Source of the DNA: Candidatus Hadarchaeota archaeon
GTDB taxonomy: Archaea > CAYQAE01 > CAYVLA01
NCBI GenBank assembly: GCA_964621445.1
Contig: CAZUNO010000003.1
Location: 138,306 to 202,305 of the forward strand
Length of the DNA stretch: 64,000 bases
Reading direction: 5' to 3'
Under the pieces are notes generated by a model. That model did not search any database. It was not told where the DNA came from and saw nothing but the letters and a program-made list of their open reading frames with translations. Positions 1 to 64,000 of the stretch are shown here, piece after piece; positions within the stretch are counted from its first letter, which is position 1; the number at the start of each line of letters is the position of its first letter. The position numbers and the translations under genes are program-made.

Positions 1-2
1 GG

Positions 3-533
3 AGCGATGATAAAGGGCTCTTGGCAAGGATTGGCCGCGAAACCCAGAGCATGCGTAACTTGCTCAGCCGTCCTCAAGCCCGTTTTTGTGTGACCCTGAA
101 CCCGCTATTGATAGCCAAATCGGCGTTTAATCTTGATTGCCATGAATTTATCCTGGATGATAGCAGAGGACTCCCCCAGATATCCGGTTCCGAAGCCGAT
201 ATTCTGGTGGAGATGAAGAGCCATAGGGATTTCGTGAAGAGGGACCTGCTTGGGAATTCGCCCTTTGTAGAGGTGCTCTTCGAGGTAAAGGAGGTCAAGG
301 TAAAAGGATTGCCTCGTCCCCCATCTCGTTCTCTTTGTGCGACCATCGACTCCATCATAGGAATAACTAGGGCTAGGCTGGCTCTTGAAAGGGAACTGGA
401 AATATATGAACAGCTGGCTAGGCAGGTAAGAGAAAATATTTCAAAAGCAAGGAGGTTAGGAACAAACCAGGAAGAGGAGGAGGCCCTCCAGCTGTGCGAG
501 GAAGAGCTGAAAGATATGACTAGAGAGGAGTGA
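3..533 (+). CDS. DUF447 family protein (Orf19-like, C1-cofactor cluster); probably 5'-truncated by the window edge
   Basis: Frame is open to the window start. It has TQSMRNL and PPSRSLCATIDSIIGITR segments and lies upstream of the DHPS-like and mptG genes. Confidence 0.7.
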   Translation, partial: SDDKGLLARIGRETQSMRNLLSRPQARFCVTLNPLLIAKSAFNLDCHEFILDDSRGLPQISGSEADILVEMKSHRDFVKRDLLGNSPFVEVLFEVKEVKVKGLPRPPSRSLCATIDSIIGITRARLALERELEIYEQLARQVRENISKARRLGTNQEEEEALQLCEEELKDMTREE

Positions 534-2095
534 GCATGAACATGCTCACTGATGAGGGGGGGAAACCGCTCATAATAACCGGAAGGATCTGCTATCCAAG
601 TATAAGTAAACTCACGCGCGAATTTGAAATCTCCATTTATGAGGTACCGATCGACGTCGCGGCCTTACTCACGGCAAATGATGTCATCGATGCCATGAAG
701 GATATTGACCTGGAGGAGATAAGCTACGTCATGCTACCGGGTATGTTCAGAGGAGACATAGACGCCCTCCAGGAGCGCTTTCAGATACCGTTCTTTCTAG
801 GTCCTACTAACTTCGTTGATATACCTCTAGTAGTAAGCGAAACCTCGATCGCCGAGCTATCAAAGACGGTCCCCGCCGATAGGCAAATAGCAGACCATAA
901 GCGGAAAGAGGTTCTTGGCTTCTACAGAGATGCACGCCGCAGGGAAAACCAATGGCAAGGGGAACCTCTCATTATTGGTCATGATGATAATGGGGTATCC
1001 ATAGGGAGAGGGTGCCCACCTGCACTGGTTGCCGAGGTCGTTGATGCACCAAGGAAGGATGTCAAGGACATCCTAAAGGAATGCAGGCACTACCTTGAAT
1101 CCGGAGCAGATATCATAGATATGGGGATGATTCCTCGGGAGGATAACTCGAAATGGATCACATCAACAATACCCGAGATTAAGGCCGAAATCCAGGCGGC
1201 CATCAGTATAGACACAATGTCAGAGAAAGAGATCTTGGCTGCGAACGATCACCAAGCGGATCTTATTCTAAGTATCTGTGGAAGCACCATTGATTTAGTC
1301 CCCAGCATCGACCTGCCCTTTGTGCTAGTTCCCGTTGATGATCCCCAAAGCAAACCCCCTGATTCCAGCCAAGCCAGAGTAGAGAAGCTAAAATCCTACC
1401 TAAAACTCATCGGTAACCGGAATGTAATCCTTGACCCTTTACTGGCACCAATAGGAACTGGATTCTATTCATCCATTAAATCGTATTTAAAACTGGAGGA
1501 GGAACTCCCGAAATTTCCATCATTAATGGGGATAGGAAATGTTACCGAATTAATCGATGTTGATTCCATTGGCATCAACGCAGTGCTCGCTGCTTTGGCG
1601 CTCAAGGCAAACACGTCATTGATCTTAACAACGGAAAACAGCCAAAAATGTAGAAACTCGTTATCGGAGCTCAGCACAGCTTTAGCGATGATCTATTACT
1701 CACAACAGAAAAAAATAGTCCCAAAAAACATGGGCCTTAACCTCCTTCGCTACAAGGAAAAGAGGAAAAGGATTGATCCCACACCTCTAGCAAAACCTGA
1801 AATCAAGGCAGGAAAAGGAAAGCAAAAAACGGATATTGATAGGAATATAAAGTTCCACATTTTACTAAGGAACAAAAGAATTCATGTACTGAGGGAGGGA
1901 GAGGGAGATAAGATCCATCTTTCGGGGAATTCCGCCATGGACATCTGCTTTGAGCTGGATAGGCAAGAACTATTGCCGGGACCAGCCCATTCCGTGTATT
2001 TAGGAAGGGAGCTGGCAAAGGCAGAGACCGCGCTAAAGACCGGCCGTAGCTACATCCAGGACCAGAACCTATTCACTGAGGTTGATGAGTCTTGA
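530..2095 (+). CDS. Dihydropteroate synthase-related protein (Orf20-like, H4MPT biosynthesis)
   Basis: AEVVDAP, GADIIDMG, SIDT, GNVTELIDVDSIGINA and C-terminal HSVYLGRELAKAE motifs. Confidence 0.88.
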   Translation: MSMNMLTDEGGKPLIITGRICYPSISKLTREFEISIYEVPIDVAALLTANDVIDAMKDIDLEEISYVMLPGMFRGDIDALQERFQIPFFLGPTNFVDIPLVVSETSIAELSKTVPADRQIADHKRKEVLGFYRDARRRENQWQGEPLIIGHDDNGVSIGRGCPPALVAEVVDAPRKDVKDILKECRHYLESGADIIDMGMIPREDNSKWITSTIPEIKAEIQAAISIDTMSEKEILAANDHQADLILSICGSTIDLVPSIDLPFVLVPVDDPQSKPPDSSQARVEKLKSYLKLIGNRNVILDPLLAPIGTGFYSSIKSYLKLEEELPKFPSLMGIGNVTELIDVDSIGINAVLAALALKANTSLILTTENSQKCRNSLSELSTALAMIYYSQQKKIVPKNMGLNLLRYKEKRKRIDPTPLAKPEIKAGKGKQKTDIDRNIKFHILLRNKRIHVLREGEGDKIHLSGNSAMDICFELDRQELLPGPAHSVYLGRELAKAETALKTGRSYIQDQNLFTEVDES

Positions 2096-3087
2096 AAACT
2101 GGAGTTCGGGTTAAAACCGGTCCAAGACTCCATTTCGGCTTGTTAGACCTATCCGGTGACATGGGCAGGGTGGACGGTGGAATCGGCATGGCCCTTCAGG
2201 AACCTTCTCTGGTCATCCAGGGTAGGAGATCGAGTTCCACGAAAAGCAACAAGTTCTCTAAACTGGTTGAGTATGCGGTTGACGCTCTAAACAAGCATTA
2301 TGATAAAAATTACAGCCTCGATATCCAGGTAGATCGATCTTACCCCCAGCACGTGGGACTGGGATCCACCACCCAGATCCTCCTCTCAATCTCATACATC
2401 TACAACTTAATTTTCGGACGAACACATAACTCGCGAGAAATGGCCAATTTGCTAGGGCGAGGTGGAACATCCGGGATTGGGGTAGCATCCTTTCGATCAG
2501 GAGGCTTCATACTTGATGCAGGTCATACCTTTGGTCATAACGGTGAAAAGAATACATTCCTGCCGTCGAGGGTTTCTAATTGTCCTCCTGCACCCGTTCT
2601 CTTTAGGCATCGCATTGCATCTGACTGGGTCGTTGATCTACTCGTACCCCTTGATTCCCCAGGCCTCTCCGGTAGACCTGAAGCCGAATTCTTTCAGAAA
2701 AAATGCCCAATTCCTCGGCCAGAAACCGATAGGATATCTAGAATAGTATTATCAATTATCCTTCCAAGCGTTATTTCATCTGATATTAAACGCTTTTCTA
2801 AAGGCATTAACCTACTTACAACGTTGGGATTCAAGTATCTAGAGATACAAAACCAATCTGAATACGTAAGGAATCTAATTTCCGATATTAAACTGGTTAC
2901 TAAAAATCAAGCAGCAGTTGGTTTAAGTTCATTTGGTCCAACCGTTTTTGTTATAAGTAAAAATAATTTAAGAATGAAATTCATTGATAAATTAAAGGAT
3001 CACATATCGTATATACAATCACAACATGGAGTTACTTACTACGTAACAAGGTGTAGAAATATTGGGGCTACTGTAAATGTATGGTAG
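2092..3087 (+). CDS. mptG: Beta-ribofuranosylaminobenzene 5'-phosphate synthase
   Basis: PRLHFGLLDL, HVGLGSTTQ, GRGGTSGIG, GGFILDAGH and GLSSFGPT (GHMP fold). Confidence 0.92.
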   Translation: MKTGVRVKTGPRLHFGLLDLSGDMGRVDGGIGMALQEPSLVIQGRRSSSTKSNKFSKLVEYAVDALNKHYDKNYSLDIQVDRSYPQHVGLGSTTQILLSISYIYNLIFGRTHNSREMANLLGRGGTSGIGVASFRSGGFILDAGHTFGHNGEKNTFLPSRVSNCPPAPVLFRHRIASDWVVDLLVPLDSPGLSGRPEAEFFQKKCPIPRPETDRISRIVLSIILPSVISSDIKRFSKGINLLTTLGFKYLEIQNQSEYVRNLISDIKLVTKNQAAVGLSSFGPTVFVISKNNLRMKFIDKLKDHISYIQSQHGVTYYVTRCRNIGATVNVW

Positions 3088-3275
3088 TTATCTTCATTGT
3101 TTGATTGTTTGACAAAGGAAACAGAACAACCTGAAAGAGGGGTACTATTGAGTTTTGTTTGATCGTTTGAATGATTATAGTTGTAGCTCCGATGGATATC
3201 TTGGAAAAGAGCATTTTCCCACCTGGTTTAGTTTTTTGTTTGTGTATGTTTGTTCAAATGTTCAAATGGATTGGG

Positions 3276-4376
3276 TTATCCCTTTTTGAAGGCTCTGGTA
3301 ATATCTTTGGAGAGAGTGTACTTGTTTTTTCTCCCGACTTTTTCCACTTGAACTGCTCCCATGTTACGTAACCTGTTTAGTTGGGTGTTTATGCTACCGT
3401 AGTTGTCAACGTCGAGTTCATCTAGCACATCCTTTATGAAGGCACCGTCGGGATAGTCAACAAGGGCCTGGATTATCTCACTTTGTTGTGGTGAGTATCT
3501 TTCTAGGATCTGTTCTCTCATTGGGCCCGTGTCCTTCTTCTTTCCTAGGTAATCAGCGACCAGATCGGCATCTATAACATCTTTCCCTGACCTAATAGTC
3601 TGGAAGACTAATTGAGCTGCTATGGTTAGAGTATCCCTGGGTACCCCGTTTGAGTGTGCATGGATCTGTTCTATCGCCTCGTCTGTGAAGGGAAGGCCAT
3701 CCTCTACTTCCTTCTCACCCCTGGCCCATGCTATTCTCCTGTAGATAAGTTCCTTTGTTTCTTCTAGGTCGAATGCCTCGAGGTAGATACGCATCTTTAT
3801 TCGATCCTCGAGCGGAGGAACTTTCTTCCTGATGGTGTCTAGAGCATCTTCAGTTCCCGCGAACACTATGGACCCGCCGGCATCGTGTAGGGTTCTCACC
3901 CATCGGGCAGCTGGTTCGGATATTTCCTGGAATTCGTCGATTAAGATAACGATGTTTTCTTGTTGTAGGTGTTGTGTTATGTTTGTTGCAATTCTGTCTA
4001 GCTCTAGGGCCCTGTTTCTGGAAAAGATGGAGGATAGTCTTTCCAGGATGGAGGGTGAGTGAACGTTTTGATGTATGTGCCGGAGCATTTCGTCGTGGGT
4101 AAGGGGTTTTTCTATTAGGATTACCTTTCCGCCATTTTCCTTGCGAAGCATGTAGTGAAGCTTCTTTAGAAATGCGCTTTTACCATATCCTATGGGGGAA
4201 AGAATGGATACCATGCCCTGGTTATGTTGAAGCATGAAGGTTGCTTGGTTAAGTTCCTCTTCGTATCTGGGAACATAAACGAATTCATTGGGTAAAGGAG
4301 TATTCAGAATAAAGGGTTCTCTTCCGTGAGTCCAGCCTTGTTTGTTATAGAACTCCTCTGTTATGTTGGTGTTCAA
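3276..4376 (-). CDS. ExeA/GspA-like AAA+ ATPase with C-terminal winged helix
   Basis: ExeA-like N-terminus (EFY..GW..EPF), Walker A SPIGYGKS, Walker B ILIDEFQ, HSNGVPR sensor, wHTH tail (YSPQQSEIIQAL..SINTQLNRL..KVGRKNKY). Confidence 0.8.
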   Translation of the reverse strand: MNTNITEEFYNKQGWTHGREPFILNTPLPNEFVYVPRYEEELNQATFMLQHNQGMVSILSPIGYGKSAFLKKLHYMLRKENGGKVILIEKPLTHDEMLRHIHQNVHSPSILERLSSIFSRNRALELDRIATNITQHLQQENIVILIDEFQEISEPAARWVRTLHDAGGSIVFAGTEDALDTIRKKVPPLEDRIKMRIYLEAFDLEETKELIYRRIAWARGEKEVEDGLPFTDEAIEQIHAHSNGVPRDTLTIAAQLVFQTIRSGKDVIDADLVADYLGKKKDTGPMREQILERYSPQQSEIIQALVDYPDGAFIKDVLDELDVDNYGSINTQLNRLRNMGAVQVEKVGRKNKYTLSKDITRAFKKG

Positions 4377-4493
4377 TTTCTACCACTGAGGTGCGTGCCT
4401 TAAGGATCGTCTTGTGCGGGTAAACCTAAACATCACTCTAACGTTTGCTGAACATAGATAACGTACGGCTTCCAATAATTGATAGGCAAATCT

Positions 4494-4512
4494 CGTTCTA
4501 ATAAAGCTTTTT
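4494..4512 (-). promoter_or_regulatory. Putative BRE/TATA promoter of the AAA+ gene
   Basis: Minus strand AAAAAGCTTTATTAG about 120 nt upstream of the TTG start. Confidence 0.45.
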
Positions 4513-4921
4513 GTTTTATTTGTTGGCCCATGTTTTAGTTGTTGTTGCGCTCTGATCAGAAGTTGTATGAATAGTTGGGTTTGTTGTTATTGTTGGGGTG
4601 CTTTGGTAGGCAATTTTGATAGGCCTGGATATATCCAAAAGCAGATGATAATGATTTCGTTTGGTTTGTTGGTCTATTGTGTTCCTTCCGTTATGCTTGA
4701 ATGTTTGGTGGGGTTTAACTCAGAGACCGTTGTTGGTCTTGTTGGAGTTAGTTATTGCTTACGTTAGGAGTTTGTATATGTTTGTTATTGATACGTTTAC
4801 CTGTTAGCTGAACCGTTTATTGATGCGGTATAGTTGTTAGGCAGGTTTGAATTTGTTTGTTTTGGTGTTATTGGCGGTGGATAATGGCTGTTTAATTTGT
4901 TGATTTGTTATTAAGCGTATG

Positions 4922-5851
4922 TTATGCTTTAGCTCGACCTATTAAATGGCGGGAAATTGCGCCAGTTACGTCAACTCCGGATGCCCTAGCGGTTGCTTCA
5001 AATGATGGAGAAGGGTTAACTTCAAGTAGCTTATGCCCTTCGGAAGTATCAAGAATGTCTACGCCGGCAATATCTAGATTAAGTACTTCTGAAGCCTTAA
5101 TAGCGTCTTCAGCCATCTCAGCGGGTATATATTGTTTATCCAGCGCCTCTGCGGTGGCACCAAGGGATATATTATGCTTGTATATGGAGCCCTGTCGCTT
5201 TATTGCAGCGATGATTTCATTACCAACAAGCAGTATTCTAATATCATATGAGGAAGGAATGTAGGGCTGGATCATGGCGGGTTGTTTGTTCATATGAAAG
5301 AGGGAAAGGGTGTCTCCTAAACAAACATCATCCTTAGCTAACATAACACCAATCCCACCAGCGCTTTGAAGGGCCTTGATTACACAGGGGGAATGGATAG
5401 TTGAGTTTGTTATATGTATGTTACGTATGGGGTTTGGTGATACGAAAAAGGGAACTATTGGTAAATCATTTTTAGATAGAATGGAGAGACAAAGATGCTT
5501 CCTGGCGCTTAGATATATGGAACGCGGATGGTTAATAACGGGGACTTGTTGAGAGGCAATCCACATGGTCTCAAAAAAGAATTGGAAACATCTAGGACCG
5601 TATTCCTCAAGCCATGAAGATATGGGCCTTTGGAAAATTAGATCAAAGGAGGAAAATGACATGTTTTCAACTTGGCCGTAAGCTAGGTCATTTAGGTCTG
5701 GAGAAGGGCCTGAACCGGTTTGAGGATGATTGATTAGGGAGAGCCAGGTGTCATTTGGACTGAAAACATCAAATTCGATGCCCAGGGAATTGAATTTTGG
5801 GGCAAAAAGGGATACTTCCTTTTTGTTTTTTGGAAAGTAGGCTATCCTCAT
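4922..5851 (-). CDS. RimK-family ATP-grasp alpha-L-glutamate ligase (Orf5/MptN/CofF-like)
   Basis: GGIGV, IQPYI..DIRILLVG, NISLGA, AGVDIL, LLEVNPSP; cofactor-cluster context. Confidence 0.85.
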   Translation of the reverse strand: MRIAYFPKNKKEVSLFAPKFNSLGIEFDVFSPNDTWLSLINHPQTGSGPSPDLNDLAYGQVENMSFSSFDLIFQRPISSWLEEYGPRCFQFFFETMWIASQQVPVINHPRSIYLSARKHLCLSILSKNDLPIVPFFVSPNPIRNIHITNSTIHSPCVIKALQSAGGIGVMLAKDDVCLGDTLSLFHMNKQPAMIQPYIPSSYDIRILLVGNEIIAAIKRQGSIYKHNISLGATAEALDKQYIPAEMAEDAIKASEVLNLDIAGVDILDTSEGHKLLEVNPSPSFEATARASGVDVTGAISRHLIGRAKA

Positions 5852-6443
5852 TGGAATTCCCTTTGATTTTATGTTATGACTTGTAGCATAACAAGAAGGG
5901 GGGGAAAAGTTATATGTGTTGTTATGATTAGAATAATGGAGTAAGAAAGGGGTTGGCTGATAACGGCAAGGTTAGAGATTTGGGTTAATAACAATAGGGG
6001 GTAAATGGGGAAATTACAAATAAATATTAATAAGATTGATTCCAAAAGTTATTAATCATTTTATTCAGCATTGGAATTAGAAGCCAGAAATGCGTTCATG
6101 AAGATATGAGATGACATTAATCCTGTATCTGGGACGTTGGAGATTATCATTTGCTAAATAAAGAAATCTAAGGGCCTGGCCTGCCGGTTACGGGCATTAA
6201 TTGTAAATCATAATAAGTCTCAAAAAGGGGGGTGGAAACGGAAAAAAAGAAAGAGGCATCTCGAAAAGGGGCAAAAGGGGGGTGCTAGTGTAACTATATA
6301 TGAATTAGGGCTGCAATAAGGTTTAATTAAAAAAATGGACAGCTATGGGGGCATAAGAGGAGTAATGGGAAGCAAAAAGGGGTTTGATGGGTAATAAGAT
6401 GGGTGTTAGGAGGGGGTCAAGGATGCAGGATTATTTCTAATAC

Positions 6444-7151
6444 TCAAATTAGGGTTTCTTTGAAACGATCAACCCTATGTGCCGTTATTTTACCGTTACG
6501 CCGGTCGTTAGATTGACAGGCAGCACCTCTGATACCTATAACATCTGGTGATAATGTTTTGAGTTGTTTAGAGTGATTCAGATTTAGGGAGCCGGCCAGG
6601 GCGGAGATCATATCCATTTCCTGGAGGTGGGAGATAAATGAACAGAGTTCATCATAAGCCATGAAGTCAAACAAACATCTACCATCTTTGTTTATTGTGT
6701 CGATAAGGACCCCATCAGCTCCAGATTGGGATGCCGCCTGGAGTAGGACCAGGGGGGAAATGGACCCAACAAGTTCCCAGTCGGCGTAGCCACAGGCTAT
6801 TACCTTAATCGAGGGATCGATTGATTTAACGATATCAACGGAGGGGGTGAGTAGGGCTTGGGCCTCGGATTGGGTTTTTGTACCAAAGAGACCAAGCTTA
6901 ACGTAATCCGGTGAAAGATATGCCGCCCCGGCGGCTGCCAAGCTGACGGTTCCGGGAAGATTTGGGAGATCACCTATAGCACAACTGGTTTCACTTGTTC
7001 CGTTTACGGCATCGATAATCCTAGAGGCCTTCTGGGGAGTTGGGGCTCCAAGAGAGCCCTCCGCGGGATTCTTTATGTCAACAATGTCGGCGCCACCCGA
7101 GATGGCTTCTGGCACCTCTTCCTCGTCTACAACGCTGACTAGTAACCTCAT
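6444..7151 (-). CDS. mfnB: (5-formylfuran-3-yl)methyl phosphate synthase
   Basis: MRLLVSV..EA..GGADIVDIKNPAEGSLGA, DYVKLGL, LIDT..KDG, ALAGSL, GIRGAAC. Confidence 0.93.
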   Translation of the reverse strand: MRLLVSVVDEEEVPEAISGGADIVDIKNPAEGSLGAPTPQKASRIIDAVNGTSETSCAIGDLPNLPGTVSLAAAGAAYLSPDYVKLGLFGTKTQSEAQALLTPSVDIVKSIDPSIKVIACGYADWELVGSISPLVLLQAASQSGADGVLIDTINKDGRCLFDFMAYDELCSFISHLQEMDMISALAGSLNLNHSKQLKTLSPDVIGIRGAACQSNDRRNGKITAHRVDRFKETLI

Positions 7152-7804
7152 GATGTGATGGTAGAGGATTCGCTATAAATATGAGTTCCATACGTTCGGC
7201 CGTTAACCAAAAGCTGATGAATTCGTTTTGGGTGGTGACCATTTACAATCCATGCCTCAAGTCCATGTTTCCTAAGAATAATCGGGAGATATTCGTCTAC
7301 CAGGGATTGACGGTGACCGGAGAGGTCCTTTGCTGTGAGGGATTTGATGATCTCTTTGGATTTTTGATTCGTCAGCCCATCAACAGATTTTAATAGAAGC
7401 AATTTGGAGTTTAGGGTATTGGCTAAATAAGCGGAGATTGTATCGGAGGTCACTTCCCAGCTTTGGGGAAGATCTGATTCCTTGATAGGCGAGTAGGGAA
7501 GAAAAATGGGGATCGGTTTGCCGGGTTCCGGCTTTGGCTGCGTCGATAGGCTAAAGTAATTCGGCCAGCTAGATTCAATACAATAAGCGTTGAGGTGCAT
7601 GGCAAGGATTGCCAGCCAGTGAGAACCTCTATTCCCAATACTGTAGTTATGCCCCAGTTTTCTGATTAGATCTGCATAGGAGCCCCCACCCGCTACAGCC
7701 GCAATATCTTTTATCTTATGGACATTCCAAAGCTCGCCGACTATTTCTTCCAGTATCTCACTTGCGTCATTTATGAGACTTCCACCGATCTTCACGACCC
7801 ACAT
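7148..7804 (-). CDS. mfnE: Amino-acid-kinase family protein, [5-(aminomethyl)furan-3-yl]methyl phosphate kinase-like
   Basis: VVKIGGSL, GGGSYAD, SHWLAILAM, LPQSWEVTSDTI, KSVDG; ATG overlaps the upstream stop. Confidence 0.82.
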   Translation of the reverse strand: MWVVKIGGSLINDASEILEEIVGELWNVHKIKDIAAVAGGGSYADLIRKLGHNYSIGNRGSHWLAILAMHLNAYCIESSWPNYFSLSTQPKPEPGKPIPIFLPYSPIKESDLPQSWEVTSDTISAYLANTLNSKLLLLKSVDGLTNQKSKEIIKSLTAKDLSGHRQSLVDEYLPIILRKHGLEAWIVNGHHPKRIHQLLVNGRTYGTHIYSESSTITS

Positions 7805-8865
7805 TACTTGGCCATCCTCCATGCCTCAATCGAAAGTGAAACCGCTGGAGCTGTAGTGCAAACCTCCTTTTCCAGGCCGGCAACATCCATGTTGAGTTCC
7901 TGGTTCACGAAATTTTGGAAGGGGATAGGTGTTTTTAATCCGGTCTTTAGGGCGGCTGGTTTGGCAAGACATTCAGAGCCGCTTCCCGCGATAATACAGG
8001 GAATCTCTGTCCCGAGTTTGGCTCTGTTGAGAACAAAGCCGATGGACTTCTCCACCCTTTCAATCTGTCTATTGCGAACCGAGACGGCGATTTCTCGGAT
8101 CTGGTTCCCATTAAGCTCTTGAAGGTCCGAGCACACGACTCTGGCCAGTCTTCTCATGCAGGCGGTAAGGTTTGTTCCCTTGCCATCAGCTGTAGGTCCG
8201 CCGTAATCACCTGGACCTAACAGACCGAGAATTATGTTGACATCGCCCATAGTTGCAAATTCCTCTGAAGCGCAGGGGATTTCACTACCACCCAAATTCA
8301 CCGAGTCCACTACTGTGGCTACGTTGGTCCTAGTCGAACCGGTGTATACCAGTTCCCGATTCTTGAGTCTACCTCTGTCCGTTGGGTCATTGACAGCTGG
8401 ACGTCCAGATAGGATGGGGATTATATCGGTGGTGGTTGATCCCGAATCTATTAGCAAGGACTGGGAGTGAGCTCTCCCTATCAGCAAGGATGTTGGGACC
8501 CAATTTGCTGCGGCGACTTCCAATGGGCGGGATATTGCTGTTTTGCCCTTAACCACCGATCCCGAGTTTAGGATGATTCTGGTTTCTGGCTCCTGTTCTA
8601 GGAGACTAGAAAGAACGAATTCTACTCCCTGCTTTTTTGATTGGAAGCAATCCGCGAGCTCCGCCGTCATGGTGGCCAAGGTTAGATGTGGGACAGCCTG
8701 GTAGGGCTCCAATAGCTTCTGAACTAATTTGGGGAAAGAGCGGTAGTTCTTCCAAAATGGATGGTAGATTGATTTTAGGTCACGGATTTCGAGCCCCTCT
8801 CCCCCATTTGAGGTTACTGCAATTTTGGTGTTTGCACCGCCAATATCTAACCCGATTGCTAGCAT
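7804..8865 (-). CDS. mfnF: Hydantoinase-A-like methanofuran biosynthesis protein (Orf9)
   Basis: GLDIGGANTK, TMTAELADCF, AAANW, DSGSTTTDIIP, ELVYTG..RT, TADG; start set at MLAIG. Confidence 0.88.
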   Translation of the reverse strand: MLAIGLDIGGANTKIAVTSNGGEGLEIRDLKSIYHPFWKNYRSFPKLVQKLLEPYQAVPHLTLATMTAELADCFQSKKQGVEFVLSSLLEQEPETRIILNSGSVVKGKTAISRPLEVAAANWVPTSLLIGRAHSQSLLIDSGSTTTDIIPILSGRPAVNDPTDRGRLKNRELVYTGSTRTNVATVVDSVNLGGSEIPCASEEFATMGDVNIILGLLGPGDYGGPTADGKGTNLTACMRRLARVVCSDLQELNGNQIREIAVSVRNRQIERVEKSIGFVLNRAKLGTEIPCIIAGSGSECLAKPAALKTGLKTPIPFQNFVNQELNMDVAGLEKEVCTTAPAVSLSIEAWRMAK

Positions 8866-10043
8866 TTGATGTGCCTCTCTGATAGCCATTTCTTTACACG
8901 GGCAAATCGTTGAGGTATCTCCATGGAGTCCTTGGCCCAAACACAGGTCAATACCTTGCTTTTTCCCTTCATATAGTAGGGACCCACAGGAAATGGTGGG
9001 GAAACTATCATCTTACTTTGAAACATCTTCTGGTGGATTGATTGGTCAAATGGGACGGTCCGGATTAAGGGTAGTATGGACCATTTTGAAAAGCCCTCAG
9101 TATCAACAGCGGTTTTCTCCCCGGTGATGATCGATGCCAATCCTTTCTGGATTATCTTTTCTATACCTATACATGATGTGGTCATCCTGGGATTTATCTC
9201 CATAAAATGAGCCTTGCCCTGACTATATACAAAGTCTAGGGTCATCAGGCCCTTAAGCTTGCTCTTTGTTACCATGGAGGAGATATCATCCCAAAGCCCA
9301 CGAACGGGAAGGGGGAATGGGCTGGAACCACCCAGGTATTCAAGCTCTTGAGAAGCCTGGATGGCTTGGGTGTTAATTGCAAGAGGAATTACCTCGCTTT
9401 CCATGGCCATGAAGGTCGCACTGAGGTGGCGTCCCTGCTTGAATTCCTGAATAATGGCAGAATTCCACCCGGAGCTCCTTAATTTTGCAGCTGCGCGTCT
9501 GCAATCGCTATTGCTTCTAACTATGGTTGTGCCCTCGCATCCAGCCCCGTCAGGGGGTTTTATAACCAGGGGTAAACCCATTTTGGGGATTGCCCTGGAT
9601 ATTTCCTTGGTAGTAGATTCAGTGGTTAAGGTTCTGGGCACGGACAGGAAATTGCATTGCTGGTCGACTAATTCAAATGAAGAGGGCTTATTCGCCAACC
9701 GGGAAACCGTTCCCGAGGGGCAGCTCAACAATTCCGTTTCCTGCTCAATGGCACGAGTGAGCTCGAGGAGTTTTCCGCCTGATTCTGGAGCAATTATGAA
9801 AGCGGCGTCGAAGCTAGATGAAGTCTCTGGGAGCTCTTCCATTGGGTTTTCCCGGGGAAATACCAGATCATAGATCGGTAAAAAACCGGCCTCTCTCTTT
9901 AAACTCTTATTAACTGCGGCGGTAACCTCGTGACCATCCTTTTTGAAGGATTCACATAACGTCCGGAGCATGCCGAACCCCTGTGGCAGAATGCTTCTCG
10001 GCCCGCCCTTGAGTGATGTCCATTCCGACAGGAGGAGCTTCAT
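8859..10043 (-). CDS. mfnD: ATP-grasp tyramine-glutamate ligase-like protein
   Basis: G..ML..L, IIAPESGG, KPPDGAGC, YLGG, EINPRMTTS; same operon as mfnF/E/B. Confidence 0.82.
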   Translation of the reverse strand: MKLLLSEWTSLKGGPRSILPQGFGMLRTLCESFKKDGHEVTAAVNKSLKREAGFLPIYDLVFPRENPMEELPETSSSFDAAFIIAPESGGKLLELTRAIEQETELLSCPSGTVSRLANKPSSFELVDQQCNFLSVPRTLTTESTTKEISRAIPKMGLPLVIKPPDGAGCEGTTIVRSNSDCRRAAAKLRSSGWNSAIIQEFKQGRHLSATFMAMESEVIPLAINTQAIQASQELEYLGGSSPFPLPVRGLWDDISSMVTKSKLKGLMTLDFVYSQGKAHFMEINPRMTTSCIGIEKIIQKGLASIITGEKTAVDTEGFSKWSILPLIRTVPFDQSIHQKMFQSKMIVSPPFPVGPYYMKGKSKVLTCVWAKDSMEIPQRFARVKKWLSERHIKC

Positions 10044-10092
10044 GGCTACGCATTTAATAGCGGACTTCTTTTAAATCTGGTGAGCTGGGACC

Positions 10093-10806
10093 TTGAGAAT
10101 CATTCCCGTTCTGGATATTCTTGATGGAAAAGTTGTAAGGGGTGTTGCTGGTAATCGGAAGAGGTACAAGCCGGTCACCAGTTCCATAACCGATTCAGTT
10201 CATCCGGTGCAGGTTGCCCGGGATCTCCTTGACATTCACACCTTCCGGGAAATCTACATAGCCGACCTCGACGCTATCGAGGGCAGGCCCGACAACAGGG
10301 AGCTTGTGAAAGAAGTATCTGAATTGGGCTGCCAGGTTTACCTCGACTCCGGAATTACGGGTCCGGGGGACATTGACCCGGATTACGAAATCAACCACCT
10401 GGTAGCTGGAACCGAGACCCTGGATTCATTGGAGGTCTTGGCAGAGATCTGTCAGATGCACCCGTCTGTAGTTTCCAGCTTGGATTACAAGGGAGATGAC
10501 CTGCTTTGCCGAGAGGAAAGCCTGAAACATATGAAACCCCGAGAGCTCGTCGCCAGCGTATGCGCTGCAGGCGTTTCGGAGATCATCTACCTGGACCTGG
10601 CTCGGGTTGGAACCGGTTCCGGTGTAGTATGCGAGAGAGTTGAGATGGTCATAGAAGCGTCCGAGGTACCGGTGATCGTGGGAGGCGGGATTAGGAATGC
10701 ATCCGATATTCGATCCCTTGATGAGGCTGGGGCGGATGGTGTTTTGGTTGCGAGCTGCGTTCACTCAGGTGAGTTGGATGAAGGGGACCTAGAGGGTTTG
10801 ACCTGA
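10093..10806 (+). CDS. HisA/HisF-related TIM-barrel protein (Orf17-like, C1-cofactor associated)
   Basis: IIPVLDILDGKVVRGVAG.R..Y, YIADLDAI, LDLARVGTGSG, VGGGIR. Confidence 0.85.
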   Translation: MRIIPVLDILDGKVVRGVAGNRKRYKPVTSSITDSVHPVQVARDLLDIHTFREIYIADLDAIEGRPDNRELVKEVSELGCQVYLDSGITGPGDIDPDYEINHLVAGTETLDSLEVLAEICQMHPSVVSSLDYKGDDLLCREESLKHMKPRELVASVCAAGVSEIIYLDLARVGTGSGVVCERVEMVIEASEVPVIVGGGIRNASDIRSLDEAGADGVLVASCVHSGELDEGDLEGLT

Positions 10807-11783
10807 TGATATCTAAGGCTCTTTATGAACTCATTAGGGGCCTCTCTGCTGGACCCTACCAGGATTCTGTGGTATGAGCGGTTTCCGGAGACCCTTTCCA
10901 ATATACCTTTACATTGAACCATTTCGCCACTGCGTGCCTGCCCAACGTAGGTATGGGTATAGGACACGATTTCCGATATCTCAAATCCCGAATATTCACA
11001 TTTCTCAACCTTGTATATCGCCGGGTAATCATAGGCCCTATTAGCATCTCTCACCATGCATTCAGCTCGGGCCTGTTCAATCCTCTGGTATCTTAAGTCT
11101 CCGAAGGATCCGGAGATCTCATGGGGCTTCCGGCAGGAGAGCAGGTCAAACCTTACATCGCCCAGCTTAGCCCGATTGAATTTTCTGGTCTCGTGCCAGA
11201 CGAATTCCGCGAAGGAATAATCCCCATTTGCTTCAATACCTCTTTTGGAATAGATATCCTTCCAATCGGTTCTGCCCAGTGCTGCGATTCTGTCCTCGGT
11301 AATGGCTCTCTTTACCGAGTTAACTGTCTTGGAAAGGTTATCTAGCCCGTACACGACCAGGTCAACATCCGAGCTGGTATTCTGGGCGCCGATAAGGTAG
11401 GACCCGGTAATTCCCATGTCATCCAGCGACAGATTAGATTCGGAAATGATTATTGATACGATATCCGATACTATAGGAGCCGTCCCCCGTTCAAGCAAGT
11501 CCTTTAAGGCAGGACCGGGCATGTAATGCCTCTTGATCGAGGATCTTGGAACGATCGTAAGTTTTCGGTCAAATTCCGGCCGAAAATGGACGTAGTTAGG
11601 GGCATGTTTTTGTAGATACAGGCGTGATTCCTCGCTCGATTCAAACTTATGAATATCCCCACACTCTCTTCTGTAACGAAGCTGGGATACAACGCCGGAA
11701 ATTGGATGGTTGAATAGGAGAACGGAGAAAATCAGACCATCCTTGGTTTCAATGAAGTCCCTTACCCGGTACATGCGATTCAC
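10761..11783 (-). CDS. Archaeal Pol-beta-family nucleotidyltransferase (COG1665-like)
   Basis: RDFIET.DGLIF, GITGSYLIG..SDVDLVVYG, YVGQA..GE, C-terminal OB-like segment. Confidence 0.75.
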   Translation of the reverse strand: MNRMYRVRDFIETKDGLIFSVLLFNHPISGVVSQLRYRRECGDIHKFESSEESRLYLQKHAPNYVHFRPEFDRKLTIVPRSSIKRHYMPGPALKDLLERGTAPIVSDIVSIIISESNLSLDDMGITGSYLIGAQNTSSDVDLVVYGLDNLSKTVNSVKRAITEDRIAALGRTDWKDIYSKRGIEANGDYSFAEFVWHETRKFNRAKLGDVRFDLLSCRKPHEISGSFGDLRYQRIEQARAECMVRDANRAYDYPAIYKVEKCEYSGFEISEIVSYTHTYVGQARSGEMVQCKGILERVSGNRSYHRILVGSSREAPNEFIKSLRYHQVKPSRSPSSNSPE

Positions 11784-11837
11784 AAATATATCGCCGATGA
11801 GTAATATCTTTAGTTGGCCTAGTATTAGGATCAGACA

Positions 11838-12518
11838 GTGATTGCTGGAATTGTGCCCTGCAAGGGACTGAAAAATGGGAAAACTAGGCTTGATCTTCCA
11901 CCTGAACTTGGGAGAGAAAAGAGGGAGCTAATAATATCAATGTTTGATCGGGTTCTAAAAGCGATGGTGGAAAGCAGGCTGGAGACGGTCTATGTAGTGA
12001 GCCCTGACGAAGGCATCCTTGAGCATGGTTCCGCTTTGGGAGCGCGGACAATTCTTGAATACAATCCCTCGGGGGCCAATTCCGCTGTTGAGCTGGCTAA
12101 TAAAAAAGCGATTAAAGACGGCTTTGAGGCAACGCTCGTTGCTTTTTCGGACATTCCTCTTATCTCGAAGCGGGACCTAAACGGAATACTGGACTTGATT
12201 ATTGAGTCTAACAGATGCGTGGCCGCGCTCCGTTCAAGGAGGGGGGGAACGAACCTTCTATTGCGGAAACCTCCTTCGGCAATACCATCTCGATACGGGA
12301 AAAACAGTTTTATCAAGCATCGCGATGAGACAATGCAGAATAGAATTCCCTTCTTTGAGTATGTGAGCAACCCGGCGTCCCTCGATGTAGATACGATATC
12401 CGATTTGAGGCTCTTGTTTCGGGGTGAGAGGTCGGCAGGGAATGAGTTGGAAAAAGAAGAACAATTTCGAATCTCACAAAGGATCACGGAGGCATTAGAT
12501 TGGCGAAGTCGAGAATAG
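11838..12518 (+). CDS. cofC: 2-phospho-L-lactate/PEP guanylyltransferase
   Basis: IVPCK..KTRL, SDIPL, GGTNLL, YG.NSF..H, LDVDT..DL. Confidence 0.88.
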   Translation: MIAGIVPCKGLKNGKTRLDLPPELGREKRELIISMFDRVLKAMVESRLETVYVVSPDEGILEHGSALGARTILEYNPSGANSAVELANKKAIKDGFEATLVAFSDIPLISKRDLNGILDLIIESNRCVAALRSRRGGTNLLLRKPPSAIPSRYGKNSFIKHRDETMQNRIPFFEYVSNPASLDVDTISDLRLLFRGERSAGNELEKEEQFRISQRITEALDWRSRE

Positions 12519-12700
12519 TTGTCGTGGAAGGTCTTAGTTATCTGGTTCCAAGAAAGAAGTACAAGGTGGCAAGGAAGGAATGTCCTCCAGCAGTCGATAC
12601 CTGGGATTATATTATGGATCACATAGAGGATTATGGTAGACTGTTGGATGAGGAAGAGGAACTAGAGGAAGAAGAGGAAGAAGAGGAAGAAGAGGAATAA
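12500..12700 (+). CDS. Small protein with a poly-Glu C-terminal tail
   Basis: GGAGG about 7 nt before a TTG that overlaps the cofC end; tail DEEEELEEEEEEEEEEE. Confidence 0.65.
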   Translation: MAKSRIVVVEGLSYLVPRKKYKVARKECPPAVDTWDYIMDHIEDYGRLLDEEEELEEEEEEEEEEE

Positions 12701-12705
12701 CCTAT

Positions 12706-13179
12706 TCAATGAAAAATTTTCACAAAGGCCATCAGGGAAAATGTCAGTACTAGCAATAGTGATAAAACGAGGCTCATCTCTCCCATGCCCAGTAGGGGGG
12801 TTAGGCATATTCCAGCAACCATGAGAGGCACGAGGCTAAAAGCCAATTTACTCGCACTGTATCTCCCCAGCCATTGCGAGACGTGTTTGAATTCGTGTTG
12901 GATAACATATGGATCATCGACGGAGAGGATTCCCCAACCGACGAAAGAGTAGCCTGAGATCTCGATCGATTTCTGGCCAAGGAAATCCCTGTTTTTCTTT
13001 CTCTCGAGTTTATTTATCTCAATATCCCTGCTGCAAATGTAATTTCCCTGGCCTGTTCTGGGTTTCATTATCAGGGCAGTTGGTTTCCCATATATAATCG
13101 ATAGAAGGCAAGCAAGGCAGAGAAAGGGGAAATATACGGCATGGGCAATTGCCCAGGAAACGGTCCTGGGAAAGGTCAT
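12706..13179 (-). CDS. Membrane protein with HExxH motif (putative zinc peptidase)
   Basis: Hydrophobic helices at both ends; VIQHEFKH. Confidence 0.5.
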   Translation of the reverse strand: MTFPRTVSWAIAHAVYFPFLCLACLLSIIYGKPTALIMKPRTGQGNYICSRDIEINKLERKKNRDFLGQKSIEISGYSFVGWGILSVDDPYVIQHEFKHVSQWLGRYSASKLAFSLVPLMVAGICLTPLLGMGEMSLVLSLLLVLTFSLMAFVKIFH

Positions 13180-13260
13180 AAGAAGCGGTTGGAATGGAAG
13201 GTGTACTAATTTGGGAGTAAATTCAAGATTTTGCTTTGCCGCGGAGTTGGTTTTGCTCAG

Positions 13261-13563
13261 TTACTTCTCTTCCTCCAGCGGTGCACCTGCATAGCTTGCT
13301 GCGGACAGCCTTTCTCCCTTTCGAATGCCGAAAAGCTTCATCGTCCGTTCATCGATGCCAATGGAGTTGGCGGGGAGGTAATCATCCTCAACGGCCTTGA
13401 CCAATAGGGTTCCTCTCTTACCGATAATCTCTATGGTACCGCCGGGCATGATCTGTAGCCTCTCCAGGTCCTCTCCTCTCATCTTCACCGTGTTGATCCA
13501 ATCCACCGGCTGGGCTTCGATGTTGATTACGCCTTTCTTTTCCTCCTCCTCAGACATTTCCAT
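13261..13563 (-). CDS. Stand-alone double-psi beta-barrel protein (CDC48_N-like)
   Basis: Internal two-fold pattern VKM..EDLERLQI.PGGTIEI / IGIDERTMKLFGIRKGERL. Confidence 0.6.
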   Translation of the reverse strand: MEMSEEEEKKGVINIEAQPVDWINTVKMRGEDLERLQIMPGGTIEIIGKRGTLLVKAVEDDYLPANSIGIDERTMKLFGIRKGERLSAASYAGAPLEEEK

Positions 13564-13631
13564 CTCCCGGTAAATGTGGGCGCTTCTCATATATAGATAT
13601 GAGGGATTCCCTCCCCGGGTGAAGGAAAACG

Positions 13632-14819
13632 TTACTGCAATGCGGACTCGATGGTGGAGAGTGCCAGCTCCATTTGCTCCTGGCCTATAATCAGCGGGGG
13701 TACCATTCGAATTACGTTACCGGCCGTTCTATTGATCAATATCTTCTCGGAAAGACAATGTTCGAATACTCTCTTGGCTACCCCTTCCGAGCACATTTCC
13801 ATGCCCAGCATGAGCCCAAGGCCCCTTACCTCCTTGATCTTTTCCGGGTAATTCCCCTTGATCTGCTTCATGCGGTTCAGACACCAATTGCCGAGCTTAC
13901 TAGCCCTTGTCGGTAGATCCTCCTCCACAAGGACCTCCAACGCAGCTTTGGCGGCGGCACAGGCCAGGGGGTTTCCACCGAAGGTTGACGCGTGGTCTCC
14001 TGGTTTGAACTTTGCCATGACCTCGTCCCTGGCAGCCATGGCCCCGATGGGGAACCCTCCTCCCAGCCCCTTGGCCATTGAGACTATATCGGGAGTCACT
14101 CCAATGGTTTGGCAGGCAAGGAAGCTCCCCGTTCTGCCCATTCCCGTCTGAACCTCGTCGAATGCCAGGTAGAGTCCTTGATCATCACATAGCTCCCGGA
14201 CCCTTGAGAGATAATCCCTTTTAACGGTTCTAACTCCTCCCTCACCCTGGATGGGCTCCAGTATCACCCCACCCACGTCCGTGCCCACCGCGGATTCAAG
14301 GCTCTGGAAGTCTCCGTAGGGAACGAATTTTACGCCGGGAACCAAGGGGCGAAAGGGTTTTCGGTACTTTTCCTGCCCAGTTACGGAGAGAGCGCCAAAA
14401 GTTCTTCCGTGAAAGGATCTATCTGCAGCGATTATTCCACTCTTTCCCGAAGCCCTTCGAATGAGCTTCAGGGCCGATTCCACGGCCTCCGCTCCGCTGT
14501 TACAAAGGAAGACCTTGCCGATAGGGCCCGGCAAGATATCGACTAGCGTTCGGCAGAGACGGGCCTGGGGCTCGATATAGTAGAGGTTCGAACAATGCAT
14601 CAGCTTACCTGCTTGCTCCCTTATCGCCTCTACAACGCGAGGATGACAGTGCCCGACATTATTCACGGCGATGCCGGCGAGACAATCGAGATATTCATTT
14701 CCCTCGGAATCCCAGACCTTTACACCTTCGCCCTTGACTAGGCATATGTCAAGTCGGCCGTAAAGGCCTGCGTGATACTCCGAATCTAGGTGGAAGATCT
14801 CGGAGGTTAAGGAATTCAT
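13632..14819 (-). CDS. argD: Acetylornithine aminotransferase (class III PLP; ArgD/LysJ family)
   Basis: YLDCLAGIAVNNVGH, NSGAEA, SFHGRT, EPIQGEGG, DEVQTGMGRTG, AKGLGGG, STFGGNP. Confidence 0.88.
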   Translation of the reverse strand: MNSLTSEIFHLDSEYHAGLYGRLDICLVKGEGVKVWDSEGNEYLDCLAGIAVNNVGHCHPRVVEAIREQAGKLMHCSNLYYIEPQARLCRTLVDILPGPIGKVFLCNSGAEAVESALKLIRRASGKSGIIAADRSFHGRTFGALSVTGQEKYRKPFRPLVPGVKFVPYGDFQSLESAVGTDVGGVILEPIQGEGGVRTVKRDYLSRVRELCDDQGLYLAFDEVQTGMGRTGSFLACQTIGVTPDIVSMAKGLGGGFPIGAMAARDEVMAKFKPGDHASTFGGNPLACAAAKAALEVLVEEDLPTRASKLGNWCLNRMKQIKGNYPEKIKEVRGLGLMLGMEMCSEGVAKRVFEHCLSEKILINRTAGNVIRMVPPLIIGQEQMELALSTIESALQ

Positions 14820-14850
14820 GGCTTGGAGTTGTAGCGAGTTCTCAAAAAGG

Positions 14851-15429
14851 TTACCGGGCTATCTTTATCAAAGAAATGGCCATGTCCTCATCGCAGTTCA
14901 GCTTCCGGATGAGCTGGAGGTCCTTTCCGCACGCACTGGAAAGATCCATTCCGGTTGATCGGGGGTAGGTAATTACGGCCTGCCCCCCGGGCTTCAGAAC
15001 CCTTGCAACCTCCTTCAGTCCTAGGTCGGGACGAGGCAGGTTTTGGATAACCGTTGCCCCTATCACCACGTCGAAGTAACCCGACCGGAAGGGTATTTTT
15101 TCACAGTCGCCAATTACCACCTCGCATTCCGGATGACGTTTCTTCAAAAGGGAGACCATGCCTGTCGAGAAGTCCAATCCGAGGTATGATAGAGTCTCAG
15201 TTTTCAGGGAATCTATAAGCAGTCCGGTCCCACAGCCCCAATCGAGAAGAACATCACCCGGGGATAGGGAGAGCATGCTCAGGATGATCGGGTACTTGAC
15301 CTTCTGTATTTCGGTATAACGTCTCTGGTAGTGGGATGGCGTGGCATCGTATCTTCGCCTTGTGTTGTTTTTGCGGGTATTTTTCCTGCGGTTCATTTCC
15401 ACCATTTTCTCTTCTGGGATGGAGAGCAA
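14851..15429 (-). CDS. Class I SAM-dependent methyltransferase (start uncertain)
   Basis: LLDWGCGTG, GLDFS, GD.EKIPF..FDVV, RVLKPGG. Confidence 0.85.
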   Translation of the reverse strand: MLSIPEEKMVEMNRRKNTRKNNTRRRYDATPSHYQRRYTEIQKVKYPIILSMLSLSPGDVLLDWGCGTGLLIDSLKTETLSYLGLDFSTGMVSLLKKRHPECEVVIGDCEKIPFRSGYFDVVIGATVIQNLPRPDLGLKEVARVLKPGGQAVITYPRSTGMDLSSACGKDLQLIRKLNCDEDMAISLIKIAR

Positions 15430-15605
15430 ACCCGGGAATCAGGGCTAGCGTCTCTAGAAAAAGAAGCAATTAATTTCTTTCCTTATTTTTAGAAAATTAT
15501 CTCAGATATTCATTAATAATAGAAATACAAATGGCCTTTTCTTCCGTTTCTCGCGTTTTTGTAAACATTTATAAGGGAAATTGCGGGGTTTCGGCCTGAT
15601 CGAGC

Positions 15606-16994
15606 TTGGACTCTCTAAACTTAGCCATACGTAACCTCAACCGGCGAAAATTGCGGACCGGTTTGATGATAGCCGTGATGGCTATTGTTTGTACTAACTT
15701 CATTCAACAGGTTAACTTCACCATTGGACTTCAGGTTACGGGAGATGTCGAGGAAGCACAGTCGGAGTGGGAAAAGAGATCCTCTCACCTGGCCTTCTTT
15801 GATGCGGAGATATATCCACAGGGCAAGCCCGATGACAAAATCCAGAAGGTGAACCCGCGGGACCTGGCGAAGATTCCAAATGGACTTTATGAAAAGGCTT
15901 TTCTGGCATCCGATGACGTGGATGGGAAGGTGGCGAGGGAAGTTGCGTTGAATTATGTCAAGGTGGAGATAACTCAGCCCGGCGAGTTCGAGACGGTACG
16001 AATTCCTTCGGGCGATCAATATATGGAGGTGCTGGGTGTTGGTTCGCCGTATATATCCATGTTCCTCAACAACACGCCCAGGCTGGAGCTCGCGGATTGC
16101 CCCTACTGTAATGGTGACGGGTGCGAGAAGTGCGACTTCACAGGAAAGTGGGGAGAGTACCCGCCTCCCAGAGGAGGTGGCCTGGTAATCTCCCAGTACT
16201 ACATGAACAGGGAGGACATGAATCTCACCCTGTTTTATGACAGCGAACGGGAGAAATGGGTGGGAACAAATGTAACCGCTTTCTACGATCTGGAGGGGGC
16301 AGGAGTTCAGGGGGAGTACGCCCTGTATAGCCCGGGTTATATGCCTCCTGCTGATGGTGTACAGCTTCAAATCATCGGGGTTCTTAGAACGTTCGATCCA
16401 TCTTTTGGTCTGGTGGCCCTTGACGATGCCTGGACCTTGAAGGGAATGGAGGATGATAGGTTCTCAAGCTTCCTGTACGTGAGGATTCCAAGCGTTCTTG
16501 ATTTCGGTGAGGTAAATCAGAAGCTATCGCCTTTCTACCCGCAGTTCAATGTCTTCGTTCTTTATCCCCAGATCAAAAATGTGCAGGCGGTTATTAACAT
16601 CCTGCAGTGGGAGTTGCCCACTGTGGCAGGGCTGGTGGCCCTGTTGATCTTCCTGAATATGATGCAGATGTCGGTGTATGAGAGGCTGAAGGAGGTAGGA
16701 ACCATGAGGGCCCTGGGTGCGGAGACCACAACCGCCATAATGATCTTCGCCTTTGAAGGTATAGCAATTGGCGGGCTTGGAGGGCTAATTGGGTACGCCG
16801 CGGCCTCGATAATAAGCCTGGCTACCAAGTTCGGAGGACTGAATCCGGACCTCAACCTGGTTGCCCAGATAGGTCCGGGCAAACTCATAATGGGTCTAGC
16901 TTTTGGCCTGATGATTGCGTTTATCGGGTCGGTATTGCCCGCCTTCTTCGCAATTGCCAAATCACCGGATGACTGCCTGAGAGGGGCTAGGTAA
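15606..16994 (+). CDS. MacB/FtsX-family ABC transporter permease
   Basis: LAIRNLNRRKLRT N-terminus; SVYERLKEVGTMRALGA; 4-TM topology. Confidence 0.85.
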   Translation: MDSLNLAIRNLNRRKLRTGLMIAVMAIVCTNFIQQVNFTIGLQVTGDVEEAQSEWEKRSSHLAFFDAEIYPQGKPDDKIQKVNPRDLAKIPNGLYEKAFLASDDVDGKVAREVALNYVKVEITQPGEFETVRIPSGDQYMEVLGVGSPYISMFLNNTPRLELADCPYCNGDGCEKCDFTGKWGEYPPPRGGGLVISQYYMNREDMNLTLFYDSEREKWVGTNVTAFYDLEGAGVQGEYALYSPGYMPPADGVQLQIIGVLRTFDPSFGLVALDDAWTLKGMEDDRFSSFLYVRIPSVLDFGEVNQKLSPFYPQFNVFVLYPQIKNVQAVINILQWELPTVAGLVALLIFLNMMQMSVYERLKEVGTMRALGAETTTAIMIFAFEGIAIGGLGGLIGYAAASIISLATKFGGLNPDLNLVAQIGPGKLIMGLAFGLMIAFIGSVLPAFFAIAKSPDDCLRGAR

Positions 16995-17021
16995 ACGGTT
17001 TTTGGGCAGGGCTCCAGCAAT

Positions 17022-17393
17022 CTAGTGTAGCCTGGATTCCTCTTCGACCTTGCGTATGATACCGGGATCAATCCTGCCCTCTTCCAAAGGTCGGTCTTTT
17101 CTCAACAGAAAGGTGGTTACTTTAGCGTTTTCACCGGCTATGATTGCATTTACTACCTCTTTACGGTAATTTTCCCCATAGTAATCGTCGAGAGCCTGAA
17201 GGTATTTTGCTGAGGCCTCGATAACTAAACCCTCGGTTTTAGCCCTCTCCTTGTATTTGATATTGGGTAGACCGCTTGGTGACCGCTTTCTTTCGTAATC
17301 AATAAGGTATGATGGCCTGGATTTCGCATGTATCCTGGTTATCAGAAAAAGGATCTCGTTATCCGCCAGTCGACCATAGACGAAGACCTTCGT
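17022..17393 (-). CDS. Gamma-glutamylcyclotransferase/AIG2-like protein, ACG start; missed by the ORF track
   Basis: Manual translation (T)KVFVYGRLADNEIL..EGLVI..LQALDDYYGENYRK; GGAGATGA 4 nt upstream of ACG; 123 codons to TAG. Confidence 0.65.
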   Translation of the reverse strand, partial: TKVFVYGRLADNEILFLITRIHAKSRPSYLIDYERKRSPSGLPNIKYKERAKTEGLVIEASAKYLQALDDYYGENYRKEVVNAIIAGENAKVTTFLLRKDRPLEEGRIDPGIIRKVEEESRLH

Positions 17394-17408
17394 AGCCTCA
17401 TCTCCTTC

Positions 17409-17903
17409 CTACTCTATCTCGGAATTCCATAGTTGGTCACCGACGTGATGAATATTCTCGGCAACCTTGCCCTTCTCCTCGGGGTCGATATCGATGGAAT
17501 CTACGAGCATCTCGGCGACACATATTGGCTTGTTATGCCTTTCCTCGGTCACCACGCACAACTCACCCTGGCTTAGCTCGTGATCCCATTGAACGATGCC
17601 CGGTGCCATGACATCGGCACCGTTAATGAGATAGGGAACGGCTCCCGAGTCAACCGTCAGATAGCTGTTGTCGATATCGATGCGGAGGAATCCCTTAAGG
17701 GTTGGAAACATGCCACCTCTGGTGGTGAACACCACAGGTTCGCGGTCGGAAAGAATTAGCTCATGCTCGTCACCAGCGGCATGTTCCAGTGGTTGACGGA
17801 GAATGGAGTCTATCGCTTCCGGGGAGAGAAAGTTTGATAATTCCTGTCTTACCTTTTCGATCTCCTTTGAGGAAATGGGGTGCCGCCTTCGAATTCTCAT
17901 CAA
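17409..17903 (-). CDS. PUA-domain RNA-binding protein (MCT-1/Tma20-like)
   Basis: FPTL, VDSGAVPYLINGADVMAPGI, KGKVAENIHHVGD. Confidence 0.9.
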   Translation of the reverse strand: MMRIRRRHPISSKEIEKVRQELSNFLSPEAIDSILRQPLEHAAGDEHELILSDREPVVFTTRGGMFPTLKGFLRIDIDNSYLTVDSGAVPYLINGADVMAPGIVQWDHELSQGELCVVTEERHNKPICVAEMLVDSIDIDPEEKGKVAENIHHVGDQLWNSEIE

Positions 17904-17959
17904 CCTAAACCTCCGCTCGAATAGATTTAAATATCGCTTGAGGGATCAAGCGCTGGGAC

Positions 17960-18193
17960 TTGACCATGGTTCAGAAACCAATGGATATACTTGATTCATC
18001 ACTGGACCAGGTAGTGCTCATAAAGCTTAGGGGTGGCAGAGAGTTCAGGGGCCTCCTCCGCGGCTATGATGTACACATGAATATAATCCTGGACGAGGCG
18101 CAGGAGCTAGACGGACCGGATGCCCTGAACTTCGAGACCGCCATAATTAGGGGCGATAATGTTGTATTCATATCGCCGACCGATAAGAGGTGA
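17960..18193 (+). CDS. Sm-like archaeal protein (SmAP/LSm)
   Basis: [39 protein letters not shown]; upstream of rpl37e. Confidence 0.95.
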
Positions 18194-18198
18194 TCAGA

Positions 18199-18366
18199 GT
18201 GACAAAGGGAACGACATCTTTTGGCAAGAGGAACAAGGTTACTCACGTTATATGTCGCAGGTGCGGCAATCATTCCTATCACGTAAGGAAGAAGAGGTGC
18301 GCTGCCTGCGGTTTTGGGCAGAGTTCAAAGAGAAGGACCTATAACTGGCATAAGTGGTCAACGTAA
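18199..18366 (+). CDS. rpl37e: 50S ribosomal protein L37e
   Basis: Manual translation [33 protein letters not shown]; GAGGTGA SD. Confidence 0.95.
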
Positions 18367-18400
18367 GGGATACGGATAACCGTCCTTGAATCCGAGAACA

Positions 18401-18408
18401 TTTTAAAG
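18401..18408 (+). promoter_or_regulatory. TATA box of tRNA-Ala
   Basis: TTTTAAAG about 25 nt upstream of the tRNA. Confidence 0.6.
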
Positions 18409-18432
18409 CAAATCCAACTAGTGATCTGCGGT

Positions 18433-18556
18433 GGGCCGGTAGATCAGTCGGTAGATCGTCGTCTTGGCATGGCGTTTAACGCCCCAAGCTGGCGGAGGCC
18501 GCGGGACAGGGTCTGGGTTTCCAGGCCTTGCGCGAATTCAAATCCCGCCCGGTCCA
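18433..18556 (+). tRNA. tRNA-Ala(GGC) with two introns (37/38: 18470-18489; 53/54: 18506-18536)
   Basis: Acceptor GGGCCGG/CCGGTCC with G3-U70, D stem GATC/GATC, anticodon GGC, T arm GCGGG-TTCAAAT-CCCGC after splicing; both introns form BHB-type motifs. Confidence 0.92.
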
Positions 18557-18692
18557 CTTTCGGGTTAACCCATTTAACCAATTAGGAATATAAAATAGGC
18601 CTTTTTGGATTTTTTTATGGGGAATATTGCCAATTACGGGGAAATCCGTTTCGATTTACGTGCAAAATGTCTTATTATAGACCCGATGTCAC

Positions 18693-18706
18693 AAAAACTT
18701 TATAAG
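18693..18706 (+). promoter_or_regulatory. BRE/TATA promoter of the candidate ncRNA
   Basis: AAAAACTTTATAAG about 23 nt before the 5' stem. Confidence 0.6.
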
Positions 18707-18728
18707 CAGGCCCGTCCTTTACAGGAAT

Positions 18729-18824
18729 GGGTCGCCTGAGCGGTAACTCAACCCCCTAAACCCCGAAAAGAAAGAACCCCCTATTTCCCCGAATTGTGTG
18801 TTTCTTTTCTCGCTGAGGCGGCCC
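18729..18824 (+). ncRNA. Candidate structured small RNA of unknown family
   Basis: Ends pair (GGGTCGCCT-G-AGCGG / TCGCT-G-AGGCGGCCC); inner stem GAAAAGAAA/TTTCTTTTC; duplicated C-rich motif; own TATA box. Confidence 0.55.
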
Positions 18825-18876
18825 CTTTGGGTAAAGACCAATAAGCCTCTAGTATACACCATATTATCGTGGTCGA

Positions 18877-21297
18877 GTGAGGGGTCCGGAAGTCGGCATA
18901 TCCAGCCTTGGCGGGGAGTGCATTTCAGTCGCGCTTCTATCCCTGGCCTCGCTTACCCTGGAGATCAGCCTTACCAGGGTTTTATCATTGGTTGCCTGGT
19001 ATCATTTCGCGTTTATGGTGGTTAGCATAGCCCTTTTTGGTTATGGGGCTGCTGGAGCTGTTCTTTCCGTGTTCCCTGGGCTCAGGAAGGATGGGCGGGT
19101 CCTCATTGTCTCATCCTGGATATGTTCCATCGCCGTAGTTCTCTGCCTGGTATTCCCGGTGGTATTTCATTTCGACCCCATGCTGGCAGACACCGAGCCA
19201 TTCCACCTGGTAATGATAGTTTTACAGTATCTTAGCCTTGGTATTCCCTTCTTTCTCAGCGGAATATGCCTGGCTTCCGTGATATCCAGGCATTCGGAGA
19301 GGTCCAGTATAGTCTACTTCTCAGATCTAACCGGAGCCGGGTTGGGGTGCATAGCCGCTTTGCTGCTGCTTCCACTGGGGGGACCAAAAATCCCCGTCTT
19401 CTTCGCCGCGGTGGCGGCGGCCCTTGCATCCGCCATCTTTTCATATGTCCACGGTGGAAGACGTCTTATTTTCCTGGGATTGGCTACTGGATTGGCATTG
19501 CTATTGGTGGGGGGAGTGGTAGAATACGATCCGGAGATCTCCGAGTACAAGGCCATGAGCGCGGTTTTGCGGCAGCCCGGCGCTGAAAGGGAGTGGAGTT
19601 CATGGAATGAGGTGTCGCGGGTTGACGTGCTGAATAGCAGCATGATAAGGTATGCCCCCGGCATGCCCTTCGAGAAGTACTATCCGATTCCCGAACAGCT
19701 TGGCCTTACCGTGGATGGGGACAACCTGGAACCGATAACCAGGTTTAGCGGTAATCTTTCCGATCTATCGTTCATGAGGACTTTGCCCTCCTCGGTTCCT
19801 TACCAGATGTCCTCCAGATCCAGAGTCCTGGTAATCCGGTCCGGTGCCGGTTTCGATGTGCTCAAGGCCCTGGTGAATGGGGCCGAAAGAGTTTCCGGGA
19901 CCGAGAGGAATCCTGGAATTGTCGAGGTGGTTGGTAAGGAGTTCGAGCGGTTCTCGGGGGATATATACTCCCGTGAGGATGTTGACCTGGCGCGGAGGGG
20001 TGTAAGGTCATATCTAGGCGAGGTTGAGGGCAATTTTGACCTGATGGAGATATCGCTTAAACAGGACCCCGTAACCTCGGCTGTGGGGATGTACAGCCTC
20101 TCCGAGAACTACCTTTTCACCACCGAATCCTTTGGTGAGATGTTTGAGCATCTATCCCCGGAGGGAGTCCTGACCGTTACCAGGTGGCTATCCCCTCCAC
20201 CAAGACAGGGGGCCAGGGTGGTGAGCCTAATGGTCGATTGCCTGGAGAGGGAGGGAGTGGATAGAGTTGGAGAGCATATCGCTTGTTTCCGTACATATCT
20301 AACGATTACTGCGATGATTAAGAAGACGCCTTTCACCGTTGCTGAGATTGATGATCTCAGGAGGATTTGTGAGGAGAGATCGTTTGACCTCGTGTATGTG
20401 CCAAATATCACCAGATCGGATGTCAATCGTTTCAACCTGTTTGATCGGCCATACTACTTCAACGCGATAAGCAAGATCGTGAACGACACTGAAAGGGAGA
20501 GCTTTCTGTCGGATTATATCTTCGATCTTTCCCCTCCCACGGATGATAGTCCCTTCTTCTTCGATTTTCTAAAGCTGGGTAGACTGGGTGATATCGCCGG
20601 GGCTCTGGGCCCGGCCTGGAATCCCTTCCTGGAGGGAGGCCTCCTGATCCTGGCGGTTTCGGCGCAGTCATTGGTTGCCTCCTTCCTGTTCATAATGGGT
20701 CCTATTTGGCTATCATCCAAGTTGGGACATGAATTGGAGATGGAGTGGAGGTGGATATCCTACTTCCTCTGTCTGGGCGGGGGCTATATGCTGGTGGAGG
20801 TGTCCTTCTTGCAGAGATTGATACTGTTCCTGGGACAGCCATCACACGCCATGGGGGTGACTCTGTTCTGCATGTTGGTCTTTTCCGGCCTGGGTAGTCT
20901 CTGGAGCGGACGTTTTAGGCCGAGTTCCAGGCTCGTAGGGCTCTGTGTTCTAGGTATCGTGTTTATGGTCCTTGCTCACGTTTTCCTTTTCAGTTTTCTA
21001 ATAGGGAATTTCATGGGGCTGGGAATATGGATGAAATCTCTGGTGGCCGTGTCAATACTAGCCCCGGTAGCCTTCCTAATGGGAATTCCCTTTCCCACGG
21101 GATTGAGGGTTCTGGGAAAGAATTCCCCGGATTCAGTTCCCCTGGCCTACGGTTCGAATTCATGTGCCTCGGTTGTGGCCTCGGCTGGTGCCATGGTTCT
21201 GGCCGGGTGGGGTGGGTTTTCCGGTGTTTTGCTGTTGGCTATTGTACTCTATTTGATAGGTTTCCTTTCCCTAAAAGGTGTTGGGAAAAGCGGATAA
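18877..21297 (+). CDS. Polytopic membrane protein with spermidine-synthase-like SAM-binding domain
   Basis: LEISLTR..YHFAFMVVSIALFG, YFSDLTGAGLG, WNEVSRVDV, ENYLFT.E, TDDSPFFF, PFPTGL. Confidence 0.8.
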   Translation: MRGPEVGISSLGGECISVALLSLASLTLEISLTRVLSLVAWYHFAFMVVSIALFGYGAAGAVLSVFPGLRKDGRVLIVSSWICSIAVVLCLVFPVVFHFDPMLADTEPFHLVMIVLQYLSLGIPFFLSGICLASVISRHSERSSIVYFSDLTGAGLGCIAALLLLPLGGPKIPVFFAAVAAALASAIFSYVHGGRRLIFLGLATGLALLLVGGVVEYDPEISEYKAMSAVLRQPGAEREWSSWNEVSRVDVLNSSMIRYAPGMPFEKYYPIPEQLGLTVDGDNLEPITRFSGNLSDLSFMRTLPSSVPYQMSSRSRVLVIRSGAGFDVLKALVNGAERVSGTERNPGIVEVVGKEFERFSGDIYSREDVDLARRGVRSYLGEVEGNFDLMEISLKQDPVTSAVGMYSLSENYLFTTESFGEMFEHLSPEGVLTVTRWLSPPPRQGARVVSLMVDCLEREGVDRVGEHIACFRTYLTITAMIKKTPFTVAEIDDLRRICEERSFDLVYVPNITRSDVNRFNLFDRPYYFNAISKIVNDTERESFLSDYIFDLSPPTDDSPFFFDFLKLGRLGDIAGALGPAWNPFLEGGLLILAVSAQSLVASFLFIMGPIWLSSKLGHELEMEWRWISYFLCLGGGYMLVEVSFLQRLILFLGQPSHAMGVTLFCMLVFSGLGSLWSGRFRPSSRLVGLCVLGIVFMVLAHVFLFSFLIGNFMGLGIWMKSLVAVSILAPVAFLMGIPFPTGLRVLGKNSPDSVPLAYGSNSCASVVASAGAMVLAGWGGFSGVLLLAIVLYLIGFLSLKGVGKSG

Positions 21298-21298
21298 C

Positions 21299-22087
21299 TC
21301 ACGACTCCTTTATGTGACCGGTCATGGGCACGAAACGAACGTCAATAAGGTGGTGGACCGTCCTCTGGCCATCCTTCCTGGTGACAAGATCCAGAGTCTG
21401 GATGCCATGGGAAGGGCCCACCGGCATTATGAGCCTTCCGCCATCCTTCAGCTGTTGGAAAAGGGGTGCCGGTATGTGGCTTCCGGCACAGGTAACGATT
21501 ATGGCATCGAAGGGGGCGTACTCCTCCCAACCAAAATAACCATCACCGTTCCTAACCTCGACGTTGTCGTAGCCCAGGCGATCCAGGGTCTTTGATGCTC
21601 TTTCTGCCAGCTCGGGCACTATCTCTATGCTGTAGACCTGTTCGCATATCTCGGCCAGAACAGCCGCCTGATATCCCGAGCCGGTGCCTATCTCAAGAAC
21701 TTTGCACTGGTTGGGCCTCAGCTCCAGGGCCTGGGTCATGAAGGCGACTATGTAGGGCTGGGATATGGTTTGTCCATAGCCGATAGGCAATGGGGAGTCC
21801 CGATAGGCCTGGGGCTTCCTGCCGTCGGGAACGAATTCGTGCCTGGGCACGGATTTCATGGCCTGGAGAACGTCCTGGTCCCGGATATTCCTGGTTTCTA
21901 GCTGGGTTTCAACCATTTTTAGCCTCTCATCTGCCCGGTTATCCGAATCCTGGGGCTGGGAGTAGGACGTGTTATTAGTCGGTTCCTCCCGCGGCCGGGG
22001 GGACCAGGCAAGGAATATACCTATGGCTAATATGGTAACAATGACCAGCGCAATCGCAAGTTTCCCGTTCCAGGAAAGCCTTTTCAC
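21299..22087 (-). CDS. pcm: Protein-L-isoaspartate O-methyltransferase with N-terminal membrane anchor
   Basis: VPRHEFVP, GQTISQPYIVA, VLEIGTGSGYQAA, APFDAIIVT, VRFVPM. Confidence 0.92.
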   Translation of the reverse strand: MKRLSWNGKLAIALVIVTILAIGIFLAWSPRPREEPTNNTSYSQPQDSDNRADERLKMVETQLETRNIRDQDVLQAMKSVPRHEFVPDGRKPQAYRDSPLPIGYGQTISQPYIVAFMTQALELRPNQCKVLEIGTGSGYQAAVLAEICEQVYSIEIVPELAERASKTLDRLGYDNVEVRNGDGYFGWEEYAPFDAIIVTCAGSHIPAPLFQQLKDGGRLIMPVGPSHGIQTLDLVTRKDGQRTVHHLIDVRFVPMTGHIKES

Positions 22088-22191
22088 GATAATAATTGAA
22101 ATCAGGGCCTGAAATGATTTTTGGAGCCGAAGGTATTTTTCGAATGATGGCGATAAGATTTAAATCCATTTTTCGGGAGGATGAAGGTACT

Positions 22192-22291
22192 GGGCCCGTG
22201 GTCTAGCTGGTTATGACATCGCCTTGACGTACTCCTTTTCAGGCGTTCAAAAAGGCGAAGTTCTTGGGTTCAAATCCCAACGGGCCCACCA
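22192..22291 (+). tRNA. tRNA-Val(GAC) with canonical 37/38 intron (22230-22252), CCA encoded
   Basis: GGGCCCG/CGGGCCC acceptor, TCGCC/GGCGA anticodon stem, BHB helix TTGA/TCAA, TTCAAAT loop, upstream TTTAAA. Confidence 0.93.
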
Positions 22292-22369
22292 TTTATTGGT
22301 GATTTCTAAGTTAGGGGTTTATCTGTGCGAGATTAGATTATGGAACCAGGGCAATTTCCACTTATTTGA

Positions 22370-22650
22370 AGCCTTCCCGTAATTTAGGCGGTCCGAAGTA
22401 AAATAAAGGGGGGGGCGTTCATGGAGATCTCTCAGTGCTGTTCTGACTTCATTCTTTTTCAGTATCTCTCTCGATATGCTCTAGGTAGTATTCCCACAGA
22501 ACCATGCGGGTCTAGGCCATGTTTCTTAGGCACTGCCCTTGCTTCTAGATCCTTAGTTAAAATCAAATGAATTCCGAGTTCAAGTGAAAGAGAGATTGGC
22601 CTCTTCTATTTGTAACCCATACCGGGCAACTAAGATAACCGCTGATTCCC
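22370..22650 (-). pseudogene. Frameshifted remnant of a DUF3368-type PIN protein
   Basis: Fragments in shifting frames: YGLQIEEA / ISLSLELGIHLILTKDLEARAVPKKHGLDPHGSVGILPRAYRE / ILKKNEVRTALRDL. Confidence 0.55.
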
Positions 22651-23919
22651 TTAATCTCGGGAAATTTCCTCTTCTAGACGGGTTGTACTGACTTCCTTGT
22701 AAAGCCTGCGTCGGACCATCACCGACCAGACGATGAATCCGCAACCCATGGCGGTGCCGGTCACCGCTAGCCATTCAATCACGTATACCCACATTAATGC
22801 CCGGTTCTTGAGCTCGACGGCGTCCTGTTCCACGTTCTTGATCATATTATCGGCTTCTCGGTAGGCGTCAAGGGTCCTTTCGATCTCCAGGTCCAGGTAG
22901 TATGGTGTGGCCTGGGCTATTACCGTGTTGATTTGGTCTATCTTCCGCTCAATTTTATCCGTGTTGGCCCCGAAGGAGTCACAGAATTCAAGTAGGCCCA
23001 GCAGCAGGCTTTTTCGGGTAGCTACATCCTGCATCTGGGACCTGAGGGTGTGAACCAGGTCTATATCCTGCGGCACATCTCGGTGATCCAGGTATATCAT
23101 CAGGTTGCTCCCGAAGTCAATATAGTAGGTCCAGAAGGGCTTTTTTCTACAGAAGAAATAGATCTCACCGGTATAGGCGAATACCCTGGCCTGATTCTCC
23201 ACCTCCCAGGTGACCATGGCCGGGTGATCCTTGAATTTGACGCTCTCGGCATGGGCAAGTTTCCGGGCTCCGGGCTTGAGCTTGACCAGGTTGTGGTGGA
23301 AATCGTTCATGAAGTAGGCTCTTTCTCTCTTCCAGGGCAGGCTGCTGATGAACTCGTGTTCCCTGTCATCTATGCGCAGCAGTATTCCATTTTGGGGGTA
23401 TTGGACCCAGGTATCGATGACGTCCCTGGTAGGTAGCAGCTCCCCTATTTCGGTCTCTCCCCAGGCTGGCCTGCCGAAGGCTCCACCAAAGGTCTCCCAG
23501 CCGCCGAACATGACCAGCCCCATGCCGCTATCCCTCACCCCTCTGGCCAGCATCCTGATGTAGGGCTCTACCGCGAACCGGTTGGCGTTGGAGATTACTA
23601 TAACATCGAACCTCGATGCCAGATCCTTGTATGTCCTGGGCATGTATAGCCTGACAAACCTGTATATCTCCGCGCCCTGACCGGCCTGGATGGGCCCTAT
23701 CGCGCCCCAATCGCGCATAGTTGCCTGCACAAAGGAGATCGAGAACAGAGGGTCTGATCTCATCTCCCAGAAGGGACGCGAGCGAGCCGTACAGCCCACG
23801 TAGAGAACCCCGATCCGTCCATCCTCTCTGCCCGTTACGGAAGGCGGGATGAAAAGAGCCATACATGCAAGAAGGACGAATAATGCTCGGCGGGGCAAGT
23901 ATTCAGCCAAACACTCCAT
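22651..23919 (-). CDS. Secreted, membrane-anchored GATase1-like (DUF1355-type) protein, paralog 1
   Basis: Signal peptide; GLVMFGGWETFGG..W.ET.IGELLP; helical stalk, TM helix and RRRLY. Confidence 0.65.
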   Translation of the reverse strand: MECLAEYLPRRALFVLLACMALFIPPSVTGREDGRIGVLYVGCTARSRPFWEMRSDPLFSISFVQATMRDWGAIGPIQAGQGAEIYRFVRLYMPRTYKDLASRFDVIVISNANRFAVEPYIRMLARGVRDSGMGLVMFGGWETFGGAFGRPAWGETEIGELLPTRDVIDTWVQYPQNGILLRIDDREHEFISSLPWKRERAYFMNDFHHNLVKLKPGARKLAHAESVKFKDHPAMVTWEVENQARVFAYTGEIYFFCRKKPFWTYYIDFGSNLMIYLDHRDVPQDIDLVHTLRSQMQDVATRKSLLLGLLEFCDSFGANTDKIERKIDQINTVIAQATPYYLDLEIERTLDAYREADNMIKNVEQDAVELKNRALMWVYVIEWLAVTGTAMGCGFIVWSVMVRRRLYKEVSTTRLEEEISRD

Positions 23920-24002
23920 CTCTGGTATTTAGATATCCCTGCTTACCGATAAAGTTTTGTCCCTTACTCAGGGGGCGTAGGTTGATGGTCTCCTGATGAA
24001 AA

Positions 24003-24713
24003 TCAAATATGACGGACAAGTCCTTGTATCTCCCATACAGTGTGCATTATTTCTCTAAATGACACAGTTGACTTTCCCCTCCTCCTAGGGGAGTGGGAGA
24101 CCGGTAGCTGGGTTATGCTGAATCCCTTCTTGATGGTTCGGGCCACGAGTTCCAGGTCAAATGCGAACCTATTGCTTGTAATTTCCACTTCTTCGGGAAT
24201 CTTGCGGTCGAAGATCTTCATGGAACAGTCTATGTCCTTTAGACCCTCCAGGGCGAATAGTATTCGGCATACCGTATTGTAGCCTTTCGATATACACCGG
24301 CGGTGAAATGGTTCATCATGGCGCTGTCTGTAGCCGACCACCATATCAAATTCTGGAAGCGGCTCCAGCATCCTTTGAAATTCCCCGATATCGAACTGCA
24401 GGTCGGCGTCAGTATATGCTATGTACTTAAAACGGGACGAGGAGATGCCGGTCATTATGGCCGCTCCATATCCCTCGTTCCTGTCATGAATGGAAATCCT
24501 GACCTGAGGGAAATCCCTTGACGCCTCCCTCATCCTTTTTCCAGTACCATCGGTACTCCCGTCGTCAACCAGGATGATTTCGTATTGGGAAAGGCCAATG
24601 CTGGAAAGGGAGCGGTCGGCACTCCTCGCCGTGTCGTAGATCAGCTGCTGTTCATTAAATGCGGGGATAACAAATGATAGCTTCACTCTGGATGCATCCA
24701 ATGAAATCCCCAT
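24003..24713 (-). CDS. GT2 glycosyltransferase (polyprenol-phosphate sugar synthase-like)
   Basis: VIPAFNE, VDDGSTDGT, N.GYGAA, DADLQ, FDLEL, R..GKS. Confidence 0.9.
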   Translation of the reverse strand: MGISLDASRVKLSFVIPAFNEQQLIYDTARSADRSLSSIGLSQYEIILVDDGSTDGTGKRMREASRDFPQVRISIHDRNEGYGAAIMTGISSSRFKYIAYTDADLQFDIGEFQRMLEPLPEFDMVVGYRQRHDEPFHRRCISKGYNTVCRILFALEGLKDIDCSMKIFDRKIPEEVEITSNRFAFDLELVARTIKKGFSITQLPVSHSPRRRGKSTVSFREIMHTVWEIQGLVRHI

Positions 24714-24825
24714 TGGTTTTCCCTGGGATTTGTACTGGGTCTGAAATATGTTAATGAGGCAGCCGTCCTTGGTGGCAAGGCTTAATATGTGATACAGGAT
24801 GCTGATTATTGATAGGCGGGATTGA

Positions 24826-25191
24826 ATGGTCTGGCTTTATATCTCGATGCCTGTCTTTCTGAACGGTCTTGGTCAGTTGATGCTCAAGAAGGGAGTGGAT
24901 ACCATGCTTTATGGGGAGATCGGATTCCCATCCCTAGAGAAGCTGATTCCGGATATATTGAGCAGCCCTCTGGTTCTGGCCGGCCTGGCCTGTTCCGGTA
25001 TCAGCATGTTGGTCTGGCTGAAGATTCTATCCATCTCCGAGGTGAGCTATGCCTATCCCATAACCGTTAGCCTGACCTACGCTCTGGTGGTGGCTGGTTC
25101 GGGCCTGGTTCTCGGTGAGGATGTGTCCATGATGAGGATGCTAGGGATAGTGGTAATCGTCACCGGAGTGTTCATCGCGGGGATGACCTAG
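24826..25191 (+). CDS. SMR/EamA-like small transporter (ArnE/F-like flippase)
   Basis: GQLMLKKG, VSYAYP, GEDVS..R.LGI; 4 TM. Confidence 0.75.
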   Translation: MVWLYISMPVFLNGLGQLMLKKGVDTMLYGEIGFPSLEKLIPDILSSPLVLAGLACSGISMLVWLKILSISEVSYAYPITVSLTYALVVAGSGLVLGEDVSMMRMLGIVVIVTGVFIAGMT

Positions 25192-25195
25192 GGCT

Positions 25196-26974
25196 TTGGG
25201 AAGGGGATCTGAATTGCGGTTTTCTGGACTTCAGGACAGCCTTTTAATCCTCCTGATAGTTACCGGAATTCTCCTTGCCTTTTCTTTGCAGGGCCTGGAC
25301 CTGACGGATCTTGGCTGGCATCTGACAAACCAGATGTGCACGGTCAAATACTCGCCCAATTTTGACTCCTTTGATTGGACTTTCCTGCTCTCAAACTACG
25401 CAGGGGGGATATGGCTTTCCTTGATTGGAGGGCCGTCTGTGTTATGGGCCAGGATTGGAGGCGCTCTTCTTGTCGGGGTCAATTCGGTTATCGTATATTC
25501 CATCCTCTCCAGGCATTTCGGGCGTATGGAGGTGCTTTTGACGGTACCGGTGACTGCTCTGTTCATTGCTGCTTGCTCCAGCCAGATATTGATACACTAC
25601 TTCTCCTTCCCGGCCTTCCTGCTCTGCGTTGAGTTTTGGCTTTTGGACCGGGCCATGGATGAGAGGTCAGGAACCAATAAGTTGCTAATCGGCATGGGAA
25701 TGGGCGGGTTGCTAATTCCCATAATTCTTAGTTACCTTCCCATGGGCTTGCTGCTGGTATTTCCTCTCATCGCGATCACCTACATCCGGCTCACGGATGC
25801 CTACCTTGAGCTTAGAAGGGTTTTTGTGGGAGCTTTGTTGGGGTTATCGATATCCCTGGTTTTAACCCTGGTGGTATTTCTCTCTGCAGGAATCCTAGAG
25901 GGCTTCTGGGATGCCGGTATCTCGTTGATTTCCGGTGGTAGAGCGGTCGCCGACCATGAGGCGGCTGACCTGATCCGGCTCTATGCCGCTGACCTCAGGA
26001 GGGTAATCTTGCGGACCTTTCTTTTAGGCTCCTTTCTCCTTGTTGTGTACAGGGCCAGGAAGCACGGTGGAAAAGCGCTTCAAGTAGCGGTAGGAATAGC
26101 CTTGGCCGGGTTTATTGGCGGCGTATTGTGGGCGTGGACCGAGGGATTAATCGCCATTGATCCCGGAAAGGAGCTAAGCAGAGTGGCCATGGGCTGGATA
26201 TTCGTCGCCACCTGGATCGTGCTTTTCAGGGGGGATGGGCGGAAACCTAGACTGGATATTCTGGTTCTGGCCGGGGTCCTGGCAATGATTGTGACCCCAG
26301 TGGGCTCAAATGGCGGCCTGGTCAAGGCGGTCTACGGAATGTGGTTGATTCTACCCCTATCCCTGCTTAGAGTCAAGGATCTTCCCCCGCCCTCGTGTCC
26401 AGGACCCCTTCGATGGCTGCAAAAAAATTTCAAGCCCATCGTTATTGTTTTACTTGCTCTTTCTCTGCTGACGCTCTGGTTCACCGTTTATCGGGACCAC
26501 TGGAACCGGTTGGATCTGACCACTGGTTTTTCGGAACCTTCCCTTGCGGGGATATATTCAACCCCGGAGAGAGTGGAGGCAGTGGAAGGGGTTTTGTCCT
26601 TCCTGGATAAAGAGACCCAGAAGGGGGACAGAACGCTTTTCGTAAACGTGGTCCCCCTGATATATTACCTAACGGAAACCAGGCCGGCACTAAATAACTC
26701 CTGGCTCTTTCTGGAAGAGCTGGAGAGGATAAAGACCAGACAGAGAAAGGTTAACAAGCTACCTACCATATTTGGTTACACCTCGAGTTTCCCGGACGAT
26801 GAATGGCCCGACGAGAAGAAGGAGGGGGATTCAGGTAATATTTCGGAAAAGATAGAGTTCCTGGAGATTGTATATGTCAATGAACTGGGATACGAGCTAG
26901 CCTTCGAGTCCGACTCGTTCGTGATGTACTCCCGCCCCGGAGAAGATGCCAATGTTAACCATCGAGAAACTTAA
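25196..26974 (+). CDS. Polytopic membrane protein, probable GT-C glycosyltransferase
   Basis: QGLDLTDLGW acidic loop after TM1, about 12 TM, C-terminal soluble domain; GT2 and flippase context. Confidence 0.55.
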   Translation: MGRGSELRFSGLQDSLLILLIVTGILLAFSLQGLDLTDLGWHLTNQMCTVKYSPNFDSFDWTFLLSNYAGGIWLSLIGGPSVLWARIGGALLVGVNSVIVYSILSRHFGRMEVLLTVPVTALFIAACSSQILIHYFSFPAFLLCVEFWLLDRAMDERSGTNKLLIGMGMGGLLIPIILSYLPMGLLLVFPLIAITYIRLTDAYLELRRVFVGALLGLSISLVLTLVVFLSAGILEGFWDAGISLISGGRAVADHEAADLIRLYAADLRRVILRTFLLGSFLLVVYRARKHGGKALQVAVGIALAGFIGGVLWAWTEGLIAIDPGKELSRVAMGWIFVATWIVLFRGDGRKPRLDILVLAGVLAMIVTPVGSNGGLVKAVYGMWLILPLSLLRVKDLPPPSCPGPLRWLQKNFKPIVIVLLALSLLTLWFTVYRDHWNRLDLTTGFSEPSLAGIYSTPERVEAVEGVLSFLDKETQKGDRTLFVNVVPLIYYLTETRPALNNSWLFLEELERIKTRQRKVNKLPTIFGYTSSFPDDEWPDEKKEGDSGNISEKIEFLEIVYVNELGYELAFESDSFVMYSRPGEDANVNHRET

Positions 26975-27016
26975 GAACTACTCTATTCCAACCCAAACAA
27001 GGTTAGGGTTGATCCT

Positions 27017-29939
27017 TTGAAGCTGGCCTTGCCTTGGCATTTTGGATGGGCGATGGCCGGTTTGGTCTCCTTGACCATGGTGGTCCTGGTGTCTTCGGCC
27101 CAATGTTCAGGAGGAGGTTTGCCAGAATTGGAACTATACGTTTCCAAACAGGGGGATGACTCTTGGTCGGGCTCCCTTCCCGAGCCCAATGCGGAGGGAA
27201 ATGATGGCCCCTTGGCAACCCTTGGACGGGCCCAGGCCGCGGTTCGGGAGGCCCGGGCCCAGGAGGACCGTCCGGTAAAGGTCATCATACGGGGTGGCAC
27301 CTATCAGCTTACAAAGGCACTCACCTTCACCCCGGAAGATGGGGGCTCGGAAGATTCTCCGGTAACGTATGAAGCATACCCGGGGGAGGAGCCAATATTC
27401 TCAGGTGGCAGCGAGATCGGAGGTTGGGAGAAGGGAAATGGCTCCGTATGGAGGACACGGGTACCTGAAGTTGAGAGCGGGGACTGGTATTTTCACCAGC
27501 TTTTTGTGCAAGGAAACCGCGAAACTCGGGCAAGGACGCCAAATAAGGGCTACCTCAATATCGCCGATACCCTGAAACCACTTCTGGATCGGGATAAGGC
27601 ACTTCGAGAGAGAGGATACAAGATAGGTTTTCAGTACAGGGACCAGGACATAGAACACTGGGAGGGCATCGAGGACGTTAACATCTTTCTTTACCATTCC
27701 TGGACCTGTTCGGTACACTGGATAGATAGTCTAAACCAGGAAAACCGGACCGTACGTTTCACAAATCCTTCCTCGAAACCGGTGGGTTACTGGGACCCGG
27801 AGCAGCGCTATCACCTGGAGAACTATCTGGAGGCCCTTGACGCTCCCGGCGAGTGGTACCTGGATCGTAAGACCGGTGTCCTGCACTACTGGCCTCCTGA
27901 TGGCAGGGACCCCAACGACTTGGAGATCGTGGCTCCCCGACTCCGCCACCTGGTCAGGATTCAGGGAGATCTATCCCAGGGTCGGACAGTGGACCACCTG
28001 GTGTTCCGCGGTCTTTCATTCCAACATGCTGACTGGGAGCTGGACAGGGAGAGACGGGCCGACGGCCAGGCAGCTACCTTCCTCTCTGCAGCGGTTGTGG
28101 CTACCGGTGCCCGTAACTGCCTCTTCGAGGATTGTGAGATCTCCCATGTGGGCGAGTACGGTTTAATCCTGGGAGAGGGCTGCAAGCTCAACAAGGTGGT
28201 CAAGTGTGAGTTCCATGACCTGGGAGGCGGCGGGATTCGTATGGGGACTACCGGACTTCCCCAGGACCCGGAGAGGCAGACCGATCACAACACCGTCGAT
28301 AACTGCTTCATCCATTCAGGGGGTCACGTGTTCAGGGCGGGAATAGGTGTTTGGATAGGCAAGAGCAGCTATAATAACGTGACCCATAATGAGATCTGCG
28401 ATTTCTATTACTCTGGATGCTCGGTTGGCTGGAGCTGGGGGTATGACCCGACCTCGGCCCACCACAATATCCTGGAGTACAATCACATCCACCATCTTGG
28501 CAAGGGCGTTCTCAGCGATATGGGCGGAATATATACTCTGGGGATATCCCCCGGGACCAGGGAGAGATTCAACCTCATCCATGACATCTATTCCTATACC
28601 TATGGTGGCTGGGGGCTGTATACCGATGAGGGCAGCTCCAATATTACACTGGAGGGAAATATCGTGTACAACACCAAGAGCGGGAGCTTCCACCAGCACT
28701 ATGGTTGTTGTAATCAACTGCGTAACAATATTCTCGGTCCCGCCCTCGACTCCACCATCCGGCGTTCCCGGCAGGAGGACCACATATCCTTTACCATGGA
28801 GAAAAACATCATCGTCAGCAGGGAGGGCAAGGTTCTGGGGGGATTCATGGGATAATCGGAAATATCGTATGGATTACAACCTGTACTGGGATGTATATGG
28901 AATTCTAGGAGAGGACATGGATTTTGGAGGCATCGGCTTCGAGGAGTGGCAGGAACCGGGAAGGGATTACCACTCCCTGGTGGCTGACCCCATGTTCGTT
29001 GATCCAGGAAACCACGACTACAGGTTGAATGAGCAATCCCCGGCCCTGACCATGGGTTTTGAGCCCATTGATGTCGAAAAGATCGGTCTTTACAGCGAGG
29101 AGAGTTGGGTTCAGGCCCCCGAGGCCGTTTCCAGGGAGCCCGTATTCGGGTTCTCTCCTCCCTTGCTCAGGGAGGGTCCCGTCTCCCACCCAGAAAACCT
29201 TTCGAAAAGTGACATGTGGATCATCAAGTACGATCCTGAAAAGGGAAGGGGTACGATTCCTCGGGACACCGAGGAATGCGCCCTGGTCTGGACCATAGAC
29301 GGGGGGAGGTACCCGTCCACCACGCCTCCGGGAAGCCAGGAGGTTAACGGGAGCTGCGAGAGCCCGATGAAGAGGGGCCTGGACGGTAGGTGGTACCTTA
29401 TAATACCCGAACAGAAGCTTGGGGCCATATCCCTGAGCTTCAGGGATGGAGTCAGAGGGGAGAACTGGGACGATAACCGGGGAGAGAGGTGGTGGATCAC
29501 ATCCAGCGATTACGTTCACAGCTTACTAGTAGAATTCGACCGGGTTATAGCCAATGGATCCAAATACGGGGCAGACATGTCCTCGTTTGAGGGCGCGGCC
29601 TCGGAAGCCTGGGAGGACTATAGATCCGGTGAATACGGGAAGGCCATGAATCACCTGAGCGGCGAGGTTAACCGGGCCTGGATCCGGTACACGGACCGGT
29701 TGCTCGAATTCACAGCTAGTGAGCTGGAGTCAATTCGCTCCACCGGGGTAAACCTGGGCAGGGAGGAACGCCTCCTGTACCTGGCGGAGCTGATGAAGGG
29801 ACAGGGAAAGTTCGGTGTTGCCGAGGGTTACTGCAAGAATGTTCTCTCGGAACTCTTGGAGATAAGGGATATGATACCTGAGGGTGCATTATTCTTGGCA
29901 TTCATAACCCTACTTGTGGCCCGGAGGTTGATCAATTGA
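27017..29939 (+). pseudogene. Secreted right-handed beta-helix glycan-active protein split by a +1 frameshift at G6 (28837-28842); possibly an intact gene with a sequencing error
   Basis: YVS..G.D.W.G, DMGGIYTLG, YGGWGLYTDEGSS; removing one G joins KVLG to DSWDNRKY..SLVADPMFVDP; C-terminal IPE plus TM. Confidence 0.75.
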
Positions 29940-29944
29940 GGCCT

Positions 29945-30898
29945 TTAGAAAGGATGGCGGTTATTGAGCCCGCCCATTATTTCCAGTTTTATCTCGGGCT
30001 TCCGGATGATGAGTTTTCGGACATACTGCTGGGGTACGTCCCCTCCCGATACTGCGGGCACTCCCAGATACTTCGTTTCGAAGGTTTTGACTCCTCCCCG
30101 CATGGTATTCACCGGTTTCTGATAATCTACCTCACTGAGGCTTTGCCCGAAGAGCTTCAATCCCTTGGTATAGTAGTGAATGTACCACACTCCTCCCCCG
30201 ATGTCCATGCGCACACCCCCCAATAGGAAGTGCTTGAAAGCTACGGTATTTTCATCGATATGGAAGGTACCGTCCTGCTGGGTTACCGTTAATCCCCACT
30301 GCCTAATACCGGATTTATAACCGCCTATCTACTCCGGTATTTTGAGCTCGGGGTATTTGTGGTACAGATCGACATGGATTATAAGCCCCTCGATGGGAGG
30401 GCTCACCTTTCCCTCTATTTTTATTTCTCCTGGGTTGGTATAGGTGTTTGGCTTCGGCTCGGTTATCGAGATCTGGACCTTGCTCCGGCTCAATTCCAAT
30501 TTGGCGGTTGCCTTGAGCCCATCGCCTGAGGCCGTTATCTCTATCTCTCGAGTACCTAGGTCACTGCTCCTGCGGATCTTTACCGCCGCCTGGGCCCTGA
30601 AAGGTGGGACTTTTCTTCTCGGCTTGATCTCGCTTCTGCTCAGATACACCCCTTCGCCGCAGGAGAGGGAAATGCTTGCCGCCCCGGGGATATCACCCTC
30701 CGCGATGATCTCAAACTCCTGGGTGATGTATGGTCTGTCCGGGTCCCGGCTCAGGTCGCTGAGGTCCAGATTTACCTCGCTTGGTTTCACACTCACTGAT
30801 AGCTCCTGCCCGGACACTACTGATAGTGAGAGTACTAAGGCGAGGCACAGCAAGAGGTATTGGAGTGAACCCGAGGGTGGATCTATGGGTGAGGCCAT
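29945..30898 (-). pseudogene. Secreted Ig-like protein with one in-frame TAG (30329-30331)
   Basis: ORFs 30329..30898 and 29945..30223 share a frame, with open sequence (IGGYKSG..TVTQQDGTF) between them. Confidence 0.55.
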
Positions 30899-30986
30899 GG
30901 TACATTAAGATGGGAAGATCGAATATATACACTATGTATGGTTGAGCATGGGATAATCCTATAAAGCAAGTTGATGTAGTGAGAAC

Positions 30987-32099
30987 ATGGAACTGTTTGT
31001 AGGCGATGAGTCCATCAAGAGGGCAATAAGGGAGAGCATTGCCTACGGTCAACCCGTTAGGGACATCTCTATTCTGGGTGAAGAGCTAGAGCCCGCCTCA
31101 ACCGAGATTGACCCCCACTCGGGGGACAATGCCTGCATGCTAAGCGGGGGAGTTGACTCGAGCTTGGTGGCATGTATGTTGGCCGAGGTGGGCGAAGTGA
31201 CCGCCTATACCCTGACCTTTGGAAAGGAAACCGATGAGGCCGTTTATGCAAAAAAGGTGGCGGAAATACTTGGAATCGAGCACGTGGAAATCAGGAATAC
31301 CACCGAGGAATTCATAGGCAATTATGAGGAAATTTCTACCTTCCAACCTCATGCGAGGCCAGCATACTGGGCAGTAATGGGGGCCGTGAAGGAGGACGGG
31401 TATGATAAACTTTACTCCGGCGAGGGGGGAGACGAGCTCTTCCTGGGATACGTCACGAGATATGAGAGAATCAGGCGTTATCAGAGATGGAAAGCGGTCA
31501 GACCCTTACTGGGACTGGGGACTTTTCTTCCCGGCAAGTATGGTAGATACGCGTGGATCATGAGCAGGAGGACATGGGCGGAGTTCATGGCAGCAAATGA
31601 CACTAAGGTGAAGGACATGTATTACCCGGAGGGTTTCAAGGAACTATGGCATCAGGACTGCATCGTGTCCAGTATGAGATGGGACTACCTGAAGCTGAGA
31701 CACTATGTGGACACCATCAACCGTATGAGCAGAGAAAGCGGGGTAAAGGCGGTGTTCCCCATCATGGCCAATGAATTCTTGCCAGAGAAATGGCGAGAGT
31801 ATAGATGGAAGGAGCATTGTGGAAAGAAGCCCCTAGTTAGGAGGCTGAAGGAATATAGCCCGGAGATAGCCAAGATAGCCACCCGCGAAAAACAGGGATT
31901 CCGCCCCCCAGGGATAAGGGAGAGGTGGAGAGCCGGCATGGGTCAAAGGATAATGTCCGATCTACGCGACTCGCCCATAAGGTCTCTTGCAAGTAGGGAA
32001 CTAGATCTGGCTATAGAAAAAGGCCCGGATAACGACATGCAAAGACGAGCACTCACCGAGATGTATACCATAAATAGATTCCTTACCCACCGGGGTTAA
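30987..32099 (+). CDS. Asparagine-synthetase-like ATP pyrophosphatase domain protein lacking the glutaminase domain
   Basis: LSGGVDSS, SGEGGDELFLGY, KQGF; no N-terminal Cys-Gly. Confidence 0.8.
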   Translation: MELFVGDESIKRAIRESIAYGQPVRDISILGEELEPASTEIDPHSGDNACMLSGGVDSSLVACMLAEVGEVTAYTLTFGKETDEAVYAKKVAEILGIEHVEIRNTTEEFIGNYEEISTFQPHARPAYWAVMGAVKEDGYDKLYSGEGGDELFLGYVTRYERIRRYQRWKAVRPLLGLGTFLPGKYGRYAWIMSRRTWAEFMAANDTKVKDMYYPEGFKELWHQDCIVSSMRWDYLKLRHYVDTINRMSRESGVKAVFPIMANEFLPEKWREYRWKEHCGKKPLVRRLKEYSPEIAKIATREKQGFRPPGIRERWRAGMGQRIMSDLRDSPIRSLASRELDLAIEKGPDNDMQRRALTEMYTINRFLTHRG

Positions 32100-32134
32100 G
32101 CCTTTTCCGTGTTCTCTTCTGGATTGGTAAATTC

Positions 32135-32683
32135 TCAGGCAAAGGCCTTGAACATTTCCTTGCGGGCCTTGCATATTGGACATGTGTCGGGAGCCTCGCC
32201 TTCCACGGTGAATCCGCACCCCTCGCAAACCTGGATGGGTCCTATGTCGAGGTCTTTTCCCTCCTCGACGGCCTCTTTCGCCCGTTTGTAAAGGACGAGA
32301 TGGATCTTCTCCACCTTGAATGCCCACTCCATGCCCCCGGCTGCCGCGTCCTCTCCCTGGAACCTGGCGGCGTCGATATAGACCGGGTACATCTCCTCGA
32401 CCTCAAAGGTCTCCCCCTCTATGGCAATATCGAGGTTCTTGGAGGTATCGCCTGGACCGAATCCTGCTCCCGAGACCACCGAATAAGAGTCCTTAAGATG
32501 GCCCAGGTTATGGAAGTGAAGTCCGGCGTGGACCTTCTCGGCGTGGCTGATTGCCTTGAACAGCCGGGCCACATTTGGTAATTCCTCTTCAGCAGCTATA
32601 TCAGAGAACAGCAGGTAACGCATGTGGGCCTGGCTTTCCCCACCAAATGCACTCATGAGGTTTGTCTGGGTCATGGCCTTCAT
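32135..32683 (-). CDS. rbr: Rubrerythrin
   Basis: AFGGESQA, AEKVHA, GETFE..MYP, EKIH, C-terminal CEGCG..CPIC. Confidence 0.93.
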   Translation of the reverse strand: MKAMTQTNLMSAFGGESQAHMRYLLFSDIAAEEELPNVARLFKAISHAEKVHAGLHFHNLGHLKDSYSVVSGAGFGPGDTSKNLDIAIEGETFEVEEMYPVYIDAARFQGEDAAAGGMEWAFKVEKIHLVLYKRAKEAVEEGKDLDIGPIQVCEGCGFTVEGEAPDTCPICKARKEMFKAFA

Positions 32684-33232
32684 TTTGATCGCTATCCGGG
32701 CAGAGAGTGATTGCTATTAAAGTTGACAAAAGGAAACTTCCTTGTCACATTATTGACATCCTTTTGGATTCTTACCGGCTTTCATGCGCACGCCTGGCTA
32801 TGTTTGGCCTGGTAGAAATTCGAGTGAGATGCTTGTAGTGTTCTGATGTCAGATATTGGAATCCTCCAAAGTGACGGGGGCCCTGCTTTCCATAAACCAA
32901 TCGATGCTGGAGAGCCTTCGGTCCCCACCTGTCGACAAGCTCGAGCGTATCATAGGTGACACCGCCGATGCGATGTCGCGCGTTCGAGAAGGTTAAGGAA
33001 ACTTCGACAGTGGCGTCATCGATATGAATCGGAAAGGATGGTTGGGACCATTTCTAATACCTGTCATAGGGCCTCGCGTCGGAGGTCCAGTACTTTGTTA
33101 CACATCGGTGCTCTTGGAGTGCTTTCTCGAGGATCATTCTGTTAGAATCAAACCTGATAACCGGCGGATGGCTAGAGGTCCTAGTTACCCGTCAAACATC
33201 GGGCATTGGAAACCAATTGGTGGCTTCTTGGT

Positions 33233-36200
33233 CTAAGCCTTTTCGTTAGTTCTTCCGACTCTTATGATCGTTCTTTGGAGGGCCCAACCTGAACCCAGGA
33301 GAAGCAGCAGCACGGCGGCGGGTTCCGGCACCGGGGTCCACACTACGGGCTCGGTGGATACTCCATCATGAGAAACGTACATTACGATCGATGATATATC
33401 GGATAGAAGGAACGAGCAGGTTTCTCCCAGTTCGATGAGTCCCCCGGGAGATAGGGTCTCAAACCCTTTGGCCTCCCGCCAGACCGTGTTGCCCGATTTG
33501 TCCCGGGCTATGAACACCCCGCTGCCGGATAATTCGGTCCGCCCGGTATTTTGAACGGTAATGGACATGCCTGAAATATTTCCGTTCCCCGTCTCAACTT
33601 CATGTTCCGTTAGCTCGCAGGATGGAAGGCCCACCTGGAGGTCCGCGGTTCTTCGATCAAACACCTGACCCTCCAAATTCTTTATTTCAGCCTCAACGTA
33701 GTAATGCCCGGGCTCGACCTGGGGGTGCCAGGTTAGGCCGCAGGATGCAGGTCCCTTAAGGTTACTGAGTGTCTGGAGAAGAAGACCTTCTACTAGATCC
33801 CCGTTTTCGATTCGTCTGATGCAGATATCGGTAACCAGGTCCAGGGCGTATCCGGAGTTCTGGATAGAGATCTCCACGTCCACGCTCTCCCCAATATCGT
33901 ATTGGGCCCTGTCCGTATCCAGAGTTATTATTGAGACATCCGATTGGGTATAATCGACCTCGAATGTGAAGGTGGACCAGACCATGGATTCCCCGGTTGA
34001 GGGGTCGTACTGGAAGGGAAACACCTGCAGGACCAGTTCGCTAGCTCCGTCCGGTTTCTCGATCTCTGTCCATCGATAGTCCGACCCAGGATACCATCCC
34101 CCTTCAGCCAAAGTGGAATCGCTGCCAATCCCGCCTCTGAAGTCATTCGTCGTCAGGGGTAGATGGAGACCGGACTGTCTAGTAAGTCCGGTTTTTTCGG
34201 TGAGCTCGACGCTCTGTACCTTTGTTCGGACCGGGCAGGAGAAGGACTGGACGTAATATGGTATCTGGGGCCTGTCCCTTTCCATATAAGTCCAACCGCC
34301 GGGGATATCAACATGATCGAAGCCCTCAAGCTCGGTAACCGTGTATTGAGGAACGGTCACAACCAGTTCGGGTGAGAGGGTCTCCCCGCCTTCCCTGGAA
34401 TTTGAGGAAAGGGAGGGGACGGCACCGAACTTCGGGTCCCCGTATATATTGTACTCCCAGGCGAAGAGATTGCCGTATTTGTCAGTCCCGTACCTGTTCC
34501 GCTCGGTTTCGAGGAAGGCCTTGCCGATGGATTCTGTTGTGTCCCAGTTGTTGAAGATGTGGTTACCCGCCTTGGAATCCTGTTTCATGGGGGCGAGCTG
34601 GGTTGAACCAATATACACGACTGCTCCTGAGTTCAGGAAACCTTCGGCTATATTGTAATCATCACCTGATTCGTAGTTCCCGGTCAGGCAGGATAGGGCG
34701 ATGACCGCGGGCGATGCTTGCCCGAAATCCAGGGGGAAATCGTTAGGGTTGCTCCACGAGGAGGAGCTGGTTTTAAGTCCACACTGGATATCGTCCCATT
34801 CATCCAGGTTTCCGTGACCTCTGAAGCAGATCAAATCCTGGTCAAGGATGCTTTGTTTGAAGGCGGATGCCTTCTGGTCGTGGGTGGAGTACCACTTTAA
34901 ATGAAGTTCGGAGGCGGTAAGTCCCTTGCCCTTCAGTACCTTGACCAAGTTCGTGACATCATTGACGAAGGTCCCCTGTTTGTATCCGGTTCCACTCACC
35001 AGCAGGGCGTGGGATCGATCGTAGCTAGACCCTCCCTGGCCGAGGTGGACGTATATGCTGTGATTTATGGTGGCCGTAAGCTCCTCCAGGGTGTTCCCGA
35101 TTACCCTGCCAACTATGAGATCCGGTACGCCGTTACCGGTGGTGTCGGAGTAGGGATGGTCGCTCAGCGGGACATCCTTGGTATTTGGGGCGTTGTTCCA
35201 TTCTATATCGAAGCCGTATTGGTGCCATGACGGTACCAGTTCGGTCTCACCGACGATGAGCAGGTAGCCATGCCCCAGTTTTGAGAAGGAGGGGCTGAGC
35301 TTCTTGTTCCAGGCCCCCTGGGAACCGATGACCTTGTCAAAAGCGGAGGCGCTGTTGGTGTCCAGGTATCCCAAAGTTCCATGTTTCAACATGGCCAGTC
35401 TTGCCATGGTGCTGAGAAGGTTCTGCGCGTCCTGCTTGTTATAGTAGTAAATTGCCCTGAAGGGGTTGGTCACAATCAGGTAATTGGAGGCCTCAAGAGC
35501 CTTATCATAGGCGGCTTGTAAGGTCTGCCCCCCTGTGGTATACTTTACCGAGCTCCAGGTTGAGCTGTGCTCGCTTCCCTTTAGTGACTCGTACCATAAT
35601 TTGAGCTTGCCGATCTCTGGGGTCGGTTGATTGCTCTGTAGCATGACGGGGACGGCCTTGTAGGTGAAGGTTCGAGATTTCCCAACGTCTATATCATCCT
35701 CAACAAGGATTAGGCAGTACCACCACTTTGCCGACGGATTGTATTCGGCGAGGATGTCGGCGGTTGAGCTGTTGCTGGAGATGGGCTGGAGCAGCCTAAG
35801 GTAATCCTGGAGGATGATCCCTGTTGCGTTGCCCTTGCCGACGTTCTTCACGGTTATCTTCATGGTGAAAACGTTCTGGTTTCTGGTTAGCTCCCTTGAG
35901 GTAACCACCAGCTTTGGCTCCATCTTTGGCGTGGCAGGGAGCAGTATGTCCAAAGTATCCAATCCCATCTTTAGGTCGACATCGTATGCCATGATCCCGA
36001 TGCGGTATTCCTTTCCCTTGGGCACCGGTTTTATGTACCATTTGAACTCTATGTTTGCCGTTTTTGGGTTGGAGGGGAACCCCTCAGTCTGGATGAGATT
36101 CCCGTCGACATACACCTGGGCGGTGCTCAGCCCATTTTGATCTGAGATATCTGCCCAAACCGTAAGGTATTCCTCGGAGCGAGTCCATGAGCAAATTGAA

Positions 36201-39200
36201 ACATAGGGGGCGGTGGGATCTGGTGTGTTCTTGGCCCGGACCTTGGCGGAGTCCTCTGCTGCTTTCCCGTATCCATCGTAAGCCTTCGCGGTTATGGTGT
36301 AATTACCATCGAGGAATCTAGGGGTGTCAAAGGGCCAGCGATAGGGTGGAGAGTAGTCGGTGAAAGTCTGGACGCCGTCTACGTAGAACTCCACCTTCTC
36401 CACGCCCACGTTGTCCGTGGCCTCGGCGAGGACCGTTTTGGTTCCATTCAAGGTACCCTCGAGTGGGAGAAGTTCTATTAAGGGTTCCTCGTTATCTGGG
36501 ATGGGAAGAGTTGAGAAAAGCCCTGCCTCCGAGGCGGTATTTCCATCCACATCCATGGATATGGCCAGGAAATGGTAGGTGGTAGAGGGTTCAAGACCGG
36601 TAAGGTTTATGGAATGGATCTTGTTATTTCCCCTGTGGGATTCCGAGTAACCATAAATCCTGGAGACGGTATCGTATCTCACGGTGCCGTTGGCCGATTC
36701 ATCGGTGACCCACTCCACTATGGCCCAGTTCGTTTCACATTTCACCGAGGGACCGCTTGTGAACCTTGGTGGGGTATTTGAATCCCCGATAGGTACAAAG
36801 GTGGCCTTGAGAGAATAGTTACCATATACCGTAAAGGTGGTGTCGGGGGACTCGACGTTTTCCACGGTGTCGACATCGCCGGTCCATAAAGAGAACTCGT
36901 GGTCCTGTGAGGGAGAGGCCGACAGGGAAACGTTTTCCCCGCTATCGAAGGTTAAGTTCCCGGTGCCAGGTGAGGAAACGGTGCCGTTGGGACATGTTTC
37001 TATCTGAACCACGTGCCGGGCTTCCTTGGTTGCACAGAAACCGTAAGTTTCGCCGGGAGAAACCCTTACGCCGGCCATCGCAGCCTTGGTCTGGGTGAAG
37101 AGGTACCCCTCATACTTCTCGAGGATCCCCACCAGGATGCCTCCGGAGAAATCGATGTATAGCTCGATCTTGTGGTCCGGGCCCCAGGATTGGGGCATGG
37201 GATGGGATGGAGTCCTGACATACCCCCATGCGTTGAAGCTTTCCCCATCGGGGGTCGTGTATCTACCTTCCACGTTGGGACCGGTTGAATATGATGCCGT
37301 GCTGGGCCAGAGTTCCAGGGTGCCTTGTACCCCGTTTACGGTAAAGTCATAGGTTCCCAGGAAATCAGAAAGAACGATGGTTCCCGGAGCCCCCGTTTCA
37401 TATGAGATCTCCTGGTTCTTGAGCGCATAGAATCCGTAGGGGGTTCCATGCCACCAGGTCTTGCCGGCCATGCCGTCCAGGGTCTGGGTGAAGAGATAGG
37501 CCTCGAAGACCTGGTCGTCTCCGGCGGAGGGGGTGTCCTGGAAATCGAGCTTGAACTGGAACTGGAACTTGTGGTCTGGTCCCCAGGAAGGTGAAAGCCT
37601 GTATTTCCAGGTGTTCATCCTTCCCTGCACGTCATGGGTTTTTCCATCGGAGGCCGTGTAGTTGCCCTTGATGTTGGGAGTGCCCTCTATCGCGTCGCCA
37701 TTTGCCTCCCATAGATCTAGATTTCCGAGCCATCCATCGTGGACCATGCTCCAGTTCCCGATGGCGTCCTTCCTCTGGGTTGGGGATATCCCGCCTATGC
37801 GCAGGGAGGGGTCCCCGAAAAGCTGGAACTTCTGCGCGTGGTGGTAGTAGGCCTGCGATCTCCAAGTTGAGGTCCACAGAGGGTTGATGCCGAAATCCTC
37901 CTGTATGTACTCATAGAGCGCTCGATTCCATATATCACCCATGATGGCCGGTTTGCTGGAGTAGGTATATGCCTCGAAGAAGTGCCTATCGAGGGTTAAT
38001 CCCGCCGGCTGTGAGCCCGTGTAGCAGCCTATGTAGCCTATGGCCCCCACATCTCGTTTCACAAGGAAGAACTCGGCCAGGGAATCCGAGTCGTAGTTTC
38101 TGGTTGCGTTCCTCTGGATGGCCGCGGGAACGGGGGGATCGACTGCGTTGGGGTTCTTGGGCCAGCATCGGCTGTCGTTCCATCCACAGCAGGGAGGACA
38201 CTCGACGGAGGGGTCGAATTCCTTTCCATTCACGTCAAGATGCTTGCCTTGGTAGTGGAAGTGTGCGGTGCTGCATGCCGCGGCAAACACCACTGGCAGC
38301 CGGTCCGCGTTGTCTAGCTTTACCGGGAAGGAGACGTACACATCGCCGCGCTGGGTTCCGTTTCTTTCGTCTCCCACGAAATTTACGATGCCCGAGGTGT
38401 TTCCCCACCTGAAATTTCCGGTAAGTGGGGTTTCATTACCCGCGCAGAAATTCGTGGTCCAGGTGCGGGCGGGCTGGAACTTAGACCCTGAGGATAGAGA
38501 CACCCAGACCTTTCCGGCTTCTTTTCTGGTGAAGGCTATGATATCGTCACTGCCATCGCCGTTGAAGTCACCGACCCCTGGCTCCTGGGACGGGTAGCAG
38601 AAGTTGCCGTGCCATAGGTCTGGAGACCCGAATTTGGTGCCGGTGGAGAGGGCAACGTGAACGTTGGCCGCTGACCGCTTGAAGGTGATGATGTCGTCCT
38701 TTCCGTCGCCGTCGAAGTCGCCTATCATGGGGATCTCGCTCCCCCAGGAGAAGCTCCCGTGCCAGAGCTTCCCTGGTAGGAAGGAGGTTCCGTTGGAGAG
38801 AGATACGTACACGTCGTTGGCGGCTGAACCCGACTTGGTGCCCTTGATGAAGGTGATGATGTCGTCCTTCCCGTCGCCGTTGAAGTCCCCGACCTCCGGC
38901 CACTCTCCCGGGAGGCAGAAGTAGTTCTGCCATTTCTGCTGGGTTCCGAAGCTCGAGCCCGTGGAGAGGGCCACGTGGACCTCGGATACATTTCTGTGGA
39001 AGCAGGCTATGTCGTCCTTCCCGTCGCCGTTGAAGTCCCCGACTCTTGGTATCTCGCCCCCCGGACAGAGGTTCCCGTGCCAGATTTGACCGGGACCGAA
39101 GTTGGACCCGGTCGAGATTGCGACGTATACATCACCCTGGGCGGAGCCCTTACCCGAGTCCCTAAGGAAACAGGCGATATCATCCCTACCATCCCCGCTG

Positions 39201-42200
39201 AAATCACCGATAACTGGTAGCTCCTGGCCCAGACAGAAGTACTCGTGCCACTTCTCGGCCGAGCGGAAGTGGAGCTTCATTCCATCCGAGGTGTATACGT
39301 GGGCCCAGAGATCGGTGTTACCGTGACCTCCGAAGCTGACGAAACCGGCTCCCTTGTTCAGTTCATCGTTTATGCTTTCCCGGTCCGGGTTACCGTCGGA
39401 TAAACCGGCGGGAAGGTCGGCAATCCTTTGGTCATAGAGCCTCACTGGAGTCATACCAGCTGAAGAGAGGTTGGAGGATACGTGTTCCATCGTCTTCCAG
39501 GCATCTGCGTAGTCATTGTATGCATTCTCCCCTTCCTTGTATCCGGGAACGACCATCAGTGCCCTTTGGAACCAGCTCGAGTCGTAAGAGGAGAACTCGT
39601 ATGATATGATCTTTTCCACGTAGGTTTTGACCTCGCTGGCCGTTGATGCCGGTATCCTGCCAACCGCTATGTCCGGAATTAGGTCGGCGTCATCGAGGTT
39701 TATGGTGCTGATTGGGTCACCGGACTGCCAGGGTATCCCGTCCATCTCCCCGAACAGGAGGTCGCCGTCCCCATCCCAGTCCTCGAAGCTGCCGTCCTGT
39801 TCATAGAGGTCTGCGTAGTAGAGATCGGACGGGGCGAAGTTGTTACCCCAGTGGGTGGGGTCATGTATCTTGCAATACCTGACCGGGAACCGGTCGCAGT
39901 CTCCCACCAGCATCAGATATTTGATACCGCAGGCATCCTCGTAGGCCGCGGCTCCCATCTTTATCCTCTCCTGGATGTCCACCCCGCTTGACGCGAAGCT
40001 TCTATTGAGGGTTTGCCAGCTCTGGATGTAGCTCTCCATATCGGTGTGGTCCTTATGTTTCTTGAGGGGGATAAGCTCCTCGACGAAGTCCTGGTCGGTC
40101 AGCATGAGTAGTTCGATATCCCGCGTGGAGAGGTTAATCTCGGTCAGGGTGGAGAAGTCTCCGGTGAAGTTTGGGGGGATGGACTTGGAGAGCGGTGGAT
40201 TATCTGATCCCAGACGTACGCCCACTCTAACCTTCTGGCCCGGTTTGCTTTCCAGCTCTGGAAGGCTGAAGGCCAGCTCCCACACCCTGTGGTTGTATCT
40301 CGAGTGAATAGAAGGTCCAAAACCCGCGCCGGCCGTGGAGTGGCACGCCTGGAGTGGTGTCCATGACTCCTCGCCTAGGTAGTACTGCAGCTGCATTCCC
40401 TGGAAAACCGAGGCCCGGTAGTTGGTGTCCAGGTTGGGTGATATCTCGCCATCGCCATCGATGTCAAAGGTGATCCACGCAAGGTCCGATGGATCTCCTT
40501 CGGTGTCCGCCGGGATATCCAAAAGCATGTACATGCAGGAGGCATCGTTCTGGACACCAAGGTAGCCCGCCCCAAGGTCTAGGAAAGCGGAGCGGTTCCA
40601 CTCACCGGCATCAATCTGGCCGTCAATTACCGGTGGCAGGTACGAGAAGGGGCTTTGAACCATAAGGGGTTCAGGGACCACCATGTTGATGTGGCAGGTG
40701 GCGGGGCCTGCGTTGGACTCGAATTGAATGGTGTGCCCGTATTGCCCTGGGGAGAGGGCGGACCGGGAAACGGTGATGTTGATTTCGGTTTCATGGCCTG
40801 CCGGTACATAACCGGTCATTGGATTAGCGCTGAGCCAGCTGGGCAGATCCGAGACCATGTCCCAATCGAGGGCTGCGGAGCCCGGGTTCTGGATGTAGAC
40901 CGACCCCTTGGTAAGACTCGTACCGAGGTTCAGGACCTGCGGCTCCAGCACAATCTGAGGATCTCCCTCCGGGACATCCATGGCTACTCCAACCTCGGAC
41001 TCCCCTCCATTGGAAACCAGGTGAATGATGCAAGCATAGGTACCGGGTGACAACCCACTCCTGTCCACCGACGCGGTAACCAATTCGTGGGTTCCCGATC
41101 CGAGTTCTCCATCCGTCTTCGAGAGCTCAAGCCACTCGGCGATTTCTCCCTCTGTCTCCCAGACAAGGGACCCGGAGCCGGCATTGCTCACGTTGAAGAA
41201 GGCCGATTGGTCCTCGAGCCCGAGATCAAGTGAAGCGGGGGAGACCTGAAGTACCGGGCCCTGGCTGAAGGAAGCGTTGATGCTTTGATTTCCCAGAATG
41301 GTGATGGTTGTGGACGCTGAGTCGGGGTTGGCCATGGTTCCTGTGCCCCCGGACCAGCCGGCGAAGTTCCAGCCGGGATCAGCAACGGCCTCCAGAGGTA
41401 CCTCGAAATCCAGGGGGTATTCGAAGGTTCCCTCACCGGGATCAGCCACGTAGCCGCCCTCTCCGCTCGATATGGTGAGGAAATAAGACTGCGGTTCGGA
41501 ATCCGGGACCTCCATATTTACCTCCACCTGGCCCTTTCCTCCATTGGAGATGATGAGCATGGTGTGTTGATAGGTTCCCGGGTTAAGTCCCGCTCGATCA
41601 ACCGCCGCCATGTAGGGCAAGGTCTCGCCCACCCCGGCCGCTCCGCTGGATGGGAAGCTTAGCCAGGACGGCAGGTCCTGCTCCAGCTGCCAGCTAAGTG
41701 GCCCGTTCCCTGAGTTTCCGATATTGACGTAGAGCTCGGTGGTAACCGTGCCGAAATCCAGGTTCTGTGGCTGCAAGGTGAGCACCGGCAGTCCCTGGAA
41801 GGTGCCGGTGATGGCATGGTAGCCGTTAATCGTTATGGTGGTGCTGCTCGAATCGGGGTCGGCCATGGTTCCGGTGTCCCCGTCCCAACCGGTGAATACG
41901 TATCCGGATTGGGCTGATGCCACAAGCGAAACCACCTCCCCATAGTCCCGGTTAAAGTTGCCCTCTCCCGGGGTGGTTACCGATCCTCCCGAGGTGCTGC
42001 CGATGGTTAGACCGGGAACGGTCATGGTGACCGTCACAGTGCCGTCGCCTCCGTTTGTGGTTACCGAGATGTCGTGGTTGTAGTTCGCCGGCCCCATGCT
42101 GGTCCGGGTGACCGTGGCCTTGATAGATGCCCATTCGTCCGGGGTTATGGGGTCTCCCGTCATCTGGGAGAGGGTTAACCACCCTGGAAGATCGGACTCG

Positions 42201-42370
42201 ATGGACCACTCGAGGTATTGATCCCCTGTATTTTTTATATTGAACCAGAGCTCGGTGGTAGTTGATCCGAAGCTCAGGGAGGATGGGGATAGTTCCAGGG
42301 CTGGGCCTGCAAGGGCGATATGAGGGATGCCGATAAACAGTACCCCCAGAAGCAGAAAGGAGTTTCTCAA
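33233..42370 (-). CDS. 3045-aa surface protein: BACON-like and beta-repeat modules, CBM9/DOMON-like domain, two C25 (gingipain) peptidase domains, FG-GAP repeats, Fn3/Ig domains, C25-propeptide-like domain, VPEP-TM anchor
   Basis: YLMLVGD, SDLYYADL, PDIAVGRIP, GHG/AAC and GHG/LSC, LFGDP and IYGDP, five GDFxGDGxDD. Confidence 0.85.
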   Translation of the reverse strand: MRNSFLLLGVLFIGIPHIALAGPALELSPSSLSFGSTTTELWFNIKNTGDQYLEWSIESDLPGWLTLSQMTGDPITPDEWASIKATVTRTSMGPANYNHDISVTTNGGDGTVTVTMTVPGLTIGSTSGGSVTTPGEGNFNRDYGEVVSLVASAQSGYVFTGWDGDTGTMADPDSSSTTITINGYHAITGTFQGLPVLTLQPQNLDFGTVTTELYVNIGNSGNGPLSWQLEQDLPSWLSFPSSGAAGVGETLPYMAAVDRAGLNPGTYQHTMLIISNGGKGQVEVNMEVPDSEPQSYFLTISSGEGGYVADPGEGTFEYPLDFEVPLEAVADPGWNFAGWSGGTGTMANPDSASTTITILGNQSINASFSQGPVLQVSPASLDLGLEDQSAFFNVSNAGSGSLVWETEGEIAEWLELSKTDGELGSGTHELVTASVDRSGLSPGTYACIIHLVSNGGESEVGVAMDVPEGDPQIVLEPQVLNLGTSLTKGSVYIQNPGSAALDWDMVSDLPSWLSANPMTGYVPAGHETEINITVSRSALSPGQYGHTIQFESNAGPATCHINMVVPEPLMVQSPFSYLPPVIDGQIDAGEWNRSAFLDLGAGYLGVQNDASCMYMLLDIPADTEGDPSDLAWITFDIDGDGEISPNLDTNYRASVFQGMQLQYYLGEESWTPLQACHSTAGAGFGPSIHSRYNHRVWELAFSLPELESKPGQKVRVGVRLGSDNPPLSKSIPPNFTGDFSTLTEINLSTRDIELLMLTDQDFVEELIPLKKHKDHTDMESYIQSWQTLNRSFASSGVDIQERIKMGAAAYEDACGIKYLMLVGDCDRFPVRYCKIHDPTHWGNNFAPSDLYYADLYEQDGSFEDWDGDGDLLFGEMDGIPWQSGDPISTINLDDADLIPDIAVGRIPASTASEVKTYVEKIISYEFSSYDSSWFQRALMVVPGYKEGENAYNDYADAWKTMEHVSSNLSSAGMTPVRLYDQRIADLPAGLSDGNPDRESINDELNKGAGFVSFGGHGNTDLWAHVYTSDGMKLHFRSAEKWHEYFCLGQELPVIGDFSGDGRDDIACFLRDSGKGSAQGDVYVAISTGSNFGPGQIWHGNLCPGGEIPRVGDFNGDGKDDIACFHRNVSEVHVALSTGSSFGTQQKWQNYFCLPGEWPEVGDFNGDGKDDIITFIKGTKSGSAANDVYVSLSNGTSFLPGKLWHGSFSWGSEIPMIGDFDGDGKDDIITFKRSAANVHVALSTGTKFGSPDLWHGNFCYPSQEPGVGDFNGDGSDDIIAFTRKEAGKVWVSLSSGSKFQPARTWTTNFCAGNETPLTGNFRWGNTSGIVNFVGDERNGTQRGDVYVSFPVKLDNADRLPVVFAAACSTAHFHYQGKHLDVNGKEFDPSVECPPCCGWNDSRCWPKNPNAVDPPVPAAIQRNATRNYDSDSLAEFFLVKRDVGAIGYIGCYTGSQPAGLTLDRHFFEAYTYSSKPAIMGDIWNRALYEYIQEDFGINPLWTSTWRSQAYYHHAQKFQLFGDPSLRIGGISPTQRKDAIGNWSMVHDGWLGNLDLWEANGDAIEGTPNIKGNYTASDGKTHDVQGRMNTWKYRLSPSWGPDHKFQFQFKLDFQDTPSAGDDQVFEAYLFTQTLDGMAGKTWWHGTPYGFYALKNQEISYETGAPGTIVLSDFLGTYDFTVNGVQGTLELWPSTASYSTGPNVEGRYTTPDGESFNAWGYVRTPSHPMPQSWGPDHKIELYIDFSGGILVGILEKYEGYLFTQTKAAMAGVRVSPGETYGFCATKEARHVVQIETCPNGTVSSPGTGNLTFDSGENVSLSASPSQDHEFSLWTGDVDTVENVESPDTTFTVYGNYSLKATFVPIGDSNTPPRFTSGPSVKCETNWAIVEWVTDESANGTVRYDTVSRIYGYSESHRGNNKIHSINLTGLEPSTTYHFLAISMDVDGNTASEAGLFSTLPIPDNEEPLIELLPLEGTLNGTKTVLAEATDNVGVEKVEFYVDGVQTFTDYSPPYRWPFDTPRFLDGNYTITAKAYDGYGKAAEDSAKVRAKNTPDPTAPYVSICSWTRSEEYLTVWADISDQNGLSTAQVYVDGNLIQTEGFPSNPKTANIEFKWYIKPVPKGKEYRIGIMAYDVDLKMGLDTLDILLPATPKMEPKLVVTSRELTRNQNVFTMKITVKNVGKGNATGIILQDYLRLLQPISSNSSTADILAEYNPSAKWWYCLILVEDDIDVGKSRTFTYKAVPVMLQSNQPTPEIGKLKLWYESLKGSEHSSTWSSVKYTTGGQTLQAAYDKALEASNYLIVTNPFRAIYYYNKQDAQNLLSTMARLAMLKHGTLGYLDTNSASAFDKVIGSQGAWNKKLSPSFSKLGHGYLLIVGETELVPSWHQYGFDIEWNNAPNTKDVPLSDHPYSDTTGNGVPDLIVGRVIGNTLEELTATINHSIYVHLGQGGSSYDRSHALLVSGTGYKQGTFVNDVTNLVKVLKGKGLTASELHLKWYSTHDQKASAFKQSILDQDLICFRGHGNLDEWDDIQCGLKTSSSSWSNPNDFPLDFGQASPAVIALSCLTGNYESGDDYNIAEGFLNSGAVVYIGSTQLAPMKQDSKAGNHIFNNWDTTESIGKAFLETERNRYGTDKYGNLFAWEYNIYGDPKFGAVPSLSSNSREGGETLSPELVVTVPQYTVTELEGFDHVDIPGGWTYMERDRPQIPYYVQSFSCPVRTKVQSVELTEKTGLTRQSGLHLPLTTNDFRGGIGSDSTLAEGGWYPGSDYRWTEIEKPDGASELVLQVFPFQYDPSTGESMVWSTFTFEVDYTQSDVSIITLDTDRAQYDIGESVDVEISIQNSGYALDLVTDICIRRIENGDLVEGLLLQTLSNLKGPASCGLTWHPQVEPGHYYVEAEIKNLEGQVFDRRTADLQVGLPSCELTEHEVETGNGNISGMSITVQNTGRTELSGSGVFIARDKSGNTVWREAKGFETLSPGGLIELGETCSFLLSDISSIVMYVSHDGVSTEPVVWTPVPEPAAVLLLLLGSGWALQRTIIRVGRTNEKA

Positions 42371-42589
42371 GGTAGGGATGTGGGGGGAGTTTATGATATA
42401 TTTGTATTGTGTATGAGATCATTCGGCATGCTAGCGATGTTAATACCGGCTGTATGAGTGATCTGGTCCGGAGATGGCGGTGAGGAAAATCCATCGATCC
42501 AATTTCGAATCCCGTTCGACCATCCAGAATAATCATTATCGCGTGAGGAAACCTTTTTCCATTCCCAATCTAACTCCATATAGAGATTT

Positions 42590-43819
42590 GTGACCATGGC
42601 TGGTCAGAGACCATTGGGGTTGGGCTCGATAATTTTATTGGTTTTTGCCCTTTTTGTTCCACAATCGGCCTCATCTCTCCCTGATGGTAGGCTAGGCGTT
42701 CTATACGTGGGGTGTTTTGCTCGCTCCGCGCCCTTCGAGCAAATGAAGAACGATCCTTTTTTCTCCATGAGCTATGTGCCGGCCACATTTAGGGACTGGG
42801 TTGCGGTTGCCGGGCTCACCATAGATGATACCAAGAGAATGATTAGGCTTTATATGCCGCGGACCCTGGAAAGGCTGACCAGCCGGTTTGACGTGGTGGC
42901 ACTGGCTAACGCTAATAGGATGGGTTTGGGAACCAGGAACGTGGAGATGATTGCCAAGGGAGTGCGGGAGGAGGGGGTCGGGTTTTTCATGTCCGGCAGC
43001 TTTGAGAGTTTTGGGGCTAACGCGGGATATCCTGCTTGGGGCGATAGTGCCATCGGGGAGATACTGCCAACTGAGGATGTCGTGGACACCTGGCCCCAAT
43101 GCGGCCGTCTTGTCCTCGACGCACCGGATCACGAACTTCTCAGTAGTGTACCTTGGGACGACCCTGCACTCAAGCATCCCGATAAATGGGATCATAACCT
43201 GGTCACCGTAAAGCCTGGGGCGAACCAGATTGCACATCTTTTGTGGAAGCCGGGGGTTGACCACCCCCTGATGGTTACCTGGGAGGTAGAGGGCGGGGCA
43301 ACGGTTTTCGCGCTGACCAGCGAGATTTCGCGTCTCACCTGGACTGGGGATGCCTGGGAGTACGATTACGATTTCGGTAGCAATCTCATGATCTACCTGG
43401 ACGGCCGACCTGTGCCCCAGGAAACGGAGATCGTTCACCGGGCCAGGTCCAAGATACTGGAGATAGCGGATAGGAGGAAGTTGGTTATCGACCTTCTCCA
43501 GTTCAGCGAGTCCTTCGGGGCCAATACACATGAGGTAATGAACAGTCTTGGCGAGGTGGACGAGGTCATTTCCCAGGCCTCCGAGCAGTACATCGATCTC
43601 CAGTACCAGGAGATGCTGGAAACAAACGAAATAGTGGTCTCCATGCTCCAGGATTTACAGCAGGAGGCGGTTGAACTAAAGAACCATGCCCTGATGTGGG
43701 TCTATTTAATCGAGTGGCTGGCAGTTACGGGGACCGCTCTGGTCTGCGGTTTCGTGCTTTGGACGGTTATGGTCCGGCGCAAGCTTTACAGGCAGGTTAA
43801 AGTGACCAGAGGTAGGTAA
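42590..43819 (+). CDS. Secreted, membrane-anchored GATase1-like protein, paralog 2
   Basis: Same motifs as paralog 1 (RLYMPRT, ESFG..W..S.IGEILP, HNLV.VKPGA, IEWLAVTGT). Confidence 0.65.
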   Translation: MTMAGQRPLGLGSIILLVFALFVPQSASSLPDGRLGVLYVGCFARSAPFEQMKNDPFFSMSYVPATFRDWVAVAGLTIDDTKRMIRLYMPRTLERLTSRFDVVALANANRMGLGTRNVEMIAKGVREEGVGFFMSGSFESFGANAGYPAWGDSAIGEILPTEDVVDTWPQCGRLVLDAPDHELLSSVPWDDPALKHPDKWDHNLVTVKPGANQIAHLLWKPGVDHPLMVTWEVEGGATVFALTSEISRLTWTGDAWEYDYDFGSNLMIYLDGRPVPQETEIVHRARSKILEIADRRKLVIDLLQFSESFGANTHEVMNSLGEVDEVISQASEQYIDLQYQEMLETNEIVVSMLQDLQQEAVELKNHALMWVYLIEWLAVTGTALVCGFVLWTVMVRRKLYRQVKVTRGR

Positions 43820-43937
43820 GCGGTTTAATCCCCCGATATTTTCTCTAAATGATCCAGGGCGATAATTTCCAGTTAAGGACGCTCTACCGGAGTTTGAGAA
43901 GAAATAATAACCCTGTTCGGCATCGAGGCCTTGGTCC

Positions 43938-45173
43938 ATGATCCACGAAAATAAGGCGCTTTTGATCGCTGGACTCGCCTTTTTCCTATTCCTTATGGTT
44001 TCCATGCCCACGGAGGCCCTGCCTAGCGGGAAAATTGGGGTTCTCTATATTGGCGATCTCGCTCGCTCACCACCTTTCAACATGATGACCTCTGACCCTC
44101 TGTTTTCCATGTCCTTCGTTCCCGCATCTCTTCGTGATGACTGGGCTGCCGAGGCGGGGCTTACAATCGATGATGTCCATAGGAGGATACGGCTCTATAT
44201 GCCACGGACCACGGAAGCACTCGCCGATCGGGCCGATATCGTGGTGCTGTCCAATGGAAATCGTTTGGCGGTGGGCTCCAAGAACGCCGACCTGATCGCA
44301 AGAGGGGTCCGGGAAGAGGGGGTCGGCCTCTTAATGGCCGGTGGATGGGAGAGTTTCGGTGGCAGTGGGAGTTGGTCCCCGCCGTGGGGGGAGACGTCCA
44401 TAGGAGAGATACTCCCAACCGAGGATTTGGCGGGCACATGGATACAGGATGGGCGCCTGGTTATCGATAGACCTGACCATGAGCTCATTGACAGTTTGCC
44501 CTGGGATTCCCCGTTGTTAAAGAATCCCGTTCTTTGGCACCATAACCTGGTCCAGGTCAAGCCGGGTGCCAATCTGCTCGCCCACGCTCTTTGTGCGGGG
44601 GGAGAGGAGCACCCCCTGATGGTTACCTGGGAGATCGAGGCGACCAGGGTATTCGCCCTTACCAGCGAGATACACACCCTTTCTTGGTATGGAAAGCCCT
44701 GGAAGTACGACTATGATTTCGGGAGCAACCTGATGATATACCTGGATGGTAGGCCTGTGCCCCAGGAGATCGAACTGGTTCACCGGGCCAGGTCCAAGAT
44801 ACTGGAGATGGATCGGAGGAAATCGCTTCTGATGGGCCTTCTGGATTTCTGTGACTCCTTCGGCGCCAATACGAAAGCGGTCATGTCCAAGATCGATCAG
44901 GCCGATGATGTGCTATCACAGGCAAATGAGGAATATCTACAGCTACGATTCCAGGAGATGCTGGAAACCTACGAGGTAGCGGAGGACATGATCGAGGAGG
45001 TTGAGGAGGACGCGGTGGAACTAAAAAACCGGGCCCTTCTCTGGGTTTACGTTATCGAGTGGCTGGCGGTAACCGGAACCGCCCTGGTCTGCGGTTTCGT
45101 GCTCTGGACGGTTATGATCCAGCGACGATATTTCAGAGAGGTCCGCAGCACCCGTCACAGGTCAGGAAGATGA
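43938..45173 (+). CDS. Secreted, membrane-anchored GATase1-like protein, paralog 3
   Basis: GGWESFGG..WGETSIGEILP; tandem with paralog 2. Confidence 0.65.
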   Translation: MIHENKALLIAGLAFFLFLMVSMPTEALPSGKIGVLYIGDLARSPPFNMMTSDPLFSMSFVPASLRDDWAAEAGLTIDDVHRRIRLYMPRTTEALADRADIVVLSNGNRLAVGSKNADLIARGVREEGVGLLMAGGWESFGGSGSWSPPWGETSIGEILPTEDLAGTWIQDGRLVIDRPDHELIDSLPWDSPLLKNPVLWHHNLVQVKPGANLLAHALCAGGEEHPLMVTWEIEATRVFALTSEIHTLSWYGKPWKYDYDFGSNLMIYLDGRPVPQEIELVHRARSKILEMDRRKSLLMGLLDFCDSFGANTKAVMSKIDQADDVLSQANEEYLQLRFQEMLETYEVAEDMIEEVEEDAVELKNRALLWVYVIEWLAVTGTALVCGFVLWTVMIQRRYFREVRSTRHRSGR

Positions 45174-45281
45174 AGACCCCTGGAGTTCACCCGGGCTCGA
45201 AGGTCGAGACAGGCGGAGTTTTCAGGTTGGTGCTAAGGCGAATACCCTCTCCTCAGGATAGGAAAAAGAAACAATATATAG

Positions 45282-45295
45282 TATGTGTACACATA
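45282..45295. promoter_or_regulatory. Palindromic operator of the vapBC module
   Basis: Perfect palindrome TATGTGTACACATA between the TATA-like ATATATA and the ATG. Confidence 0.6.
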
Positions 45296-45303
45296 ATACA
45301 CAT

Positions 45304-45543
45304 ATGGGTTCCAAGAATATCTCCATTCGAAAGGATGTATACGAGAAGCTAAAAATCGAGAAGAGGCCGGACGAGAGCTTCACCGAAGTGATTGATAGGC
45401 TACTGAAATCCGAAAAACCGCCGCTCACAAAATTTTCCGGGACCATATCCGAAAAAACAGCAGTAGGGATGGAACGCACGTTGGAGATACTATCGGAGAT
45501 GGAGAAGAGGGAGATAGCCAAGCTTCACGGGGAGTCAAAATGA
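45304..45543 (+). CDS. vapB: VapB-type antitoxin (DUF217-like)
   Basis: KNISI..DVYEKL..K..ESFTEVI.RLL; ATGA overlap with the toxin. Confidence 0.85.
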   Translation: MGSKNISIRKDVYEKLKIEKRPDESFTEVIDRLLKSEKPPLTKFSGTISEKTAVGMERTLEILSEMEKREIAKLHGESK

Positions 45544-45932
45544 TCCTCGATACAACATTCGCCATAGACCTGCTGAGGGGAAATAAGAGCGCGGAGAAGA
45601 AGGCCCGGGAGATGGAGGACAGAGACGAGGCAGTTGTCATACCGACACCCGTGGTGCTTGAACTCTTCGCTGGTGCGGCTCGTTCGGATGCCCCCATGAG
45701 TGAGAGACGGAAAGTCGAGGAATTCGCCAGTAGCTATGGTCATGCTATCCTGGGATACAATGAAGCTAGGCTGGCTGGAGAGATCCTGGGAAACCTGATG
45801 CTGAAAGGCCAAAGGATCGGGTTGATCGACACCATGATTGCCAGTATCGCGATCACTCACGGAGAAACCGTCTTGACGAGAAGCCCTGAGCACTTCGATA
45901 GAATCGAGGGGGTCAGGGTAGAGGGTTACTGA
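45540..45932 (+). CDS. vapC: VapC PIN-domain toxin
   Basis: MILDTTFAIDLLRG, ELFAG, DTMIASIA, LTR..HF.RI. Confidence 0.92.
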   Translation: MILDTTFAIDLLRGNKSAEKKAREMEDRDEAVVIPTPVVLELFAGAARSDAPMSERRKVEEFASSYGHAILGYNEARLAGEILGNLMLKGQRIGLIDTMIASIAITHGETVLTRSPEHFDRIEGVRVEGY

Positions 45933-46226
45933 GAGATTGGCGCAGGGCAGGACATTCGTTCTGTCCGTGGAGTCGGTGGTGTCTTTTCTCTATCGATGCT
46001 TGAACTTGGTATCTCCGCCTGGTGTATAGTTTGGGTTTGACCATCAGGGTCCATAACGCTACGGCGTAAGCTCTACCGGAAAGTTGAATCCACGACTTTG
46101 AGATAGGTATTGTTGGTTTAAGACATACCTGGATTTCCGATTGGACCTCATCGTGATTTTAAAAAGAATCAACTATTGTGGGCAATATTAAAATAATGGG
46201 TAATTGATATATTGTGGGTAGATTCT

Positions 46227-46466
46227 ATGACGGTTGCGGCGAGATTGGATGACAGGGGAAGGATTACAGTACCGGCTTCGGTAAGAAAGAAATTGGGATT
46301 CAATAGGGGAGATCTTCTCGAGATTAGAGTGGAGGACTCAAGAATTATACTCTCGCCCTTTAAAAATGAAGAAGGAAAAAAGCTCGACGAATTAATCGGT
46401 GATTTAAAATTTGACAGGTCTTCTAGGAGGGAGGCTGAATCTTGGCTAGAGGACCAGAATATTTAG
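46227..46466 (+). CDS. AbrB/MazE-type antitoxin
   Basis: LDDRGRITVPASVRKKLG..GD. Confidence 0.88.
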   Translation: MTVAARLDDRGRITVPASVRKKLGFNRGDLLEIRVEDSRIILSPFKNEEGKKLDELIGDLKFDRSSRREAESWLEDQNI

Positions 46467-46885
46467 TTGAGACCGATTTCATTTTCGGGCTTAGACAGGG
46501 TGATAGATTGCATGATCATGTTTCTGCTGCCCTGGAAAGAAACCTTGAGGGTGAAATCAGCCTCTGTATTTCCGCTGTGGCTCCAATTGAGACAAATGCG
46601 GTAATGGCATCTCGGGGTGTCAGCGAGCATCGGATTAGCGCTGCCTTTTTGCTCATTAACAAGGTATTGGAAAAGAACGGGATTGAGAGTTACACCAAGA
46701 TTAAGATTCCTGATATGGAATTTGCCTCGAATCTTAGACAAAAGTTGAACAGACTTACCTTCTTTGACTCCCTGCATGCCGCAATCTCAAAGAGAATGGA
46801 TATTCCAATTCTATCTAGCGACCCAATATATGATTCGCTGGACCTGATATGGGTTGATCTCCAGGATTTTAGTGAGCTCTTCTGA
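46442..46885 (+). CDS. PIN-domain toxin
   Basis: YLVETDF, LTFFDSLHAA, ILSSD..YD. Confidence 0.85.
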   Translation: MARGPEYLVETDFIFGLRQGDRLHDHVSAALERNLEGEISLCISAVAPIETNAVMASRGVSEHRISAAFLLINKVLEKNGIESYTKIKIPDMEFASNLRQKLNRLTFFDSLHAAISKRMDIPILSSDPIYDSLDLIWVDLQDFSELF

Positions 46886-46978
46886 ATGTTTCTTGTCAGT
46901 ATCAATTTATCCCTTAATCACGGAAAGAAAATATCAAGCGTGAAGGATTTTGATACATAGGGAAGATACCTGAGGGAA

Positions 46979-47095
46979 TTGAGGGTGCTTCCGGTCGAGA
47001 GGAGCGGGATCGTTTTGTGGGGTCTGGCAATGGCAATTATCTTGGGGGCTTTTATCGGGATAGCCATCTTTGAGTACTATTCCAGCAAAAACTAG
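46979..47095 (+). CDS. Possible 38-aa single-TM protein or gene remnant
   Basis: Manual translation MRVLPVERSGIVLWGLAMAIILGAFIGIAIFEYYSSKN. Confidence 0.3.
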   Translation: MRVLPVERSGIVLWGLAMAIILGAFIGIAIFEYYSSKN

Positions 47096-47192
47096 TCATT
47101 CAGAATGGCAATTAGCACAACCCCTAGCAGAAAGTAATCAGTGAACGTGCGTTTATGAATTATGAATGGAATAATCGATAGAGGAATCCTGG

Positions 47193-48077
47193 TTATTGGT
47201 TTTTCTTCTCATCCCTGTTATTTACCGATTTGAATGAGCTGGGGGAGCCTTTTCTTCTAGCCTCCATCATGGTATTTGCTGTTACATCAGGATGGCGATA
47301 GTGATAATCCTCCTCCGCCACTCCACCCCTTATGGCCTTATGGGGGCAGAAATTGTAGCATGCCAGGCAGTTTTCGCAGTGATCCAGCCATACAGGCCGA
47401 CTCTCAACCATCTTTATATTATCCACCGGGCAGACCTCGGCGCAGATGCCGCACTCCGTGCATTCATCACCTACCGAGTAGCTATTTCCAATCATGCGTA
47501 TCATTTCATCAAGGGCGGACTCCCTTGGTGCGCCAGTGAGCTGTGAGAGGCTTCTTCTAGTGAGGAGCTGGACTAATAGGTTGAGTGGTTCGAGCAGGGC
47601 GCTGAAGAGCCAGGACCAGAAGAACTTGCCCCTTCTTCCTGCCTTGGCGTTTTCGGCGATGGCATCCAGCTTCTGTTCGGACCTGGCCAGGGTCTTTTCC
47701 TGGTTTTCCCAGAACTTCCGAAAGGAGTTCTGGGGCATGTGTATACCATATGAGCCCTTTAGCTCGCCGCCCCTGAACTCGATTATTCTTCGCAGAGCTC
47801 TAAGGGAGTCTCCCGCTGCTCCCCCGTAGTTGGAGACGGCGAAGATGTACTTTCCCTCTATTCCCTCAAGCTTCCCTGCAAACTCCTTGACTATGACCGG
47901 CAATGTTCCGTAATATACCGGGAATACAATTCCAATGATATTGGCGCTGGGCTTCACCTGTTTCTCGTTCATCAGGTTCCCTATTGGAGTGATTTTGCCT
48001 TGGAGTCTTTGCGCGAGGCCTCGGGCAAGGACAAGGGAGTTCCCGGTCCCCGAAAAGTAAAAGATCTCTGAACTCAT
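47193..48077 (-). CDS. EFR1-family flavodoxin/4Fe-4S ferredoxin protein
   Basis: YFSGTGNS, FPVY, CTECGICAEVCP, CENCLACYNFCP. Confidence 0.9.
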   Translation of the reverse strand: MSSEIFYFSGTGNSLVLARGLAQRLQGKITPIGNLMNEKQVKPSANIIGIVFPVYYGTLPVIVKEFAGKLEGIEGKYIFAVSNYGGAAGDSLRALRRIIEFRGGELKGSYGIHMPQNSFRKFWENQEKTLARSEQKLDAIAENAKAGRRGKFFWSWLFSALLEPLNLLVQLLTRRSLSQLTGAPRESALDEMIRMIGNSYSVGDECTECGICAEVCPVDNIKMVESRPVWLDHCENCLACYNFCPHKAIRGGVAEEDYHYRHPDVTANTMMEARRKGSPSSFKSVNNRDEKKNQ

Positions 48078-48335
48078 TTTATGTCTGCTAGATTTCGGGA
48101 TATAAATCGTTAATCTCTCTTAATCTGGTATTGGATTTTGATAGGGCTCAAACCCATTCCACTTCTTGTCCCTAGGGCGCTTACAGCTATTGTTTTCCTG
48201 CATTTTCGTTCCTGGTTGGCCTCTTTGTTGGCTTTACCAAAACTTTTTCATCCCTCAGCTTGCCTCAAAGTCGGAAAATTACAAACGCTGAAGAAGATAT
48301 TAATGGGAATAACCCATAATCCCTCGTGTGGGAAT

Positions 48336-48566
48336 ATGGGTATAAAGGTTGAAATTGATAAACGGGGCAGGCTACTCCTACCTGCGGAGATAAGAAACAG
48401 GATCGGCAGCAGGCGGTTCCTCCTGAAGGAGGTGGAGGGGAAGTTGGACCTGGAACCTTTACCTCGTCCAGAAGAGGTGAAAGGAAAACATAGGGGACTT
48501 TTGGAAAAGGATATTCAGGAATTAGAGGAGGACCAGGAGAAATTTGTGAACCGGGGATCTCGTTGA
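48336..48566 (+). CDS. AbrB/MazE-type antitoxin
   Basis: IDKRGRLLLPAEIR; inverted repeat ATGGG-AATAA-CCCAT at 48303-48317 upstream. Confidence 0.85.
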   Translation: MGIKVEIDKRGRLLLPAEIRNRIGSRRFLLKEVEGKLDLEPLPRPEEVKGKHRGLLEKDIQELEEDQEKFVNRGSR

Positions 48567-49002
48567 TGGAAATACCTGAGCAATTATTGATAGAAGCAGA
48601 TCTATTCATTTCCTATCTAGGGGGGATATGGTTGAGCAGAATTTTTCGAGAGTCGTTGAGAGCGCCGAAAACCGGGAAACGGAACTATTATCCTCATCGG
48701 AAGTCTACGATGATGTTATATCCGCTCTCAGGAGCCAAGAAATAGGGCTAGAAAAGGTGATGTGTTTCGTCTCAGATATGAGGGCTATACCGCACAGACC
48801 GATACCTGTTACCGCTGAAATTGCTAGAGTAGCACTTGATCTCTACGGAAGATATGGTGGATCTAGAAAGCTGCATTATTTCGATTCTTTTCACGTGGCA
48901 ACGTCGAGGCAGACCTCTCTAAACTTGCTTACAAGTGATCGATACATTCAGGATCACTCCAATGATCTAGGCATCAAGACTGTGGATATTAGGAAAGTAT
49001 GA
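48563..49002 (+). pseudogene. PIN toxin split by a frameshift at G6 (48620-48625)
   Basis: LLIEADLFISYL in one frame, DMVEQNF..LHYFDSFHVAT..LTSD in another; adding one base rejoins them. Confidence 0.75.
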
Positions 49003-49636
49003 CTTCCAAGCCGATTACTTTGTCCTTGTTTCTGAATCTGCCACCACAATTATTTAGGTTCCGTATTAGTGACCTGATTTCTTGGACTTTTTGAGAGATC
49101 GTCGTGGTCAATCAGGAATGGCGTCTGCAAGAGGTTTCCAGATATCCCGGGATCAAAATGCAATTAAGGCTCGGGAATGGGATATGTCAGGGCTGCTTTT
49201 TAAGTTTCCCTACCGTCAACCTGGGCATATCGCGCGCGAAATTCTATGCGAGCGCTAAACGGTAGAAACCGGTCACATAGAGGTTTATACGTCTAAAAAT
49301 GCCTACACAACCCTTCTAGAAAAAAGCAAACTTTTCTGAAAACCTCGAAGACGGCTCGATAAGCCCAAAAAGACGGCATTTCTACCCTAAAACCGGGATA
49401 AGTTTCCCTTATCGCCCGGCTGAAGCAGCCCAATATCCATAGCATGGCCCTTTTTGACCAAATGAAGCCTGCAAACAAAAAATCGCGCTCAAAAAACACC
49501 GCAACAACCACTAAACCCAAAAACAAGGCCAGAGAGGAGCGACTCCCGAGCCTTAATTCTAATATAAAGGGAAACTGACCATGCTTGAAAGAGAACCTGA
49601 CCAGAGATTGCTATGGTTCCTCTTAACGCGCGTTGG

Positions 49637-49672
49637 AAAAAATGAGATGCCCGTCCGGAAACCCAGACGGGC
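49637..49672 (-). terminator. Hairpin plus oligo-U terminator of the surface-protein gene
   Basis: Minus strand GCCCGTCTGG-GTTT-CCGGACGGGC followed by ATCTCATTTTTT. Confidence 0.6.
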
Positions 49673-49701
49673 TAGTCGAATTTCTCGTTAATGCTGGGAA
49701 C

Positions 49702-52700
49702 TTACTCCTCCATTTCCTGCTGTTGGAAGTAGAGCCACAACCCGGCGGCGCCGACCACGATTACCAGTACTATCAGGCCTAGCAGCAGGAGCCACGGGAA
49801 TCCCTTCCCCTCGACTTCCAGTCCGTAGGACCAGCTATGGCTGATCCCGTCACCGGAAGCGGTGATGGTCAGCTCGTGGGTGCCCTCCGGCACGTCGTCT
49901 CCCAGCTCGATGGTCAGGTTGGAGCTGAACTCGGGAACTCCTGACTCCGGATCGAAAGTGGCAGTCGCCCCTTCGGGAAGACCATCTATGGAGAGGGTGA
50001 CCTCTCCGCCGAATCCCTCGATTGGCCTCACATTGACGGTGATGGTGAGGGTCTCGCCCTGCTCGGCGGAACCGCCTTCGGTGGTGGAACCGGTCTCGGG
50101 GTCCACGGCGTCCATCTCGAAGTCCTGTTCCGGAGCGGCTGTAACCGTCAGTTCGTAGGTGGTGGTGTGGGTCTTGCCTCCGCCGGTCCCGGTTATTGTT
50201 ATCTCGTGGGTGCCCGCGGTGGTGTCCTCCCCGACATTAAGGGTCAGGGTGGAATCTAGATCCGGGGTCCCGGTGGACGGATCGAAGTCGGCACTGACGC
50301 CGCTGGGGAGTCCGGTGGTGGTTAGGGTTACTGTGTCGTCGAAGTCGTTCGTTGCGGTGAGGGTGATGGTGGTTGTGGTGGATTCTCCTTGCATGGCGGT
50401 GCCTGTGGTTGGGTCGATGGATATCTCGAAGTCTGGCTCGGGGGCCTCGGTTACCGTTAGCTGGTAGGTGGTGGTGTGGGTCTTGCCCCCGCCTGTACCC
50501 GTGAAGGTGATATCGTAGCTTCCTGCTGGCGTTCCCATGCTTGTGGTCAGTGTGGCAGAGGACGTGAAGTCCGGGCTGCCCGAACCTGGAGCAAAGGATA
50601 CGTCAACCCCATTGGGCAGGCCGGTGGTGGTTAGGGTTACTGTGTCGTCGAAGTCGTTCGTTGCGGTGAGGGTGATGGTGGTTGTGGTGGATTCTCCTTG
50701 CATGGCGGTGCCTGTGGTTGGGTCGATGGATATCTCGAAGTCTGGCTCGGGGGCCTCGGTTACCGTTAGCTGGTAGGTGGTGGTGTGGGTCTTGCCTCCG
50801 CCGGTCCCGGTTACCGTTATCTCGTGGGTGCCCGCGGTGGTGTCCTCCCCGATATCAAGTGTCAGCGTGGAGCTGAAGGTCGGGGTCGAGGATGCGGGGT
50901 CAAAGCTCGCCGTAACTCCGGAGGGGAGTCCGGTGGTGGTTAGGGTTACTGTGTCGTCGAAGTCGTTCGTTGCGGTGAGGGTGATGGTGGTTGTGGTGGA
51001 TTCTCCTTGCATGGCGGTGCCTGTGGTTGGGTCGATGGATATCTCGAAGTCTGGTTCCGGCGCCTCGTTCACCGTCAACTCTAGGGTGACGGAGTGGGTC
51101 TTTCCTCCTCCCGTTCCCGTGATCTCCACATCGAACTGCCCGGTCGCGGCGATGGCGCTGGCACTTACCTCCATGGTGGAGGTGAAGTCCGGGGATGCGG
51201 AGGAGGGCGTGAAGGTCGCTGTAACTCCCACCGGCAGCCCGCTTGCCGTTAGGGACACATCCGGGCTGAACCCGTCGCTCGCCATAACCGAGACCACTGC
51301 CGTCGAGGTCTCGCCCTGGATCATGGACATGCTGGTGGGGCTCACGCTAAGGGTGAAGTCCGGGGCAGCATTCACGGTCAGGTCAAAGGTAGTGCTGTGG
51401 GTCTTGCCTCCGCCGGTTCCGGTGATGGTCAGGGTGTAGGTACCCGGCTCGGTCTCCGCATCGGTCAGCAGGGTCAGACCCGAGCTGAAGCTCGGAATCG
51501 CGCTCGAGGGCACGAACTCTGCCGTAGCCCCCTCGGGCAGACCGGTTATCGAGAGATCCACGGTTTCTGAGAAGCCGTCGATGGCGGTAACGGTGACCGT
51601 GGTCCTGGTCCAGGTGCCCTGCACGACCGAGCCCGCCTCTGGGCTGGCCATGATCTCGAAGTCGGGCATCGGGACCTCGGTTACCGTGAGCTGGAAGCCC
51701 ACGCTGTGGGTCTTGCCTCCGCCGGTACCGGTTACCGTTATCTCGTAGGTGCCTGCAGGGGTGGACTCCGCGGTGCTAACGGCCATTCCGGCGCTGAAGC
51801 TCGGGGTTCCAGAGCTCGGGGTGAAGGCCGCGCTGGCCCCGCTGGGCAGGCCGGTGGCACTCAGGGTCACCGTGTCGTCGAAGCCGTTGATCTCCGATAT
51901 GGAAACCACGATGCTCGTGGACTGGCCCTGGATCACCGAACGGGATGTTGGGTTAATTGAAATCTCGAAGTCCTTTGGCGGCGCGGCGGTAACCGTAAGC
52001 TGCAGGGTGCAGTTATGGGTTATTCCGCCTCCGGTGCCCGAAAGCGTCAGGTTATGGACGCCGGGGGCCACCGTGTCATCCACCGAGACCTCGAATGTCG
52101 AGTTGAAGTCCGGGGTCCCCGAGGCCGGATCGAAGGACGTGCTCAGTCCGGCGGGCAGGTCGAGGGCGGCCAGATCCACCATGTCTGTGAACCCGTTCAT
52201 GCCGATAACGGAGACCGTGGCCTGTGCGGATTCTCCCTGCATTGCGGATACAGCTTCGGGATCCACCGAGATATCGAAGTCTGGCTCGGGGGCCTCGGTT
52301 ACCGTGAGCTGGTAGGTGGTAGTGCGGGTCCTGCCTCCGCCGGTTCCGGTGATGGTAATGGCGTACACACCCGGATCGGTCGTCGGCTGGGTGTAGATGG
52401 TCAGGTTGGAGTCGAAGCTGGGCACGCCGCTGGTTGGATCGAAGGACGCGCTGGCTCCAACTGGCAGATCCGATACCGAGAGGTCCACCGTGTCGCTGAA
52501 CCCGAATCTGGGGGCCAGGGACACCGTGGTTGACACCGATTCTCCCTGTTGCACGGAATCGGAATCCGGATCGGCCGTTATGGTAAAGTCAGGAGCTGGC
52601 GGTGCAGCGCCGGATAGGGTTACCGTCCTGGTTTCCTCGAAGGTGTCGCCGTTGGCGGTCACCGTGAGCTTGATTACATAGGTACCGCCTGGCCAGCTTG

Positions 52701-53223
52701 AGGGTGAGTTCCATGCAATTCCGTAGGTGATCGAGGTTGGGCCGTAGCCATACCCGTAGCCGTAACCGTATCCGTAACCGTAGCCATAACCATAGCCCCA
52801 GGAGTAGGAATACGAATCCCAGTCGGCATAGCGATAGCCGTATCCATAGCTCCATCCCGCATCGGGGTTTGCATCGATGGTCACGCTTCCGCCAGAGGTC
52901 GAGTATGTTGTGGTCTGGGAGTCAAGGGGTAGGTTGGAACAGGTAAGCTGGTAGGTGGAGGGCTGGTCCTGCTTGTAGATCTCGAGGTCAATGCTCTGTA
53001 TGGGCAGCAGCTCCCCGTCCTCGATCTCCACCTCGATATCGAAATTGATTATCTGGCCCAGGGTCTGGGGGGAGGGATTGGCGATGTCGATCTGGAGTCC
53101 GGAAAGCGGTGAGAGGTAGAGGAGTGAGATTATTATTATGGCGGTGATGGTCGAGCTTAGTACTATCTTACTTCTAGGCGAGTCATGCCGGCTAGGCCGG
53201 GAACGCTTATCATCTTGAATAAT
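49702..53223 (-). CDS. Cell-surface protein with (GY)n segment, nine ~103-aa Thr-rich Ig-like repeats and a C-terminal TM anchor; probable ATT start
   Basis: Repeats PDF.IS..P..QG..GLP.G..F.P..GT..ITVTGTGGGKTH; frame extends 64 codons upstream of the tracked GTG and encodes a signal peptide. Confidence 0.8.
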   Translation of the reverse strand: MIQDDKRSRPSRHDSPRSKIVLSSTITAIIIISLLYLSPLSGLQIDIANPSPQTLGQIINFDIEVEIEDGELLPIQSIDLEIYKQDQPSTYQLTCSNLPLDSQTTTYSTSGGSVTIDANPDAGWSYGYGYRYADWDSYSYSWGYGYGYGYGYGYGYGYGYGPTSITYGIAWNSPSSWPGGTYVIKLTVTANGDTFEETRTVTLSGAAPPAPDFTITADPDSDSVQQGESVSTTVSLAPRFGFSDTVDLSVSDLPVGASASFDPTSGVPSFDSNLTIYTQPTTDPGVYAITITGTGGGRTRTTTYQLTVTEAPEPDFDISVDPEAVSAMQGESAQATVSVIGMNGFTDMVDLAALDLPAGLSTSFDPASGTPDFNSTFEVSVDDTVAPGVHNLTLSGTGGGITHNCTLQLTVTAAPPKDFEISINPTSRSVIQGQSTSIVVSISEINGFDDTVTLSATGLPSGASAAFTPSSGTPSFSAGMAVSTAESTPAGTYEITVTGTGGGKTHSVGFQLTVTEVPMPDFEIMASPEAGSVVQGTWTRTTVTVTAIDGFSETVDLSITGLPEGATAEFVPSSAIPSFSSGLTLLTDAETEPGTYTLTITGTGGGKTHSTTFDLTVNAAPDFTLSVSPTSMSMIQGETSTAVVSVMASDGFSPDVSLTASGLPVGVTATFTPSSASPDFTSTMEVSASAIAATGQFDVEITGTGGGKTHSVTLELTVNEAPEPDFEISIDPTTGTAMQGESTTTTITLTATNDFDDTVTLTTTGLPSGVTASFDPASSTPTFSSTLTLDIGEDTTAGTHEITVTGTGGGKTHTTTYQLTVTEAPEPDFEISIDPTTGTAMQGESTTTTITLTATNDFDDTVTLTTTGLPNGVDVSFAPGSGSPDFTSSATLTTSMGTPAGSYDITFTGTGGGKTHTTTYQLTVTEAPEPDFEISIDPTTGTAMQGESTTTTITLTATNDFDDTVTLTTTGLPSGVSADFDPSTGTPDLDSTLTLNVGEDTTAGTHEITITGTGGGKTHTTTYELTVTAAPEQDFEMDAVDPETGSTTEGGSAEQGETLTITVNVRPIEGFGGEVTLSIDGLPEGATATFDPESGVPEFSSNLTIELGDDVPEGTHELTITASGDGISHSWSYGLEVEGKGFPWLLLLGLIVLVIVVGAAGLWLYFQQQEMEE
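50150..51060. repeat. Three 309-bp tandem units with near-identical blocks
   Basis: Block GTTAGGGTTACTGTGTCGTCGAAGTCG..GATATCTCGAAGTCTGG starts at 50321, 50630 and 50939. Confidence 0.9.
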
Positions 53224-53413
53224 ACCAAATCCTCCCGTAATTACTAATATATTAAGAATTAACGAATTAGATTCTCTAGCTAATCCTTTATAACTTTTCC
53301 TGATCCCGTCCGCAAGAATTTTGGGAATTATGTAGATATCTACTTATTCTTGTGACAGTTTTTGGTAGAAGCTCATTTCTTCTTGGGAAATCCTCCTCAG
53401 GGGGTCAAAAACA

Positions 53414-55354
53414 CTATGAAATTCGGGCGAAAACGGTCAATCCCGGCGCGCCGAATTGCTTGATGACCACCGATCTAATTCCGTAATTCAGCAACAGGAA
53501 AATTGCAATAAGGTAGAATAGCCAGAAGAGCAAGATGACGACTTTTTTTGAGGCATTGTTTTCGGCGACCGCGGAGATCTTATTAGCGCCGTATAAGATT
53601 CCCAGGGTGGTATAAATGCTGAAGGGAGTCATGTATAGGAACCGTGCATGCATAGGAAACTCAAAGAAGATCATCGAGGAGCAGAGCAGCAACCAGGTGA
53701 GCATCAATCGGTTGAAGCTATCTCGGTAGTCGAGTATGGAGACTACCCCCAGGATCGAGAAGAGAAAGATGGGAGCGTAGGCGTAGAATCCTCCAACGTA
53801 CCATTTGAAGGTCCGGTCCAGGTAGGTGTTAAGCTTGGATATGTTGGATAGGCTTACCTGTCTGGCACGGCGCTTTATTTCCTTAAGGATCTTCTCGGTT
53901 CCCACCTTGAAGCTCCCCAGATAATAGGTTAGGTAGGCGGTGCCCAGGTTTAGCACGATTAAAAGCACGAGGATCTTCAGTTCCAGGCTCCCTCGATGAT
54001 AGCTGATCTTCTTGGCCCATATGAGGAGCAGGGAGAGAACTGCGTAGGCGGTCATTATTCCGACGATCAATAGGATCCAGGTCCAGAGGTGAATATACAT
54101 CACCGCCATGGAGCTGAGAGCTGCTGGTATAAGGAGCCATTTGTTCCTCCCTCCCCTAAATGCGGTCAGTAACAGACCGTAGAATAGGAAAACGGTGGCA
54201 ATCGCGAGCCAGTTGGCGTAAAACCCGGCGTAGAGACCAACGGTAACCGTGAATGAAAGAACCGAAACCACCATTGCCGTGGCCGCATGGAACTTGGGTT
54301 TACTGGATCGAACCAGGAAATATGCTGCCGCCATTAAGACCAGAGATAGCACCGCGGGCATCACGAAGGTAACGAATTTTGCGGGTGCCATTCCAAAAAA
54401 TTGGTAAATGAGGTACTGAAATATCAGGAAAAAAACCCTTTCGTTTTGAACCGCCTGGCCCAGGGCGTGGGCAAAGTTTCCACCCATCATGTCCTTCAGA
54501 AAGCGTATGTAGTCGGGAACATCGGTCCCGGGGAAGCCGGGATTAATATCCCCGGCAATCGCGTAGTTATAATATCCAATGAGCACTGCCACCAGAAATG
54601 CGGCCAGGGCTATAATGACCCAGTTATCGACGGATTTTAGCCCTTTAGCTATGTCCGTCCCTTCATCTTCCTCCGTAGTGGTTTTCCAATTATCCGAGAG
54701 CAGTCCTTTGAAGGTGAATTCTCCCAACCAGCTGTAGGCAAAGAACAAAATGAGAACGGGCAGTAGCGGGTAGAGCAGGTTGGAAAGTTGGGCCTCCATA
54801 AAGGCAGGAGCCCAATTGTCGACGGCGAAGACAGGTGAGGGGTCAAGCAGATGCAGGATCCATCGTGCTACGCTTCCGATCTCCACGACCAGAAGAATCA
54901 GGGCACCGTAGAGCAGAATTAGAGAGAGGTTGGATCCATCCTCGGCATTGCTCTTTCTAAAGGATTTGACGTAAACCAGGAGAAGGGTCCAAGACAGCGC
55001 CAGCAAGGTGATGGACGGGATTTGGAAAGTTGAATAGAGGGCATAGGCCGATGATCCAGTAACCAGCAGGTAGAGAACTATCAATTTACTTTTAGGACGG
55101 GTTTTGTCGCGCCTGTTAAGAAGAAAATGGATGGTTGCCGATGCCATCGCAAAGGTGGCGCAGAGTATCTTATCGATCCATGGAGAAATAAGGGTGATAT
55201 CCACAAGGAATTTCCTGTAGCCTAGGTAGAAGGGGATGCTCAGACTATTTGCCAGTATGATTACCAGGAAGAAGACAAATAATGCCGCCAGGGCCGATGT
55301 GCCGTGCCGTATTATGAGGTTCAGCCGGGATTCAGACTGATAGGGCAGACCCAT
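53414..55354 (-). CDS. Large polytopic membrane protein (possible GT-C fold)
   Basis: More than 15 hydrophobic helices; GTDVPDY loop, GFYANWLA, IHLWTW. Confidence 0.55.
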   Translation of the reverse strand: MGLPYQSESRLNLIIRHGTSALAALFVFFLVIILANSLSIPFYLGYRKFLVDITLISPWIDKILCATFAMASATIHFLLNRRDKTRPKSKLIVLYLLVTGSSAYALYSTFQIPSITLLALSWTLLLVYVKSFRKSNAEDGSNLSLILLYGALILLVVEIGSVARWILHLLDPSPVFAVDNWAPAFMEAQLSNLLYPLLPVLILFFAYSWLGEFTFKGLLSDNWKTTTEEDEGTDIAKGLKSVDNWVIIALAAFLVAVLIGYYNYAIAGDINPGFPGTDVPDYIRFLKDMMGGNFAHALGQAVQNERVFFLIFQYLIYQFFGMAPAKFVTFVMPAVLSLVLMAAAYFLVRSSKPKFHAATAMVVSVLSFTVTVGLYAGFYANWLAIATVFLFYGLLLTAFRGGRNKWLLIPAALSSMAVMYIHLWTWILLIVGIMTAYAVLSLLLIWAKKISYHRGSLELKILVLLIVLNLGTAYLTYYLGSFKVGTEKILKEIKRRARQVSLSNISKLNTYLDRTFKWYVGGFYAYAPIFLFSILGVVSILDYRDSFNRLMLTWLLLCSSMIFFEFPMHARFLYMTPFSIYTTLGILYGANKISAVAENNASKKVVILLFWLFYLIAIFLLLNYGIRSVVIKQFGAPGLTVFARIS

Positions 55355-55436
55355 TACTTCCCTCGGCTGGCCGTCGACCTAAATGTATTACTACTACCTC
55401 AAATTTGAGGTATTCAACCTAGCGCCTAAATCAGGA

Positions 55437-56558
55437 TCACGATTCTTTTGGGGCTTTACGTCCGGTTAATTTTCTCAGTGTTTGGGAATCCCAGTCCGGG
55501 TGCCTCTTTATGCACTCCTCAACCGGGTCCTGTGGTTCGGGCTCCTCCCGCGTGGCTCCCAGAGTGAGTATGCGAAGACCTAGGCCTATGATGGTATCGA
55601 TTATCCCCAGGCCGCCCTCCCTCAGGCGGGGGTGAATCACCACCACGACCGCGGTGACCAGTATCCACACCATGAGCAGGCGGGGAATGTCGGGGGTTCT
55701 CCTAACCACAACCGTAAAGACCTCCACCGGATTTGAGAGAGAGTGGTGCTCCTCGTCAATGTAGATTCTGGTCACGTCGGCCTGGGTCAGGTAGTTCAAG
55801 ATGTTTGAGAGTAGTTCCCTGTTGCCGGGGAGGTCGATCATGCTGTTGATGAAGATGCTGGGATCGGAGAGGATGATGATCCGTCCCCTGCCGAATTCCT
55901 GCTGTATCAAAACGGGGTAGGAGGACTGGGGTTCATCATTCAGCTGCCATATCCCGTCCTGGTTGGAGTCCAGCCAGCTCATTTCACTGGTTGCTGCTAG
56001 CACGGTGGCGTTATTTCGAGGCTTCCCGGTGATTGCCGCCGGATAATTCAGGGTGAATTTGTTTATGCCGTGGGTGAGCCTGCTCTCTCCTTTGGGGATA
56101 CAGGTGACCACATGGGGGTCCTTCTCGTAAACGAGGTCTGCAAGGGGCTGTTCCGAGAACCTGTATCCCAGGTCCAGTACCTCGAGCAGGGTATTTCCCT
56201 GGTCGAAGTCATTTGCCAGGAACACGGTTCCGCCGGACTCGGCAAATCGAGCGATGTACTCGGCGTCCCCCTGTATGAAAGGCCTGTTAGGACCAATTAT
56301 CATTAGGGCGGTATTCTCGTCTCTTGGCCTGTTCTCCAAGGAGCGGAAGGGGGTGTGGAGGGGATATATGTCCTTACCGGAGTCGTGGATCTCCTTGGCC
56401 AACCTCGAGCAACCTTTCCAACCCGTGTTATAGATAGAGAAGTCGGACATGGTTCTAAACATGGGCATTGTGAGGGGCATGAGAAAGAGGGCTCCCGCTG
56501 AAAGATAGACGATTGCGTATAGCACTATACGCCGAATTCTTCGGGGGCGTTCCTCCAT
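55437..56558 (-). CDS. DUF4350 domain membrane protein
   Basis: FSIYNTGWKGCS, GGTVFLANDF..GN.LL, GRIIILSDPSIFINSM. Confidence 0.8.
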   Translation of the reverse strand: MEERPRRIRRIVLYAIVYLSAGALFLMPLTMPMFRTMSDFSIYNTGWKGCSRLAKEIHDSGKDIYPLHTPFRSLENRPRDENTALMIIGPNRPFIQGDAEYIARFAESGGTVFLANDFDQGNTLLEVLDLGYRFSEQPLADLVYEKDPHVVTCIPKGESRLTHGINKFTLNYPAAITGKPRNNATVLAATSEMSWLDSNQDGIWQLNDEPQSSYPVLIQQEFGRGRIIILSDPSIFINSMIDLPGNRELLSNILNYLTQADVTRIYIDEEHHSLSNPVEVFTVVVRRTPDIPRLLMVWILVTAVVVVIHPRLREGGLGIIDTIIGLGLRILTLGATREEPEPQDPVEECIKRHPDWDSQTLRKLTGRKAPKES

Positions 56559-58589
56559 CTAGCCGCTCACCTCCAGTTCGCGGGCGAGTTTCTCAAAGCA
56601 GGCAACCAATCTCGATGTTTCATCATTCGTGGGTTCCAGCCCCCGGAAGACCGCCTTTTCATATATCCTGGTCATGTCCCGGGATGCGGCCTTGGCCTGG
56701 CGGGATATCTCCTTCGATTGCAGCAGCTCCAGTATCTCGGTATGCGTCTTACCGCTGAGATCAATGGTATAGGCACCGGACACGAGGCCGACCAGCCTGA
56801 TGAAGTACTCCGCTACCTCTCGTCTTCCCTCGCTCATCCGGGCTTTCTCGGCCCCCACGGGCTCATCCTTCTCGGCCTGCTCCGGGATCTTGGTTGGAGT
56901 CGCGGGGCCATGATCTCTTTTCCCTGGGTGATGGGCGGTTTCCTCCGGTTCGGCGCTGCGTATTCTTGGTCTTATTGTCCTGGCGATTGCCAGGCCAACT
57001 GCCAGCAGGGAGAGTGCGCCCACCACCAGGGCCATCCTGCCAATGCCCTGGCCTTTGGGGTTGATTTGGATCCGGTAGGTCGAGCTGTTAGAGGGCTGGA
57101 GTCCTGGATCATCCGAGATGTAAGCTGCCTTAATCTCGTAAAGGCCCTTTGTGTCCGGGTCAATCAGTGGTTTTATGATGAATTCGCCCTCATCGTTAGT
57201 GGAGTCGCTCCACCTGGGCTCTCCCTGCCAGTAAATGGAGATGTTCTTCCCGCCCAGTGGAGTGCGGTGGGTGAAGGTTTCCAAATTTCCCGAGATGGTT
57301 ATGATCTTTCCCCCATCGGCGGTATCCGGTACCCTGAGGTATAGCACGGTTTCCCTTGGTATCAGACCCTGGTAGGTGACATTGATGGTGACGAAATCGG
57401 ATCGGCTGGCGCGCTCGTCATAGTTACCGGCGTAGTAGGATCTAAACAGGGCCATGCCCGTCTTCTTGGGTAGCCCGAGGTGCAGGGAGTAAAGACCAAA
57501 GTATCCGGTTCTTGCCGATAGTGGAGTGGTCAGGTTGGGTGACTGAATGGTTATGTTCCTCTCAGTTAACCCGCGCCCCCAGTCATCGTATAGCCTTCCG
57601 GATAGCTTGATGGACCCGCCTGGATTCCCCTGGCTAGAGGACGCCCTAATATCGAGGTTGGTGTGAATCAGTTCCCTTCCCTGGATGGTTATTCGAACGA
57701 CATTTGACATAGACGTTGAGATATTCAGGTTTGGTCCCGGTTCCAGGATGGCAACTGCTGGATAGGTGCCGGATATGATTCCCTCTTCGGTTTCCCATCG
57801 GAGGTCGAATGAGCCATCGCCGCGAGTGGTAACCATCTCGGAATGTCTCAGGAAGTTAATCTCAATTACTTCACCGGCCAGAGGGGAACCAAACCTGTTG
57901 AGGTGACCGCTAAAGGATATGGAATCACCTGCCGGAACTGTAATGGGATCGGCCGAGAGTTCGAACTCGATCCCGGTCTCACCTTGGTCCACGCGGTTCT
58001 TCTCCTCCCTGATGATCTGGACATAGCTCGAGGTCCTTTCCGTCATCTGGCCGACCCTCTCCATGAGCCCGCCTTTATCAATGAACGAGGGCAGGGAGAG
58101 GACCTCGGATTTCAGTTTTCCGATGCGGGAGCTCAATTCCTCTAGGTCCTGTTCGGCCTCGGCTGCCTCCACCAGGATCCGAGATTCATCCCGGGCGGCC
58201 TGCAGCGACCGGAGCGACCGCGTCAATTCCATGTGGGTAGCGATAACCTCCTGGCAGGACTCCCCTAAGGAGGAGAGCGAGTCGGTCGAAAAATCCTCCT
58301 CTAGGATCAGGGCCTGTATCCCCCTGGTATTCAGGTCAGACCTGAATTTGGAGATGTTGCCCACGGTATTCCTATAGGTTTGAATGGTTGAATTTGCCTG
58401 CTCAAACTCCTCCGAGAGGGAGTGGGATAATGACATGCTAACCTCGTCAACGAGATTCTGGTATAATCCGATGACCGAGGTATTGTCGGCCTCGGGTAGG
58501 GTCCTGTAGTTCCGGTGGTAGGGAGGGAGGGCCAGGGATGGAGGAATGAGGAGTAACAGGAACAGAAGGAGAAATGGCCTACGGGTCAT
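56559..58589 (-). CDS. Secreted Ig-like/helical protein with TM and C-terminal DUF4129-like domain
   Basis: Start MTRRPFLL overlapping the upstream stop; T..DG.F Ig repeats; TH.E..T.IYEKAVF. Confidence 0.7.
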   Translation of the reverse strand: MTRRPFLLLFLLLLIPPSLALPPYHRNYRTLPEADNTSVIGLYQNLVDEVSMSLSHSLSEEFEQANSTIQTYRNTVGNISKFRSDLNTRGIQALILEEDFSTDSLSSLGESCQEVIATHMELTRSLRSLQAARDESRILVEAAEAEQDLEELSSRIGKLKSEVLSLPSFIDKGGLMERVGQMTERTSSYVQIIREEKNRVDQGETGIEFELSADPITVPAGDSISFSGHLNRFGSPLAGEVIEINFLRHSEMVTTRGDGSFDLRWETEEGIISGTYPAVAILEPGPNLNISTSMSNVVRITIQGRELIHTNLDIRASSSQGNPGGSIKLSGRLYDDWGRGLTERNITIQSPNLTTPLSARTGYFGLYSLHLGLPKKTGMALFRSYYAGNYDERASRSDFVTINVTYQGLIPRETVLYLRVPDTADGGKIITISGNLETFTHRTPLGGKNISIYWQGEPRWSDSTNDEGEFIIKPLIDPDTKGLYEIKAAYISDDPGLQPSNSSTYRIQINPKGQGIGRMALVVGALSLLAVGLAIARTIRPRIRSAEPEETAHHPGKRDHGPATPTKIPEQAEKDEPVGAEKARMSEGRREVAEYFIRLVGLVSGAYTIDLSGKTHTEILELLQSKEISRQAKAASRDMTRIYEKAVFRGLEPTNDETSRLVACFEKLARELEVSG

Positions 58590-59203
58590 GGTCCATCCTC
58601 CTCGTATTTTGGCTCTGCGAGTAAAAACCTTGCAAAGATTATGGTGGTTAGCCCCGCTATGATGGCCGTATGGAAGGTTGCCGCCTCGGGGCTGGTGGAG
58701 TATTGCTCCAGTATATCCCAGTTCGAGAAGACCAGCATGAGTGATGAAAGTATAACCACCAGAATGAGCGAAGCCTTGAGCAGAGCCCTTCCCCTGAACA
58801 CCACCCTCGCCTTGGCGGTCGCCCCTTCGATGGTCAGGATTGTCTCCAGGAGTACTAGAAGGGGTATTCCCAGGGCCAGGCACAGGAAGCCGATCTCGAA
58901 GGCCTTTGCTGTTACGAAGGCCGGGATATCAAAGACAAATCCCGGAGTTAGCGCCATGAGACCCCATCCCAGGGTCGAGGTCGTGCGAAGTGAAAGCACC
59001 AACCCCACGGTCACCAGGATGAGCCCCGTAAACAGGGCGGTTGCCTGATAGGGATGGGAGACGAATATCTGATGCCAGGGCACTTCTAGGCCGAAATAGA
59101 GGACGAAGAGGGTGATGTAGATCCCGCATGCTACCCCCAGTATCCTGACCCCGTCGATTTGAGGCCGGATGACGATGTAGTCGGGGAGAGGATTTACATC
59201 CAT
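58586..59203 (-). CDS. Membrane protein of the MoxR operon
   Basis: About 6 hydrophobic helices; tight gene spacing. Confidence 0.65.
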   Translation of the reverse strand: MDVNPLPDYIVIRPQIDGVRILGVACGIYITLFVLYFGLEVPWHQIFVSHPYQATALFTGLILVTVGLVLSLRTTSTLGWGLMALTPGFVFDIPAFVTAKAFEIGFLCLALGIPLLVLLETILTIEGATAKARVVFRGRALLKASLILVVILSSLMLVFSNWDILEQYSTSPEAATFHTAIIAGLTTIIFARFLLAEPKYEEDGP

Positions 59204-59207
59204 GCTT

Positions 59208-60650
59208 TCAGCCTCTTGATAGCCTCTTGGAGAGCTCCAGGGATGCCTCCTTGCCCTTCTCCACCTCTATGACCAACGCTCCCATTCTCTCCAGTCTCCT
59301 CATTAGCGATCTCTTTGATTGGTATTCGAGGTACAAGTTCTCTAGAATATCTGCAGTGATATCCTCTTTCCGGGCCTCAAAGACCGAGGACAGAGGCGTT
59401 ACAACGATAAGCAGGTGACCTCGGCGGAGGATTATCTTGCTTGCCAGCTGGAGGGATTTGGGATTGGTTTTGAGATCGGAATAGACCACTACAACCCCGG
59501 ATTTGGCATTTTCCTGGACCAACCTCTCCACCGCGGCATAGATGCCTGCTGCCTTTTTGGAGCTCTTTACGGTTCGACGGCCGAAGAAGGGAAGAATCCT
59601 CTGTATAAGGGGGGATTCCGAGTCCTCTTCATCGTCTGGTATCTCGATCCCTCGGGGCTTGGTCCTGGTTGTTCCGCTCTTGGGAATCTTGGAAAGGGTA
59701 TGCAGAAGATTGGCTGGCCTCGACCTCCCCTTGCTCGGGGGCTCGAAGTCCAGCACCCTGTGCTCGTCATAGAGTCCCATTGCCACCGGATAACCGCGCT
59801 TTGATAGGTGACTCGCCATCTGGGCGGCATGAAAAACGGATTGGTCGAGCTTCGATATCTCCCCGGGAGCGGGCTTTAGCCTCATCGAACGTGAGCAATC
59901 CAGGAGCATGTAGATGCTGCCCCGGGTCTCATCATAGGTGAGCTTGGTCATGAGCTTGGCCAACCTCGATGATGCCTTCCATTCGATGGAATCTGAGGAG
60001 TCATCAGACACGTATTGGCGAAGACCGGCGAACTCGTAACCCCGGCCCAGGTGGTCCGAGGGGGCGGTCCCGGATGCGGTGATCCTCTCTCTCTTCAACA
60101 GGATCTCGCCTTTCTTGAACTTCTCCAGCGGCGGCTGGACATCCACCGTAAGCTCCTGGCTATCTATTACCCGGGTGGACATCAATCCCCGTTCGTCCAT
60201 GATCTCCATCTGGAAAGTATCCAGTGTCAGTTTGCCCCTGGCGATGGGGCGGAGGATGTAGGAGAGGTTGGCACTTGCCTGTGGCTCGATAACCGTTCGC
60301 ATCCCTTCCTGGCCCGAGGCGATCTCCGCTTCCGGGGGTATTTGATCGGTGATCTCCAGCAGGGTAGCATTTGGGGAGCTGTTGTAGATTTCCAGGGAGG
60401 AGTGAAATACCTGGTTCTGGAAGGCTCTTTTTTTTCCGTGTCTGGTGGCGGAAAGCTGGGTGTTCCTAAGCTGCTGATCGTAGCTGAACCTGGCGAAGGT
60501 TAGATAGGCTAGCAGCAGTGATCCCAACAGGGTTGGGACCAGGTTGTTGAGGGCGTATCCCTGCGCGAAAAGGAGAATGGATAGGGTTATGAGGATCTTT
60601 CCCTGGGTGGTAAGTCCAATCTCTTCCCTGGCAGATATATTGCCGTTCAA
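59208..60650 (-). CDS. DUF58 domain protein (vWA-like)
   Basis: EFAGLRQY..D..IEWKASSR, LLDCSRSM, SKLD, YSDL. Confidence 0.9.
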   Translation of the reverse strand: MNGNISAREEIGLTTQGKILITLSILLFAQGYALNNLVPTLLGSLLLAYLTFARFSYDQQLRNTQLSATRHGKKRAFQNQVFHSSLEIYNSSPNATLLEITDQIPPEAEIASGQEGMRTVIEPQASANLSYILRPIARGKLTLDTFQMEIMDERGLMSTRVIDSQELTVDVQPPLEKFKKGEILLKRERITASGTAPSDHLGRGYEFAGLRQYVSDDSSDSIEWKASSRLAKLMTKLTYDETRGSIYMLLDCSRSMRLKPAPGEISKLDQSVFHAAQMASHLSKRGYPVAMGLYDEHRVLDFEPPSKGRSRPANLLHTLSKIPKSGTTRTKPRGIEIPDDEEDSESPLIQRILPFFGRRTVKSSKKAAGIYAAVERLVQENAKSGVVVVYSDLKTNPKSLQLASKIILRRGHLLIVVTPLSSVFEARKEDITADILENLYLEYQSKRSLMRRLERMGALVIEVEKGKEASLELSKRLSRG

Positions 60651-60670
60651 AGACCAATCTCCGATGGTTG

Positions 60671-61666
60671 CTATTCTCTGGGGACGGGTACCTTATGGAG
60701 AACCTCATCGATAACGGTATCCGGCGTTATCTCCTCCAACTCGGCATCGACGGTGAGCATCAATCGGTGGAGGAGGACCGGTTTTGCCAGCTCCTTTACG
60801 TCATCCGGGGTTGCGTATGGCCGGCCGGACACGAAGGCCCTGGCCTTGACGGCTCTCAGGTAGTGTTCCGAAGCTCTGGGGCTGGCTCCCAGTTGTACGT
60901 TTTCGTTTGCCCTTGTTGCCAGCACCAGGTCCCGTATGTACTGGAGGACCGGGCGCTCAACATGGATGGCCTTGCATCCTTCGATTAACCTGGACAGGCT
61001 TTCGGGGTCGGTGACCAGTTCCGCAGGGTCGGGGTCCAGGGAGAGGTTCTTCATCTGGAGCATCAATAGCTCTGCATCCTCCCCGGGGTAGCCCACCTCC
61101 AGCTTGAACAGGAACCTGTCGATCTGAGCCTCGGGCAGAGGGTAGGTGCCCTCCAGCTCTATAGGGTTTTCGGTGGCCATCACCATGAATGGGAGTTGCA
61201 TGGGAAGGGTCTTGCCCTCGATGGTGGCCTGCCTCTCCTGCATGCACTCCAGCAGCGCGGACTGGGTCTTTGGGGGACTCCTGTTGATCTCATCTGCCAG
61301 CACGATGTTGGCGAATATGGGGCCCTTGCGGAGCGAGAAGGAGCCATCGGCGGGGCTGTACACGTAGTTGCCAAGTATATCCGCGGGAAGCAGGTCAGGG
61401 GTGAACTGGACCCTGGAGAAGTCAAGTCCCAGGCCTTCCGAGAACCGCTTTATCAAGGTGGTCTTGGCCACGCCGGGAACCCCCTCCAGCACCGCGTGGC
61501 CCTCCGCCAGGAGGCAGGTGAACAGGAGGTCGCAGAGATCGTCCATACCCACAAGGGCCTTTCCCATCTCCTCCCTCAGGGAGTTCGATAGCATCGATGC
61601 ATCATTTGATAGTTCCTCTAGCTTCGCTCTCTCCGTTTCCTGCATCTCCGTCTCTTCAACAACCAA
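60671..61666 (-). CDS. MoxR-family AAA+ ATPase
   Basis: EGVPGVAKT, QFTPDLLPADI, DEINRSPPKTQSALLE, GTYPLPEAQIDRF, GASPRA. Confidence 0.95.
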   Translation of the reverse strand: MVVEETEMQETERAKLEELSNDASMLSNSLREEMGKALVGMDDLCDLLFTCLLAEGHAVLEGVPGVAKTTLIKRFSEGLGLDFSRVQFTPDLLPADILGNYVYSPADGSFSLRKGPIFANIVLADEINRSPPKTQSALLECMQERQATIEGKTLPMQLPFMVMATENPIELEGTYPLPEAQIDRFLFKLEVGYPGEDAELLMLQMKNLSLDPDPAELVTDPESLSRLIEGCKAIHVERPVLQYIRDLVLATRANENVQLGASPRASEHYLRAVKARAFVSGRPYATPDDVKELAKPVLLHRLMLTVDAELEEITPDTVIDEVLHKVPVPRE

Positions 61667-61679
61667 TTAACGCATCCTC

Positions 61680-61952
61680 CTATCCTCTCAGTATCTCGAT
61701 CACCCTAACCAGCACGATTATCAGAAAGACCAGGAAACCGGCATAGGCACAGGTGGATACCTTTTCCCGGAGACTCCTGGTTGCATACCCCGAGGCTAGC
61801 TCGGCGCTGATGAGCAAACCTATGGTCAGTAAGGTGGCCAGTATGGATAGCTGGTCGAGGCCACTGCTGTCCTGTGCGAGCAGAACCAGAAGCCAGGAAA
61901 ATGTGAGCCATCCGGTCATCCCCATAACTAATAGATCAACCAGCCTTGCCAA
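61680..61952 (-). CDS. Small 3-TM membrane protein
   Basis: Hydrophobic C-terminal part of the tracked ORF; TTG start immediately after the upstream gene. Confidence 0.55.
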   Translation of the reverse strand: MARLVDLLVMGMTGWLTFSWLLVLLAQDSSGLDQLSILATLLTIGLLISAELASGYATRSLREKVSTCAYAGFLVFLIIVLVRVIEILRG

Positions 61953-61954
61953 CT

Positions 61955-62731
61955 TCAGGTCCCCACCCTTGTCAATGTTACACTGACCCTGTTCCGGGCA
62001 GCCTCGTATTCCAGGGACTCCAGACGGAGGGCAACATCCATGGACCTCGATAACGCCTCGCATAGGCAGGAGCACAGGGGGCACCCCACCCTTGTGCACG
62101 AGAAGAGCTCCCTCTCGCAAAGATCGGAGGAAGCGGGGGACCGGATCACGAATGATGGTTCCTGCTCATCGATCTCGATGTATGAAGCCAGGCCGAACCC
62201 GTGGGATAGAAGAGGTGGCACCATGGTGGCCACGGTGCTGGGTTCCAGATCCTCTATCCTGGCCTCCAACTCGCCCTCCAACAACGAGCATAGATGGTGA
62301 CCCGGGGGCGATATCAGAATGCCAAGCTCGCCGGCGTCTGCTCCGGTTAGAAAGGTGGGGTCTCCCCGAAGATCGGGAATACTTACATCACCCTTCTTGA
62401 CCGGGAGGAAAACCCTCGGTTCCCCAACGTAGTCATTCGGCAGGTAGATACCCCTCCCGTGGATTTCCAGTTCGCTGATTATTCTATCGAGGTTCTCCAG
62501 GCTAGCGGAAAATCCGGATGCCAGGGTTTCGGCCTTCACGTACCGTTCCGTGGACATCACGCTGGTGTATATGCCCAGGAAGGTGGTCCCCGTTCCCAGA
62601 ACCAGGGCTAGATTCTTTGGGTCCTCGGGTACTCCCAGAAAATCCATGACCTGGCCCCACATGAGGTAGGCGAGAACCATGGCCAAGCCGATCACGGTCA
62701 GCGTGTATCCTGTGAATCGGGTTCTGTCCAT
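61955..62731 (-). CDS. Membrane-anchored archaeal protein with a Cys-rich (CTRVGCPLCS) V4R-like C-terminus
   Basis: Two N-terminal TM helices, GIYLP, PPG..L, C..GCPLCS. Confidence 0.6.
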   Translation of the reverse strand: MDRTRFTGYTLTVIGLAMVLAYLMWGQVMDFLGVPEDPKNLALVLGTGTTFLGIYTSVMSTERYVKAETLASGFSASLENLDRIISELEIHGRGIYLPNDYVGEPRVFLPVKKGDVSIPDLRGDPTFLTGADAGELGILISPPGHHLCSLLEGELEARIEDLEPSTVATMVPPLLSHGFGLASYIEIDEQEPSFVIRSPASSDLCERELFSCTRVGCPLCSCLCEALSRSMDVALRLESLEYEAARNRVSVTLTRVGT

Positions 62732-64000
62732 CTATATCCCTGTTCTCAACATTTCAAGCCGGGCCAAGGTGCATATCTCGTCATTTTTACCGTGGCACTC
62801 GACCAGGGACTTGAATCCTTAAAAATTGCTCACAGTATTGGAAAATTGATGAGAAGATTGACTATAAACTTTCCAGAGGATTCCCGCTAATTGGTAAACC
62901 GGTCGGCTGGGATCCAGAGGAAAAGCCCGGAATGTTCTGAATTACTTTCTGCTTCGTCCTGAAGATTTTAGAACTTCCTTCAGGGAAGGAGTTCCGACGG
63001 ATGCTGGATTGGTGGGAGAATTTCCAAGGAAGAAGGACATAACAAGGGGAGGAAGTGAAGAGGATAATCCGGGAATATGGAGAGGTGATAGACGACTTGA
63101 TTTTTGGGATTTAGGAGCTTGTTCCGGAAATCCGCTTCGAGACTGAGGGCTTTGCCGGGGTGTTTCAGGGTTCCGTTCCCGGTCAATAGCTTTGCGTTGA
63201 CTATCTGCACAGTGATAGGATCATTCCGTCCGCAAAATGGAAGTCGCTGCATTTCTCAATAATTTCGGTCTTTATCTTACCGGCTTGGTCTGCGGAGCTA
63301 AAGGCCAATGGTAAATATACGACGATGAAGTGGTTAGGCGTTCCAGGTATATGGGAACATATTACGACTGGATATTGCTTCTCCTGTACCCGATCTTTCT
63401 CTTTACCTCTTCCGAATTCTCATACGAGACAGCAGATACTGAGTTCCTGGCAATTATCAAGTTGGTTTCCGATTTCTGCTCTCAGTCCAGTAATCAAACC
63501 TTTCACCTTCATATGCTCCGTTTCGGTCCCCATGTGTATGAGTCACGGACCCGGTACATCTCTTGGGTCTCGTGGAATTTGCTTTGCCTCTGTTCCTGAC
63601 CGTCTCTATGAGGTCCGAGCTTGCCGTATCTTTCTGGAGGCCAATCGCCTCATCCTATCTTCCATTTCCTCACTTTTGAGGGGTCCGACCCGGATATGGA
63701 CATTCTTCCCTTGTTTCTACCTTCACGGCATGTAGATCGTGGACCCACCGGCTTGCCGCGTACCGAACCGGGACAGGGGGGGTGGAGTGAAGAAGATAAG
63801 ATCCTCTCCCTGACACGCCTGATGCAGGACCTCGAGGAGAAAGGGCAGTGATAGGAAGACGCAGGCACCCGGGCCAGGTATACCGGCAAATGGGTAACCC
63901 TATCCTCCGGGAACTCTATCACCAACTCGACTGCCTGATATATAGTGTAGAGGCTCGGGAATGGGCTCTGTCAGGGCTTCGTTTCAAGTTTACCTACCGG

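Follow-up and report, generated by a model that had tools for sequence, protein, structure and literature searches.

A Cdc6-like ATPase gene and a helically phased AAC/GTT field at a strand-asymmetry switch of a Hadarchaeota genome

A gene for a distant Cdc6-like ATPase, headed by a G-poor field of oriented, helically phased AAC sites, lies at the point where the compositional polarity of a Hadarchaeota contig changes sign. We see an even chance that this locus is a replication origin comprising an Mc-pRIP-type protein and an array of phased binding sites. Archaeal origins are usually sought beside orc1/cdc6. In the present genome, the canonical orc1 is without adjacent origin-like DNA, whereas it is the distant Cdc6-like gene that coincides exactly with the asymmetry switch. 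The features of the locus are collected in Table 1; positions refer to the window, the whole stretch of 64,000 nt that was analysed, unless they carry the prefix C3 for the 202 kb contig.

Table 1. Positions of genes, spacers and sequence elements at the locus (window coordinates)
Feature	Position	Strand	Description
Convergent spacer	3088-3275		188 bp; separates the ATPase gene from the GHMP-kinase-like gene; asymmetry switch point; GC trough
GTT-type repeats of the convergent spacer	17-mer at 3238-3254		TTGTTTGATYGTTTGA, two copies; one 17-mer
ATPase gene	3276-4376	-	366 aa; AAA+ and C-terminal winged helix; MJ0774/Mc-pRIP (Cdc6-like) family; TTG start
Putative 5' leader of the ATPase mRNA	4377-4496	-	Ordinary base composition; partial conservation (alignment A3)
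Promoter-like motif	4497-4509	-	AAGCTTTATTAGA; read as a BRE/TATA-like archaeal element about 120 nt 5' of the start codon
Oriented field	4511-4921	-	Rich in AAC and poor in G along the sense strand of the ATPase gene, GTT-rich on the + strand; bordered by the promoter-like motif and by the stop codon of the ATP-grasp gene upstream
Palindrome	4626-4637		TGGATATATCCA; mid-field, in a non-AAC island; loosely like one Thermococcales dif arm, with misfitting spacing
Degenerate direct repeats of the field	17-mer at 4770-4786		TGTTTTATTTGTTG, three copies; one 17-mer
RimK-like ATP-grasp gene	4922-5851	-	Assigned by Pfam; extremely G-poor coding strand; fast-evolving, 42-45% identity among orthologues
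Second long spacer	5852-6443	-	592 bp; pyrimidine-rich; G 9.5% on the sense strand

The strand-asymmetry switch

Strand asymmetry in this genome is independent of gene orientation: a constant contig polarity of about +/-0.05 lies atop a coding-strand effect of about +/-0.087. Intergenic DNA and third codon positions show the polarity as well, which rules out an artefact of gene orientation. Right of the switch, the polarity opposes the coding-strand effect. Over the 202 kb, the coding-corrected skew shifts abruptly just once, from -0.037 to +0.098 (SSE ratio 0.55, matched by none of 200 permutations), and this change-point is the strongest among the 32 contigs tested. Its position, between C3:141392 and C3:141581, corresponds to the convergent spacer at 3088-3275. 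The minimum of cumulative T-A is found at C3:141363 and that of cumulative GTT-AAC at C3:141196, the latter unmoved with the field masked, and the three measures concur within about 400 bp. The earlier note had described a + strand rich in C and A left of about 3.1 kb and in G and T to the right, along with a fall of GC, and had proposed cumulative skew as a check. The inflection is indeed located here, the change of composition turns out to be a switch at contig scale and more than a local consequence of gene direction, and GC reaches 0.31 at 2779-3178 against 0.517 for the genome.

A misassembly is ruled out by conserved synteny and by independent contigs from the runs X1 and X4 which span the junction, and the sign change is present in both orthologous loci. 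Gene order is kept in genome G002 and on a metagenome contig of 99.6 kb, with the same flanking genes in three genera. The seven neighbours, assigned by Pfam as pterin-binding, GHMP-kinase-like, ATP-grasp, 4-HFC-P synthase, amino-acid-kinase and hydantoinase-type genes, are cofactor-biosynthesis genes; neither a transposase nor, in agreement with the earlier note, any secretion gene is found among them.

In its direction, the switch would mark an origin rather than a terminus. For the Thermococcales, PMC2958812 places the sharp minimum of cumulative GTTG skew at oriC; in the present genome, the polarised words are GTT, with 27202 against 20952 occurrences, and GTTG, with 6981 against 4809. The genes for 16S rRNA, L2 and RpoB all lie on the strand of G-rich polarity (3/3). 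In the draft genome of 3.2 Mb, whose 89 contigs do not show the complete replicon, further switches occur, one of origin type on contig C22 (P 0.005) and two of terminus type on C4 and C8. A repeat search of 2500-7200 retrieved no ORB-type repeats inverted about an AT-rich core; the locus does have a GC trough, and a loose resemblance to the Pyrococcus core is confined to 3206-3230.

The canonical orc1/cdc6, with 263.8 bits to TIGR02928, is encoded on contig C13, where its upstream spacer measures just 67 nt and the skew does not switch. Among 18 genomes examined, the homologue of the ATPase lies at most 20 kb from the top Orc1 in seven, which belong to four families, and about 50 kb from it in two of a single family with weak homologues, while the two are on separate contigs in nine, the present genome among them. 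Linkage to Orc1 is not universal. In genome G017, whose protein is listed under Ca. Odinarchaeum, the corrected skew within 200 kb has its change-point at 627,276, which 0 of 200 permutations reach; it lies between Orc1 (624,393-625,481) and the homologue (628,287-629,126), which is about 3 kb from Orc1. The sign there is opposite, from +0.043 to -0.038, so that a call of origin versus terminus from the sign alone is weak. The Asgard genome G048 has two strong homologues, neither on the contig of Orc1, and at neither of them does the skew switch significantly (P 0.055 and 0.155). The GC change-point of G027, a genome of Methanocaldococcus type, lacks significance (P 0.1), and only the cumulative T-A minimum is close to the gene, at a distance of about 3.4 kb. 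The upstream spacers of the MJ0774-type and G032 homologues are repeat-rich and measure 675 and 696 nt.

The ATPase and its relatives

Judged by its sequence, the ATPase is a distant Cdc6-like protein of the Mc-pRIP family and not a canonical Orc1. The protein, as alignment A2, matches MJ0774 over the full length (hhalign 99.87%, E 9.3e-32, 343 columns), BLASTP against MJ0774 gives 26% identity at E 1e-24, and phmmer finds P0031, the representative of the MJ0774 cluster, at E 2.0e-17. MJ0774, or Mc-pRIP, figures as a putative Cdc6-like initiator used to predict oriC in Methanococcales in the relevant passages of PMC4009838 and PMC3914693, which cite Zhang & Zhang 2004. TIGR02928, the family model of Orc1/Cdc6, does not match the ATPase at E up to 1, and hhalign against the Orc1 of the same genome yields 23.6% only. 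The earlier suggestion of a non-Orc1 protein is thus borne out as far as the family model goes, but the protein is a distant Cdc6-like one from an initiator family that had already been proposed. Its N-terminus had also been described as ExeA-type. The AAA_22 module (Pfam, 1.4e-10) is indeed common to both, but the label reflects that module alone; two orthologues carry the name ExeA in the JGI annotation, and TIGR03015 matches residues 20-277 at 2.8e-12, far under the cut-off of the model.

The aligned sequences display the motifs Walker A (GYGKS, 63-67) and Walker B (DE, 147-148), together with R192 and P246-R247 as conserved residues. A structure model predicted from 41 sequences (pLDDT 85.8), which replaced one from 12 close orthologues (pLDDT 68), has the AAA+ base, lid and C-terminal winged helix of archaeal Orc1/Cdc6, with the predicted winged helix at residues 296-363. 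The earlier note had asked for a comparison with Orc1, ExeA, TnsC and MuB, and the folds of Orc1, TnsC and MuB are recovered: among 48,161 chains, the model is best matched by A. pernix ORC2 (1w5s, Z 19.2, 319 residues aligned), next by Drosophila Cdc6 (Z 18.6) and S. solfataricus Orc1-1 (2qby_A, Z 18.4, 323 aligned), and then by TnsC (Z 17.7) and MuB (Z 16.9). The ATPase is much better conserved than its surroundings, with 76% identity at the G002 locus against 31-45% for six neighbours, and 83% at the metagenome locus L018 against 45-63% for four neighbours. Its sole paralogue in the genome is distant and located on contig C1.

The oriented field and its flanks

For 4500-4910, the earlier note had estimated about 40 GTT against 2 AAC on the + strand, and the triplet count is exactly 40 against 2; the same bias, which had likewise been pointed out, amounts to 12 against 3 in 3088-3275 and to 37 against 12 within the ATPase gene. 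With a GTT-AAC difference of +36, the field is the extreme of the genome, the next highest value being 25 (mean 0.13, SD 3.97; 400-nt windows on all 89 contigs). Other places of high GTT-AAC that were looked at are G/T-rich and have the appearance of the antisense of genes.

The spacing of 9-12 nt that had been noticed by eye reflects a true phasing. At a period of 10.5 nt, the AAC sites have a Rayleigh power of 6.31 (maximum over periods 5-20; P 0.038 under uniform placement, 0.012 under permutation of the gaps), and AACA sites are phased at 10.5 bp as well. Throughout the genome, the mean power is 0.91, and the field is the only one of 578 windows with at least 12 sites that attains a power of at least 6.0 at this period. 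Motif fields beside orthologues had been another proposed check, and the same kind of field is found at the L002 and L018 loci. Neither locus has the GTT bias in its downstream spacer. The L018 field is phased too (period 10.6, power 7.78, P 0.004 and 0.029); in the L002 field, the third orthologue, phasing of AAC is not significant (power 1.17 at 10.5 nt) and that of AACA is marginal (P 0.095 and 0.062).

The spacers on either side of the ATPase gene, of 545 and 188 bp, both contain repeats, and the two 17-mers which flank the gene, one in each, are identical at 16 of 17 positions. The core of AAGCTTTATTAGA is kept in 4/4 orthologous loci (the window, G002, G001 and L018), one or two substitutions apart (alignment A3), and the motif may well act as the promoter. 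A hidden coding region or tandem repeat is ruled out as an explanation of the field, the ORF list holding no minus-strand ORF of at least 50 aa in 4377-4921 and Tandem Repeats Finder reporting but two 8-nt mini-repeats, both within 3096-3268. So is a known RNA: at gathering score, Rfam finds nothing in the window except one tRNA, a search of 2900-6600 by E-value gives a chance-level match alone (E 0.2), and the RNA fold of the field has a z-score of -1.14.

Interpretation and comparison with known systems

What can be concluded about the role of the locus? At 3088-4921, the strand asymmetry that accompanies replication of the chromosome reverses its sign, and this stretch is most likely a replication origin, from which replication would start. 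The array upstream of the gene, together with the related repeats downstream, would most likely form the binding platform, which the ATPase may bind; either this protein or another origin protein would occupy one face of the duplex, cooperatively and in a fixed orientation. The sites lie about one helical turn apart and are not contiguous triplets, which argues for such one-face duplex binding rather than for a DnaA-trio-like mode. The convergent spacer, which combines the AT-richest DNA with the switch point, would be the candidate unwinding region. The proposal of an origin or DNA-loading system in the earlier note has gained an origin-type context, consisting of the flip at the spacer, the conservation of both synteny and flip, the homology to MJ0774, and the folds of Orc1/Cdc6, TnsC and MuB. 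On a centromere-like locus, which it also suggested, the findings speak neither for nor against.

Since the field ends about 10 nt from the conserved BRE/TATA-like motif of the gene itself, the array could instead be an operator or upstream regulatory region, with the ATPase as a transcription regulator of its own gene or of the cofactor neighbours, acting through cooperative binding to phased sites or curved DNA, and with the switch unrelated. We regard this as rather unlikely. Its C-terminal domain does match the repressor-type wHTH families Penicillinase_R (Pfam, 2.5e-5), MarR_2 and HTH_5, the source databases call proteins of the MJ0774 cluster ArsR/MarR family regulators, and the paralogue on C1 is found downstream of shikimate-pathway genes, behind an A-rich, G-poor spacer. 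That spacer, however, has no AAC/GTT excess comparable to that of the field (8 against 3), and about 40 same-direction sites over 400 bp far exceed usual operators. Left unexplained by regulation are the position of the contig's sole strong switch at the other end of the gene in three genera, the coincidence with Orc1 in G017, and a conservation of the ATPase twice that of its metabolic neighbours. To a mutational origin of the field we assign a distinctly low probability. Here, a + strand that is single-stranded for long, near the switch or in an R-loop, would have suffered deamination of C and A, and the field would be mainly a by-product without specific binding. This would agree with the depletion of C on the + strand over about 3.3-7 kb, coding DNA included; with the fast-evolving ATP-grasp gene, whose coding-corrected skew (+0.278 here, 0.406 at L025 and -0.478 at L018, which is in opposite orientation) has a magnitude of 0.28-0.48 in all three loci; and with the second long spacer, which has the lowest G of all co-directional spacers in the genome, yet is not AAC-rich. 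It would also agree with the fields not being alignable between genera, where they have composition alone in common, and with a divergence of 4.8% between strains that is similar to that of adjacent DNA. Mutation bias cannot, however, yield a 10.5-bp phasing of AAC in two independent loci or the 17-mers, alike at 16 of 17 positions, that flank the gene, and as it is compatible with an origin, it is no true alternative to one.

Finally, the switch could mark a terminus of replication or the boundary of an old rearrangement, and the locus could serve termination, dimer resolution or chromosome organisation. The genes converge on the switch, unlike the usual arrangement at origins, the draft genome has four switches and not two, the Orc1-linked skew of G017 is of opposite sign, and the palindrome at 4626-4637 bears its loose likeness to a Thermococcales dif arm. 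As a dif site, this palindrome fails for its wrong spacing, and with the Thermococcales-type pattern nothing in the whole genome rises above 16/20 positions. Moreover, the sign of the switch is that described for bacterial and Thermococcales origins, the highly expressed loci fit it in 3/3 cases, the resident protein is from an initiator-like family and not from a recombinase or terminator family, and a boundary kept in three genera would lose its sharp switch unless replication maintained it. We consider a terminus or such a boundary very improbable.

Should the origin reading hold, MJ0774-type proteins, which as initiators have so far been a computational proposal confined to Methanococcales, would serve to mark origins in several archaeal phyla, relatives of the eukaryotic ancestor among them. 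The oriented, helically phased array of 400 bp would provide a concrete substrate for the recognition and orientation of origins, and coding-corrected skew combined with the position of the MJ0774-type gene would give a rule for finding origins in uncultured archaea. A wider proposal, speculative and quite probably too broad, is that archaea have a second and widespread class of origin proteins in the MJ0774 type, which would occur together with canonical Orc1 in Hadarchaeota-like, Asgard and small-genome archaea and so be more than a replacement in Methanococcales; in the present lineage, a strand-oriented, helix-phased trinucleotide array would replace inverted ORB boxes and set the direction in which the AAA+ protein assembles and, through it, that in which the helicase is loaded.

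How does the locus compare with known systems? ATPases of the ExeA/GspA type and those associated with PEP-CTERM have the AAA_22 nucleotide-binding module in common with the ATPase, but in contrast to ExeA/GspA, it ends in a wHTH and has neither membrane nor peptidoglycan-binding parts nor a type II secretion context. TnsC and MuB, which polymerise on duplex DNA by a mechanism of the sort that the earlier note envisaged for the ATPase, have the initiator-clade AAA+ fold in common with it; unlike them, the ATPase has a C-terminal wHTH match, stands at a locus with no transposase or element ends, and keeps synteny with housekeeping biosynthetic genes in three genera. Closer in predicted structure, at Z 18-19, is Orc1/Cdc6, with AAA+ base, lid and winged helix. 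Like origins of the Orc1/ORB kind, the locus is at a cumulative-skew minimum, and as the ATPase gene here, the Thermococcales cdc6 lies between two repeat clusters according to the description of the Pyrococcus abyssi oriC in PMC1904270; in contrast to this system, the protein fails TIGR02928, and neither ORB nor mini-ORB repeats were found at the locus. The Mc-pRIP of Methanocaldococcus jannaschii, finally, has the same succession of N-terminal segment, AAA+ module, GxPR motif and C-terminal wHTH, and its gene likewise adjoins a long non-coding region whose repeats run in one direction and lies, by computation, at or near a switch of strand composition, if one with a GC change-point of P 0.1 in G027. 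The two differ in that their identity is just 26%, in that a canonical Orc1/Cdc6 is kept in the present genome, while Methanococcales are reported without one, and in their repeats, which in Methanocaldococcus are about 15-20 nt long in DNA of 82% A+T, and here consist of short AAC/GTT sites, spaced at about 10.5 bp in DNA poor in G.

Strand polarity and gene neighbourhood

What does the composition of the chromosome tell about the locus of the ATPase, the 366-aa AAA+/winged-helix protein? In the draft genome (3.21 Mb, 89 contigs, 51.7% G+C), of which the window is C3:138306-202305, strand asymmetry is unusually clear and does not depend on gene direction, with entire contigs either G-rich or C-rich throughout on the strand as given. 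Contig polarity shifts gene skew by about +/-0.05 on either strand, next to a coding-strand effect of about +/-0.087, and persists in intergenic DNA and at third positions of codons (+/-0.07). C3, the contig of the window, has a single change of polarity. Fitting a change-point to the gene skews, corrected for coding strand, puts the break at C3:141392-141581 (window 3088-3275), where the corrected skew passes from -0.037 on the left to +0.098 on the right. This break (SSE ratio 0.55, reached by 0 of 200 permutations) is the strongest in the 32 contigs tested, and the cumulative T-A minimum lies at C3:141363. GTT/AAC and GTTG/CAAC are among the genome's most polarised words (counted on the G-rich strand of 21 other contigs, 27202 vs 20952 and 6981 vs 4809); plotted cumulatively along C3, the difference traces a sharp V whose minimum, at 141196, is unmoved when the GTT-rich field is masked. 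The skew inflection that the earlier note had proposed to look for is thus present, with all three measures turning near window 3088-3275.

An assembly error at the junction was ruled out by independent contigs of two metagenome runs, X1 and X4, which span it, and is also countered by the identical gene order and sign change in genome G002 and metagenome contig L018. The stretch is also present in contigs of microbial-mat and hypersaline-lake metagenomes. Elsewhere in the genome, a second, weaker origin-type switch at ~21.5 kb of contig C22 (-0.074 to +0.038, P 0.005) sits between divergent genes with a 118-bp spacer and no AAA+ gene nearby, and may represent either another origin or the boundary of a rearrangement. 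C4 (~101.7 kb) and C8 (~82.8 kb) carry switches of the terminus type.

As had been claimed, no secretion genes lie among the listed neighbours of the ATPase gene, nor do transposase genes. The ATPase gene is the best conserved of its neighbourhood, with 76% identity in G002 against 31-45% for six neighbours and 83% in L018 against 45-63% for four; strain-to-strain divergence is about 2-2.5% for the gene and about 4.5-6% for the flanking DNA. A 97-nt tRNA further along the window scores 55.8 bits with Rfam and presumably carries an intron; as it was missed by ARAGORN with bacterial settings, it marks the window as archaeal.

Features of the locus (window positions)
Feature	Position	Strand	Remark
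Pterin-binding gene, then GHMP-kinase-like gene	end at 3087	+	
Convergent spacer	3088-3275		AT-richest
ATPase gene	3276-4376	-	
Spacer, 545 bp			between ATPase and ATP-grasp genes
Motif with core AAGCTTTATTAGA	4497-4509	-	promoter-like
GTT-rich field	~4511-4921		AAC-rich on sense strand
Palindrome TGGATATATCCA	4626-4637		in non-AAC island mid-field
17-mer	4770-4786		recurs at 3238-3254, 16/17 positions
RimK-like ATP-grasp gene	4922-5851	-	
Spacer, 592 bp	5852-6443		pyrimidine-rich
4-HFC-P synthase gene, then more cofactor genes	beyond 592-bp spacer	-	
tRNA, 97 nt	22192-22288	+	

An oriented, helically phased array

The 40 GTT against 2 AAC counted by hand on the + strand at 4500-4910 proved exact, and the bias extends, as noted earlier, to 3088-3275 (12 vs 3) and the ATPase gene (37 vs 12). 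In a scan of all contigs, the excess of GTT over AAC reaches +36 in the 400-nt window starting at C3:142801, followed by 25 as the next highest value (genome-wide mean 0.13, SD 3.97); the other high windows listed are G/T-rich and resemble the antisense of genes. On the sense strand, the minus strand coding for the ATPase, the spacers flanking the ATP-grasp gene contain 12.5% and 9.5% G and are the two most G-poor of 552 co-directional spacers taken from a simple gene call. The minimum belongs to the 592-bp spacer, which also holds the repeat GGGGCAAAAAGGG three times (+ strand).

The spacing of 9-12 nt remarked on in the earlier note reflects true phasing: the sense-strand AAC sites of the field have a Rayleigh power of 6.31 at 10.5 nt (maximum over periods 5-20: P 0.038 for uniform placement, 0.012 for permuted gaps), and the orthologous field of L018 peaks at 10.6 nt with a power of 7.78 (P 0.004 and 0.029). 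In the L002 field of G002, AAC phasing is not significant (power 1.17 at 10.5 nt) and AACA has a marginal peak at 10.6 nt (P 0.095 and 0.062). Among 578 control windows of the genome with at least 12 GTT or AAC sites, mean power at 10.5 nt is 0.91 and no period from 9 to 13 nt is preferred; a power of 6.0 is reached by one, the field itself.

The field composition, gene order and skew flip recur at orthologous loci. No alignment is possible among the three full-length orthologous fields, which share their composition (G 11-15%) and a core YAACA. The spacer also contains degenerate direct repeats, including TGTTTTATTTGTTG three times, and the 17-mer returns on the opposite side of the ATPase gene. 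The AAGCTTTATTAGA motif, common to four orthologous loci and 116-128 nt from the start codon in the three measured, is read as a putative BRE/TATA promoter. In the related genome G001, the contig with the ATPase orthologue (L003, G001:C104:1-2769) begins ~57 nt upstream of this motif, so that the assembly breaks where the field would be expected; at E 1e-20, neither G001 nor G003 yielded an ATP-grasp orthologue.

A Cdc6-like family and its genomic company

In the ATPase, Pfam recognizes AAA_22 (1.4e-10) together with a winged helix of repressor type, and the sole NCBIfam match is a sub-threshold PEP-CTERM/ExeA-like ATPase model, with none to Orc1/Cdc6. Eleven close relatives (65-83% identity; two carry the source name 'ExeA') were found in a collection of 5.8 billion proteins; among 1.84 billion representatives the protein makes up one cluster at 50% identity, and the next relatives, at ~30% identity, have 350-370 aa and an identical architecture. 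When compared with 48,161 representative chains, a structure model from 41 family members (pLDDT 85.8) matched A. pernix ORC2 best (Z 19.2, 319 residues), followed by Drosophila Cdc6 (18.6), S. solfataricus Orc1-1 (18.4, 323 residues), ShCAST TnsC (17.7), Pyrobaculum Cdc6 and MuB (16.9 each) and DnaA (~15); Orc1, TnsC and MuB, named in the earlier note for comparison, thus all match. A relative of the 30% class, in G027, falls in the 90% cluster containing M. jannaschii MJ0774, to which the family profile aligns end to end (99.87%, E 9.3e-32, 343 columns) and the ATPase by BLASTP (26% identity, E 1e-24). Excerpts of three reports describe MJ0774, or 'Mc-pRIP', as a remote homologue of Cdc6 that has been put forward as the Methanococcales initiator and used for oriC prediction (PMC4009838, PMC3914693, PMC2643942). 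Thus, the protein is non-Orc1, as first supposed, in lacking an NCBIfam match to Orc1/Cdc6, but not in its Cdc6-like fold and full-length homology to MJ0774.

The genome's own canonical orc1/cdc6 gene (263.8 bits) lies tightly packed on C13: its upstream spacer is 67 nt long, and no skew switch is seen there; the family profile matches its product with a probability of only 23.6%, though collinearly over 296 columns. A distant AAA+ plus wHTH paralogue of the ATPase (C1:165124-166401, minus strand, E 1.5e-11, ORF call ~425 aa) lies directly downstream of shikimate-pathway genes, preceded by a 372-nt A-rich spacer, the third most G-poor in the genome.

Homologue and canonical Orc1 were both located in 18 genomes. 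They lie within 20 kb of each other in seven, from four families (~3 kb in G017, G040, G052 and G062 of one genus, 3.8 kb in G069, 9 kb in G020, 18 kb in G009), 49-55 kb apart in G033 and G010 (one family, weak homologues), and on different contigs in nine (G032, G019, G034, G043, G059, G048, G050, G042 and the source genome, where at least ~99 kb separates them). On the closed chromosome of G017 (homologue listed under Ca. Odinarchaeum), 6 kb contain the best-scoring Orc1 gene, an MJ0774-type gene of 306 aa and an AT-rich spacer of 589 nt (L009, G017:C1:624393-630129). Corrected skew, fitted within 200 kb, changes there at 627,276 (+0.043 to -0.038; 0 of 200 permutations), in the interval separating the homologue from this Orc1 gene, and this supports a placement of the family at replication polarity switches together with Orc1. 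The published genome paper puts a tentative origin elsewhere, its chosen skew minimum being nucleotide +1. G048 has no significant skew switch at either of two strong homologues (P 0.055 and 0.155); G027 gives no significant GC change-point (P 0.1), but its cumulative T-A curve reaches its minimum ~3.4 kb from the MJ0774-type gene. The spacers upstream of the MJ0774-type homologue (675 nt) and the G032 homologue (696 nt) are rich in lineage-specific repeats. A link of the family to origins is suggestive, not universal.

Origin, operator or terminus

The most economical reading takes the locus for the region of a replication origin, or at least for a switch in replication polarity, housing an MJ0774-family Cdc6-like protein. 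The array would serve as a protein-binding platform and the convergent spacer as the likely unwinding site; beside the observed composition, phasing, homology, fold, switch position and conservation, we infer protein binding to the array, orientation-setting and origin firing. The chief alternative is an operator array for autoregulation; by the position of the promoter-like motif, the field lies upstream of it and downstream of the ATP-grasp stop codon. Mutation may contribute to the field's composition: the ATP-grasp gene, with 42-45% identity between genera beside a gene at 76-83%, is fast-evolving and has an extremely G-poor coding strand in all three loci (raw GC skew of that strand -0.32 to -0.39 in the two orthologous ones, L025:6182-7102 and L018:2455-3384), so that it looks to be evolving under strong local mutation pressure, which suggests a strong mutational asymmetry right of the switch. 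A purely mutational origin, however, leaves the phasing unexplained. As the repeat spacing equals one helical turn, it points to duplex DNA read from one face, rather than to an RNA-level or purely mutational origin; the field matches no known RNA family and folds no better than shuffles (z -1.14).

That the switch is a replication terminus is less likely. In sign, C-rich to G-rich and AAC-rich to GTT-rich, the switch agrees with bacterial origins and with Thermococcales, in which, according to an excerpt of one report, cumulative GTTG skew falls to a sharp minimum at oriC and peaks near dif (PMC2958812). The genome has no Thermococcales-type dif site (best match 16/20 positions). The genes of 16S rRNA, ribosomal protein L2 and RpoB occupy, in 3 of 3 cases, the strand of G-rich polarity in their contig, a weak support for the origin sign. 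As the Orc1-linked switch of G017 has the opposite sign, we caution that sign alone does not decide between origin and terminus. The locus extends the MJ0774 family to a lineage that also keeps a canonical Orc1, with a repeat element of a different kind from those upstream of the MJ0774-type gene.

Follow-up and report, generated by a model that had tools for sequence, protein, structure and literature searches.

A gene for a small, structured, C-rich RNA very probably lies at positions 18729-18824 on the plus strand of the stretch of DNA analysed here (the window, 64,000 nucleotides from a Candidatus Hadarchaeota archaeon). The RNA, here called the C-RNA, is 96 nt long and forms one long hairpin in which two C-rich regions, both invariant, stay unpaired; judged by its sequence, it belongs to a family that is not yet described, as no known family matches. 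The best explanation of the whole, put forward tentatively, is that the C-RNA is an independent hairpin small RNA (sRNA) that acts as the antisense or sponge partner of a second RNA family, the G-family. The feature picked out in an earlier, sequence-only reading of this DNA is far beyond chance. That reading had proposed an independently transcribed, structured RNA presenting C-rich single strands, a proposal favored by the invariance of the promoter and the loops, by covarying pairs in the terminal stem, and by a promoter-like motif that the downstream gene has for itself. The features discussed are the following:

18660-18668, plus strand: upstream motif GTGCAAAAT, 38 nt before the TATA element
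18693-18706, plus strand: BRE/TATA element AAAAACTTTATAAG of the small RNA gene
18729-18824, plus strand: small RNA ("C-family"), placed by fold, alignment, covariation, model R1, and strain comparison
18729-18743, plus strand: 5' strand of the terminal stem P1, 15 pairs with 18810-18824
18744-18764, plus strand: asymmetric internal loop with C-rich motif 1
18770-18776, plus strand: 5' strand of the inner stem P2 (GAAAGAA), in the register common to relatives, pairing with 18802-18808
18777-18801, plus strand: 25-nt terminal loop with C-rich motif 2, the proposed pairing site
18802-18808, plus strand: 3' strand of P2 (UUCUUUU), partner of 18770-18776
18810-18824, plus strand: 3' strand of P1, partner of 18729-18743
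18833-18845, plus strand: promoter-like motif AAAGACCAATAAG, outside the RNA and putatively the promoter of the next gene
18877-21297, plus strand: open reading frame (ORF) of an 806-aa multi-pass membrane protein, given as context only

The promoter is the first line of evidence. A BRE/TATA element at a spacing like that of tRNA genes had been noted ahead of the RNA, and this holds: the start of CTTTATAAG lies 31 nt before the RNA 5' end in the source genome and 30-31 nt before it in all nine relatives' loci, compared to 30-33 nt from TATA to 5' end at the tRNA genes of the source genome (six with a recognised TATA). Within the element, AAAACTTTATAAG is unchanged across the four-genome alignment, and the spacer that follows the TATA varies. 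An invariant promoter at tRNA-gene spacing followed by a variable spacer is what would be expected of a trans-acting sRNA with its own promoter, an assignment made on sequence. The C-RNA is thus probably its own transcription unit, with its start presumably on, or adjacent to, the G that opens the terminal stem, and it would be a discrete transcript with the ends drawn above. No oligo-T terminator follows the hairpin in the sequence. Farther upstream, GTGCAAAAT recurs in the same or a near-identical form at equal distance in most of the eight sequences compared and is possibly the site for a regulator protein.

The fold is the second line of evidence. The plus strand folds with -32.7 kcal/mol (z = -2.45), a value equalled by 2 of 200 shuffles, and the fold of the minus strand is unremarkable (z = +0.56). 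Across the eight sequences, P1 has standard pairs in 119 of 120 cells and compensatory changes at three pairs, which was reached by 3 of 500 shuffles, while controls in which the strands were slid pair at only 33-51%. At seven P1 positions there are G-U pairs; read from the opposite strand, these would become A-C mismatches, so the structure fits the plus strand only. The ends had previously been described as pairing over 14 bp with one G-G mismatch. The stem is in fact 15 bp long, and the mismatch, though present, is limited to the source genome; in the other seven sequences the position is a standard pair.

Support for P2 is weaker than for P1. The 9-bp inner stem of the sequence-only reading, GAAAAGAAA with TTTCTTTTC (18765-18773 with 18801-18809), is possible in the source genome alone, whereas the homologous stem of the relatives is a shorter (R)AAAGAA/UUCUUU(U) beside the second C-run. 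In this register, 7-9 contiguous pairs form in five of the eight sequences, and four pairs plus a mismatch form in three closely related ones. The seventh pair varies between sequences (A-U, G-U, or C-G), and P2 is part of the minimum-energy fold in five of the eight.

The unpaired regions vary least. The twin C-rich motifs are both present, at 18750-18767 and 18775-18793, and relatives keep them along with the stems. In the loop of motif 1, UCAACCCC...CC is invariant or nearly so in all eight sequences and unpaired in minimum-energy folds; this internal loop is one-sided, with 0-3 nt on the 3' side. Around motif 2, the 28-nt block AAAGAACCCCCTATTTCCCCGAATTGTG (18771-18798) is invariant in all eight. 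Altogether, the C-RNAs carry four unpaired C-runs of 4-5 nt, divided between the internal loop and a terminal loop of 25-27 nt.

Conservation of the element stands out against its surroundings. In all three family relatives no other block of the locus is as well conserved: the element has 79-82% identity, compared to 70-72% for the adjoining Sm and L37e genes, and its length in relatives is 88-97 nt. Strain variation, read from four sets of DNA contigs, gives the same picture. A strain of about 94% identity has no substitutions in 18710-18826, but 10 in 18557-18709 and 10 in 18827-18876 (20 in the adjacent 203 nt), which indicates purifying selection. The BRE/TATA element is also without substitution in this strain, and the sole strain-level change in the motif 2 loop is an insertion of TG after 18794, in the variable GU-repeat part.

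The element is found in four of the five genomes of the phylum set, which are all four of one family. Model R1 gives a single match in each (101-116 bits, E <= 1e-21), no match in the sister-family genome (G004), and one marginal match (24 bits, E 0.028) in 146 other archaea. The syntenic Sm-L37e-tRNA locus of the sister-family genome, inspected by eye and with model R1, has no comparable element. The whole element is also present on six of the eight metagenome contigs that contain the 19-mer. The lineage is uncultured, and the genome set searched holds only five species.

The segment had been said to lack a credible ORF. Two ORFs overlap it (44 aa on the plus strand and 47 aa on the minus strand), but the sequences of relatives differ by gaps of 1, 4, 6, and 8 nt, and indels of this kind exclude a coding frame. 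Paralogues in the same genome were also sought. BLAST gave short matches only, with E of at least 0.1, two of which (on C24 and C2) fall inside copies of the G-family. A same-sense 16-mer at C4:34936-34951 lacks the stems and is not conserved in the three relatives, and it was taken as chance.

The C-RNA does not fall into a known class, as the sequence-only reading had expected for tRNA, 5S, SRP, RNase P, and C/D-box RNAs. Rfam 15 (4227 models, including these as well as 6C, RsaE, Y RNA, riboswitches, and ribozymes) matches the whole window at gathering score only with a tRNA at 22192-22288. At E <= 10, the region 18350-18950 gives a tRNA at 18433-18556 and, apart from this, just one lncRNA match that carries no meaning (12.6 bits, E = 0.055). 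The C/D-box and H/ACA guides are also small archaeal RNAs that act as antisense and are encoded independently or in introns, but the C-RNA is longer than typical guides. A C/D-box RNA would have its C box (RUGAUGA) toward the 5' end and its D box (CUGA) toward the 3' end, joined in a kink-turn; the C-RNA contains no RUGAUGA, and its 5' CUGA is Watson-Crick paired within P1 in all eight sequences. As for H/ACA RNAs, no ACA follows the stem in any of the eight (the 3' flanks read CUUUGG, GCUGAU, CUAUAA, CUGAUG, CUACAA, and CUAGUA), and the internal loop is one-sided, where an H/ACA RNA would have a two-sided pseudouridylation pocket.

The candidate partner is a second RNA family that also matches no known one. 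The G-family, as found with model R2, has five copies in G000 and two each in G001-G003. G004 has no copy, 36 other archaea gave one marginal match only, and the distribution among genomes is identical to that of the C-RNA. By this model the window itself has no copy, and neither do the element-bearing metagenome contigs. The G-family has a covarying 10-bp stem, a promoter common to all 11 copies, T-rich tracts after the stem, and an invariant G-rich core, GGGGAAAUAGGGG / GGGGAAAUAGGGGAUUCUU, part of which is predicted to be paired within its own RNA. A gene of about 350 aa follows the G-family type A. Its product has no sequence match in Pfam, NCBIfam, or PDB, and atlas look-alikes suggest, as a lead only, a URO-D-like protein.

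Loop 2 of the C-RNA is the perfect antisense of the core GGGGAAAUAGGGG, and flanking pairs lengthen the duplex to 19-27 bp. Of the 11 C/G pairs, 5 have the perfect 13-nt match, with every one of the four genomes represented, and one more has a 12-nt match; 0 of 1000 shuffles reached 12 nt. Local duplexes form in all 11 pairs with -27 to -39 kcal/mol, or -10.6 to -26.5 kcal/mol after correction for accessibility, and when ranked against 3000 random genome windows, all five G000 copies come in the top 1%. Conserved complementarity in an accessible region, as expected of a trans-acting sRNA, is thus found in all four genomes, with loop 2 unpaired in the folds and with a partner chosen post hoc. 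Full-length cofolding, by a method that is limited here because it cannot represent loop-loop kissing, clearly favors the hetero-duplex in only 3 of the 11 pairs: G000_C24 (-13.7, with 0 of 60 shuffles as good), G002_C287 (-7.6, 1 of 60), and G000_C2 (-5.2, 3 of 60). Both G003 pairs are unfavorable (+4.5 and +7.1).

The exact antisense relation of an invariant loop to an invariant core suggests that the two RNAs pair, and pairing in the cell is a real possibility to which we give slightly less than even weight. Two features of the data temper it. The G-family was found through the same genome-wide complement scan, so the statistical weight of the complementarity is partly post hoc. Also, both complementary motifs are invariant, which means that there is no covariation between the partners and that each may be conserved for its own reasons. 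No convincing partner was found for C-rich motif 1. The rRNA operon was considered as a target by running RNAduplex with the two loops along 16S-23S, which gave no long continuous match; the best duplexes (-20 and -27 kcal/mol, without a control) have large internal loops.

In the proposed mechanism, the BRE/TATA element would drive an independent non-coding C-RNA beginning at or near the first G of P1. P1 and the short A/U-rich P2 would hold the two invariant C-rich regions single-stranded, and the second of these, AAGAA-CCCCCUAUUUCCCC-GAAUUGUG, would pair in trans with the G-family core GGGGAAAUAGGGGAUUCUU. The single-copy C-RNA would then be the antisense partner of the multi-copy G-family RNAs. 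It could act as a sponge (anti-sRNA) that titrates them, or as a regulator that opens their internal helices; the direction of regulation between the two is one that we infer. Bacterial sponges or anti-sRNAs such as SroC and AsxR/AgvB titrate base-pairing sRNAs, are often Hfq-dependent, and are often derived from mRNAs or prophages. The C-RNA resembles them in matching, as antisense, a core conserved among other sRNAs, in being single-copy opposite a multi-copy family, and in carrying two related sites per molecule. It differs in that the known examples are bacterial, whereas the C-RNA is an archaeal stand-alone gene with, as predicted, its own promoter.

The sequence-only reading had also offered pairing with G-rich mRNA leaders by analogy with 6C RNA. 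A candidate G-rich partner does exist in the G-family core; pairing with mRNA leaders in general is the less likely form of the idea. In this unlikely alternative, the C-RNA would be a general translation regulator, like RsaE/RoxS or 6C, whose CCCC and CCCCC runs keep ribosomes from binding by pairing, in many mRNAs, with G-rich Shine-Dalgarno sequences or start regions. The four unpaired C-runs would suit such a role. In addition, G-rich ribosome-binding sites are to be expected from the ...GGAUCACCUCCU end of the 16S rRNA in the source genome, and GGUGAGGGG lies directly before the ATG of the 806-aa gene in one relative. However, it is the full 28-nt block around motif 2 that is invariant, beyond the C-runs alone, which points to a long, specific partner. 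Genome-wide, complements to the C-RNA loops are not enriched either as 12-mers (33 compared to 11-35 in 10 shuffles) or as 11-mers (121 compared to 68-133), in a scan confined to matches of these lengths. The best sites lie mostly inside ORFs or antisense to them, with no conserved mRNA target among them.

The 6C RNA of Actinobacteria has a pair of hairpins whose terminal loops are C-rich, and is thought to pair with G-rich RNA. The C-RNA is likewise a small structured RNA with C-runs in unpaired regions, but it is a single long hairpin, with its C-runs in an internal and a terminal loop, from an archaeal lineage with a BRE/TATA promoter. With this different architecture and no Rfam match, membership in or homology to 6C RNA is not supported. 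The RsaE/RoxS-type sRNAs of Firmicutes have unpaired CCCC motifs for antisense pairing, duplicated within each RNA. The C-RNA also has unpaired, duplicated C motifs; however, it lacks similarity by sequence or model and a terminator hairpin, and its candidate partner, in place of Shine-Dalgarno sites, is a family of non-coding RNAs matched perfectly over 13 nt.

Another improbable reading is that of a protein-binding scaffold or decoy. The C-rich loops would be recognised by a KH-type poly(C) binder or by the neighboring Sm protein, encoded at 17960-18193, and the G-family complementarity would be a remnant of an inverted duplication. Loops that stay invariant while the stems vary are typical of contacts with proteins or ligands. 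Furthermore, the reverse complement of the C-RNA matches the G-family in two collinear blocks (the 13-mer with UUCUU, and CUCAGGCGACC), which fits descent by inversion. On the other hand, no candidate protein was found; Sm proteins favor U-rich RNA; the Sm adjacency is lost in one of the eight loci (L044); and the Sm-L37e-tRNA locus of G004 does without the element. Y RNAs come to mind here, as they are about 100 nt long, end in a long stem, and have a pyrimidine-rich internal loop. However, Rfam gives no Y RNA match, and the source genome (96% complete) has no TROVE/Ro60 gene, with 0 matches to PF05731 in a search to which control genomes responded.

Less probable still is a cis-acting, riboswitch-like 5' leader of the 806-aa gene, read through from the strong promoter. 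All the loci examined have a homologue of this gene downstream and on the same strand, even the one locus (L044) where the Sm-L37e context is gone, an association that may reflect a functional link between element and gene. Also, no terminator-like T-run follows the hairpin. The 806-aa protein itself has no sequence match in Pfam, NCBIfam, or PDB; atlas look-alikes give a membrane protein of the spermidine synthase family, again as a lead only. A leader or riboswitch would be expected at a fixed site directly upstream, in one transcript with the gene and with no intervening promoter, and the sequence departs from this. Two opposite-strand genes are inserted in G003 (1.6 kb) and a glyoxalase-family gene in L043, yet the element is intact. 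The promoter-like motif AAAGACCAATAAG separates element and gene, with GAAACCAATAAG-like motifs in the same place in G001, L038, and L039, and in G003 it stays beside the 806-aa gene, 1.6 kb from the element. Also, the 50-nt spacer has 10 strain substitutions and the element none. Finally, the ends do form an inverted repeat and the RNA is known here from sequence alone, but a DNA-level element (for example an inverted-repeat operator or a site for recombination) is scarcely credible, as is a neutral remnant, since the seven G-U stem positions would be mismatches in a DNA palindrome, compensatory changes preserve RNA pairing, the invariant promoter keeps a fixed distance, and the strain varies in the flanks and not in the element.

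The preferred reading thus stays that of an antisense or sponge partner of the G-family, and it can be extended, more doubtfully, to a full archaeal circuit of sRNA and anti-sRNA. In such a circuit, multi-copy G-rich sRNAs with a common promoter architecture and an upstream regulator site would be checked by a single-copy decoy with two related antisense sites, the decoy having been born by inverted duplication of the G-family core. No archaeal sponge RNA appears in the titles and abstracts of the matches listed in the literature search, and no archaeal C-rich sRNA appears in the titles and abstract beginnings. Among the matches listed for Hadarchaeota non-coding RNA and for the four motif strings, none was relevant.

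To our knowledge, few archaeal regulatory RNAs are known, and nearly all of them come from a handful of cultured species. Here, the sequence alone of an uncultured lineage yielded two RNA families that are antisense to each other, and both have invariant cores, a stem with covariation, and a putative promoter. At a minimum, they provide two new covariance models for annotating these genomes. The pair is also compact and readily testable in vitro, with two transcripts of about 100 nt and a 13-nt core. Should the two RNAs indeed pair, RNA-RNA titration networks would be present in Archaea as well as in bacteria and eukaryotes, where they have been described to date, and the full circuit, if true, would be the first network of RNA sponges reported from Archaea.

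The window, positions 138306-202305 of contig C3 of genome G000, belongs to a 3.2-Mb archaeal assembly with 52% G+C and a completeness of 96%, and within the window lies a putative small RNA gene, here called C-RNA. The promoter, the 96-nt segment with paired ends and the twin C-rich motifs named in the sequence-only reading are all found in the sequence, between a tRNA gene and a membrane-protein gene:

18433-18556, + strand: intron-containing tRNA, the upstream neighbour of C-RNA
18693-18706, + strand: BRE/TATA element AAAAACTTTATAAG, upstream of C-RNA
18729-18824, + strand: C-RNA segment, 96 nt; the terminal 15 nt at each end pair together with a single G-G mismatch
18750-18767, + strand: C-rich motif 1, within C-RNA
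18775-18793, + strand: C-rich motif 2, within C-RNA
18877-21297, + strand: 806-aa membrane-protein gene, the downstream neighbour of C-RNA

The terminal stem is termed P1 and the inner stem P2; motif 1 is an internal-loop stretch and motif 2 lies in the terminal loop, loop 2. In keeping with the proposal of a new RNA, a covariance search matched C-RNA to no Rfam family, either at gathering score across the whole window or locally at E <= 10, and ARAGORN calls nothing at the segment. The neighbouring tRNA gene is 124 nt long, of which about 53 nt are extra, and scores 37.7 bits with the Rfam tRNA model. Plain ARAGORN misses it, and the intron option gives a tRNA-Gly at C3:156738-156862, C3 being the contig that holds the window. 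By eye, the gene seems to have two introns, located behind the anticodon loop and in the T-arm. The same tRNA has a single shorter insertion in a genome of the sister family (G004), and a second intron-bearing tRNA lies at 22192-22288 of the window.

C-RNA is shared within the archaeal family. With a 1.4-kb query, it is found in all three other family genomes (G001-G003) at 79-82% identity, more than the 70-72% reached by the Sm and L37e genes next to it, and in a phylum-level set it is present in four of five genomes, being missing from G004. A covariance model built from eight C-RNA sequences detects a single copy per genome in the four family members (101-116 bits), none in G004 and, among 146 other archaeal genomes, only one 24-bit match (E 0.028). 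A 19-mer scan of all species-representative genomes gives six stretches, three of them from family relatives; the other three are bacterial chance matches that lack the remainder of C-RNA. In metagenomes, the whole element is present in six of the eight stretches with the 19-mer. Identical copies were removed before alignment (L040, equal to L038; L044, equal to G001 within the element; and L032, L034 and L037, the relatives' own records), leaving eight distinct sequences. Conservation is highest in the unpaired regions, and the block AAAGAACCCCCTATTTCCCCGAATTGTG is invariant in all eight. In a strain of about 94% identity (contigs from three runs), there is no substitution in 18710-18826, the sole change being two inserted bases, TG, behind 18794, where the loop has its GU repeats; the flanks carry 10 substitutions in 18557-18709 and 10 in 18827-18876.

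The fold points to an RNA read from the + strand. This strand folds at -32.7 kcal/mol (z = -2.45, with 2 of 200 shuffles as stable), and the - strand is unremarkable (z = +0.56). P1 comprises 15 pairs, with standard pairs in 119 of 120 cells over the eight sequences and both-sided changes at three pairs. Only 3 of 500 column shuffles reach this level, and sliding the partner by 1-3 columns as a control brings pairing down to 33-51%. Where G000, the genome under study, has the G-G mismatch, the other seven sequences have a standard G-C or G-U pair. At seven P1 positions some sequences use a G-U pair, which would become an A-C mismatch on the other strand or in a palindrome of DNA; selection thus acts on a + strand RNA, which argues against a non-RNA element at this locus. 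P2, in the register common to all sequences, pairs (R)AAAGAA with UUCUUU(U) beside the second C-run. It has 7-9 contiguous pairs in five of the eight; the other three, which are closely related, have four pairs and one A-A mismatch. Its outermost pair is A-U, G-U or C-G depending on the sequence, and it appears in the minimum-energy fold of five. On these eight distinct sequences, on which the whole structure rests, P2 is less secure than P1. Of the two-stem fold proposed earlier, the terminal stem stands and covaries; the 9-bp register of the inner stem is found only in G000. Gaps of 1, 4, 6 and 8 nt between relatives exclude a conserved reading frame.

C-RNA is predicted to be a transcription unit of its own, as had been proposed from its promoter. 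The TATA element is invariant and the spacer of about 22 nt behind it is variable. From the start of CTTTATAAG to the first G of P1 there are 30-31 nt in all nine relatives' loci and 31 nt in G000, a tRNA-like spacing: in the six tRNA genes of G000 with a recognised TATA, the interval is 30-33 nt. Most of the eight sequences also carry the motif GTGCAAAAT (18660-18668, + strand, here) at a distance of exactly 38 nt ahead of the C-RNA TATA; a transcription regulator may bind there. There is no T-run after P1 and therefore no obvious terminator. C-RNA could also be read as a cis leader of the 806-aa gene, a homologue of which lies downstream at all loci examined. However, the two are separable, by two opposite-strand genes in G003 and by a glyoxalase-family gene at locus L043. 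A promoter-like GAAACCAATAAG lies between them in G000 (18833-18845), G001 and loci L038 and L039; in G003 a similar motif remains beside the 806-aa gene, 1.6 kb from C-RNA, which argues against a 5' leader.

The G003 insert (L026 1666-3059; G003:C216) encodes two proteins, one a winged-HTH protein of 205 aa that weakly matches AbiEi_2 (E 3e-4) and the other of 259 aa and without a Pfam match; the two may be an AbiE-type toxin-antitoxin pair. On L044, a metagenome contig close to G001, C-RNA and the 806-aa gene are no longer beside PUA-Sm-L37e; a 641-aa ORF lies upstream instead, the rearrangement having left C-RNA joined to the 806-aa gene. The 806-aa multi-pass membrane protein has no match in Pfam, NCBIfam or PDB sequences, and the atlas proteins that look like it, mostly bacterial and about 800 aa long, carry the label spermidine synthase family.

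A second RNA family with a G-rich core, the G-family, was noticed through a genome scan for loop complements, in which two of the 13-nt matches lay in similar intergenic sequences. Its elements are 89-104 nt long. A model built from four copies finds five in G000 and two in each of G001-G003, none in G004 and only one marginal match (25 bits) among 36 other archaea, the same family restriction as that of C-RNA. The G000 copies lie outside the window (loci recorded for the family: L057, L062, L066, L067 and L068):

C14:58337-58434, + strand: G-family copy
C22:45600-45702, + strand: G-family copy
C2:28179-28282, - strand: G-family copy
C24:34565-34653, + strand: G-family copy
C6:33788-33888, + strand: G-family copy

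The fold combines a terminal stem of 10 bp, in which compensatory changes occur, with an internal GGUCG/CGACC helix, and the invariant sequences are UCGCGGUCGGCUUCC and the core GGGGAAAUAGGGGAUUCUUCUCAGGCGACCUCU. All 11 copies have a common promoter region with a further upstream motif, AAACGTTKGGRTAACA, and T-rich tracts directly follow the stem in most. The family has no Rfam match at E <= 1. One set of orthologous copies precedes a URO-D-like gene of about 350 aa by some 45-50 nt in all four genomes, and another set lies downstream of a DUF4838 gene.

Loop 2 contains CCCCUAUUUCCCC, to which the G-family sequence GGGGAAAUAGGGG is perfectly antisense. Of the 11 within-genome pairs, five match perfectly over 13 nt, with every genome represented, and a sixth matches over 12 nt; in the remaining copies the A-rich middle differs by a single inserted, deleted or substituted nucleotide. 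Pairing on either side (UUCUU with AAGAA; ACA-rich stretches with UUGUG) lengthens the local duplex, which in all 11 pairs reaches 19-27 bp and -27 to -39 kcal/mol, or -10.6 to -26.5 kcal/mol net of opening both RNAs. The complementarity statistics are partly post hoc, since the family was recognised via the same scan: no shuffle of a G-family copy in 1000 reaches 12 nt (maximum 11, in three), and against 3000 random 100-nt genome windows all five G000 copies fall in the best 1%, one beating every window. Full-length cofolding, which cannot represent loop-loop contacts, is clearly favourable for only three of the 11 pairs and unfavourable for both G003 pairs. The G core is also partly paired internally in the predicted fold, which counts against pairing with C-RNA, and since the loop-2 and G-core motifs are both invariant, no cross-covariation is visible. 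In G000, one G-family copy also contains CUCAGGCGACC, to which the first 12 nt of C-RNA are antisense, with 11 nt matching perfectly. The other three genomes have an A-C mismatch in this block, which sits within the stable P1; the complementarity is read as a relic of shared ancestry through inversion and not as a site of pairing. At C4:34936-34951 of G000 (L004 1501-1516), apparently between genes, the loop-2 motif recurs in the same sense over 16 nt; this copy is not conserved in the three relatives and is thus probably due to chance.

As a proposed C-rich base-pairing sRNA, C-RNA resembles 6C and RsaE/RoxS, and in its proposed mode of action the bacterial sponge RNAs. It belongs to none of these families, given the lack of a model match, its other architecture and its archaeal promoter and lineage. 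It is neither a C/D nor an H/ACA guide; a Y RNA is ruled out in a genome without a Ro60 gene, and a riboswitch by position. In the portions of the literature that the search covered, neither motif nor any archaeal RNA sponge is described.

C-RNA would be transcribed from its own strong promoter, and P1 and P2 would present loop 2 for binding the G-rich core of the G-family; motif 1 might do the same, in a weaker register. Other readings are that C-RNA is a general anti-Shine-Dalgarno regulator or a protein-binding RNA. A multi-copy G-family with a common regulator-type upstream motif faces a single-copy C-RNA with two related sites, an arrangement that most resembles a decoy that would titrate a set of co-regulated sRNAs. 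The reverse direction is equally allowed, in which C-RNA would open the G-family fold and thereby alter downstream genes, for example the URO-D-like gene.
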